Positions 1 to 64,000 of a DNA stretch of 64,000 bases are shown piece after piece. Within the stretch, counting starts at the first letter, position 1. Every line of letters starts with the position of its first letter. A program made the position numbers and the translations under genes. The stretch is taken from NCBI RefSeq assembly GCF_000150275.1, contig NW_002060962.1, positions 1-64,000 of the forward strand. The letters are read 5' to 3'. This DNA is from Trichoplax adhaerens (lineage: Eukaryota > Animalia > Placozoa). Under the pieces are notes generated by a model that made no database searches, was not told the origin of the DNA, and was given only the letters and a program-made list of their open reading frames with translations.

Positions 1-1024
1 ATAATACAAATAAGAAAAACTTTCTAAACCTCTAGATTGCAACACTTTATAATAGGTAATTATACAAGGCGAAAAGAAATTGACTACTTCCGGAGATATC
101 ATGAATAAACTTATTCTCATATAGCTAAATAGATACTTTGTGTTATAAATATGATAAACTGCAGTTTTATTTCAGATAGAATAAAATAACAGTAAAATCG
201 CTAACACTATAGTGTATTAGTGAAGACTGGCGTTACGATGGAGGGATACTCGTTTATTTACTGTCCTATAGCTTATATTAGTTAGGATTAGTTAAGGGGA
301 TGTTAATTCGACAGGGTAGTACCATGGCAGCAGTACTGTACGTCTAATTGTCTAAGCTTTACAGCGAAATATCATAGCAAGTTATATGTAAAATATATTC
401 CTACTGAAGATATTTGTGAGAATATTAATTGATTTATGGAGTAATTATAAGAGAACTTCGCAAATTTACAGATAATCTCATCAAAATTTAAAGACATCTA
501 CTGTAGCAATATATATCTAAAATAAACGTATATTCCTATAATACTATGCAAGTATATATTATCAATAGTTAGCTATTAATTACACTATCATTGATTGAAC
601 TGTGTAATATTAAATTTTTTCGTTCGACTGATTATCTTAAAGCTGTAAATTGTAAACTCTAGCTTTACTGATCGCTGTAAACTACTGTATAGAAGAGAAA
701 AATTTCAATTACAAAGTCTCTTGACCATAATCTAGCCTATTCACGTTTCAACGTAGGTAAACATCGGTGGATTGTAACGAAATGAGCAGCACTAGGTGAT
801 AAATGTAACTGCAATGGCTAGCAACGGTCCATAATGATTTTAAAATGCGGTTATAATATTCTATTCCTTAAAACTTTAATTTTGCTTGACTATAAAATAA
901 AGTTACTTGGCATCACTAACTCGACTGCAGCAAATTATGATAATAACGAACAGTTATGCGTTATTAGTTTTATGATAAGTAGTTTACTGATGTCACAGTT
1001 ATCTTCGACTACCGATAGACTTAC

Positions 1025-1245
1025 CTTACTATAGCGTAAATTCCATCAGAAAGAGCTAAATTAATAGTTAAAGCATCACTTAAGTTAAGATTATGTGCTT
1101 TTCTTCCGATAGCGTAACATAAGATTCCATTTCCAATACAGCTGAGTAGAGTAGTAATTACCAACAAGACCAAAAATACGATAGCTGTTTCTCGCGGATA
1201 GTAAAGATCGGAGTTAGATATATTTGTGTTTAGAGAAGAGTTCAT
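1025..1245 (-). CDS. Class A (rhodopsin-like) GPCR, first coding exon; remaining exons toward or beyond the window start not resolved
   Basis: ATG at 1245 gives MNSSLNTNIS (N-glycosylation sequons), a hydrophobic TM1 ending in IGNGILC (GN motif) and TM2 INLALSD (LAxxD motif), then an AG|GTAAGT donor at 1024. A possible TM3-like piece (DEIICKFAKF) lies near 400-497 but I could not join it in phase. Confidence 0.75.
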
Positions 1246-2988
1246 CTTCAAAGATATCTTATTATCGGTATTAAAATCGCAACACGAACTATCTCGTTTA
1301 ATATAATAGATGTAATAGGATTTTAAGATCGTAGCCGTCACCGAGTGGTGGAAATAGATATTTTTTCTCTCTCTTCTTTAGGATCTATTACATTGGCTTA
1401 ATATTATTTACTATTTATGACCTATCATAATTCAATATCATAAGTTGTTATAAGAATTGGAGACATGCGAAGTACTTGAAAGTAAAGAATTTAATATAAT
1501 TATTAAGTAACGTAGTTACCATTACAGTATAGCATTATTATCATTTTACACATTCAATATTCTTTTCAAAGTCGTAGGCAAATAACAATTAGTTTTAGAT
1601 GGTTTAGATATATGTAGCTGTTTCTACACAATTGTATTTTAAATTGATGTTTAGTATTAATTTATTTATTTATAATTGCCGTAATGACGCTATTGTAGTC
1701 GATGGCCAATAAAAATATTTCCTTTTCAATTTTTCATCATTGTACATAACATAGTTTCGTCCTTTACTTTATCGTTATTGTAATTAGTTAATAACGTAAA
1801 ACGAAATTATTTTATGCCTTGATAGATGATTGAAACGAGCATTAAATAAACTAAGATAATAATACCACACTAATCTTTTCATTACGAACTGAAATGAAAG
1901 AATTGATTATTTCTAATGATTACTTTTAAAAGACTGACACGTGCAAACGTCTTACTGTTTATCGTTTATTAATTATAAGATTACCCAGTTACAATTCCTA
2001 TAGTTTGTATTCTTTCCGGAAGAGAAATGGATATAAGTAATTGTATAAAATTTATTTTAGATTAAAGGTAAACGAAGGAGGTATTAGATTTGTACACAGG
2101 AAATGGAAATAAACTCTAAGATTAATTATTGATCGATTAGCTCGTAACATACATGAAAGCTGATGGAGATTATTCTTAATTATGTAGATCCTATTTAAAG
2201 GACAACTTTAATTTTACAAATTATGATTAGTCCGTCAACCTACTCAGGTCGTTAAAACTATTACCAAAATTTAAATATATAAGACTCATGATTACAGTCA
2301 CTTTCGTCACCATTGTACGTAAGGCTATTAGTAGGACGAATTGTAAACAGATATTGTAAGGTGTTACTGTAAAATTTCCCTTTATTAGTGATCTGAATAG
2401 CCAGTTAATTTTCTTATAATTATTAAACAACTTAGTTGATCCAACTTATACGTGAGATCATCTGATTTTTGGTCGCTTAAATTTATGATTAAAATTCAAA
2501 CAAGGTATGAAATCTTTACTAATATCGCTATTAAAACATTGAGCATCTATTTGACTATTTGGCGTTTAGATTGAACGCTTCTAACGGAATATTTATTATT
2601 GCTTCCTAGAAAAATAGTCTCTTAGTGAACTTTTCATAGTAGTCACCGAGTTGGCCTCAGCAAATTAGAAAAGAATTTTTTAGTATAGCAATATCAAATT
2701 TGAAACATTCTTTTTCACGAATACGATACTCTATAAATCGGTTCCAGCTTGGTACGGTAACGTAAACAGTATCACAGCTCTGGTAGATATAGTAATGTAC
2801 AACAGTATTTCCGCTACCAATATAACAATAAAACTTCGTCTAATGAATTTTAGTTTAGGCAGTATATAAATATGAGACAGGAGTTGATATCAAAATAGAA
2901 AAATATTGATTTTGCAAACTACAATCATACTTTTGCATGAGTATTGTGATCAAATTAAGGTATAATTCAGGAAAAGTTACTTCATTCC

Positions 2989-5900
2989 TTAGTTTGGCAT
3001 CACCACTATCATTGCTATATTTGATTTAAAGCTCCATACTTTGTATGTTGGATTTTGCTGAAAAATTTTAGCAGAAGTTTTGCCTGACCCAAAGTTACTA
3101 TCTATTTTTGCTTTTGCAGATGAGATAGTACTATCGGTGTATTTGGAATTGGATGTAATTGAGTCCTTTGCTTCGATTTTAACTAGTGAGTTTTTAGTAT
3201 CTTTTGTAGTTTGATGGCTATAAATGTTTACAGATTGACTTTTTTTATCAATGTCAGACAAATCATATAAGTTGTTATTCAGAAAGGAAGATTCAGCAAA
3301 CTGAATACAGGAAACGTCCAAGCAATACTTTCCAGCACCAAAAAATACGATATGGCATTCTTGTTCAATAGTTTGAGCAATTTTTAACTGATTTAAAGAG
3401 ATAAATAGAAATTAGAGCTATAATAAAATTTACGGCAGCATTATTAGGCGTTATCAAGGCCAAAAGCAGTCTTATACCTCAGGAACAACAAGGTGCTCAG
3501 TTCCAACTACCGCACATTTATCTAATAGCTGGGTATCGTAGTAACCATTTTCGTAATCTTGGTATGATTCGATCGTAATACAAAGATTTTGCAACGGTGA
3601 GCCTAAATCGTAACGATTAATTAGTTTAGTATAATACCGTAAATTAATTATCAAAGCACTCACCAGAAATGTTGGTTATGACGGCTTTCACAGATACAGT
3701 ACTTCCAACAGTAAAAGAATCTTGCACTTCACTGCTAATTGGTTTATCGTTTACATGCACATCTGTTAAAAATATAGTTATAATACATAAAGATAAATGA
3801 CGTATCGCTTTTGATAAACAACCATTAACTAACCTATTTTTACTGGAGCCAAGGTAATTCTGTCAATCATTCCTAAAGTTAAATGGTTTGAATTAAGTTG
3901 AACTATTCCGGATTTTCCGCAAGAACGCTATGTGCACACTATTAAGGATCAAACGAAAAACTTTAAAGACAATAGTACTCCATAACGGACTCATTAGTAG
4001 ATTTTTCTGTATAACTTATAGGATACAATCCGCCATCTTAATTCTATAGCATCGGAGAGCTTCTTTAAATACAACTTTTCTTTTAATAAATTTTCCTGAT
4101 TAGAAACTTTCGCTATTTCAATTTTTTCGATAGAAATCGCAACACTGCGGAAAAAAAGGCAATAAGAGCTCCTTTAAATTAAATTGCACAAATTGCAAGG
4201 TTTTTATTTACCACAAGTACCACATGTAATAGTTGGTAAACTAACCGTCTAGCTGCCCCTTTAGGAATAAGTATGTGAGTCGGTTTACCAGTTTTAGTTA
4301 CAGTCCAGTAAAATTCGATCGAGAAAGTGGTTAAGTTTTCGACATCGAACACAATTAGGCACTCATTGCAGCTAAAAAAATTCAAAAAATTACCTATTGA
4401 GCTAGTCGTAAATGGCGCAATACTTGAAATACCAAGTAAAATATATTCACACTATAGAACAATTACCTATCGTCGGATAAAACATCAAAATTTAAAATTC
4501 TTACAGAAGGTTTTATCGTAATATTAAATACAGCTTCAATTTGACGACAGTATTCATTGTGAATGATGCCTCCACTGTAAGTACATTTCAATGCGGAGGT
4601 AATTTTTTCTGTATTAACGTCGGTAACAGCTGCAATATCGTTATATGGGATATTTAATGCAATCGGTAATTTTATAGTCTTTCTCTGTTGGCATGGTAAC
4701 TTATGTTCCAGATCTTCATTACACCAATCGAATAAGGTAGCACCACCTATTACAAATATAGTAGTCGGCATGAATGTAAAGTATTAGTTTTAGTTATTAA
4801 ATCCTTTGATCAGGGCAATACAATTGTACTCACTGTTACTGCTGCTATTAACGACTTGTAGATTTAAGAAGTTCACATCGATACATGATACGTTCTCGAA
4901 AATCATGTCGAAAGGATTTCTATTGAAAAAATCTATCATTAGCCGTTCTGGTACTCTTAAACTTTTGATGGGTAAAAATTTATCTTTACCTTTCTCCAGT
5001 ATAAGTAGTTAAATTTGTAACCAATGTTTGGATTTCATTTGATGTTGTAACTACAAAACCAGGTGATAATGTGGACGAAATACGTATCAGGGGTAACGCA
5101 GGTATAACGTCAATTTCACGACGCAAGCTTTCGTTGCAGAATGTTGACGTGCATAAGCTATTTAGTCCAAAAACTTGGCTGCTGTAGCCTAAAATATGTA
5201 ATTTGCCTTTGCTACATGGAATACCAGTTAACATCATAGACACAGGCTCAGATTTTGGAGGTAGTGCAATAGCCGCCGGATGGGGATCGAAAGCAATATC
5301 ATCCACTAACAGTGTCATCTTGCTAACCTTCACTTCAAGAGGCATGGGATTAACTAGTTTTATTTCAACTCTAAGAGTTTCATTTTGAATTGTAATTGGG
5401 ATTTCATCGGTTTTTCCTTTAGTTGATCGTTTCTGTAGTGCGGAGAATATGAAGCAGTTCTGATTATCGGAATCAGTATTTGCTAACATCTTAACAGGTC
5501 GCAATTGGGTAGGAAGTGGGACAATAGTAAATTGGATAATACAGGGAAACATTGTCATTGCCATTGGTTGGCTACCGTAATTGCGATTAAAAGTAAATTG
5601 ATACGGGCTTCCAGTGATATTTTTCGACTGCATCTCAAGAAGGGCACAGTAAGTTTGTTTATCCGAATCACTCAGTGAACTATCCATAAATTGTAAAATA
5701 AAAATAAGAAGTCGGGAAGCAATAGCAGGATCATTAAGGTGTCTCGAACACATTATTAATTCCTTTAAAACATGTAACTGAAGGGCTGGCCAACCAGATC
5801 TATCCTTAGCACATAATTGGAAATCAGGATGTAAGTTATACCCTTTCAAGGCCTTTTTCATGAGTGAATATACAGCAATCCAAGGATGATTTGTAATATT

Positions 5901-8267
5901 TCTCGATAAACACTGCATTGATGCTATACGAGATATAAAAGCAGCTTTTCGGCCAAAATTAATCTTTTCATAAATATGGCTAACAAAGCAATAACGTTGA
6001 ATTTTTTGCTCTTCGCTCAATGGATAGTTGGTATATAAGATTCTCATCAGCGTTTCTGATGTCTCTACTTTTTTATCTGCAGAAGCCAAAACATTGGCTA
6101 ACTTGATATTAGCTTCTAATTCAATTAACGGTGCAACATTGATCCTGTTATAAATTTTAATTGCTTCTAGATATCTTTCAATAACGTCATTCGTTGATAA
6201 TAGGTTAGCATTCAGCGAAGGTACAGTTGCGACAGCGTTATCATCTTTGGTCGCTACAGCATTAAAAGATGGAGATCTTCTACCTTTACCTTCAGGTAAT
6301 ACAGCAGCACTCCCAGGAGTAAGGACGTAGTCTCCACCTTTTAAAAATTAGATATCTGTATTACTAATATGTTGATTTTTTATTAGTAAAGTATAAGAGA
6401 AGTAAAGTTTATAGCAGGTTACTGCATTTTCAAATATCAGCAATTGTATTATATCGAACGTTTTCAAGCAAATGAACGACTATGCGTGCACATTATGAGT
6501 TCAATTATAAAAAGTAGCAATGACTGATCTGGTAATACTATATTCTAACTTTTTATTGATAATTTGAATGGACTATATCCCAGTAGAACTTGAACTCTTA
6601 TCTGAATGCCGCAATCGCAAAAGTACTTTACTGTTGATAAAATTTGAAAGCTCAAGCTTTCATACGCTTTGGAGAAGATAGAATCATGACAGTGTATGTG
6701 TGCATGTGTAATTGCAAAAGAAAGAACGCAACTAAGTGGTCAAGATAAAGAGTATGATTGGTTGTTATTTAGTAGATATCGGTTTTAATAAAATGCAGAA
6801 TTAATAGTTCCTATACACTTGTCGAATATAATACCCGTAGAGGGTAAAAAAAAGAATACCTCTATACATATAGTATTACACTATCATAGCTAATTTAACG
6901 GGGACAGTATTTACTTTTGCATATGATGGTAGCAGCACAGATGCCTTCTAATGCGCTGGCTAGCCAGAGTAAATCATTTGCAGAGCGTAGCCCATCGACA
7001 GCAGCAGCATAGTGGCTCAAGGCATCATAGGATAAATTGGCCAGTAAACATAAATCACCGAGTCGCTTTTTATTCCTGCCAGCACATTTCTTCTTATAGC
7101 CGCTATTACATATTTGACAAAAAAAAGTTGCACGGAATAAAAAACAATCTAAGTTAAAATATACAATACTTCCTATTTATTAAATAGCTTTGAATATGTA
7201 CGTAAGAGACACAGGTGCTACGCTCGATTTTACGACAACGCAACTAAGCACTTTATCATTCAGTATAGAATAATATTTGAATTGGGTGATGGAAAGGTTA
7301 ATAAGTCGTATTAATGATATACGGTAAATGATGATAAAACAAACAATCTTCTACTACGTCGAGATCATATTACACTATCGTACTACATTATCAAGATAAT
7401 CATATTGTTATTTCTGTAATGTTGCTATCGATCAGGTAGAAGTTGACAGACTTACCTTTGATATACATCGAAAACATTTCTGTTGCTGTCCGTTCTTGTA
7501 TCATATTAAAATAAATTACATCAGTACAGTAGAATATTTGAGTATACGCGTATACCAATTGATGTCTATTGATATCATTACAGTATAAGAGAAGAGGAGG
7601 AAATCAATTGTTGACAAATGACTGATTACTATTGCGCTGCGATTGTAATTGCTAGCGTGACAGCAATGGATAACATTGGTTTGCAATAGTTTTACCTATC
7701 ATCTTGAGATCCGCTGTCATTTTCTAATGATATTTTTAACATAGTCATTTTATCAGGCTTTTCATTCAGTTTTTCGACACGTTTAGAGTCCAAGATCCAG
7801 AATAGAGATGCACCAAATTCAGGTATTGCAGTAGATAAGACATGTTGATAGTTTTGCAAATTGATGACAATCGCTTCAGTTTGATCAGGTAACGATTGGT
7901 CAGTCATAATAATGAAACGACTATCGAATAAAGTTTCAGAATATTGGGTAAGCGTATCTTGAAATTTTTGGTTTAGTTGGGCAAATTGGTCATTGGTTTT
8001 TGTTAAATCGCCTATGCAAAATAATCCTAGAACATGCTTATGCATATGCAAGGTGCCCCAAATACGACTTTCATGAGCATGAACATTTTGAACAAATTTA
8101 AGTCTAACTACACGATTGGCATTGGGTAGGCTAACACGTTGATAACGGCTACGCAACAGCGTATAAATACGTTGAAATTGTTGACGAGGAATATTGCCCA
8201 CTGGTAGAACTAAAACTAACATACATCGATGATCAAATGTCGTTTGTGAGAAGTCAATGCCTGCCAT
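2989..8267 (-). CDS. TRAPPC9: Trafficking protein particle complex subunit 9 (NIBP/Trs120), multi-exon
   Basis: Exons include 8267-7696 (MAGIDFSQTTFDHRCMLVLVLPVG...WGTLHMHKHVLGLFCIG), 7102-6915 (YKKKCAGRNKKRLGDLCLLA...SANDLLWLASALEG), 6337-4990 (FGRKAAF, GWPALQLHVLKEL, FIFSAL, NPMPLEVKV), then smaller exons to the stop at 2989. The motifs match recalled human TRAPPC9. Confidence 0.95.
3928..4026 (-). other. U12-type (minor spliceosome) GT-AG intron in TRAPPC9
   Basis: 5' site GTATCCTAT; branch site ATCCTTAAT about 14 nt upstream of the AG; splicing joins IELRWRI to RSCGKSG in frame. Confidence 0.85.
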
Positions 8268-8601
8268 GATGAGGTGATGATCGCCCTTTTCAAGGTTGAT
8301 TTGTATCTCTTGACTCGTACACCACTCCAATGATACAGTAATATCAAGAAAATAACATGCTGGAAAGCCAATTTACCTTGACTTTGACTGAATTAAACAT
8401 GAATGACAAGATTTCAATGTTATCAAATCTACATAAGCTGTACTAGAGCGGCTAACAGCTACAACGGGTAGACAAGAATTACTGCTCAATTGGTAATAAT
8501 CTCGCAGGCGGATGATTTGACGCTGGTGATTTCGATCCTTGTAGTACCGTGTGGTAGTAGTGTGTAGTATGTGTGGAGTACAGTAGTAGGCTTGTACCTG
8601 A

Positions 8602-9033
8602 GTGCTGTGAAGATGTTGTCGGCTATAGAAGTTTTCTAATACTGTATCTCTATGGGAACTGGACAGTACTGGTACTGTGAAGAATCAAGATATTGTCGGC
8701 CATAGAAGTGCGCATACTCTGTATGGGAACTGGATAGTACTGGTACTGGTACTGGTTCTACTGGTACTGTAAAGAATCAAGATATTGTCGGCCATAGAAG
8801 TGCGCATACTCTGTATGGGAATTGGACAGTACCAGTACCAATACCAGTACCAGTACAGTGCTGTGAAGAATCAAGATGTTGTCGGCCATAGAAGTTTTCT
8901 AATACTCTCTATGGGAACTGGACAGTACTAATACTAGTACCAGTACCAGTACCAGTACAGTAGAGTGCTGTGAAGAATCAAGATATTGTCGGCCATAGAA
9001 GTTTTCTAATACTCTCTATATGGGAACTGGACA
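8602..9033. repeat. Five-copy minisatellite with a core of about 60 nt separated by short GTACTG/CCAGTA linkers
   Basis: Core TGTGAAGAATCAAGATATTGTCGGCCATAGAAG...TATGGGAACTGGACAGTAC recurs near 8602, 8676, 8768, 8862 and 8969. Confidence 0.92.
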
Positions 9034-9035
9034 GT

Positions 9036-9460
9036 AGTACTGTGGACGTTAGCCAGTTTTAATGAACGAACGTACGAACGTCCAATTTGAACGTCGGACG
9101 TTCATTGAACGTACCAACGTACACAGTGTACAGTGTTAACACTACAGTATATACATAGTGTACACTGTACAGTACGGTATAAGACTACTGTAAACTATAC
9201 ACTGTACTGTACGTAACAGCGTACAGTATACTGTAGTCATGACTAGTACTGTGGACGTTAGCCAGTTTTAATGAACGAACGTACAGTACAGTACACAGTG
9301 TACAGTGTTAACACTACAGTATATACATAGTGTACACTGTACTGAAAGTGTTTGTAAAAGACGTTTGTACTACTGTACTGTACTGTATAAGAAAGTCTAT
9401 GGCTTACAGTACTGTACTGTACACCAACGGTCTCTAGCCTAGTCTGTACTGTACTGTACA
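9036..9460. repeat. Duplicated blocks and TACAG/CTGTA low-complexity sequence between TRAPPC9 and the AIG1-like cluster
   Basis: TAGTACTGTGGACGTTAGCCAGTTTTAATGAACGAACGTAC at about 9036 and 9245; GTACACAGTGTACAGTGTTAACACTACAGTATATACATAGTGTACACTGTAC at about 9119 and 9291. Confidence 0.9.
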
Positions 9461-9929
9461 CTAATGTAGATAGAGATAATCCGGCAGCACTGGCACTCGA
9501 TTGATATACTGTCAAGCAGTTCATAACGATGGTATCAACCCCCCCCCCCGCCTATTACGCTTTGGTCAGGAGCCAACGTGGCTTGCAGTCGCTAGTTGAC
9601 AGTACAGTACTATAGGCTTTAAAGGCGGAAACACTGCAATGACGTAGCACTACCATAGCTGATCAAAGCTGAAATTAGAAACGAGGTTTTTGGACCATTG
9701 GTTTGATTATTTTGCGTGTGTTCGAGAATTGATGGTATTCAAACTATTTCAAAGTGCAATGCGTTTCGCAATCCTATGCGTAGAGTAGATGTGAATACAC
9801 TGTACTGGAGCGATCACAGGCCACACCACTAATACAGTATACTGTACTTGTACAATATTGGATAATTTCATAAATAATCAAGCCATCCAAACCGGAAAAG
9901 CCATAACAGCATCTTGAAGCAGAAATAGG

Positions 9930-10076
9930 ATGAGAAATAGGTTATGCTTGTGCGTTTACGCCAGTGGAGCGATTGTGCTTGGAATGGGCATTCAGTATGA
10001 TTGGAGATTTCTCTATAATCTACCGATATACAGTGGTGTTGCTGGGAGATGGAAATACATGACAACTTTGAATTTC
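9930..10076 (+). CDS. AIG1/ADTRP-like gene A, candidate alternative first exon 1a
   Basis: 147 nt from ATG, ending GRWKYMTTLNF|GTAAGT (phase 0); encodes TM1 plus the family KY/FxT motif. Confidence 0.85.
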
Positions 10077-10742
10077 GTAAGTTTCAACAGCTCAAGTTTC
10101 CTACCGCTAGTGATAGATTCCAACTCATTCATTCATTCATTCATTAACCTCCTAGTGAAGCAGTACCGCACTGCATTATTAATTCAATTCAATGGTCAAT
10201 TAGGAGCAACCGCAAGTACAGTAGTAAGATTCATTCATGAATTATCACAACTCTATTGCAAATGGAATAGAGCATTCTTAATATTTTGGCGGTGCTATAT
10301 AGTAGTATAGTTAGTATATTGTAAACGCTTCCCAATTTCGATGGTAAGTTATGAAATAAAAAAATGTATAATGACGTATCATTCATTCTCTTTTCATTTT
10401 CTACTAGTTTATTTTGAGATTTACAAGCGTTTACAATATGCTTCCTCAACCACATGATGATGACGTCAATTTCCTCTAAAAAAAAATGGAAAGTGAAGTC
10501 AGGAACGGGGAAGTAGCCTGTGTACAGTACAGTACTGTACACTGTACAGTGTACAGACTGTGCGACAGCTTCACCCGCTCTCCTATCCCACCCCACCCCC
10601 CGGCGTACATAATATACTGTGCTGTACAGTGGATACTGGGTAGTGTACAGTATACACCAAACTCCACTGACTCCGTGCAGCATATTTAGCCTTATTACTT
10701 GTATCATAGCCGATCGATCTATAGAACAGGGAAGCAAGCACG

Positions 10743-10889
10743 ATGAGAAATAGTTTACTTTTATGCTTTTACGCCTTTATGGCAGTTGTGTTTGGAATTA
10801 CGGCAAAGTATGATTGGGATAATCTCTGTGATATGCCGTCTCGCAGAGGATATGCTAAACGATGGAAGTATCTGACTGTATGGAATTTC
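10743..10889 (+). CDS. AIG1/ADTRP-like gene A, candidate alternative first exon 1b
   Basis: 147 nt from ATG, ending KRWKYLTVWNF|GTAAGT (phase 0). Confidence 0.87.
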
Positions 10890-11828
10890 GTAAGTACCCG
10901 CGATACTGTAGGCAACTCGACAGCGTGCCAATCCTCAATTTGCCATGTTGATATCCGTGACAGTTCATTCCTTTTTTTATACTTCTTCTTTCCGCTTCCG
11001 GTATGCGGCTATCCATAAACTATCAATAAATCCTTGATCCATAAAGCTCCAAAGTTTGCTTTGTTACTTTATGCTAACATTCCCAATTGATCCCGAATTG
11101 AAAAAAACTGAAATGATGACAAGATTATTGCTCATGGCTCGATTGCTTGATACTACCACTTGTTGATTTGAATTGCTCAAGTTACCATTAAAGTGTACAA
11201 TGTTAATTGACTGTGATGCGTACACACTACTGCGCAAGACTACTTTGACGTCATCAATCCTCTCGATCCCATTTAGCATGGGTCATTCTTTCTTCCTTTT
11301 TAGTACTCCCACTACATCGTGCCCAAACAATACTGTACTCTATAGGGCACAGTAAGCGAGTATGGTCTAGTTGAGGCTGCACTAAGCCAAAATCGGACAT
11401 CTACCTTGAACCATACTGTCTTGGTTGTCCTCATATCGAGCCACGTGGTATCGTCGGCAAGAGGTCACCCACACTGACATGACCCCTATGCCTTGACCCA
11501 AACTATCCATTTTTGCGGGACCTGCAAATATGGCAGTCTGAATGGTTGGCACGGTACTATTGTACCGTCGAGTCGAGTCTTTCTCCTATCCACAAATAAC
11601 TCCTTTGATGCATTTATTATTGGAATGATTTTATTAGAATCATTACTGCAATCCTTTAACCCAAAGTATCTTGATATCAATTGAATTGATTGAGAATCAC
11701 CGAAGCTTGTTGATAATCTTTGACCTCCGTACCGAACCTTCTTGGTGTTTTAGCCGGTATCGAGTTACTTCCAAGTAGATTAAGAATCATTTAGTGGACA
11801 GTGAAGCCTGATTGAATAATCGATTGTA

Positions 11829-14113
11829 ATGGAGAGAGTAGTTTGGTTTTTATTATATCTAGTCTTTGCAAGTGTATACGCTTATTCGTCGTATTCTTCT
11901 CGTGCATTTATGGCGGATCTGCCTATCGCTAAAGGATATGGTGGCTTGTACAAATTTTTAACTTCATGGAATTTGGTAGGTTGTGCATCAATGCAATACA
12001 GGACAGTATAGCCTATCTTGGCAATAGATTATATAGTGGAAATGCGTTTGTAAATTACTCGACTGTACTGTATAAACAGTTCAAGAAACAACCTCATTAT
12101 GCCTGCATGCCTGGGGTGCTAGTGCTACGTAGGCTCTATTACAATTTCATTGATGATGGATTGTTGTTATTTTTACGGCCACATGCACTGATGGAAGACA
12201 ACCAATACCATCAAGGAGTTGATTTGTATGGAGATAGACTAATATTTTGATTGACACCAAATGATAGGAGATAAAGATTAGATTAGCATCGAGTTTAAAA
12301 TGATCTTGATCTATTTTTGATACGTTGCTAAAAGCTAGAATGAGCTGCAATATCGAGTATAGGATATGCGGATATCAATTGACTTCGATTACAAATGACA
12401 ATGCGTAGTCATCATTCATAACTGGATTGACGTACTATTGCACTTTCTATTCACCTCTGTCAATTTTCCTGTAGTAGTATTTGCAATTACTGTATCTGAT
12501 ACTATGACAGTTGAAACCAAACAGGGTAAAAATCCTATTATATCAAATTCACTGTCCAATATTAACATATGCGATTATGGACGATTATTATCCACGTTAG
12601 ATGCATCGTTGTCTTACAAGTAAGGTACAGAATGATTCATTCGCTTGTAATTAATACCAACCTAAGGTAACGCACTCAGAGTTCGATAATACATTGAAAT
12701 GGTACAGTAAATTTAAGATAGAAGATAATGGCTTGATTGCATTCTGTCGTAATCAGGATCAAAGGACAACGTCAATTATTATTAAATTATGGCAACAAGT
12801 CATTAGGATAATAATAATAAAATGGCACCTTGCTAGAGGAGTATTTGCATTCTTGCAAACTTCTAACTTTATAATTATTCCATTGTATGTCTAAGCATAT
12901 TCTTTTCTTCTTTAGCATTTACAAACACTGTATTACTATTATGCCCTGCTGGCTACTATGTACGTGCTCATCAGTAAAGCTGAAAGAAGTATTTTATTAA
13001 CAATAAGAGATTATATATTTGGTGCTCTGGTTTTTCCGATTGGCATGGTAATTTCTTTTAAATACAACCAATTGTAATGCTATATACATCGTAGTTCTTG
13101 CCAATAAATAAATAGCGTATAGATTTATTAAAGTACTAAAAATTGCCTTAGTACTTTATTTCATATACGTGTATACGAAGTAATTCATGATCTGTAGTTT
13201 CACAAGTCTGGACGTAATTGAAATGCTTATTTTCTGTTATATCTTGGATAGTACGTTGGAGTGATATTTTGGGCCATGTATAACTTCGACCGTGAAGTAA
13301 TTTATCCTCGGTCATTGGATCAATATGTTCCAGTGGTGATCAATCATGTCTGGGTAAAATAATCGACACAAATACTGAGATTTTAATGTTACAGTTACAG
13401 TATTAATGTTCGATTATATCGTATGTGATATAGTGACATTCTTAACGCTACATACCTTTCAACCTGTGAGATTTCTTAGAAAATAAATGTATTCGACTTT
13501 GCTTAGTGTTTGGCGTTAGTATAGATTAGTAGTTTTATTTTATTTTCGATACATGTGAGTAAAGTGTGATAGATCAATTGTGATACTTATTGAGTTTATT
13601 TGCTTACATATAGCATACTGCTGTGTTAGTATTCCCTATAATTGAATCACTGCTTGTAAGACATGACAAGTTTCCAAGTCGTTCAAAAGGTTATGTAGGA
13701 TTATTCATATTCAAGCTATTTTATTTGATATGGTGAGTATGCCTTTTGCTACTATTGCGCAACGTATAGATGTAGTTATAAATAGAACGTCTTATGTTGG
13801 ATAGGGTTTTCTATATTGGATTATATCATAATCTATGGATATATCCGTTTATGCGAGTGATGAACAACACTCAATTTACAATATTTATACTGGTGTCAAT
13901 TATTATCGATGCTGCTTGTTTCGAGGTTGGATACCGTCTAAATAGGGTAAAGAATCCTGGCAATGAAGGTAGGACTCGTTACTGCAGTACTAGTAGACAT
14001 CAAGTGTCATGAGCGTCTTATAGTTATAAAGTTAAAATTGTGTCCGTTAACAGTATAATTTATCATCTTCATAAATAACAGGATCCACTGCAGAAAAGGT
14101 TAAGGGACAATAA
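11829..14113 (+). CDS. AIG1/ADTRP (FAR-17a) family membrane threonine hydrolase, gene A (exon 1c plus shared body)
   Basis: Exons 11829-11975 (GGLYKFLTSWNL), 12916-13047 (HLQTLYY...RDYIFGALVFPIGM), 13252-13353 (FWAMYNFDREVIYP...INHVW), 13614-13732 (HTAV...), 13805-13968 (WIYPFM), 14082-14113 (STAEKVKGQ*). All introns are GT-AG and in frame. Confidence 0.93.
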
Positions 14114-15223
14114 CACCTTGCGATCAAGTACGATTTAGCATCCGGTATTGGCCGCAAGAATGATCCATTCTCACCCATTGAGCATATGACTATGTTAAAT
14201 TATATGTAATTGATGATGACAGTGACTGTGTTAATAGATAATTTTATAATAAAAGTTAACTAAATTTACTATAAAGGCAATGAACAAATTGTTTTATTAC
14301 ATGAATATTCTGAAAGTTTCAAACTTATTATCGCCATGTATTATTTAGATGCATTTTATCAAACTTACTATTGTCAGGTCCATTCTTGATTGAATTTTGT
14401 CAAATCGCCATTATATCCATTTGTTCAGTGTACGTAGAATAGCTAGGCTCTTGCTTATTTAGATTATTCCATCATGACAATTACGTCATGTGTCAAGAGT
14501 AGGTCAGTACGTACAAAAACATTCAAGGCTATTTCTTAACCAACAACATAATTCGTATTTATTGGATACATTCTTGTAATAACCTTGATAGTGGAATAGG
14601 TCAATTTGTAATGCCAGCGCTTTCAATTCTACGATGGGATGATTGACATCATCAGCGAATCGTGTAATTATAGCATTTTAGACAGGTACATTTGTCATGG
14701 CTTTTTGATAAAGTTTCGCTATGCATAATATTCATGGGCTTGTAAACGTTTATCATGTACGCATAAATTAATAAAATCAGTAAAAATAAACCTAGGTGTA
14801 CGCGAATTATGAACGTATATGAAAGCCACAATTTCCGTGCTTATTAGTGGGAAATATTTACTAGGAGTAATTTCATCCCTCATCATTGTCGGAATTCTGA
14901 ATGTCTGTATGTCCGTATTTAGTTTCTACAATAGACAGCCATTAGAGTAACGATTGGACAGCTGTAGAGTGTTTGTAAGCTAGTGAGTAAAGGGTTAGAA
15001 AACGTAGCTCTACTTTTACATCTCCAACTTCTGCAAGTAGTACTAAGCATTTTATAAGTTGTTGTCGACTTTATTGAATAAATCGACACTCCAATTCTAC
15101 ATTATAGGCAAACTAATTTACTTATCATTTATTTGTAGGGAATAAGCAGTTGTTATAGCCTCAAATATTCGTCTTGTACGCACATTTATTCACCTATCTT
15201 ACTACATAAATCAAATTGAAACG

Positions 15224-17310
15224 ATGGCAAACCCTAACTCTCAATCGCCACTGTTATTTCATCTGATTTGTTTCACTCTATATTTTGGTGCTTTATTGTA
15301 TGATATGCTATTTCTTCCTACCTTTGGACTCCGAAAGATTTATGGGCACAGGTGGAAATTTTTAACAATTTGGTGTTTGGTAAGGTTACATTAAATTTTT
15401 GATGTATATAGGTACTTTTAAACTGTATCATAATAACGTGTAACATTTCGACAGCATAAGAACGATTAAAGTTTGCTAGTGTGATATTATGGTTATAATG
15501 AAAATAAACTGCATTATCTGCATTGCTCGCCATAACGAGTCGCTGCATTATCGTACGTCGTATTTTTGGATGTATTTTTGACGATATGATATAATGAGTC
15601 GATGCAAGAGTCACGCTTTATCCTGGAAGAAGCTGATGATCTCCATTAGTACCTCAATCAATTCAATCAAAAGCAGATTACTGTTCAGTATTTTTGTATA
15701 TTGTTGCAAACATAGGATTACATGTTGTACATCAATTAAAATTTTAATTGCATAAGCAGAATCTATTGTTACTTAAGAAACGCTTCAATATTCTCCACTA
15801 CGATAAGTCGAATGTAAAATCTGTCATTTTTGGTAGCAGGGAAAGTAATTTTTATCCTGCACTGCTTCTAAATTAGGTAGAATAATCCTGATTGCCGTTA
15901 CTACGCTAAAATTGAGCACTTTATTGTTTCTAGTTGATCCAAATACTGTATAACTTCATCGCTGTCCTGTCCGCTGTCACCCCAATATTGACGAACAGGG
16001 TGAAATCCTTGAAAGACTTTTTATTTGCTTCACTGGCATTCCCTTTCGGAATGGTAAGTGTGACTTATTTTAAGTCTTAATTTATAATTGCTTTTATCAC
16101 ATTTTGTGTAGCTATTTACGTAGACTACTAGATATGCTTTCGGTAGATACAATCTTTATGAGTATATGCATTAGCAAATCTTATCTGAAAATCAGAATAT
16201 AAGAATAGCTACGATCATGATATTTGTATCTATAATCTCTCCTTTATATCATCAAAGCTCGGATTATGTAGAAAGAGTTGTACGATTATCATTGCTACAT
16301 GTTGTAGGATTACAGTATACAGACTCCAGAAATTTTAGCTGTTACGTACGTTTCTCAAACAGTTATAAGATATTCTACGGTATGCATAGGAGCTGGTGAT
16401 GGAATTATGATAAACACCATAAATAAAAATGAAATATAAAATATGTGTAGTCATCTACTTTAATCATCTACTAGCAGAAAATTGCAACTAAGAAGCTTTT
16501 AAATAATTGCAATTCTAGCTCGTTTCGTCCATGTTTTGGATATTATACTGCTTGGAACCAGACTTCGTTTATCCTTTGGCTGAGAGAAAAATTGTCCCTG
16601 TAGCGTTGAATCATATTTGGGTAAGAATAATTTGAGTGTACTCTGTAATCATTCGTATATAAGATATACCTCTGATACTCGAAAAATATCCATACAATTT
16701 CACTAATGAATATTTTATATTTAATAGCATACCTTAGTATTTATTAGTCCTATGCTCGATGTACTACTTTATGAGCATAAATATCCTTCAAGGATCTATG
16801 GGCACTTTTGCTTAGCAACTTTTGCATTACTCTATATTGGATGGTGAGCAATTATCAAATGTGATATAGGTTTTTATAACCTCAATGCATTTTAAATGAT
16901 GCCATTATTCAATAGTCTAAGGTTTTAACATCAGCTTTTATATTTTATATTTACAGCATCTTTTGGATAGCTCATGTTGCTAAAGTATGGATATACGGAG
17001 TATTAGAGACTATGTCTGCGCCAATGGTCGTTGTTTTCTGTTTAGTGCTCGTTTTAGTAACGATTCTATTATATGAATTTGGATACTGGCTGGAACGAAG
17101 GAAGAAACGGGTATTGGTAGTCTTTACGACATGTCATCAGTATTAATAATACAATTAATGTAGATACCTATGGTTAAGTAGTTTTTCATAGCAAAATATA
17201 GCGAAAATTATTGGTCATTTTCGAGTAATTGAGCATCGTCATCACTACAAATTATATGATCTTGAATAGTTTTATTTTTTATATGATTACAGACGCTAAA
17301 GTTAAATTAG
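15224..17310 (+). CDS. AIG1/ADTRP family gene B
   Basis: Exons 15224-15379 (YGHRWKFLTIWCL), 15934-16053 (KDFLFASLAFPFGM), 16519-16620 (FWILY...LNHIW), 16728-16843 (HTLV...HKYP), 16957 to about 17110 (WIYGVL), and a probable last exon 17293-17310 (TLKLN*). The C-terminus is uncertain. Confidence 0.92.
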
Positions 17311-18517
17311 TTAGCAAATGTTTCTTAAGAAAAACTTATGGTCTATGATGGATTGTAAAGACACTCAGGAATGAAGTTTACAGAGAATCGCTTTGATAAC
17401 GTTGAATACTTCAAAAATTTGAGATTTTAGTCCTAAAGTGATAGTAATTCAAATCGATTAGATCGTTTCAGGCATCCCCTGCGAATCTAATATACTAACC
17501 GTCTGCAACTTCTGACTCGCAAACAAACTTTAAATTTATCAGGAAGAGGCTACTGAGTTTGAGCCTCAAGAGTCAAGATATGATTTAATTTGTTATTGAA
17601 TTAACTAGATATTTCAGTTTTAAAGAAACTAGGATCCTAAGACATTGAACATGATTAAGTTCAAATCTTTGGTACTAATAAAATAATCTATCGTCGTTTA
17701 CTATTGATAATTAATTATCATCAAAGAATATCCAGCTAGTGTATTCATACTGAATGCTGTCTTTAGGTTCCTATTCCAGATATCCATCTATTTGCTCAAA
17801 TATATTATTGGGAGAAAAAATAGTATTCTGCATTTTGTTTTACGAAATTTAAGATCAGATAATTTTGTATATCCTTTACGTAACGTATAGCAAGTTATTT
17901 ATTGTATAGTATAGTTATCTCAGTGTGTTGGTTACTCTTCAGTATTTTATGATATAATATGGTTGAAGTTAAATTAAATATTAACTACAAAAATAAAGGT
18001 GAAATAACATTTATTAAAATTAACATTAAATTTCTGTTTAAATTTTTGAGGCAGTGAATGATTTATGACAGCAAACATGAATGAACGTGATTAGATCTAG
18101 TCACTGCGGTATTTTACTAATCTGTCAATTGGAATCACAACGACAGCATATCAATTATTACATAGCATTATCTTAATACCACAGTGCATGTACGATATTT
18201 CTGCAAAGTAACACACTCTGAGAGTATAATTTCGATATTTATAGCACTAAGTTTTAACATCGTGCACGGTGGTAATTTATACTACCTCATTTATAGTAAC
18301 ACACTTGCAAATCTGACGGTTTACAAAATGTCTGGTATCTATTTACATACTTTATAACCTTCCACTATAAGTGCTGTAGATTCGCTTTTTACAACATTAG
18401 ATCAAAATATTACAACTATAATTAGTGAAACCATGCTAGTTTTTAACATTTTAACATTAACAATACGTGCAACAGTAGACTCAACGTATTACGTTTTGTT
18501 AGCCTCTGCTACTATGT

Positions 18518-18933
18518 TGTCACAACGTCGTTTGCAACAATCGGATTCCCGTTCCACACTTATCCTACTCTCCTCTGTCCTACCGTAAAACTGCCACCAG
18601 GCGTCACTACTCGCTCTACTTCAGCGAAGGACCTCAGTCAACAGTAAAGGCGGACTAGAAGCGTCTGGATAAATTTACTAAACTAACTTTATTAGGTCTC
18701 CGTATTTTCCTCCTCTCTAGCGAGGTAAATTACAACCTCTTATATACTTGTATCAAATCTACACCTTTTCCACCTGTTAATTATTCTTATGCATAACTTA
18801 GTCTTTTCTATAACTTTGTAATCCTATTAATTAGTATCGAAAAAATATGTGATAATTGATATTATTATGCACTAATAATATTATAGCGCCAATTAACAAT
18901 TTAAGATCTAACAGATTCCCTACAAGTGTGACA
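18518..18933 (-). mobile_element. Possible solo LTR or small inverted-repeat element
   Basis: TGTCACA...TGTGACA termini (inverted repeat extends to 9 bp), 416 bp long, partly GC-richer interior; on the minus strand TATATAA (18746-18740) precedes AATAAA (18693-18688). No target-site duplication is visible. Confidence 0.35.
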
Positions 18934-20802
18934 ACCGCCATTTTGGTTATTACACGTCATTGGCATATTAAGTATCTTACTTCTACACATTTGTTAATGG
19001 AAGTCCATTAACGATTGAATCTCACAATATTAATAGATCATAATATTTATGATTATCTAATCGTAACCGTCTATTTCTTCTTCAATAACATTATCACATA
19101 ATATCTTAAACCGTAACATATGTACAAAAGCAATTTGGATATGGCCAAGTTAGGACTTAATTGGATAACATAGCATACATGTGATCATATGCTTAGCTTA
19201 TGAAAGTAATTTAGCTGATTTGGCTTTCTTTTTGTACGATAAATTAGACATACATAAGCATTCATTATTAATGATTAAAATAGTCCATATTCAAATACCA
19301 CTATGTAGTGGAATAATGGTTACTGAACATTTTTACGTCAAAAGACAAGATTAGACGATCAGAAATCTACTAGATGTTAGAGTATTAAACTTATGTAGGT
19401 AATAAATCGCTGTATAATTAATTTAGAATAATAATTATAGCTCAAAGAATATATGCTCTTATATTTACAAAAATTCATTACAGTATTAGTTACCGCTTCC
19501 TACCTCCATGCTGTGATGAATGCCTAATAGAATCAACATACTATAGCACATAGTCGACGTTTTAATGCGCACAGCAATAAGCTAACTGTAGCACCCCAAT
19601 TATAAACTAATTGCCTGGGTGCAAATTCATAGGTAGCACATTTTGTTCATTTTATCCCAAGTAATTGTAAACTGTCTAACAATTTGAGTATACGTATACT
19701 ATTGGTAAGGGTAATTTCTCATAACGTACAAGTAACAGTAAAATTAGTAAGGATACTCGCGTATAGTAGCTTACGGATAGACATCTATACCCGTATGGTA
19801 TCACGAGATTCAAACAATATAATGATCCATGCGAAAATATGTGAGAAAATTATTGGGGCATGGAGAAGTCTATGATTGGATATCATGAATAAAATCACAC
19901 CATAGCTGCTATAGCTTAAAAAAAGTGATCTATTACTTATTAATTAATAATCTAAAAGTATGCATTATAATTATTAAAGTTTGTAAGAATGTATTGTATA
20001 TATGCCATACGCAGGAAAATAAAACTGTAAACTTTACTAAATTATATTTACAAAACATGATTTGCTTTCAGTTAATGCTGACAATGTTAGAAAATTTATA
20101 AAGCTAACGATAGGTTAAAACATATCTATTCTACCAAATATTTTTATGGTAATAAAGTAGCTAGATTGATTCGTTGCTGTAAATACTAGATGTAAGTGGG
20201 GCTATCGACACTATGTAATTAAACTAAATTAATACTGTAGCCTCGAGTTCGTAGAGGCTATTATCGCGATGGACTATGGATCAAAGTACATATTTACTGC
20301 ACTAATAATATTTACTGTTGCATCATGTGTATGATTTAATGTTATTATACTATTCATAAGGGCAAACTTTGAATAACACAGCTATTGAATGAAATGATAA
20401 GCAACATAGTAGGCTAATTAAATATTTAATAACCACGAGTAAAAACAGATAGCTTAATCATTAATAATAATAGTTAACCTTTCTCGGTCAAATGAGGGTT
20501 GTAGGGTGTGATGCTTGCATATTATATTTTATTATACAGTTAAAGGCGGTTAATTATAATATATGCATACATTTGTATTATTTACAGACTGCAGAGTAGC
20601 GAATATCTATTTATTATTGGTAATAACTTTGATACGAAACCTTAAATACTATTAAATATCTTACTTATGGTACAAAAAATAATATCTATTGGCGGTATTA
20701 CCAAAGTATATACTGTTGAAGATCTTTTCTATCGTCTAGGACGACGAACGAAACATTTTTTCCTTAATCGATAATCAATATTAGGAGGCTACTAAACCAG
20801 AA

Positions 20803-22524
20803 ATGAGTCTATTATCATTATCCTTCCACTCAACTTTATTGTTCCTGTATACTTATGCAACATGGTACGATCTCAACTTTATACCCCTATTAGGAGTTAA
20901 GAAAATGTATGCAGGCAGATGGAAATACTTGACTCAATGGTGCATGGTAATAAAGTTAGCTTCTCTTTATAAACTAAGTAAATGGACGCAATCCATTCGA
21001 TTACATGCGTAGTAATTTGATTTAAACTGATCAGAGAAGGATGATCTACCTTAACAATAATTCTTTAAATATGATGACGTTTCGGCATTAAAATATAATT
21101 TTTTAATATCGATTTAAGATCTAACTTGGATAAAAGTGCAACTTGTCTAGGCTGTAGCTTATTTGGTCTAAAACTTCTTGATTATCATATTGTAGGTCAT
21201 ACAACTAAACTATCAAGCTCTCTGCGTTATAAGTTATCTCTATTCGAACAGCAAGAATATTACTAAATTCAAGAAAATAAGAGAGTATGTATTTTCTGTT
21301 CTGGCTTTCCCTGTCAGCATTGTAAGTCAATGGCATTTTATTACTACTTGAGAGCTGAAAGAATAAGGTTTTACTACTATCTTAATTGATTGTCAATTTA
21401 CTACAATGACCTAACTGGATAGTTAGCATACTAGGCAACAGCATAAGCTAGGGTATTCAAGCAGTAGCACATTATAACTTAAAAGTAGTGGTTAAGAGTC
21501 CAAGTGTTGATAGCTTCGTACCAATAGATCTGCTTTTACATGATGCTTAAAAAAATAGTTTTAAGGCTCCATCAAATCAGAAGGTGAAAAGTTATTAACT
21601 TCGATACTTTAGATTTAGTTATGATCAACCTATCTGTATCCATTTCAGTATAATATAAAAGTACCTTGAGCTTAATACTTTAACTTAATTTTTTCAACGC
21701 TATTTTTAACACAGATCATATTATAGCTCTACAAACATACATTTACACGTATATATTATAATCGATTGATTGTAGAGGTAAATATATGACAGTACTGAAC
21801 TATTATTGTACTCGAATATGTAGCTATTGCATTCTCTTATAGAGTATTTTAAAGCTGCTGATAATTCATATTAGCAAATTATATGTTAAAAATTTAATTT
21901 GCTCTGTGACTTATTTTGTAGATAGTGACTGCTACCTTTTGGATTTTATATATAAAAAACCCGAATAACGTCCGAGAAAAAATGTACGAAAATATTATAC
22001 CACCTCACATTAATCATTTATTTGTAAGTATGAATGATTATAGTAGATAAAATTATTTTATTTTCTGTTACCCTTGCATTAATTACGCATAATATTTCAT
22101 AATTGTTAGCATACCGTCATCGCTATTGCCAATATTCTCGATTTATTAATGCACCACCACGATTATCCTGTAAGAAGAAACAGCTATGTTGGGATGGCTT
22201 TGTTTTCGCTATCATTTATAACCTGGTTAGTGCTGAAGACTTTAGTCGTAATAATATATATATCTATACGAGTATGATATCTACTTGGTGTCATCTACAA
22301 ATCACAATACAATATATACATCTACTATCTATTTCTGTAGGACAATATGGATCAAATATAGAGCTAATATTTGGGCCTATAAAATATTGCATAAGATCCC
22401 GACACCAATTTTACCAGCTTTCTTTATGAGCTTTCTTTTTATGCATTTCGGGCTCTACGAACTTGAATTATGGGTAAAATCAAAGCAGACAGCAACTAAT
22501 AAGCTGAAAAATAAAATGAACTAG
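20803..22524 (+). CDS. AIG1/ADTRP family gene C
   Basis: Exons 20803-20946 (YAGRWKYLTQWCM), 21196-21321 (REYVFSVLAFPVSI), 21922-22023 (FWILY...INHLF), 22110-22225 (HTVI...HDYP), 22341-22524 (WAYKIL...KNKMN*). The first four intron phases match genes A and B. Confidence 0.93.
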
Positions 22525-22689
22525 ATTTTATTAAATATTGCAACCCGAAAGATTATAATTAACGTGAAATATCTTATCGTTCAACTTTATTACCTCACTA
22601 AAATCGGAAAGCATTTGTCAACATTTATGTAGATAATAGTGGATGCCGTTGCTTATAATCTCACTCTAGTAATTTTAGTTTAGCATAAT

Positions 22690-22945
22690 AGTTCGTAGAA
22701 TCGCTATCTAAAAGGAATCGATAATAATTTATTACATCTGTCAAATAGATTCTTATAATCTATCGAATTAGCTTAAACTAAATGGAAATGTATTGTTTAC
22801 GTAAGTTAGATAGATACTAACAGACAAGACTACTTTAATAATTTTAATTTAAAAGATTTAGTACAACGATTCGTAGATAATCATAAGGAATGTGTAGAGA
22901 ATTTATACTGTCTTTCAAATAGATTTTTGTAATCTATCGAATTAA
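22690..22945. repeat. Degenerate tandem duplication, period about 180 bp
   Basis: TTCGTAGA...AAGGAAT...TCAAATAGATT...TAATCTATCGAATTA occurs twice. Confidence 0.65.
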
Positions 22946-23066
22946 TTGCGTTATTTTTTATTATATTATTATTCCAGTCATCTAATGATTAACAATGGAT
23001 TATATTGAATGGATATGTAAGAGATGTACTAATCAAAGTTATGGACAGTCTCAGTTTAACAATGTA

Positions 23067-23314
23067 NNNNNNNNNNNNNNNNNNNNNNNNNNNNNNNNNN
23101 NNNNNNNNNNNNNNNNNNNNNNNNNNNNNNNNNNNNNNNNNNNNNNNNNNNNNNNNNNNNNNNNNNNNNNNNNNNNNNNNNNNNNNNNNNNNNNNNNNNN
23201 NNNNNNNNNNNNNNNNNNNNNNNNNNNNNNNNNNNNNNNNNNNNNNNNNNNNNNNNNNNNNNNNNNNNNNNNNNNNNNNNNNNNNNNNNNNNNNNNNNNN
23301 NNNNNNNNNNNNNN
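23067..23314. other. Assembly gap (248 N)
   Basis: Run of N. Confidence 1.
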
Positions 23315-24743
23315 GCCATAGTATTCCATCTTTTATTGCAATTCTGGATATATTAAATAATCACCATTTGAATTTTATCTCAATGGTTTTTAAAATAAAA
23401 TAACATGATCATCTATACGTTTTTAATACTGATGTGGTATTAAATTTAATAGCAAGTATTGTAAGCATGTTTGAAGTAATTTATGAGCCTCGCATCAATG
23501 ACTTTCTCGCCTATTAATAATATTTTTTTTGTATTAATTAAATTTGCTTGCAATTATAAAGTGATTTCCAAGTTTACACTTTGTTGTAATATAGAAGATC
23601 TATGATAAATTTAAGAGAGATTTAATTATTGCCGACATAGACGAGGTTGCTATTGGCAAAAATGACAACATTAATAACTGTAAATGACCATCATAAATTA
23701 AGACACAATGCAGCAGCAAAAGGAAAATCAACATCTCAGTTTTCTATATCATTTACGAAGGGAATTACTAATATATTAAGTTAATTAAATATAGAAATGT
23801 ATATAGTAACAGTAAATTAGAACTTACTGTACATAGATATTTTGTTAAAATATTATCCGATGTTATCTACCTCATATCACGATAGTTTTATCAAAATTGA
23901 TGTAACACGATTGATTACTATAATGATCAGCTTGGTCCATACAAATCAGAGATGAATAAGGCTTTAATTATAGGGTATACGATTTAGATAGATATATTTT
24001 ATAAATATTCTAGCTGATTCCATCAGTAAAGAGATAAATATACAATATAGCAATTATGGTATAATATTTTTTATAGCATATTATATCATAATCATGGCAG
24101 AAAAGCAATATAGCATTGTATATTGAAAAGATGATCTAGCATTTTCATTGAAATTAAGTTATAAAAGACGATAAACTAGTATAATTATTAATGCTTTTAA
24201 TTGTAAACAGTTACCGTATATCAATTTTATAAAATGCAAAATCTTGAAGAACAAGTTTATCAAATAGTATAACAATTGCGTCTAGTAACTCAAATTTATA
24301 ACATTTCATTACTTCAGCTCCTTCTAAATACTACAACAAGATATTCTATACAGCTATGATTTCATAATTATACATTAGCTAATTTATCAATGTACATATT
24401 TACAGGACATAAAATTTATAAAATCGATGCTATTTATAAGTCTGCTGATAGTAAATAAAGGATCTATTATTTAGTCAGAGTAACTTTATATCAGCATGAT
24501 GTATACCTGTATGCAATTAATTGATCTCGTTAAGATAGATTAATTACAGGCATATATCAAGCAGAGTAACCATAATTCGGTAATTGACATTTTCGCTTAT
24601 CGCTTTCAAAAGTTACGCATAATAGCATTAAATCGTGCTAATATTTGAACATGAATCATGTTATTATTTTCGAGTTTACCAGCATTATAATATGTTGATG
24701 AACTATATATACATGTTATAAAAGTTGTATAGTCTCTTTATAC

Positions 24744-24748
<5 letters not shown>

Positions 24749-24779
<31 letters not shown>

Positions 24780-24920
24780 CATATTAAGAGAGATAGGTAA
24801 ATCAGATAGACAAATTGATCGTTAGAGACATTGGTATTGACAAATAGATTGCTAGCGAGATAGTTATATTGGTAGATAGATAGGTAGATAAGGTAAACAG
24901 ATACACAGTTAGACAGATAA
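24749..24920. repeat. (TA)n microsatellite followed by a degenerate GATA/GACA tetranucleotide tract
   Basis: Directly visible in the sequence. Confidence 0.85.
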
Positions 24921-25323
24921 ACTCTCTTCAAATATCTTCTCCGAAGGATTTCTTGAGGAAGATAGTTTTAATCTATTCCATTTCGAGGTGCTGTCCTTAG
25001 TATTGAGCTTACGCTATGCGTATAGAATCAGGTGTTTACACAATATACGAGCATATATATATGTAAAAGATTTGATCTACTATAAAAAAGATTCGATTTT
25101 ATTCAGCATATGATTTTATTGGACCGGGTATTGAACCACGTAAAGTTATAAAGCGTTGATTAGATGTTAAATCAGCGATTTTACTTCATTGTCTAAAATG
25201 GAAAATATTGAAAAATTTTACTTTAATTTGTAGCAACAATGACAGCAAGCGAATTACTACTATAAATTATATAGTATTCAATATCTAATAGCAAATGCTA
25301 TAAAATTTAAAACACCGACATAT

Positions 25324-28300
25324 TTAACCAGAATAAAATTGATGATGAAAAATTGGCAAATGCATAATTAAAATTGAAATTTTAAAGCTAATTTTACTTA
25401 CACTTTTAGTATAGATTTCGATACAATCTTCAACGGAAACATTGTTATTGCGCGTACCACATTGGCATGATTTGTAAAAGCATGGGGTAATGCATTGTCG
25501 GCCATCTTTGCAAAGAGTTGCTTTTTGATTACTATCGCAATTAAATTGACAGTTACAGTAATCGACTTGTTGAACGGGATCTTCATCAGCAGGATCACAT
25601 TCACCATATTTAACAAATTGTAGAGACGGATTTAAACATTTTTCTTTGTAGTAATCGCACCAATTTGGAAAATTTTGATTACCAAATTGATTCTTCCCAC
25701 AAATTGGATGGCTATGACGGAAGGCATCACATTTAATATCACGGCATTTAATTGGGCATTTTCCATGACTGACAATTTTAACTGGTTTAGCATACGATGG
25801 GATACTTTGAACAACATCAAAATAGCATTGATTGGCGTAAGTTATATTATCATCGCCACATAGCATCGTTGAATTTGTTGCATTAGCAATATTACAGTCG
25901 GTATAGCGCCGACAAGTTGAATAATCAACACTTGGTGTTGGGCTGTTGGTGGTATTNNNNNNNNNNNNNNNNNNNNNNNNNNNNNNNNNNNNNNNNNNNN
26001 NNNNNNGTAAGATTACGATAAGTTACACCATCAGAAGCGCATATAACATCAGATTTTGCATTCTTGAATGCTTCTGCTTTTTTCAAACATCTTTGACTAA
26101 TAGTACATTGTTGAGTATCGTTTAATTCTTTCACTTTCTTATTGTGATGATTGGCGGCATAACAACGAGCAAAACGAAGTTGGCATCGATTAAGATAGAG
26201 AACACCATCGCTACCGCAGATTGGTTCATCTTTAGTACCACAATTATTTGGACACTTTACTAAGCACTTTCCCGTATATTTAATCGATAATGCTGCTTCT
26301 TGTTTATTTTTACTATTAATTTTCTTCTTACATTGTGCAATTGTAAAATAGCATAGATTAGAATAAGTTTTTCCATCACTAGCGCAAATTGGTTGCGATT
26401 GATCACTCTTACATTTGGATTCATGGCCACATAGAAGAGTATCGTGATCACATTGACCATTATACATTTTGGTAATATCAATCTTTTTCAATTTTGCTTG
26501 ACATACAGCTGTCTGGAATTGGCATTGATTGGAATAAGTTTGGCCGTTACTAGCACATATGGGTTGATTATCTTTCGTTGAATTTGATGATTTACAGCTT
26601 TGCTGGCAAGCTTGTTGACAAGTACCTTTACGATAAGCGATATTAATGACATAACGGGAAGTACAATTAGCTAATCGAATAAAGCAGATATTGCTATAGG
26701 TTTGGCCGTTACTACCACAGAGTGGATTCACTTTATTGACTTTACATCGATAGAAACTCTTACAAAGAACGCTAGGTAATGGAATTTTGGTCGCTAAACC
26801 ATTTGAAGGTTTAGTACTTGCTATAGTCGCTATTGGCAAATTAGTATTAATAGGCTGTGTTGCTGGCACGGTACTTGGCAATATCGTGGTTGGCATGGTG
26901 CTTGGCAATATCGTTGTTGGATTGATTAATGGCTTACAAAAACTTTTACGTACAACCTTTAATTTCGACTTTTTTAATTTACTTGCTTTACACTTTGCAA
27001 TGATAAATTGGCATTGTGAGAAATACCATTTTCCATCACTAGCACAAATTTGCTTGGATTGATAATATTCTTCCTTATTACATTTGACCGAGCAAATAGG
27101 GTCTAAGCATCGATAGTGTTTATCCAATTGCAATGCATTATTATACGTTAATAATTGGCGTCTTCTTTCATATTGATAAACACATAAATTATAATAAAGT
27201 CTACCATCGTTGCCACAAACTGGTTTTTTATCCGTTAGATCGCAGCCAGGTGCGCATCTTCCTTGATAAGCAATTTTCATTTTTTTCTTCCATTTAGGTA
27301 AATTGCGATTATGAACACACGATGCAATTTTATAAGCACAAAAATTGACAAAAGTCTCACCTGTGGTTGCACAAATGGGTGCAAAAGTTGTATTGCTTTG
27401 ACAATTATATTTAGTCTGGCAACGCTTGACTTTCGTATAGACTGGATGATGGCAAGTTTTAGTATAATAATTAACGCGCAATTTGGTTTTTTTATCCCTT
27501 ATTTCAGCTGCACATTTATCAATTTTAAAATTACATCGATTAATATACATAGTGCCATCGCTAGCACATACTAAGGCGCCTTTAGTACCACACTTACGCC
27601 AGCAGTTTTTATACGAAGTTAATGGAGCTTCAGGACATGCAAAATGATATTTGATAGCATTGGTTATATTCCATCCAAATCGGCAATAAATTGCGTTCAT
27701 TATGCATCGATTGACATAATTGATATTTTCGCTAGAGCATACTGGTTGATAGGTATTTTCACATATTGGGCATTTGGAAGGCGGCGAAAAAGGTTGGGCA
27801 TCATGGAGTAGATATTGTTTTGGTTTAACTTTAGATAGTGGTTGCGTTGGTTTAGCGGCAAGAGGATGAAATTTTTCTTGCGGAAGGATATCATTCTCCT
27901 CCTCTTCTTCCTCATCATCATCATCATCGTCATCATCGTCGTCGATACTCTCGTTATTAGAATTGTTTTGGTTGATATTATTACTGCTATCCTTTAATCC
28001 ATCCGATTCAAGAGTGTTATCATAATTCATAGCATGGCATCGAGTTAAATAAATCTTAGGCCTATCGGGTGAATTGGATCGTGAACAATTTTCCATTCTC
28101 ATAAAACATGAATTAATATAAACCCGTTGATCAGAGCCACAAACTGGATCGTAGGATACTCGACAAGATTTTGGACACTGATAATTAATCTCATTAACTC
28201 TTTCTAATTGACTTGTATTACAACTATGCCAATGTTGAATAGTCGATAATGATAAAGTGGATGGATGTTGGCGACTACCATTCCTACAAAACCATTTTTT

Positions 28301-29088
28301 CAATTGGCAATAATTAGGATATTCTCGGCCATTTTGACTACAAACAGGCATAATAGTATTGATACAATGTTGTCGACAATGGACAGCCAATGTTTTCCCG
28401 TTATGCTTTTGATCGTCTTGGTTATAATGTGTAATAAAATCAATACCAGTTAATTCAGAAACTGAACTACATCGTCCATAGAATATCATTTCTCGATGTT
28501 GATTGCTTGATGTATGGATAGAATGATGCTGAATTAAATGGCACATGGATTTTTTAAATTGGCAAGGATCTAGGTAAAGATGGCCATGGCTTGTACATAT
28601 AGGTATATCTCGTGGTTGATGACCACTACGATCACGTACTAAAGCCATTTGTGCATAACTACAATTTTGATCGCAAGGCGATGTTAATTCTGTGCCCAGA
28701 CAAGGGCCATGGTGTGACTGAAATAGCCATCGACCATGTCGAGCTAATTGACAACTGAACATTTTTAAATAGCAATTGTTAATAAATGTAACTCCATTAG
28801 AAGCGCATACCGGTCGGAATGATGTCGATGAACATTGCAATGGACATTCAACATGAATAATATGACTTAATGCATTAGAACGGTTTCGGCATGTGCCCAA
28901 ATAGGCTATCGTTGGGATCGATTGGCTTTGATGTTGTTGGTAATACAACTTGGCTTTTTCAAATTGACATCGGTTACGATAGGTTTGAGAATTACTGCCA
29001 CAGATGGGATCCCAATACAGCGGGCAAAATTGTTGCTGCTTATCATGGTAAGATCCACTTTTACCAACCGATTGATCGCCTAAAACAC
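25324..29088 (-). CDS. Large multi-Kazal/follistatin-like domain protein (at least 17 domains), probably secreted; 5' exon not found
   Basis: An acceptor at 29089 opens a frame with repeated PxC(G/A)S(D/N)GxTYxNxC motifs through ORF 25925-28948 and, beyond a 50-N gap, ORF 25324-25866. It includes a poly-D/E tract and a Thr/Pro-rich linker. A possible donor near 25400 makes the true C-terminus uncertain. Confidence 0.92.
25957..26006. other. Assembly gap (50 N) inside the Kazal exon
   Basis: Run of N; the reading frame differs across it, so the stated size is nominal. Confidence 1.
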
Positions 29089-29829
29089 CTAGATAGAATT
29101 AATGGATACCGAGTGAGTAATATCAATATTGCTCATTATGCAAGGAATACAAAATAACATCATGGAAACATAGCAAGAGAGCATTTTTCCTGCATTGAAT
29201 GAAACACTTTAAATAATAATGCTTTTCTCTTTCATCGTTAAAAGTCCGTAATAGTCTGTTTTAAAAGTGCCTGTTAGTATGGTTTACCGGATGTATTTTA
29301 TGCATCTTGTGGAAAAAATAGATTGAGAGTACTGTTGAAATTTATTCCTTAGAATAAAAGAGTATTGCAATAGGATAGCTAGAATCGGCCATTCAAAATA
29401 ACAAGCCAATGTCGACAAACCTGGATAAAAGATACGATAGGAAATACGAGTAGGATAACTTAAATGGGTTACTGAAAAGGATAGCTAGTTTTCAGTAACG
29501 CGGGCGGAAATAATGGAATGACTGGAATAAGTTAGCGAGATCGATAAATCGATGTCGATAACGCCGAGGAATAGGTAGGATAAGAGGGTCTACTTTAGTT
29601 ATTCTATTTTCGTAGATCCTTCTCTAGCTTTTCGCCTACGATGTCGACATCGAATCGTAGTTTTCAAGACTTCTAACGGTACGAATTTCAGTTATCCTAT
29701 TTCGTGGATCCTTTCTATCCTATTTTTTTGTCTGCACTGTCGACATGGATTTGGAGTTTTAGTGATGTATATCGGTTTTACGTTATTTCGTAGATTCTTG
29801 ACAATTACAAGTAGATTTAATGTGGGCTG

Positions 29830-30160
29830 GGCTAGAATATACAGGCACTGAAATGGAAAAAAGCGGATTCAATATTGATCTTCTAAGAGATCTGAGCATA
29901 TTTGCATGGATAGAAAATTTATTCGCAAAAGAGATATCGGATAAGATGTAGCGGAGACTAGATTATAGAATACTAGCGTTGAAGTATTAAAAAAAATGGG
30001 ATTCAATGCAGGATGTTTTAACAAACTGGAGCATACTTCCATGGAGAGAGAATTGATTCATAAATTGATGTCGGATAAGAAGATACAATAAAGTCTAGAT
30101 TATGGAATACTAACGTTGAAGTAGAAAAAATAAGATTCTAGGTGTGATATTTTAAGGGGC
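29830..30160. repeat. Degenerate tandem repeat, period about 140 bp, about 2.3 copies
   Basis: CTAGATTAT.GAATACTA.CGTTGAAGTA, GGATTCAAT, GAGCATA...CATGGA and TCGGATAAGA recur. Confidence 0.75.
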
Positions 30161-30879
30161 TGGCGAGGGCAGCAAAGGATAAGCTATCAAATTTATTGGC
30201 AATCTATTTTACCCCCTTATGACATTATTATTATTTAATATTTAGACTGGTTCTTCTCTCATGATACTTTGTATTATTCTACACTAGACAAAATGATTCG
30301 TTATTTCAGTGACTAGATTGGCTTCCACCTAGAATTCTAAATTTACACATGATTTGAATCAATAGCCCCTACGTTCGACTATCCAGACAGTTGGCAAATA
30401 CAAAAAAAGCGGTATTGCTTTTTATTCTCTCAAATGGATTAAGGGAAAATGGAGTTAATGCTCTATATCCTGTTGTCACACACCACTAGTGACAAAGTAG
30501 TTATTCCTATTATAACTGAAATTAAGGATAGATAATACGGTTAATTATGGCTGATAGAATTTTTTGCATGGGGGCGCTATGAAAACTCGGCCGTAATGAA
30601 ATTATGGGTAAACATTCCTTCTTAATTGAAAGGGTGCTCTAGTCTTTAATTGCCACTAAAAATATTCAGTGTCAGTAATGGAATATCCCTTTAGTCAAGT
30701 ATAACTAATATTAGTTAATTAATTGTTAGCAAATGCTGAAAGAAAGGGGGAGAGAAACCTTATGCGTTGATATTTTATACTTCATAAAATGTTTTTGTCT
30801 ACGCTAATCTAGGCACAATGTACACGTAGAACAACACCCAATTTTATACGATAAAGGAGTTCAAAAATGAAATAAATAA

Positions 30880-31255
30880 AAAAATTTTTTCTCTCTATGT
30901 GGATCCTTTCGCTACTTTACGTTTATTAATTAATGTGATGAAGTAAGATTAATGAAAACAGATATTTTTCTTTCTATTGAAACTTTTAGTCGTTTAATAC
31001 TCGAAGAAGAGGAGTTGCAATGGTGTAAATTATAAAGTAAACCTAAATTCTTTCCTAAAGCAGTATTATATAATTTGAATCTCTTCCTAGGATTTTTTCT
31101 GTACTCTAATCTTTCACTTCGTCGTATTATATTGATTAATTAATATGATAGGGTAAATACCGAATAAAAACAGAGTGATACTTTTTCTTTCTTTCTAAAC
31201 TCTTAGTCGTCTACTATGTCATTGTTAACAGAAGAAGGGGAATTGAAATGATGAA
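30880..31255. repeat. Degenerate tandem duplication, period about 210 bp
   Basis: ATTAATTAAT.TGAT...AAAACAGA...TTTTTCTTTCT...AAACT.TTAGTCGT...GAAGAAG occurs twice. Confidence 0.65.
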
Positions 31256-34200
31256 GAGGATAGCATCTGCTCTATCATCAAAAGATTTACTACACCCAAT
31301 AACCTTTAATAAAATTCAATAATTTCATTTTAGAAACAGTCTTGAAATGATTTGAAACGATGCCTGCTTATCTCACAAGCTGTAGACGCTTGTTATGGCT
31401 AGCCATCTCAGCAAGCTAGAAAGAGATTGTCAATACGAATTTTACTTTTTCAAAATCTTGCTACCGTCAATTTCTACTTTAGAACAGAATAGATTTAGAC
31501 AATATTCATTTTAGTAGCCATGATGAAACACCGGTTTACAAATATTTTTTTCAAAAATAACTTTATAAACTAAAGTTGAATTTGTCATCTATTTTTTTTC
31601 CTTTCAGCGCTGCAAGCTGAAGTATCATTGTTATCATCAGCATTATTTTCCATATAAATGTATCTTGATAAATGGCTTGAAAGTAGCTAGAATAAACACT
31701 ATTGGACAAATTTAATTAAGAAATTAAATATTATTATTCGAAAAGAAATTCAAATAGGGTGATGAGATTCGAAGTCATGTTGGCTGCAATTGAAAATGGA
31801 TCATCAAAATCAAGCGTTTGATAAAGCAAGGAAAATACTTTGTCTTGGTCACCATCATGATTTTTACACCTAGTTTGGACATTTTGATTGATTTCACTTT
31901 TTTATCAAGCCCTCCGCACGAAATTACTCTTAGTGGTATATTTAATTTTCAATCAAGTAGATAGTAAACAGAAAACCACATTAATTCACTTTAGCTATCA
32001 GCATATGAATACAGACAGTGATCCCCGCTGATAGTGTTATTGAAAATAAAAGCATAGAATATTTTTATTTGTTGATGTTTGATATTCTATAACTATAGGA
32101 TTCAATTTTGGCGGAATTACTTGATAACAATTGCTAATATTGAAATGACTGTAGAAAGTAGATTAAAGTCGATTGAGTAAATGTAGATTAGAGCACAATA
32201 TTTTATCGTGGAATCCAAGGATGCTGTGAATTTTTTACCCCCTTTATCATTCTCGGCAAAAAAGGATAAGTCAATAGATTACCGAAACTGAGCTATACAT
32301 TGGTGAACAACGGTGATCAAATGGATTGAAGGATTAGTATTATTTAGACTTGTCTAATCTGAGCGGAAAAAATTATCTATCTAATAAGGGATAATAAAAT
32401 GAAGAAAAATCGTATAAGGGACTTAATAGGTATCAAAAAATAACTATGTTCTGATAGAGAGCAAGGTAAATGCAATGGATTGATATTGAGCTAGAAAAAA
32501 ACGATCTTATTTTGCCTAAATAACTTGTTGCTTGTGAATGAAAGTGATAGAAATGATAAACATGATCATTTTATCCATATGATTTAATTTTTTTTACCTA
32601 ATGGGTAGGCCACCACTAAGAAAATAACCCATCCAATCATGATGTTGAACTGAATACGTTGCAGTTGTTGTTGATAGGGCGATTATAATTTAATTTTTCC
32701 ACAGAGTTGATCGCTAGCAATCTTGACGTTGATTCGACAAATACTACAAGGAAATTGAATATAAGTTGTAGCGGTTATATTTTATTTTAATGGTTCTTCT
32801 TATTATCCTTCTACTTGACGGAGTAATCGATCTTGGACGATAGCCAACTAATCAAGATTTCAATTCTATCAGGAATGGCATCAATGAGGTACGTCAAATC
32901 ATGGAGAGATTAAGAAAGTAACTGAATGATACGAGTTCCATTGGGCTCCTTAAAAATTAAAGGGGGGTTGGGTAGACAACTTGAGCAGATGTTGATGTTC
33001 ACATAAATAAATTTAGAATATGCAATTGCCTTCATTGATTCTTTTGACTAGTATTGTCTTAACGGCTTTCTATTTTCTTGACAACTCGCATACTTATGGC
33101 TAAGCTAAGCATTGGTGTCAATTCGTTTGGTAACGCCTTGAGAAGATCAATTTGACTTCAAGCTACCTTTAAGCAGCACTAATGAGACATAAAAAAAGGG
33201 CAATTTTATTTTTTTTTCTCCTCACTTTGGACAATTTTATTTTTTTCTATTAATATTAATAGAAGAGAATGAATACAATTTCATGCATAACCGTTGAATG
33301 TGAGAAGAGAGAAGAACAAAAAATAATGAGACGATGATTATCGTTGCTACTATCAATGCATTAGTATAACAAAACCAAAATATTCTAAAAGTTGTAGTCT
33401 GTAGAAAAGCTAGTATAGTCAATGAAATGGAGACATTTTGACAAGTTACTAACTGGATTACAATGAATTTTTTTCAAGCGTGGAATGTTTCTAATAAAAG
33501 CTGTCTTGTTATTTACCTTTATTTGATTCTTATTGTCTTCAACGAATAGACTTCCATCGACACGCTTCTATACAACATGATAATTGTATGGCATTATTTT
33601 CAATCCATTACTCCTGTTGTCCATTCAATGGATAGTCTACTACAAATAAGAGAGGAAATGACTATTTTGCAACTGGTTGAAAATAGAAGTCAGAGGGAAA
33701 AATGAGATCGAAGAGAGGAGAGGAAAAAAGAATTCAAATCGACCGATCATATCATTATCGCTTAGCGTGATAATAGTTGGATATATCATCATCATCATCA
33801 TTGAGGAGATAGTTATTGAATTTCTCATCATCTAAATGCGATCATGTCGTTAATATTTGACATCACTCCAATTGGATGATGATCGTCCTTTGCAATTGGT
33901 ATGATTGCAAGTAATAAACGATGTCGATAGAGCTTCGCCATCATGAAATAATTCTTTTTTCTATTATCATTATTATGATTAATAATATCTAGTTATTATA
34001 TCGCAAGGGGTTGAAAATTGCGCGGCTAAATGAATTCGTTACTTTGCGGAAAATAAACCGGTGTCTTCTTTCCTGATGGAGTATCAATTTTCATTGTAGA
34101 CGACGTATGGAGATTGATTGTTCCATTTCTCATTAGCAACATTGCTCTATTCTTCATTCTGCTAAATAATTGTATACAATATTTGGACAGTTGTATTGAT

Positions 34201-35181
34201 GATAGATAACATTGGGGGAGGGAAGGAAAGAAAGAATATATACGGGAAAAAAAACCTCAAGGCGCTAAAAGATTATCATGACAAATAGTTGACTTTTTTT
34301 TTAGCTTGAGGTTAATAGTTGACTAGGGATAACATTCAATTAAGTAATAGCGGGTAATAACGTTGAAAGTATTCATAGTCATGCTAATGCCCAAGGTAAA
34401 AGAATTTATTGTAAGTGAATTGTTCTCTATGGACTGACGTAGATCAATAAAGTATTCTTCCATATCAATGGCTAAATTGCTCCTATTACGCAAATAAAAC
34501 ACAGGTAAGTAAAGTATGCCAACAATCAATCAACAGTAGGACAAAGATAGATAAACTAAAGCGGCTGTAGCTAACGTATCGGATCGATATTGCAGACAAA
34601 TATTTTGAATTAGTATTATCCTTCATCATTAGCTAATAATCCCATCAACAAATTATTTTCTCTTCTTCTTGACTAAAGTTATTTCTACATTAGATAAAAT
34701 ACAATTTTATTTCTAGATATTAAAATTGGCATGCCAAATAGGCAAAAAAGGATTACTATTTGTAGCGATGGATCGCTCGGCAAGCTGCAATCGTGACATC
34801 TTATTCCCACTATCCCCTCCTACCCAGTGAGATTACATTTTTCTCAAGTAAATTTTCCACCAGGGTCATCTTTGCAAAAGAGGGAGTTAACATATATTGT
34901 ACATGCTTAAAATAGTTGTATAGTCTTGTAGGATAACTAACAATTCCATTAAGATATGGAATCTATTTCCAGTATTATCATGATAAAAAATTCTATTCTC
35001 ACATTTTTCATCCGTCATGGTACATTTTTCTCAGGTAATTTTTGATCACTCATCACTGACAAAGACGACGGTAACTAATTGAGTTGTTAGAAATACCTAA
35101 AATACCAATTTATAGCTATAATTTGTTCTTAATTTAGAAGTAGAATAATTTAAGTCAACTATGTATACTTTTATCCGCTGC

Positions 35182-35601
35182 ATTTTTCTCAAGCAAGTAA
35201 TACCTTTATGATATTGATGAAACAGCTGATTTATACAGACTGGTATGATAAGATAGATTAAGATCGATTTTTCTTAAGCAATTACTACCGTCATAATATG
35301 AGTGAAGCAGCTGATTAATACAGACTAGCATGATAAAATAGATTAAGATCGATTTTTCTCAAGCAATTACTACTGTCATAATATTGATAAAACAGCTAAT
35401 TTATACGGACTGGTATGATAAGATAGAGTAAGATCCATTTTTCTCAAGCAAGTACTACCGTCACAATATTAATGAAACAGCTGATTTATACAGACTGGTA
35501 TGATAAGATAGATTGAGACAAGTTTTTCTCAAGCAAGTACCACCGTCATAATAATGAAACAGCTAATTTACACAGACTGGTATGATAAAATAGATTGAGA
35601 T
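35182..35601. repeat. 85-bp minisatellite, 5 copies
   Basis: The AAGC of TTTTTCTCAAGCAA falls at 35191, 35276, 35361, 35446 and 35531; the unit contains AACAGCTGATTTATACAGACTGGTATGATAAGATAGATT. Confidence 0.95.
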
Positions 35602-38600
35602 AAATGTGGACAATTGCAGACCTTTCGAGAATGGATTCTTTATCAATATTCATCTACTCATGATGAATATAGTGAGCGGTATAGGCTTTATAATCGTCAT
35701 CAAGTTATTAACGTTAAATTATTATGCGCAGAATTATATCCGAAAAATTGAATTACTTGAATGTCGTAATTATCCTTATTACCGCATTATTGAAACGAAA
35801 TTTCTGTCTACTATGTCATATGAACAACTTTCTTTTTAACAGTAGCGCTTAAAAATTATGCATTAGCTACATTATCGTGGATATTATCGTTAACAGAGGC
35901 CTATTTTGGCTAAAGTCAATATTTTATGCCATCATTATGTGTAAGGAATAGTCAAAAAGGTGTAAATGATATAATTAATTATATACATCAGACTTTCAGT
36001 AATTTGGATATTTCGGAGAATCACTTATTTATGGAAATATGTTTACTTAGTTATACTTTAATGGGATCAAGAGATAAAAAATTTCTATAGTATGTTGACG
36101 TGCTTACTTAAATTCTATTCTTACATTGTTTATAATTTTTGAACTTTGCGCAAATGAAATTTTTTCACAATGATGCGTTGTAGTCTGTGGTATCTATCAT
36201 ATGTTATGACTATATCATAGTTGTCCAGCTGAAATTTAAAAAAGATTAATGACTACTGGCAAAAGAATTCCACTCTTAATTCAATAAATGGATTTATTAG
36301 CTAATTTACTCAAATTTATACGCTGCTAATAGGTTTTGTAGCCTTAGGCCTCTAATATATTTCTGCCTCATTGCATAGTTCACAGGTAATTTTCTATTTA
36401 TACTTGATGCTAACACTTATGTAATTAAATTACTCCCTGGATAGTATAAAGCCGATACCCTAAGAAAAAATGGAGTATTGGCTATCACAATATCTATTCT
36501 ATAGACATGTATATGTCGTTTGCCCAATATCAGCCATTTTGCAAAATGACCGATTATAATTATCTATACGGTAAACGACATATAAATATATCTATCTTTC
36601 TATTGTTTATGCGAAAAGAATAGAAGGAGAATCTCTCACTGGTGATGGCTAGAATTTCTCGAGATATTTCTCTTATACTGTATTTCTTATAAATTAAATA
36701 AGTAATTATTTCCATCTGGTAACTTCAAAATACAATGCAAAGCTATGATATTCTCGTGTTTTAAGTTGAAAATTGCGTTTATAAAATAAAATAAAGTATT
36801 CAATACAGTATTCCATAGTCAATATTTCATTAAAATAGATATTTTGATCAATTGATAATCTATGTGATAAAACTAAATAAAAAATTTGTAATACACTATG
36901 ACGTATATGATTTAGCTGATTTATTATTGACAGCATTACAGCAGGTTAGTTCTACTCCATTTTAAATTTAAAAATTATTGGTCATTAGATTATAGCAGTT
37001 CATACTCTATATTAAGTGATAGGAGAGAAAGTGTATGACTTCCATATTAGTACCTGAACTGTTACTTTCATTTCCTTCTTTACGGTATATCTAATACCAG
37101 GATTTTAGTAGCTGTTACTGATCCTATATCCTTACTGCCAGATTGATAAAAATTTCTTGATCAATACAATTTAAAAAGCCTAGCCTCGATGAGTTTCTTT
37201 TCGGCTTTTTATATTATTTTATTTACTGCTCAGAAGTCTTTACTAGGTAAGGCTGATTTACTATCTTGTGAGGATATGAAATAATCCTTTCATTTAATTT
37301 TCTGAATTGGCTAACTTATAAATGAAGTGAGATAACAATTTATCTGTATGCGATTATATATGGAAAGGCAATGATTTTGCAGTTACAACTTTTACTTTAC
37401 GTTTTTACAACTAAGTAATTCATAGTACGTATTACTCAGTTCTTTTGGGGATGGAGTATTTCAAAACATGCTTAAATTACAGCTGGAATTTTTAGAAGTA
37501 AAAGTAACGAGTTAAATTGCACTGTATTCCAACGTTGTGAGTTTAATTTTATAAAGTGTCAAAGGTACTCAATCTTTTCTTGGTTGTTGTTACTGTTATC
37601 CATTGATAAAATTTTAACGTATCTTATTTTAAAAATTAATCTTCATGTCAATTTACATGATTAAATTATAAACGGAGTCTGACTTGACTGCTTCAGCTCA
37701 ACGAGTAATTATAAATTCTGAAACTATCACTACAACTTAACAATAATGTACTGGAAGTTTTATCATTGCTGTTAAATGTCATCGATAGAAAAAACTTTTA
37801 AATTGGTTCATATTCCATTTTTGAAATGATAGGTTGACGTGTTGAAATTAGAAGCTATTAATTTATTGTTGATAGAAAGTTATCTACTTTAATCATTTTA
37901 TTCTTAAAGTTTTCTTAAGGGTAAGGAATTAAAATTTTTTCTTTCTTGCAGCATTTTTATGATTGCTTTTGACCTCTCTGCATTGTAGTGAATTAAATTA
38001 CCATGAAGTATAAAAGAATTTTTAGTCACTATTATTCGGTATCCAATTAAGAACTTGCTACGAATATTGTTAGTTATGTTTTGATCTTGAGTAGAGTGTA
38101 ATATCAATAGTTATATAACAATTCATTAACGGTAGCTCACCTTCTATAAGTTTATAAAGTTGAAGTTAGATTAAAGGGGAAAGATTTAACTTTCCTGATT
38201 ACTTTGTAATAATCATTTATATTTGTTAGTGTTTATGCTTTGAGTTTATCTGAGTAGTAGGAATCTTTTTAAAAATATTATTAATGTAGCTATACAATTT
38301 ATAAATATTTAGTTATTAATTTATTGATTGCATTAGCTACTCTAAATAGTGGTGAGTGAATATATATTATTAAAAATCCTTAGGACTATATTGACTAAAA
38401 TACTTACAACTATAATATTTTAATTCCCAGAATGATGGCATTTGATTACGCAATAAAGCTTGTCTAAAGTAAATACTGCAAAATAATACATTACAGTAGA
38501 ATTGGCATAATTTAAATGGACTGTGATATCATCAGAACTTAAACTTTTGGATGGGAGTCCGATCTGTTGCTAGAAGCAATTTCAGTATATGTGTATTGAA

Positions 38601-41324
38601 CAGACTAAATACAGCAAATTTAATGTATGAGTATTGCAAGTAAAAGATTTAATCACACGGTCGATCCTAATTAACTATTATGCTTTTAATATCAGTATAT
38701 AGTAGAAACTGCAGAATTGCTAAATTAAATTATATTGGCTAACAAAATGAAAGATTAGAAACAATTTTTAACTTAATTAATATGTGAGATTATTGTATAC
38801 CAGCTATATTCTATGCTACTTAAGCAATCTATTAGGTGTGATTCAAAGTATCTGTAGTGACTTTCTCTTAAGATAGGTACTCTCTACCTTCGATAATCTA
38901 ATCATTTTCTACCATACTGGAATTGATATTACATTATGAGTCTCTCGGTTGTAGAGAATGCGAACAATCTGAAGTAGAAAGTCGATTATCTCAATTTTTG
39001 ATCAATCATAATTTATTATTAATGATCTATTGATTACAAGGCCAATTTCTGGGAAGACAGGAAATTTTTAGATAATCGGTCTAAATTTTAATGATTTTAC
39101 TATATCTATTGAGTAGAAAGGCTTCTTGCTTTCACTTCATTCATCAACTGCTTAACATTTCAAGTATTGAAATGTATAGTCTAGCATTCTAAACTTTATC
39201 AGTATACATTCATAAGAATATTATAATAATTATAATCCGATCTTTATACTAAGAGTAACCTCAAAAAGCATCAGGATTGAAATAAATTTAGGAGATAATA
39301 TTGGCTTTATTTTGCGTATTTATATATGGCATTTTTAAATTGAGAGCTTGATTATTAATACATGTAATTTAGTATTGATGATTACTGTTAAGACATGATT
39401 TGCTAAATTTACGTATGGGTTGAATCTTTATCGCTAAGATGGTGCGAATGGAGTAGGCATCTTATTTAATTATTAAGTCAAGAGAAAAACCCTTATACTG
39501 CATACATCACACGTAGTGAAGGATGAGCACATAGATGCGCTTTTGCTAGAACATAACTGATATACGAAAGTTCAGAAAATATTTATACGTTAATGCAAGT
39601 AAAAGAATTACAACGTTTTAAACATTTGTTAGTGAAGGGCGCGAAGTGTTTGCTATCCATCTACCCTAACCCTTAACTGGTATAAATTTAATAGGCATTT
39701 ACTTGGATATTACAATAAAGAAACCTTTTTTGGCTCATACTATAGAATAACTGCTAGCAATTTTGTATTATATAATCGCTAGGATAATGAAATTTGAGCG
39801 TATTCATATTAAATCATTAAGATAAAAATGAGAGAAGTCTATTCAAATGTAAAAGCTTAAATCTATTATTTTGTGCTAAGAATTAAATCGATATCTAGAA
39901 GGTGTACGGTATATTAGTCGTATTATATACTGAGTTCATCGTAAGACATAGGCCTTCATATATTTAATGAAAAAGATCCCCGTAGTTTTAGGTGATATTA
40001 TTTTAGGGACGACAAAATAGAGTAAAATATTAATAAGTCGTATGTATATTGGAAAAAATTCGTCCGTTTCATAGTACGTTGTTTAGATTTATTGTTGAAT
40101 CGATAGAAATAATCTAACACTTGATAGTTGCAACTGTATGATCAAGTACGCTTATGTTCATCGTATATCGACATCTTGATGTATATTAATTGAGGAAACA
40201 TAAAAAATTTTAGTCTAGAACAGGTAATACTTATTATCGTATTGATATGCTTATATGCAAAATTGTGGTGCCTTTAATGTTAACAACATTATGTTTTCAT
40301 TTTTGTTCAACTTCGCAAAACATCGATTTTATAAAGTTGGATGCTAGTATCATTGTGTAAGCGAAATTTTACTGTTTGCTAGTTGCTCATAATTATAATA
40401 TTGTCATCGTAACTTTATTCTTCATGATGACTTTGCTGTCAATTTTTACTCAATCTATCGGTATGGATAAATAATTGATAAATAGCAATAATGCAAAACA
40501 TACTCAAATTGTAAAATCGATTTAATCATGCAAGTATTTATCTTTTACTATATGCTAGCTATCTCATAATGGTGAACAGTCTGTTATAAAAATTGAACAA
40601 TTTGATATTAGAAATGCCTTTATTGCTGTATTACAATCAATGGCCATATTTGATCTTCTTTAATATCATAAATAGGAGCTATCATTCAAGAATTAATTAT
40701 GCATATTTTATAATTATAATATCAAAGTATTATTGATTCCTAACTTTATTATCTTTTTTCTGACATGATAATAGTATTATATACATTAAATCTTCTGAAT
40801 GATAGTTTACAGTTGTTATGCTATCAATAGAATAACTTTAATTCCTTTGATCTTTTGTACTAGCCTGCTAATGTTATACTCTCTTTCTATACATATTTAC
40901 TTTAATAATAGCCATCTTTAACAAATGACTAGTTACCTTTCTTTAAGTTACTTTGTTATTTGTCTCCTATAATAGCAACAAAAGACTATTGAAGGGATAA
41001 ATACTTGAAATTTTTTCGCTGGATGGCTTAAATTTTGGAATGTTACCTGTACTTTTCCTTTTATATTAGAGTTGATAAATGAGGGGATAAGAATCTTTAT
41101 CTATTTTTTTACGCACATCTGCCGAAAATGTATTTCCCTGATGGCTGTTGTAAAGCTAAATAAAGAACTGCTGTCTTGATCATAGGCAGAATTATGATAT
41201 ACGCATATATACGTACAGTATATTGACCACTGAGATGGATACATTGTTGTGATCATATACGTGTACATCATTCAGATTCTTGTTTTCCTAGATTCTTGCA
41301 TACAATTTTAATGAAACATCTATT

Positions 41325-41745
41325 ATCTTAATTAGTGACCGATTTTATATAGTATTGATAGTACCATACCGGATGCTTCTAATTTAAAATCAACTGATGG
41401 TCATAAAGGAAATAGGTTCACGTAATGAAAATCGACAGTCTTAGTAATCAGTTTTACATGATATTGATAGTTCCTTCCTAGATCATTCTTTTACTTCTTA
41501 TTCTTATCAATTCGCCATAAAAAGGAATATTAACTCGTAGCAAAAAGTAGCCATCTTTAATGATTGGTTTTATTCATATTAATAGTATTGTAGCAGATAC
41601 TTCGTACTTAAGTCAACTGATCAAAAAGAAATACGTATACGAATTAAAAAGTAGGCCATCTTAACGATCAGTTTTATGTTATGTTGACAGCATTGTAGCC
41701 AATACTTTCAATTCAGCTGATGGCAATAAATGAAATAGGCACACG
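41325..41745. repeat. Old degenerate tandem repeat, period about 110-120 bp, about 4 copies
   Basis: Recurring elements GTTTTA...ATTGATAG, TCAACTGAT...GAAATA and AAAAAGTAG(G)CCATCTT. Confidence 0.65.
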
Positions 41746-44700
41746 TCCATATGTGGATATTAATTTAATCAAAACGATCATTACTCTACTTAGTAAATAT
41801 GTTTTTTAGCCTGTATGATCACTCGCATCTTTCTTGTCCTAGTTTACTATGATCATTTTAAGTAATGCTAATCATGGATTATTTTTTTCATTTGGTTAGT
41901 AATTTTTTGATTATTTTTAAATAATATGGCATACTGGCTTTTCAGGTAAAAATTATGAAACAATTAATATATGAGCACAAGATTGCATATACATGTTTAT
42001 ATATTAATTATTATCGATGAAGAAGTTAAAAAGTAATACGAAATCTATCCTATAAATGGACAATTTTTTTATCTCTTTTTGTACTATTTTACAGGATAGG
42101 TCTAGTTCACTTGAAGGGACAGTAATTAAGGCTTTTAGACAAAAATTTTTTAGGACGTGTATTCTGATGACAAGTTGACACAAAAGTAGATTGAACTATT
42201 TTAATGTCAGTTAGCTGTAAAAGTAAATAATATCGATGGTCTAAAAACTGCAATCTAGCTTAATATCTTTGATATTTAACTGTAATACAAATGTATCAAA
42301 TAATTATCCCTTAAAGACAAGGGTAAACCGTAGGTTATCATAGCTTGTAAATAATCTCCTTATGTTGTACAGTACATTAATTTTCTCTGTTAACAGATAT
42401 AAACAATGTATCGTTATGATTAAAGCACTAATATTATAAATAACTCTATTTCACTATAAATACATTTGGATATTAGTGATAATATCAATTTACAATAGAT
42501 ATTTGTCTCGATTAGTTGTATTTTGATGATCAGTTCGCAAATTTATTAAGATTCTATTTTCCTATTGATTAAAAATAGAAAATAAATAAACTGAATAGAC
42601 TTAGTTTCTATTATAATGAGAGGAGGAAAGAACGAATGATATGATGAAAATTGCATAGGGGAATAATTTACTTTCCAATGCAAACAAGGAATTGGATTAA
42701 ATGCCTTCTGGCAAAAATTCACACTCATTATCCTAACACTTTATATTATTCATGTGTATAATCTAGATACCTATTGTATCGCTCCTTAATTAATTCCTTA
42801 TTACTGATTTGCAATAGGTAAAACCTTGTCTTGGTAGTGTTTATTGTTCAGTTGATAGACATCTTTTATGTGTGTGAAAATGACGGCTGAATGATTTTGA
42901 GCACCGGTCTAGTTTCACATTGGATTGCCTTAGTGAAAATATCTGACAGAAACGGTGTGGAATGTTTACGGATTCAGCTAATTATTTTTCAACTTTTATA
43001 CAGGAAGATATGATTGAAAGCACCTACCACCTGCTTGATTACATTATCAATCTCTACTGTCTTGAGATGATTCACTAACCACATCATTATGTCAAAATAT
43101 AATACCTAATGAATAAATATATAAAAAATGAAATATGTGTAACTAAATAAAGACGCATGTTGTTTTGCTTGACATACGAGTATTCAATAATTACACTCAT
43201 AGGTGCCTATTAATCGTCATTATCATTTTGTAGCTTTATCGATTTTCTACTATATTTTATTTAATAAAATTTTAAAGCAATGAGAATCATATTGATAAAT
43301 TACGTGATTTATTATTAAAGTTTCCTTTTTATTTTAAAGGTATGATACGACCACATTCATATAACTCACTAATTTGTCTTCAACTAACAGATTCGATGGT
43401 AAAATATTAATGTGATATTTGTAGCATCATTTTGATTCATAATCACACATTATATATCAATGATTAATTATACGCATGAAAAATACCTTTAAAGAGCCAT
43501 TGGATTATGACTATTCTGATATAGCTATTGAAAAGTTCTATAAATATTATTTATTTACTTGTGCTTATTCACTTTAAATTTTCTATCTCTGTTAATTTTT
43601 TAATGGACAGTTCAGTTTATCTAATCGAAATGTAATTATAGTTTTAATCTATCTGCAGTTAGAGATTGTACCAACTATAAAGTGAAAGCTTACCAATAAA
43701 TTCGATACTATATATACACCATTATGATTTGATACGCTTTACAACTACTGTGCTTCATTGTCGTAAGATTATAACAGAAATATCATTTGCTTGGATGCAA
43801 TATTACTCTTATAAGTATTAGATTATCTCGTATTGTTATTTTGTTTTTGATAAGAACATGTTGACCAAAATATTAGTATTTATAATGAGTTTAGATTACT
43901 ATTCAATATGAAGGTTTTCTATTTAATTATACATATGGAAATGGTTCACTAAAACATGTTACGTAGTTCTAGTATAGCTTTTTACGGCTTTCCTAAGGCC
44001 CTTCATTCTAATAAATTAGAATCATCAAAAGGGAAATTCACTGACCTGATCAGCTTAATGAAACAAGGTTTTTCTTCCTCTTCGCATAACGTTTTAGATG
44101 AATTGCGATATGTCAGTGTAAAATAATTATGCATGCTGTTGTCTCTTTCACTTGATTTAGCTAATTAAAAAAATAGGTGAAAGAACTTATTTTATTTCTA
44201 TGTTTTACATAACAAGGTTACCCAAGATATAATCTCTTTAATTGAAGGCTCAGATTCTAAAGAAACCGCCCGTTACTAAATCGATCTGCTATTTATTAAC
44301 TTCTTATTAAGGATATTCCCTGAGAGGTGATTGCTGTATCACATAAATACTTTGATCCTCCGTAGAAACAGTAATTTACAACGTACAAAATTAGTAATAC
44401 CAAAAATATTATACAGTATTGTTTGTGTATATTGTCCTTACACCCTACAATTACTATTTGATGTTTTATTAGGTAATGGTTGCTGAATAAATCAGTAGTT
44501 GTATATCAGCAACGTCTAGTGTATTCATATAGCACACATCGCAAAGCAGTAACTTCTTAATCTCGTAATCATGGTAATAATAATTTACAGCAAGTAAATC
44601 TCAAATTCTTTTTGCACTTATGTTGCGACTGCCCTACAGTCTCTGTAAGGAAATCTCAATTTAAGCAATTGAAAGCTTTGCGAAAATTTGTTGAAATAAT

Positions 44701-46430
44701 GTCTTAAATATCGTAATTCTCGTCTAATATACAGCTACAAGTACAAGACTTTATTAATTCCACTGGTGAAAATTAGTTATGTCACAATTTGAGATCCTAT
44801 TAATAGAAGATATAAAAATCTACAGCTTAGCTAGCTTGAATAACCTGTGATAGAAACTACCTTGAGTAATTTTGGTAATCTCAGACACTTGCTTAATTTT
44901 GCTCATATTCCTACAGCAAATGGATTTATGAAATCAATGATAACTAATAGAAATCATATTTAGATTTTTTAAAGCATCGATACCAAATCAATTCTAAGTA
45001 TAAACGTTCTGAATTTGGTAGTTTGTCTACATGTGTATATATATTACTGCTAAGAATGAATATCGACAGTAAAACGTAATCAAAGGATGGTTTTAGTAAT
45101 AATAGGAATGAAATAGGACCTACTAATTAGATATAATGTATGGTGATAGTATATGGCCTATTAGTAAACATTAGATATATCGATTTTATGGTTATACGAT
45201 TGTATTCAATGACTAACTATTTCGAAACAATCGGTAAATTCTATAATTTCTCCTTTTTTGGCAGTAAATTAGTTTCTTTAGCTTAGCTGTATTAAGATTG
45301 TAATAATACCTATGTTATATATTATTAAACGTATTGGAGGATAGCATGAACAGGAACACAAATATACTGTATTACTACCGTTCAAATGCACAATTTAAGA
45401 AATTTTACATTGAACATTGTCCATTCCATTCGTGGAGCTGATGTTATCACTTAATACCAGCCTAAAAGGTACTTAATATTGGGAGTCAGCTATGTTTATG
45501 AGTCATTTTTTTACTTGCGAAGAGAATTTTTGTTATATAATGGTCAGTTGACGTTACTGAATATATTGGAATTTACCGTAAATGTATACGCATGAAGCTA
45601 CATTTTAAGACGGCACTAATAGGCAGAATTGGTATCATCTAGTAGTATACAATACTAAGAGTGTCTAATGCAGTAATAAGAATCATTGTTGTATTTAAGT
45701 TTACCCTAAACGTGATTCAAATGAAGTAGTAGTCTATTAGATGGTCAAAGTGCTAAGTATAAACTCGTATGCACAGAGCAAGTTAAACAAGATCGGTAAT
45801 ATACATATATCAATTTATCAACATCAAGGAAACATCAATATCTGGTTTATAACCGGGTAGCTTTATCATTTACATTAACAACCGCATTACATAGGCAGTG
45901 AAATTTCTTATCGTAAAACATTGCATTAAGTCGACAAAATGAATATCTCCATATAAACTCGAAAAGCCTAGAATAATGCCTGCACATATACCAATTAACT
46001 GATAACTTTAGGATCTATTCCCTAAATCTAGCCTAGCTGTTACCGTTTTGTAATTGATGGCAAGAAATGATAAACTGATAAACGTTCATATAACATAAGA
46101 TGAGATCCATTACTTATCTTACATGGTTTTGGCGAGCATCATCAAAACATTTATTTAAGATTATTTTGTAATCTCCGTTACTGTACAGAATAGCAATTAT
46201 ATTAGGAAATGAGATCATTTAAATTTATAAGATCAATACAGTAAAACGGTGGCAGTAACATACAGACAAGTATTATTCACACCTGTTCACTCTATAAGAG
46301 ATACAGTAATACATGGAAAAGTGCGGTGCGTTGCAAACATTATTTAACAATAATAATACTATTATTTACAGAGCCGTGTTGATTAGATTATAAAAAAAAT
46401 GTGTTTTTAATGTAATTAATTGATATTATA

Positions 46431-47780
46431 TCAAGTCTTTAATTCAGAAAAGTCATCTGATAAATGTTTCATCTTTTCGTTATATTCATTATCGACTTTT
46501 TGGCATTTTTCATTCATTTCTCTCATAAATTCATCCCATTCTGCAGCAAACTCGTCCGCTACACTTTCACTTCGTGGCCTGGTCTATTAGTTAATGTAAA
46601 ATATTGATACCAAATTAGAGGTTGATAAATCGGTGTTATGAGCTAAGCTAGGTATTATATCAAGCTAAGTTAGCAAACCTCTGTTACTTCTTCACTCGAA
46701 TCTTTCTTTATCATTTCTGATAAGTTTTGTGTTAAATCATTTACTGTCGTAGATAAATTTGATATACTGTAAGGTTACTTTACTGTTAGTACAAATGACA
46801 AAACTATTTACGACGTCCAAGTGTACAGTACATAGTTAGGTTTTTCATGATAAGAAATGTGATTAAGGCATGATATTGTAGGTCTACATAATGTAGACAT
46901 ATAGGTTGTTCTAGTAACATACTAGGTATACATCAGCTACCACATTTTCTTACAAAGGTATATCTTAAATATTTGAAGATTGTTCTTACTCTTTTCAGCT
47001 GCGCTCTCAATTTGATGTTGAAGATATTGCACGCATTCAGGGTGTAATTGGATTTGAACATGCCTAGTTTTCTCGTGGCATTTATTGAGCAGCATTAGTT
47101 CACGATCGTTGCGTTTTATCTAAAGTTGAAATAAACATTCAATTCTCGATAGTGATTTTATGCAGGATTCTTTTACGTTCAACGTTAATACGTAGGATGA
47201 AGAATAATGATGGTTTGAGTGTCATTTACCACATGCCAAGATATGTGTATATCAAAAATAATATTATTTCTCCCTATTTCACTGTAGCTCCTATGCTACA
47301 AGCATGAGATCAATACAGGCTGATGAATATAATTCTCATAGGATTTTATGGCAATTGTGTTTAATAATTTTACATTTTGGATAGGCTAGTGCTTACTACG
47401 TCAACCACTGTAGTATATTGGCTAATTTCTAGTTGTATCTATATTATAAAGTTTACTAGTCATTCAAATTGAAAGATTGACTTGCATTTCTCTACCTCAA
47501 GCTCTTTGATTAGATGGTTTACTTCACCATGAATTGCTGCTCGGTGATCGAAGAGTCTGGCATAGATTGCCGAGGTGTCTACACAGTGAATAAGTTTCAT
47601 TTAGACGAATTATGTTGACAGTATTAGAACATTTATAGCATTAAAACTGTAGCTTTCCTTATCTATGCTATAGAGTAAGTATTCACTGTACTTGTATCAG
47701 TATGTACGCGCACGTATTATAGTACTATGCAAGGACGCATCTCTGAACATTTTACCTTTAAAAACTTGCTCCGCACTCAT
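46431..47780 (-). CDS. BLOC1S5: BLOC-1 subunit 5 (MUTED)
   Basis: Exons 47780-47756, 47578-47496 (IYARLFDHRAAIHGEVNHLIKELE), 47119-46990 (IKRNDRE...), 46766-46679, 46583-46431 (EWDEFMREMNEKCQKVDNEY). These match recalled human IHSRLLDHRPVIQGE...EKRGLRE and WDNFMKE. Exons 3 and 4 are out of phase as assembled (see findings). Confidence 0.88.
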
Positions 47781-48769
47781 AGTTATTTTGGGGGTAGCCG
47801 GTAAAAGTTTGACTGTTTTCTATACACGCAAGAATGATGTCTAAATTCCTTGAAAGTAGGTAAGTTGCCAACGTGGTGCAGAGATTGCCACGAAAGCTGC
47901 CGATGTAAATGGTAGAATACGCATAGTGAGCGATTGTACTTAATAGTAAGTAGTCAAGATGACAAGTTATGAGAAATTAGGTAGTGATAGAATGGCAGTG
48001 GACTACCGTAAAACTATACATATCTATACATCTAAAATAATAACATCCAACTTTTAGCTTGATTGCTACGTTCCGCGATCGTATGAATGTATCTTAACAA
48101 TCAAGCCATTTAAAAAGTAGAACATTGCTGGGATCTTCTGTATCATTATACCGTATATTATAATGATAAGCGTACAATATACATCAATAATAAAGAAACC
48201 GGATTAAGAAGACTAATGTAAGCGTAGCGAGTAGGCCACCAACTAGTAATATACACATATAATTTAGCATTCATAAGCATAACAGGTCAGATCAATACAG
48301 CCAATTAAATAGGCATGGTATAGTATCGTATACGCGTATGTATCATTCTAGGCGTTCATTTCAGTTCAAAAAGTATAGAATCATCCACATTGGCTTCCAA
48401 GCGAGCGGGCTGTAGGCTAGTCCTGATGAAGTGATTAAAACTTACAGTAGATTAAGTAATACTCAATCTATTTCGATTGTAATCAACTGTAAACTGTTAA
48501 TTAATCCATTATAATTATCAACAACAGTACAAGTACATCCGAATCAATAGTCATCTAGCATTGAAGTCATTGACAGTAATGTCGCAAGTAAGTTGGAAAA
48601 TTACACAAGTACTCTGCTGTCATGATTGCTTCCAACCTGCAAAGAGGCTGCAAGATTGCAGTTGAAACTGGTGAGTAAAACGAATCAATCAATAAGCAAG
48701 TCTTGAATTAGTCTGCTACGCGTCCCATTTCACAAGTTCTATTACAGCAATGTTGCAAAACCTGCAAGA

Positions 48770-48885
48770 CAAGATGGCCGCCTAGGGAAGCTTTAGCCGT
48801 CGCTTTCTGCGATCAATATACACTACAGTACTGTACTGTATGACAGCACTGCCACTACAGTACAGTATAAACTAGTATAAACTGT
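48770..48885. promoter_or_regulatory. Putative promoter region with a YY1-like site and a TACAGTA array
   Basis: CAAGATGGCCGCC at 48770-48782 resembles the YY1 consensus; an ACTACAGTACTGTACTGTA cluster follows; the region lies between the divergent BLOC1S5 and ADAT2 genes. Confidence 0.4.
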
Positions 48886-49245
48886 TGTGTAATCCGGCCA
48901 AGTTCTGTCTGATTCTTGGATATTTTACGGCCACTTTCCATATGTTCTGTTAATAGAGTACACCTGTTGATGGTTTACTTCGAACCATCACGTACAACTT
49001 TCCATCAAAAATATTCACTATTTTTCATTATAATCTTCTAATTTGATCGAAATACGCAATTACTATCCTCCATTTCATCAAAGCATCGCGCATATTTTGG
49101 CCATTAACTTCCACCATTCGATGCTTTCCCTACAGTGTACAGTGTACAGTACATTGTATAGTACTGTACTGTACGTTCTGAGCACCGATCAGGTAGTGTA
49201 CAGACAGCCAGAAGGACTAAGCAACATTTCAATTTCCCTTGATGA

Positions 49246-50016
49246 AAGAAGTTGCACAGAGCTGAACTTGGAAACTTAGAGAAGGTTTTTGAATCTTTGG
49301 TTCATATGCTTTTCTATATTGGCCATTTCCCAAGAAAAGACCGAAAATAGACCTATACTAGAGGTCTTATAGGGTAAGGAATAGATTTTTTTACTCTGTT
49401 ATCAAGAAAAAATACCTAGTTTACATAACGTCAGCGACACTTGAGTAAGACAACATGGCACGTATCATATTTATACAGTACTATTTGGAGGTGTTGCATC
49501 CTGATAGCTATAATTTCTAGTATGACTGCTGACTTCTATCTCAGCTATGGATCAGTTGTAATCGTTCAAGACAACTTACATGCTACTCTACAACAACTGG
49601 TGCATTCTTACGTTGATTGTAAGCTGCAATAAATGATGATAAAATTCTGGTATAAAATCTCATCCGTTTTATTTGGGAGAAGATGATTGCAGCATGACCA
49701 TACTGATACGAGCAGTTGTAGATCCCAATTATCAAACAATTGCAAGATTTGCACAAGATGCTGGGCAGTATACTGTATAGCTAAAGATGGGCAGATAATA
49801 CTTGATTTCTCTTCTACAGTAGGCGATTACAATTTCTTAGAAAAGATCGTAAATGAGAAAGGTTATGCGTTACATCAGATAGCAAAACATGTTGTTCAAG
49901 ATGAATATGTGATAAAGTGCGCACATGAGTTATATGCATCTTCGGCCGGTAAAGACACTGACTATGTAGTAGCCAGTGCGGATGCAACAACCCGCCAAGT
50001 GTTTCTCTCCTCTTAA
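49246..50016 (+). pseudogene. Spliced orphan reading frame with an in-frame TAG, or a small orphan gene of about 98 aa from ATG 49522
   Basis: Segments 49246-49373, 49545 (or 49521)-49618 and 49820-50016 join in phase through GTAAG donors and pyrimidine-rich AG acceptors; TAG at 49348-49350. No family recognised. Confidence 0.4.
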
Positions 50017-50911
50017 GATATTTCAAGAATCAAGATTGATTCAGGGACTTCTCCTCTTAAAAGTCTCTAATTAATCCATATCGACTTTTTTCAAGAATCA
50101 ATATTGATCCATACCAGTTTTATGCATGTTCACTTTAAGTTCTTTTCTGCACCTAGATTTCAGACTACCTTATGTTGAGCGGGAAATAGGTTAAAGTAAT
50201 TTAAAGCAAATATATTCCTTTAATGTATTATCAAAATTAGTAACTCCTGATACGTATTATTAAATTTTTCAACTTATACATGCTTAGATTGGAGGTAAAG
50301 TATTGGCAAAGAATAAAAACAAATTTAAAACATTCTCGTCAATTTTTTTATTGGAAATCATTCAAGAGTCATTCAAAAAGTCATATTAATATTAAACTCA
50401 AACTACTGTACGTTTGATGACATTGAGTTTCGGAGTATACTAAACTACAGACTGCTAAAAGAAAGAGGGATATAAAACTCGTTGACTGAACAGGTATTTG
50501 GGAGGCTTAGTAAATAATTAGAATTAATTAATTATATACGGACACATGAGGCCTAATAAACAGTTACATAGTCTGCAAGTTTAGTGTAAAATGCTCGGAA
50601 GCGGATGATGTAGTATCGTTTTTGTAGAAGGTTGTACTTTACTCTGAGCAATGATATACTTTTTAATACAGATAGCAATCTGAATTTTAAGCTCTGTGAT
50701 CTGATCTCAGTCTATTGTAGAAATTTTATTATCCAACATGTGCTATACTGAGTTAGTACTCGTTTAATATATTCCTACATATACCTATAAGTATATTATA
50801 TACTATATACGTAGCTAACTGTCGAATAAATAAATGCTACTCTTTAGATTATCAACAACGAAATGTGCTATCCCATGACGAAGATACACATTGAACTATT
50901 TTATATAACTG

Positions 50912-52994
<2,083 letters not shown>

Positions 52995-53987
52995 TAACGA
53001 TACTCAAAATATCAAGTGCCGCCGAAGTTATCCTCTTACCCTAGCCGCTTATATTTTTAAAGGCTAATCATAATTTTGACTAGACCAAGGTCATCTGCAA
53101 GATTTTATGATGAGACTTTAACATATAAATATTATATATATATATATAATAAATCTAAAGTTTGTCAATTCTAATAAAATTCCATTCACCAGAAGCCATA
53201 AATGACAACTTAATGTGTTAATAGTTTGAAAATACGTTGAAAGTGTAGCGCAAGATGCGTTAAATTCGAGTCTAACATTATTCATTAATTCTACATACTG
53301 GTCAGCTTAAGTAGCGAAGCATTAACTTTCATTAAGATTCATATTACTAAGCGGAATCACCGGTGTTAATTTGGTAACGCATTTTAGAGAGTTGTTATCA
53401 AAATTTACCATTATAATACTTTAAAAAGCCACAAAATATAGCTGAAAATTAAGTTGTTTGGTATAGCTGTCAGTATGTATGGATGAATTAGACTGGGTCA
53501 ATTTTTATGCAAGCATGAATAAATATAAAAAAAGTAATGTTTACTGAAACACGAACTAGCTGTTGTGTCTGCATTACTAGTAGTCAACCGTGGATGTATT
53601 TTAGAAGTTAATGATATAACAGTCTGTATTCTGATGTAATCGTAGATCAGAAAGACAGTAAATTATATCGAACATATCAAGTATAGAGGAAAAGAGTAGT
53701 GCCTGTTGACTATTTACTATTTTGGTTCATGATATTCTGTTAGTCGAAACTGCAAGACTACAATGTAATTGATGTTGCTATACCCATAGAAATTAATATT
53801 AGTACACTGCAGTGGATGATGACAAATCAGAAATACAGTACAGCAATTCTATACTGACACAATGTACTTAGTCAAAGAATTACATAGACTATAAGTTAAT
53901 CTTATTAATAATAAGAATTGAAATTTTTGACAGTGAACTATAAGAATAGGTATAAATTGGCTACATAGTATAATAATAAAGATATCT

Positions 53988-54491
53988 TCAAGGTCGTTTA
54001 ATCGTAGGAGATTTAACATGTTTTGATGTACCAGATTTTCGAAAAACATTCGAGGCTGCCATTAGATTATCTATATATTGTCCTAAGACTTGATTTTCAG
54101 ATTTTAACTTTGCATTCTCTTCTTTAACATTGTCAACACGCTGTGATAAATCATCTAGAGTGTGCTGCAATTCTAGTACCTCAGCAATTAGTCGCAATTT
54201 ATCATCTTCTTCCTCCTTGTCCTGATTATCGCTCTTTTCTTGAATATCATCATCTTGAACATTGGTGTCTTGAACAACATCATCATCTTGAACATTGGTC
54301 TCTTGAACAACATCGTCACTAGTAGTAGTAGCATTATTGTCTCTATTATTAGGTGACGGTGTGTTATTTTCTTCATTGACAGCAACATGACTACTTGATA
54401 ATGGAACATCCTGAAGATCTTCCTGATTTATGTCATCACTAAAGGGATTCGTCGCATCATCGAAAACTTCTTCGTTCTCCATGTTTTGCAT
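53988..54491 (-). CDS. SCOC: Short coiled-coil protein, intronless CDS with a long acidic N-terminus
   Basis: [53 protein letters not shown] closely matches the recalled SCOC coiled coil; there is an internal 33-bp repeat (DDVVQ[E/D]TNVQD). Confidence 0.95.
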
Positions 54492-54824
54492 TCAACTGGC
54501 GATCAGTTTTGGGCTAAAACATACGTACCTCAAGCGCAGGACCTTCTCAATGCAGCCTATAAGCATGCGCGAGCTTTCTCATACGATACAGTCAGTGCAA
54601 TGCGGTAAGGTAACTTGCAGACAACGGAACTATACTCTACCATCCAGTACTGCATAGCTACAGGTACACTATGACCATTTATGCTAGAACAGCAGACTTT
54701 ATGTGTGGATATCCACTATAGTGTTTTTTGAACGGGACTTGGCGGCTAAGTAAAAGCATTTAGGAACTATTTTAACCGGTTGCAGTTGGATTTTATTACT
54801 GATTGACGGTTAGTACTGAAAGTC

Positions 54825-57800
54825 ATGGAAGGCTACGGTAGAGATTATGCAAAAAACTCCAATATTCCAGTTGAGCATTTAGATTATTCTTATATCAAAA
54901 ATTGCAACAATGCTAAAGAGCTGGAAAAAATTATAAAAGTCCTACGGTAAATGCATGATGGTTTCATTTTGGATATTGCGCTTTCGTCATTGCTTGACCA
55001 TAATTTGATCATTCGATATTATACATTCATGATGTCTCTGTCAACTACATAGATCGGGAGATGAAGGTTTATATCCTGATTTAATTGAATTTGCTGAAAA
55101 GAAACTAGAAACCGTTAATCCTAAAAGGTCTGAAAGATTACAAAAATCATGTAGTTCAGCTCCACCGCAGTTGCTATGGTTACATGCAAGAAAGTCAAGC
55201 AACTAGCGGTTGGATAGAGTTATTAACTATCGCCAATTTTCCATCATAATCTCATTTTATTCCATTTTCTTCTTGTGTTATTGATTAAAAATGCTTCAAT
55301 AATGGTTATAGCTGAGCTAATTGCAGATATTTTTGTTTTTTCTTGCCTTAAATTGGTAATATTTTCAATGTAGTAAAATGCTATGGAAAGAGAAACCTGC
55401 TGTTAAAACGTCTCAACTAGAGAAGAATCAACGTGATACACTCATTCAAGATATGGAAGAATGGATGACTTCAATAGCAGCAACAGATGATCACTTAAAA
55501 TCCAAGTCTATGTCAAAGGAAGCGTTTGATGATGTACCCGCAGTAAGAAGCTCTGGTGATCGCTCAAACATTGATTTGGTTGGTTGATACTAGTAAATAA
55601 AATAAAATAAATAAATGATAGCGAAAAGGTCAAGATGCTGTGTGATCAGATTTGCTTAGCCATACAGTACTTGACCTAAAGGCATCATTTTCTCTCTAGT
55701 AACTAATCCCATGTAAATTACTTTAAACATTAGTCAAATAAGAAGGATGCAGATGCCAGTCTTAAGAAAAGTGATAACAATGCCGGGAAACCTCCTGCAC
55801 CAAGGAGTTATTCTGAATGGGATAAGTAAGCGTCGTGTAAAATGGGAGTTAATTATACCGTGTTAAGTAGCCAAATTTATTAAATATAATGTAATTCAAT
55901 ATAGAATAAATATTGATGAGGAGTTGGCTAAGGTCGGTAACGATAATAAGGACACAAAATCGGTGAGAAAGCCTACAGGTAGTAAAAACGAACTGAAAGA
56001 ATTACAGCAACAAGTAAACAAAGAAGGCGAGTTACGGAAATTATCATACTTATAATTATAGAATTATTTAAGCTTTTAACATATCGAATTTCTAAATCCA
56101 TGTATTGTGCCTTCTTTATACTTAAATTTTATGCAGGATTAGATGATAATGAGCTGATAATGAAGGCCAATAGGGAAAAGGATAAAGGAAATGAAGTACG
56201 TACATACAGTAACTTAGGCATATTAACGTGATATTATCCAGCAGTATGATATATCCGGTATACTTATTTCTATTCAGGTTTCAATGTATGTTTTATAGAT
56301 TAATTCTTATGTACATATCTTAATATTACAGGCTTTTAAAGCAGGAGATTATAATGAAGCTATCGTATATTATGATAGGAGTATATCTCTTATTCCAACT
56401 GCTGCTGCTTATAATAATCGAGCATTAGCAGGTCAGCCTCGCTGTTTAGACATATTAGAAATTTAAAAGTTCTTAAATTGTGACTTCTTGACTTTTCTAT
56501 GTAGCATTGCGAATGAAGGACTATGTTAAAACAATTGAAGATTGTACGAAGGTAATAGAGATGGAGCCACGTAACTCTAAGGGTAGGTGATTCAATCGAA
56601 AATATAAATCAGTGCTATTATATACTTTAATTAATTTTCATTATATTCCTTATGGATAGCGTATTTGCGTCGAGGTATTGCAAAGAAGGAAAGGAAAGAA
56701 CTGAAAAGTGCAAAACTAGACTTTGAAACTGTTCTAACATTTGATCCCGAAAATAAAAAAGCTATGGTATGCGAACTATAGTAAATATACTAAATTATTA
56801 ACTGCTATTAGCTGTTGTACTCGTATTATAATCACCGTTAGTTTAGTAGGTACTATATTTATTGATAACATACTGTAATACTGAGTTAACGCGCATTAAC
56901 GGAAAGTCTAATTTATTATAGGAACTACTAAAAGACTTAAAAGATGAAAGTTCTAAGGAACAATCCAATACTGAAAATGAAGCCGATATTAATTCTAAGC
57001 CTAAAGAAAAAAAAAAGGGTCGCCGTATGGTAATAACAGAAGTCAATGAAGATACAGAATACTCTGACACAATTAACTTACGAAATGAGGAAAAATCACA
57101 AACTGATGATGTCAAATCTAGTATTCAATCAGCTGGTGATTCACTAACAAATCATACCACAGACGATAAACAGGAATCTGATTCACCTATAATTATAAAC
57201 GAAAATGCGATCTCCCCTAAATCAGAGGTTATTGACGAAGGGATTACATCTACGATAACAAAAATCACTAACGAGAGTACGGAACTAAGTGCTATGGAAA
57301 ATGATAAATCTCAGGATCCCATTATCACACCAGAGCCTAATTACACGCCCACAGTGGCAGTTCAGCCAGAACCAGAAATACCAGAGGGAATTCTTACTAT
57401 TAAAGATGAGGGAAATTTACTCTATAAAAACGGCCAATACGGAGAGGCATTGAAAAAGTACTCTCTAGCAATTGATTTACTTAAAAAAGGTTAGCAAGAT
57501 CAATGTTATACTATTTAAAATATGTGTTATTAAATATAAAATTGTATCATAACGATTGAATGAAATCTTTATCTAGAAACAAGGGTAAATCAAACTGCAC
57601 TAGCATCGTTATTGAACAATAGAGCTGCGTGCCACCATCGTATTGGAGACTGTCGAAATTGTATTATTGACTGTTCGGAATCTCTCGATATTATACCGAA
57701 TGCAATTAAGCCATTGATGAGAAGAGCAGCTTCTTACGAAATCCTTGAAAAGTAGTAAAAATGATTATAAAGCGTATTTATGCCTTAAACTATTTTTTAC

Positions 57801-60042
57801 AATATGATCTTATCATATATTGAATATAGATATCGTAAGGCATTTCTGGACTATAGATCCGTAAATGTAATTGATAGGAGCAACAAAAATGCTTCAGATG
57901 GTATTTCAAGGTTAGCTGTCACAAAAATAATAATCTATTTTTCAATTGAGCAAATTTATGAATTGCCCGATGACTAGTATTTCTTGACTTTATTTTAGAG
58001 TGTCACGTGCGTTACGTAACATCGATGGGCCTAAATGGCGTGATATAATTGACGGTAATATTTCCTCCAATGTTGAAGAAAACACAGGCAAAGCCAAAAT
58101 TACCAATAATGAGATTCCTTCACCTAAATCCGATTCAAATTACACAGAGGAATATTATATTCAAATGAAAGAAAAAGGAAATTCCTACGTAAAAAAGGTT
58201 GTGAAATAGTACGGATTGGGTTCTAACTACTTCTTTATATAATGCACAGCATATTTTATTTAAGCATAATAATGGTACTTTAGTTACATTGGCATCTGTC
58301 AATAACTGGGATCTTTATATGTTAGGGAAATTATGAGGAGGCTATTAAGTCATATACACAATGTATATTAGTACGTCCAAATGAGGTGGCACCTTATACA
58401 AATAGAGCTCTTTGCTATCTAAAAACGAGCCAAGCCGCTTTGGCTGAAGCGGATACTGAAACAGCTTTAAAGGTTGATCCTTCGAATGTAAAAGCATTAT
58501 TCAGACGAGCTTTATCGAGAATTGTACGTATGGGTAATCTAAACCGCTCGTGATACTTACGAGTATATGAGTACTTATCGCAAGTTTCTTTGTACTGATG
58601 ATGTATTGCTAGATCTGCTGATAAATATCACTCCGTATACAATATAATTTAATATACACGTATGCTTACAAATTTTAAAGGCTTTGGAAAATTATAAAGA
58701 GGGAATTCGCGACTTAAATTTGTTATTAAAGATTGAACCATCGAATGTAGCTGCTAGGAAAGAGCTAGACAAGGCGAAGCAGAAATGGCTGAAGGTAACT
58801 CATTTTAAGTGAATTGTTCACTTTTCGCTTCTGACGTAGGTAGAGTACTAGAAAGTTTCTATACCTTAAAATCGTCCAACTTAGGAAATGCATAATTCAA
58901 GTCAAAATGAAAATTCTACCTCTAATAAAAAAACAACGGAAAATATATCTACAAAAAATAAAGAAACTACAGATAAAGTAAGCAATAAGCAACAGAACAT
59001 ACCACGAAAACGAATGCAAATAGAAGAAATAAATGAAGATGAAGTAAGTTTAAACGCACTAGTATTCTCAATTTTTATGTCATCCTGCTGTAAGTAGTCC
59101 TTGCCCGCTTGATATGATACTGTCAATAATGCCATTTATTAGGATGAGGTGGTTCCTACGGAAGTTTTAAGCGAGCCGACGAAATTTGACACACACCGAT
59201 TTAAGAATTCTGCGAAAGATCGTACGAAGGATAAAGATTATAAAAATCAGAGTTTCAAATCTAATCAGCAAGTTCCAACCCATCAAGAAAAGCACGAATT
59301 AAGATCGGTATTAGACGCATTTCTAGTTCTTGAAACTGTCTGCGTGCAACATTTATACAATTTAATTAAATTTTTTTTGTTTGCACATTTTACTTTTAAA
59401 CATCCTATGTAATACCTAATTCAAACAAAAATTTCTTATAGGGCAATCCATATGAATTCCTCAAGGCATGGGAGACAGTTCGCAAGACAACGAATTCAAC
59501 AGTTGATTACGCTAGATTGCTTAGGCAGATATCCCCTAGCTCTCTTGTTAAGGGTAATTAATCTACTTAATGATAAAATGCATCAATAATCTCATTTAAT
59601 CTAAGATGAAGTTAACAGGGGGAATTTCATTTGTAGTTATTAGCAACGGTCTTGAAGCAGATACACTTGTGTCAATCATAAAAACTTTATTAGAACAATT
59701 TAAAGATAGCAACGGTAAGTACTCGGAAAATATACTTAATGAAAGTTTTTAGTTTCTAACACATAATTTATCCTTTGCATAAGATGATATCTTAACTTCG
59801 TACGAAATTCTGAAGTACCTCTCGAAAGTTCCAAGATTCGAAATGTCACTACTTTTTCTCAGTGCCTCTGAGAAGCTAAGTAAGTTAACCAGAATTTCGT
59901 AAACAACTTTAGAGTTTAACTAACACAGTGTAATCCAATACTTTCAGATATTAAGCAAGCCTTTAGTAACATAGTAATGGCTAATCACCCTAAAGTAAAG
60001 ACCGAAGACCTGACTGCTCTACGGGCCTTATACAAAGTATAA
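54825..60042 (+). CDS. SPAG1: Sperm-associated antigen 1 (TPR co-chaperone, axonemal dynein assembly factor)
   Basis: N-terminus IPVEHLDYSYIKNC...ELEKIIKVLRSGDEGLYPDL is SPAG1-specific. It has three TPR clusters (KDKGNEAF, KDEGNLLY, KEKGNSYV) and an RPAP3-like C-terminal domain (PYEFLKAW...LSKVPRFEMSLLFLS...LRALYKV*). Confidence 0.94.
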
Positions 60043-60457
60043 TTTTTCTTTTATAGAACATAATAATTTAAGAGGTATATTTGATATCATATATCATATA
60101 TGTGATATACATTATAACTTAATCTGTATAAAGAGCACTCCATTTTGTGCAATGAAATTTTCTTTCGAGTATTCGTAGAATACAGTGTTAATTAAAATTT
60201 TATGTGATAGATAGATTTCACGTATAAATAAACAGTTTTACCGACGTAAAGGCTTTCAACTTAGAGCACAGAATAGGCAAGTCTTTTGATCTATTGTAAA
60301 CTAAGATGTACTGTGGTAATTTCATGCTAGTTCAAATTTGTCAATTTGATTAATTTGTAAGTCGAGAGTTACACAACTACAAACCACATGTTATAAATCA
60401 TCAATATTGTATTAATTAACTATCGAATCATTTAGAAAAAGCAACTTGGGCATTCCT

Positions 60458-63400
60458 TTAATTGATCTGGTTTCCGGTATTTGATTGCGCAGACATCAGA
60501 GTGAAAGCTAGTGACTCCACTATAATTATGAATTAAAAAGCGAAACCTGATGTATCTATACTTAGTTTAGGCAAGTTAGCTAATATGACAATGAAGTTTC
60601 ATATCCTCAATATCTTACAATAAGTATAATTTCCACGCTTGATAATACTACTCATGATGGTAATCAAGAATTGCAGACATTTCGAAAAGTCGTCTTCAAA
60701 GGAAGTCAAACTTTTTTCGCTAAAAATTAATCATGTAAATGTCACAGCATTACTCGTCGCTTCAATAATTGTAATTAAAACTGCGAGATAAAATAAATCT
60801 CTCGTCTTGCCTGATATCAGCTATTCCCTTATCCCATTGACGACAAAACATGATAGCAATATTCAATATTTTAGCTATAGTTTCTCTGACTATCCTAACC
60901 TACCAGCAGATAAAATTAAAATAATGTATCTCATAGTCATTATTTTACCATATCTAATTTAACTCTCAAGCAAATTGTTTTTGTACCTACCCTATCGGTG
61001 AGCAAACATCTATCATGTAGAGTTTTAATGTAACGTTTGTGAATTTCGATAATTTCGTCCAAGTCTGAAGCCTACAATAGAAAATAGAGATCCTTAGCTG
61101 ATTTTATAAAGGCTGTATCAAGATTCTTAGTTGATTTGCATAAATCTTTACTTTCTCTAGTCGATCTTGGAATTCAATTCCGCTGCTGTAAAGTACCTGA
61201 AAATAAATTCGCATAAATCAGTACGAATTAAAGGCATCTTCCAAATGTATGTCAATAAGATCACCTACCTTTGACATCATATACTGATGTAGAGCATTAA
61301 CAAAGTGAATTAATTTAAATCGCAAAATATGCATTTGGTGCAATAAGGATGATTTTTCTATGTCGTCGGAAGGTGTTAAATAATCTGATGATTTTTCCTC
61401 AGCTTCAATATCAGATTCGTCAAGGTTAGGCCGGACGAGGTCTATATAAAACAAAAATATAGTTGTCCTTATTTTATATATTACGTTCAACTACGTCAAT
61501 TTATTAAAATTTTGACAAACATACCGCCAAAGCTCAAATCTTCAAGCTGCCATAAAGCCCATTTTATTTGCAGTAAAAATCTGAAAATTTTGTTGTAGTA
61601 ATCCATGGCAAACGAATCGATAACAATATCTAGAGGCCACGCAACCTTTCAAATGCAGATAACACTTCAAATGACAGGCTAACCGAACTGGCCAGATAGT
61701 ATGCACTTCTAATTACATTACGGTCTCGCGGAATCGAAGAGGATGCATAATTACGTCATACCTCATATTGTAAATCTAGACAACTCAATGTTTCTATTGC
61801 CAACGATGGCTTCTCGCTATGGTTTATTTTAATTGTTAATCTGTTCAAAAGAAGAGTATCAAAATGAATGTGCGTATGTTCAGAAAGAAATAAGCAAGCT
61901 CTAGCACTATACTTATGTATAGAATAGAAGTAAAAAGAAAGCAGTTACATAGTAAGGTTGTTATTATTTCGTAAATCTTACAGAGAAAATGATTGCTTGG
62001 ATGGAATAACTTGTACTGCCTCATTTAGAATAGTATCAAGGTACGAGACATCTTTCCAGTCATTTCCCTTTTGGATCTTCACAAACAACGATAGAACATT
62101 TTTTAAACCACTATCAAACTTATTATGAATTGAATTAAATATTAAGTAAACACCTTTTCAAATATATTACTGTAAAAAGAGTGCATAGCATCCCCAGCTT
62201 CCATAAGATAGAGTTTCTAGAAGTGAGATAGAAATTAACGATAATCAGCCATCCTTAGCAGACATAAATTCTTCGCTAAACAACTCCAAAAATTCTTACC
62301 CTTATATTTTCTAAATGTGAAAATAGCTTACAATCATCTCTTAAAATATCTAGTAAATGTCGACAAGCCTAATAAAATAAAACGATCACCGATATAATGG
62401 TACCAATGCAAATGTGAGCAATTTTAAGGAGCATACTTACCACTTTATATCTCGAACTTATATGAGAAACCAGGCACCTATGAAATAGCTTCTCAAAGGG
62501 TTCATGGAGTAATTTCGAATCTAAAGCAACGTTAGAATCAAGACAAAACAATAGGTCCTTCATTAACAAGTAGTTAGGCATATAAATTTGCAGATATAAC
62601 TTGTAATAAATGTCAAAGAGCTATTACTAGATATTTCATTACCACTTGAAATTTCCCAATTAAAGGCGGATCCAAAACTATTTAAAGAATAGATGAATAT
62701 AGTCAGCTTTTATATTATTTAGAGCAATTCAATACACTGTACTAACTTAGCACTGGAATTTCCTAAGTTTCTCTGAGGAAGACGAACATTAAGAGTTTCG
62801 TAGAAGTTCAGTTCTAAAAGATTGTTAGACTCAACTGTCCTTAAAATATCATTTGTTTGCAAAGAATTCCAGACGCAGACAGCATTATTATCTGATGAAT
62901 TAATTTCATCCTTTTGTCGATCTAAAGGAGAATTTAAAACAATCGATATTTTCACTGTATGTAGGTACAAGTGAATTACCGCCTTTAAACCAGAAATGAC
63001 AAGTTCAGACCTTACCTGAGGTTACTATCAATTCTTTCTTAATAGTTTTAGAAAATAAACTGTATAGAGATTCGCTTTCGATAGCTGCAAAGAAAATTCA
63101 GCTTATCAAACTAGATACTTAAGAAATCAAAAAAAAATTCTAAGCAGTTTCGTACCTTTTAAAAATCGCGATTTTCTGTTACTTGATAACATACCAGCCT
63201 ATAAGATTAAAAAGTTTCGCATGTTTTCTAATACATAAAGTTATAAATATATTGAAAAAGTGATACAACTCACATGAATGATAGCGTAAATAAGTTCAGT
63301 TGATTTGCCCATCAGTAACATCTGGTTTACAATATTTTGTAAAAAGGCAGGTACCCAATTCTCTGAAAAACTTGAATCTCCAGAGTTACTGTCTGATCTT

Positions 63401-64000
63401 ACACTCAATGCTGTGAACCAAAATTTCGCATCATTAACTTTAACGGCACGATCTCTGTTTAAGATAGAAGGATATAACATCTCAGAATAAGTAATAAAGT
63501 TAAGCTTAGTTGAAAAAAATGATTAAGACCGAAATTTTTATATTTTCTTAAACCTGACTATGAAAAATTCTTCTGTTGGATCATTTAATTCACCAGTTGT
63601 AATCCACTTTTCTATAATTTTTATATACGGTCTAACAGTATCGTGTATTATAGGCAAGAGTAAGCTGACCTGGGTAGATTAAATACAGAAAGTCAGTTAT
63701 TACTGACATCTTCTGTCATATGACTGGATCACTCGTCATGGATAAGAATTATTTTACAAAATAAAAGATGAATGTATGCCATATTATATACTGTACTGTA
63801 CATTTATGGTACAACAAAGCTAATATCTATCATCTAATTGCAAATGTGTATATCTATTAGTATCATAGCCGTGTGACAGATTCAAAATGAAATTTCGATA
63901 ACCAGCTGCAACTATGGCGTACCAGCTTCAAACCAGAATCTCCCATGTTATCAAAATATATCAGAGCATTGTATAGGGACGATAGTAAGTGAGAAGTTCG
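60458..64000 (-). CDS. TUBGCP5: Gamma-tubulin complex component 5, 3' portion (5' end beyond the window)
   Basis: Exons encode RPYIKIIEKWITTGELNDPTEEFFI, YLMEAGDAMHSFY, WPLDIVI...YNKIFRFLLQIKWA, HQMHILRFKLIHFVNALHQYMM and LESLAFTLM; stop at 60458. Confidence 0.93.

Follow-up and report, generated by a model that had tools for sequence, protein, structure and literature searches.

Three paralogous first exons probably alternate on one shared body in an AIG1/ADTRP-family gene of Trichoplax adhaerens

Can a single gene supply three versions of a membrane enzyme by changing only the segment that carries the presumed catalytic nucleophile? The question is raised by gene A, the first of three tandem Far-17a/AIG1-family genes (A, B and C) in the Trichoplax window, that is, the whole stretch of 64,000 nucleotides analysed here. 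According to the original prediction, gene A possesses three interchangeable first exons followed by one common set of body exons. In the annotation of Trichoplax sp. H2, the neighbouring genes B and C are PF04750 proteins of 251 and 223 aa, respectively, and each has a single first exon.

15224..17104, + strand: tandem paralogue gene B; single first exon 15224-15379; body exons to at least 17104
20803..22220, + strand: tandem paralogue gene C; single first exon 20803-20946; body exons to at least 22220

The candidate first exons of gene A are located as follows.

9930..10076, + strand: alternative first coding exon 1a; 49 codons; N-terminus, hydrophobic TM1 segment, WKYMT motif; donor GTAAGT
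10743..10889, + strand: alternative first coding exon 1b; 49 codons; WKYLT motif; donor GTAAGT
11829..11975, + strand: alternative first coding exon 1c; 49 codons; YKFLT motif; donor GTAGGT

As predicted, each of these exons starts with ATG, is free of stops and measures 147 nt, and the three motifs were found as described. The claim of perfect GTAAGT donors is correct for 1a and 1b but not for 1c, whose donor is GTAGGT. An in-frame stop lies 4-7 codons 5' of each ATG (for 1a, a TGA five codons upstream), and the three are therefore first coding exons. Exons 1a and 1b share 25 of 49 residues, again as predicted, and the more distant 1c shares 13 of 49 with each of them. This value of about 27% is comparable with the identity to the first exons of the paralogues B and C (20-33%). 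The chance of a 48-codon stop-free frame in the local composition is about 4%; three paralogous exons of equal length are not explained by chance. When a first-exon profile was run against the 105.6-Mb genome, it matched the five first exons of this cluster and one allelic scrap only. The scrap, contig C644 of the same assembly, was considered as a sixth first exon and rejected, since it is a 1.9-kb allelic copy of 8172-10001 that terminates in 1a. A weak tblastn match at 21774-21803 inside gene C, a short open frame without start or donor context, was taken as chance. Each first exon encodes a hydrophobic 17-mer with a mean Kyte-Doolittle hydropathy of 1.8-2.4, and Lys42 and Thr45 are invariant across six aligned first exons (1a, 1b, 1c, those of genes B and C, and that of L004, an ENA metagenome scaffold).

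All three exons are followed by a common body.

12916..13047, + strand: shared exon 2; 132 nt; common acceptor of 1a, 1b and 1c; PF04750 positions 45-86
13252..13353, + strand: shared exon 3; 102 nt; ends in NHVW; PF04750 positions 88-119, 28.5 bits
13614..13732, + strand: shared exon 4; 119 nt; PF04750 positions 121-158
13805..13968, + strand: shared exon 5; 164 nt; PF04750 positions 160-205; 100% match to residues 168-221 of P0001
14082..14113, + strand: coding part of shared exon 6; stop TAA at 14111-14113

Exon 2 begins at 12916, directly behind ...tttag, and its phase fits 1a, 1b and 1c alike. The absence of further bodies between the first exons, which formed part of the original prediction, was upheld by tblastn: no homologue of exons 2-5 was found within 9930-12915 (E<0.05), and the first exon 2 is the one at 12916. 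At the other end, transcript contigs extend past the stop to at least 14400, giving a 3' UTR.

The assignment to the family rests on P0001 (RDD38397.1, Androgen-induced gene 1 protein of Trichoplax sp. H2), a protein that exon 1c followed by exons 2-6 of the window encodes exactly. It was the sole full-length sequence used, and the exon searches were run singly, exon by exon. P0001 matches PF04750 with 139.8 bits (curated cut-off 24.5), with residues 7-213 lying on profile positions 3-205 of 206. The match begins at profile position 3, so the first exon belongs to the domain. Exons 2-5 searched singly gave colinear PF04750 matches; a Pfam search of the first exons alone, which are too short for it, gave none.

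In AIG1, T43 and H134 are the catalytic residues, and in ADTRP they are T47 and H131; both the Thr and the His are conserved (PMC8123165). Matched by motif and position to T43 and T47, Thr45 of 1a, 1b and 1c is the presumed nucleophile. The histidine motif had been placed in the shared exons 3-4, and it does span their boundary: in the 231-aa protein it reads N124-H125-V126-W127-H128, with NHVW closing exon 3 and the second His, His128, forming the first codon of exon 4. The NH.W pattern and the next H are kept in gene B and L004. The choice of the catalytic His between the two in NHVWH is our assumption, based on the human sequence. A PDB sequence search found no solved relative, AIG1 and ADTRP themselves being without a solved structure. 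The family has a multi-pass topology of six membrane helices; a single-sequence AlphaFold model of P0001 was mostly helical but unreliable (pLDDT 50, pTM 0.26), and at these values it was unusable for judging the proximity of Thr and His.

Whether the three exons are actually joined to this body was examined in assembled contigs of public runs from three studies (X4, X5 and X7), compared with a DNA-like run (X1). Contigs of this kind carry no information on RNA starts, strand or whole molecules. The three predicted junctions were all recovered, each with GT..AG borders: 10076>12916 (1a to exon 2) and 10889>12916 (1b to exon 2) in runs X4 and X5 from two studies, and 11975>12916 (1c to exon 2) in runs X7, X4 and X5 from three. 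All four joints of the body (exons 2-6) were seen in X7, X4 and X5. Joints between first exons (1a>1b, 1a>1c, 1b>1c) did not occur in the run contigs at the most sensitive setting. The X1 run contained no splice joints and covered the introns continuously. The junction contigs extend 21-30 letters into exon 2, as expected of short-word (about 31-letter) contigs in which three paths converge on one exon. The transcript-level interpretation that 1a, 1b and 1c are all spliced onto one body is supported by these data. Their use is not uniform. In X7, the substitution 10003 G>A turns Trp25 of 1a into a stop (W25*), and this run shows the 1c junction only, together with a single unspliced contig over 9662-11251; 1a and 1b are therefore not used or needed in every strain or condition.

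It is thus probable, with good confidence, that gene A makes three mRNAs from three paralogous first coding exons that serve as alternatives. Each of 1a, 1b and 1c would be joined to exon 2 without the other two, and the mRNAs would encode 231-aa membrane proteins differing solely in residues 1-49. The variable residues would comprise the first hydrophobic stretch (TM1) and the motif [WY]K[YF][LM]T with the presumed nucleophile Thr, and the constant part would contribute the NHVWH motif with its His, as well as the remainder of the domain. By analogy with UGT1A, each exon may have its own start site, with capped ends expected near or upstream of 9548 for 1a, near 10712 for 1b and near 11224 for 1c, and the choice of isoform would then be a choice of promoter. 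The mRNAs suggest that all three proteins are made; these may be three active hydrolases with distinct substrate ranges, locations or cell types.

A separate promoter for each first exon is hinted at by several observations. In an X5 contig, adapter-like letters stand directly before 10712, a hint that an RNA begins 31 nt before the 1b ATG, and the X4 contig that carries 1c spans 11224-11975. Two copies of a palindrome were also noted.

10461..10468, no strand: TGACGTCA palindrome, possible promoter element, as a hint only; 282 nt upstream of the 1b ATG
11246..11253, no strand: second copy of the TGACGTCA palindrome; 583 nt before the 1c ATG, about 22 nt in from where the X4 contig begins

These are the only two TGACGTCA sites in the 64-kb window, and they lie upstream of 1b and 1c only. 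We take the palindrome to be CRE-like. Against the main reading, the leaders implied by the contigs contain five upstream ATGs for 1a and eight for 1c. An X5 contig (10860-11975) also continues without a break from the last part of 1b into 1c, and some 1c-containing RNA may therefore lack a promoter of its own.

The sequence of the exons and their surroundings bears on whether they have been maintained. The resemblance between 1a and 1b stops at the exon borders (z 16.6 for the exon, versus 3.1 and 0.3 for the flanks), and the flanks are essentially unalignable. In a simulation of neutral decay, the ATG, donor and open frame were all kept with a probability of 0.08 at 26 substitutions, and the neutral probability of no indel is 0.009 or less. 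H1 and H2 differ at 1 of 441 positions in the first exons and 1 of 549 in the body exons, compared with 36 of 3719 plus 13 indels in non-coding sequence. For 1a and 1b, the pairwise dN/dS of about 0.55, on only 29 synonymous sites, does not fall significantly short of 1 (Fisher p = 0.13). For this reason, the case for selection over decay made in the original prediction rests on the kept length and frame and on the unalignable flanks, and not on dN/dS. The retained length, frame, ATG and donors argue, at the level of sequence, for long-term constraint.

The assembly of Trichoplax sp. H2 shows an identical layout of gene A and is colinear with the window at 98.9% identity over 13.7 kb. In H2, the peptide encoded by 1a differs by I33T alone, and that encoded by 1b is identical. 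The H2 annotation of gene A holds one isoform only, starting at 1c, with 1a and 1b unannotated upstream. Deep conservation cannot be read from H1 and H2, which are too closely related, and the only distant orthologue found is L004. Run X18 (organism C), with a share of words of 0.24, may derive from a more divergent relative. L004 and L005, both ENA metagenome scaffolds, have 59-68% identity over exons 2-5 and include the gene B orthologue's first exon; since both break off inside exon 2, they are uninformative on the first exons of gene A. Two scans of metagenome contigs with exon 3 and exon 5 alignments yielded no further relatives. Among 1.84 billion representative proteins, exon 5 had two matches only, the H2 protein and a metagenome ORF of 48 aa. 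Homologue searches based on a length window and word index returned P0001 alone for P0001 and no protein for the first-exon alignment; such a blank is not evidence of absence.

The same layout could in principle arise if complete gene bodies behind 1a and 1b had been collapsed or lost in the assembly. The window does contain two N gaps (23067-23314 and 25957-26006), though both lie outside gene A. Single contigs without any gene body span 1a to 1b (X7, 9662-11251) and 1b through 1c almost to exon 2 (X1, 10587-12867); a further X5 contig covers 10860-11975, and X4 and X5 contigs cover 11946-12944. The separately assembled H2 genome is colinear, spliced junctions join 1a and 1b RNA to exon 2 at 12916, and first exons that share about half their residues would not collapse in an assembler. 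An artefact of this type, which the original prediction had named as a risk, is hardly credible. A different objection concerns mechanism. One or two upstream promoters might drive a long primary transcript through 1a, 1b and 1c, and the isoform would then be set by the choice of donor; this would be alternative 5' splice-site choice, and the analogy with UGT1A and the protocadherins would fail on mechanism. The unspliced X7 contig over 9662-11251, another X7 contig over 11360-11975 and the X5 contig that begins in the 3' part of 1b and ends at the 1c donor speak for such a transcript. Contigs do not show strand, so the continuous cover in X7 could be pre-mRNA or antisense RNA, and the X4 and X5 contigs leave the 1a-1b intron without continuous cover at exon level. 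In a long transcript, the 1a ATG would come first, with its frame ending in the retained intron, and the 1b and 1c frames could then hardly be translated. The adapter-like letters before 10712 in X5 and the start of the X4 contig at 11224 also speak against this explanation, which is judged unlikely.

The third possibility accepts the splicing and denies it a function: only the annotated 1c form would be functional, and 1a and 1b would be what remains of former tandem copies, first exons that lost their gene bodies by deletion. Their promoters would still be active and their donors good, and their transcripts would be spliced by default to exon 2, with products that are not needed. The locus holds a tandem gene family, so body-less copies are plausible, and 1c is as distant from 1a and 1b as the B and C first exons are, which fits former separate genes. 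The W25* allele of 1a in X7, a run that also shows no 1a or 1b junctions, and the non-significant dN/dS point in the same direction. Against this, 1a and 1b keep identical length, ATG, frame, donor and Lys42/Thr45 while the similarity of their flanks is essentially gone, and the first exons of H1 and H2 differ as little as the body exons. Junction contigs of both exons stand beside that of 1c in two independent studies. Even if they originated in separate genes, 1a and 1b now work as alternative first exons. A functionless origin of their transcripts is considered quite improbable, and three alternative first coding exons on one body remain the preferred reading.

Gene A can be compared with three known systems. 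The vertebrate AIG1 and ADTRP proteins are atypical Thr/His integral-membrane FAHFA hydrolases. The gene A protein resembles them in its PF04750 domain, its length of about 230 aa, its multiple predicted hydrophobic helices, its Thr45 in a WK[YF]LT-type motif near T43/T47 and its NHxxH at residues 124-128 near H134/H131 (residue numbers from PMC8123165). The placozoan genes differ in having no one-to-one vertebrate orthologue, and in the published phylogeny, invertebrate expansions of the family are phylum-specific (PMC8394805). With the UGT1A locus (variable first exons, shared exons 2-5), gene A shares tandem paralogous first coding exons, each spliced alone to a common exon 2, and a division of the enzyme into one variable part and a constant remainder. 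The differences lie in scale and content: gene A has just three variable exons of 147 nt (49 residues), whereas the variable part of UGT1A is a whole substrate-binding domain of about 280 residues, and in gene A the presumed catalytic nucleophile itself sits in the variable part. The clustered protocadherins combine variable exons, each under its own promoter, with constant exons and follow the same logic of a variable first exon and a constant body. In contrast to them, nothing in gene A points to a stochastic choice of promoter, to conserved promoter elements or to selection driven by an enhancer; its array is much smaller, and its product is a predicted enzyme and not an adhesion receptor. 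The swapped module proposed by analogy with both clusters is borne out in the splicing of three exons to one body, and a promoter for each exon is hinted at only. No earlier description of a nucleophile-bearing alternative first-exon array was found in the AIG1/ADTRP family. Gene A adds a genuine, unannotated case to a known architecture and is not a new kind of system.

Two of its three coding starts are missing from the public model, and two predicted isoforms are therefore unrecorded. Three versions of the first 49 residues, 27-51% identical and all with Lys42 and Thr45, are kept on one body, and this variable-first-exon design is seen in an early-branching animal with few cell types. The retention of Lys42 and Thr45 may mark both as essential, with the rest of TM1 and loop 1 free to vary. 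A bolder and rather doubtful proposal is that the cassettes form a small enzyme-diversifying system, in which different cell types or conditions, by their choice of promoter, would pair the one His-bearing body with different TM1-plus-nucleophile modules. If it were true, the animal would possess lipid hydrolases that vary in substrate range or membrane location, and gene A would represent the first instance in which alternative first exons swap a segment holding a catalytic nucleophile. For the AIG1/ADTRP family, it would also serve as a natural experiment on the residues of TM1 and loop 1 that determine specificity.

Gene A, a member of the Far-17a/AIG1 family, is composed of three alternative first exons (1a, 1b and 1c) and a shared body of exons 2 to 6, and any single first exon together with the body gives 231 codons. 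Two complete tandem paralogues, genes B and C, were located downstream by tblastn, each with one first exon.

Features of the gene A, B and C cluster
9930-10076, exon 1a: 147 nt, ATG start, no stop, phase 0 end, donor GTAAGT
10743-10889, exon 1b: 147 nt, ATG start, no stop, phase 0 end, donor GTAAGT
11829-11975, exon 1c: 147 nt, ATG start, no stop, phase 0 end, donor GTAGGT
12916-13047, exon 2, shared
13252-13353, exon 3, shared
13614-13732, exon 4, shared
13805-13968, exon 5, shared
14082-14113, exon 6, shared, stop at 14111-14113
15224-15379, first exon of gene B, body exons to ~17104
20803-20946, first exon of gene C, body exons to ~22220

The first exons have exactly the coordinates, length, start, open frame and phase of the original prediction, and its figure of 25/49 identical residues between 1a and 1b is reproduced, with 1c more distant (only 13/49 to each). 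The GTAAGT donor claimed throughout holds for 1a and 1b, but not for 1c. An in-frame stop lies 4–7 codons 5' of each ATG; therefore, all three are only possible as first coding exons. Hydrophobicity is strong over 17 residues within residues 4–21 of every first exon, plausibly TM1. When all six available first exons are aligned, M1, K42 and T45 are the sole invariant positions. When each exon was searched against the window by sensitive tblastn, no exon 2–5 homologues turned up at 9930-12915, in agreement with the prediction; tblastn did not recover the third exon of gene C. A short frame lying within gene C (21774-21803), without ATG or donor context, resembles the motif end of exon 1a (7/10 residues identical). 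A first-exon profile run against the entire 105.6-Mb assembly matched only the five cluster exons and C644, a 1.9-kb allelic scrap contig terminating within 1a. At the sensitivity of this search, the family is restricted to the cluster.

Family searches were run exon by exon. Exons 2, 3, 4 and 5 match Pfam PF04750 (Far-17a_AIG1) colinearly, at positions 45–86, 88–119, 121–158 and 160–205. The database protein retrieved with exon 5, RDD38397.1 (“Androgen-induced gene 1 protein [Trichoplax sp. H2]”), matches 1c plus exons 2–6 without a difference. Since its match (139.8 bits) spans profile positions 3–205, the first exon belongs to the domain itself. In the literature, catalysis is assigned to a conserved Thr (AIG1 T43, ADTRP T47) and a conserved His (H134, H131) (PMC8123165). 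Judged by motif and position, Thr45, borne by the variable first exon, and the His residues of NHVWH, a motif split after its Trp by the exon 3/4 boundary, are their presumed counterparts. His128, the second His and first codon of exon 4, is a tentative candidate for the catalytic one. No solved structure of a relative was found, and a structure predicted from the one sequence was too unreliable to use.

X1, X4, X5 and X7, public runs that each come from a different study, were mapped as assembled contigs to 9600-14400. X7 is recorded as RNA; the RNA status of the others is a guess. In contigs from three of these runs, all three first exons are joined to exon 2 at 12916, a positive outcome of the check named in the original prediction: 10076>12916 and 10889>12916 in X4 and X5, and 11975>12916 in X7, X4 and X5. 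The body joints 13047>13252, 13353>13614, 13732>13805 and 13968>14082 occur in X7, X4 and X5. Every joint has GT..AG ends. The first-exon contigs overlap exon 2 by 21–30 letters, below the 31-letter “bridging” rule; such a reach is expected for short-word (~31-letter) contigs where three paths meet at one exon. The first-exon joints are exact matches with canonical splice sites, recurrent across studies. In X1 no splice joint occurs and the introns are covered without a break, so it behaves as DNA and serves as a control. At the most sensitive setting, contigs of the mapped runs contained no joint between first exons.

Such a layout could be simulated if complete gene bodies after 1a and 1b had been collapsed in the assembly. 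This is excluded by single contigs without an intervening gene body at 9662-11251 (X7), 10587-12867 (X1), 10860-11975 (X5) and 11946-12944 (X4, X5), together with the separately assembled locus of Trichoplax sp. H2 (NOWV01000179.1), which matches the window colinearly over 13.7 kb (98.9% identity). In H2, exon 1a is intact with I33T as its sole difference, and 1b and 1c are identical to the window. Relative to the window, X7, X1 and X4 all lack 3 nt at 12161 and have 13 extra nt at 12198, in the intron between 1c and exon 2; the window's allele is the minority among the mapped runs.

It was also claimed that the first exons reflect selection rather than decay. At the nucleotide level, 1a and 1b resemble each other only within the exon (Smith–Waterman z 16.6); over 400 nt on either side, the scores equal or approach those of shuffled sequence (z 3.1 upstream, 0.3 downstream), so the duplication is old. 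Both have nevertheless retained the exon length, ATG, frame and donor. Under simulated neutral substitution, ATG, donor and open frame survive together in ~8% of cases after 26 substitutions and ~1% after 52, and the probability of zero indels is <=0.009, given the indel-to-substitution ratio of local non-coding DNA. Between the window's assembly and H2, 1/441 first-exon and 1/549 body-exon sites differ, against 36/3719 sites plus 13 indels in non-coding DNA of gene A (p = 0.0009 for all coding; p = 0.06 for first exons alone). On the other side, pairwise dN/dS (~0.55, from very few sites) is not significantly <1. X7, labelled as a different organism (B), carries 10003 G>A, which turns codon 25 of 1a from TGG (Trp) into TAG (stop), and has the 1c junction only, without those of 1a and 1b. 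Codon 25 is intact in H2, and C644 breaks off at that very codon. We conclude that all three first exons experienced constraint over the long term, and that in some lineages exon 1a could be dispensable or polymorphic.

The divergence of 1c from 1a/1b equals that of the gene B and C first exons, so the array may derive in part from tandem gene copies with lost bodies, not by exon duplication alone. Whatever the origin, the three now behave as alternative first exons. The only distant relative found, 59–68% identical over exons 2–5, is a pair of ENA metagenome scaffolds whose sequences start at an identical position within exon 2; their source is a placozoan-like relative. The first (L004:1-3425, sample ERZ23499115, environmental metagenome, GC 32%) carries orthologues of gene A exons 2–5, then the gene B first exon, ordered as in the window; the second (L005) is identical over 2039 nt. 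Metagenome scans and protein searches gave no further relatives.

Gene A resembles UGT1A in its variable-first-exon, constant-body design; separate starts are the weakest part of this analogy. They are hinted at by contigs, which show neither starts nor strand. An X5 contig has adapter-like letters, presumably Illumina adapter, immediately before 10712, 31 nt 5' of the 1b ATG, and the 1c-bearing X4 contig starts at 11224. Just two TGACGTCA palindromes occur in the 64-kb window (10461-10468 and 11246-11253); they lie 282 nt upstream of the 1b ATG and 583 nt upstream of that of 1c, and 1a has TGACGTAG at 9641-9648, at a similar distance (289 nt). Because 11/100 shuffles reach two TGACGTCA sites, the count alone is weak; their placement is the notable feature. 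Against separate starts, an X5 contig starts at the end of 1b and continues to the 1c donor, and one unspliced X7 contig spans 1a to 1b. Functionally, separate starts are favoured since 1b and 1c would hardly be translated from a transcript that begins 5' of 1a. GTACAGT/ACTGTAC tracts are dense at 9001-9500, upstream of 1a (16/53 window copies in 500 nt), and at 10521-10556, just before 1b (7 copies), whereas 1c and genes B and C have none in front of them. The motif is dispersed and very abundant, as bin 10405-10565 reaches a depth of ~12,000 in DNA-like X1. A tandem array (8600-9040, unit ~90–120 nt), located between exon 1a and the TRAPPC9 gene upstream of it (minus strand in H2), varies in copy number among the window, H2 and C644.

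No earlier description of such an arrangement in the AIG1/ADTRP family was found. A full-text search returned no papers pairing “Trichoplax” with “alternative first exon”, and a phylogeny of the AIG family removed splice variants and did not discuss first exons (PMC8394805). The public gene model has the 1c start only; the 1a and 1b forms are unannotated. Gene A is a real, transcript-supported example of variable-first-exon, constant-body architecture, and possible functional divergence among the 1a, 1b and 1c isoforms is an attractive idea.
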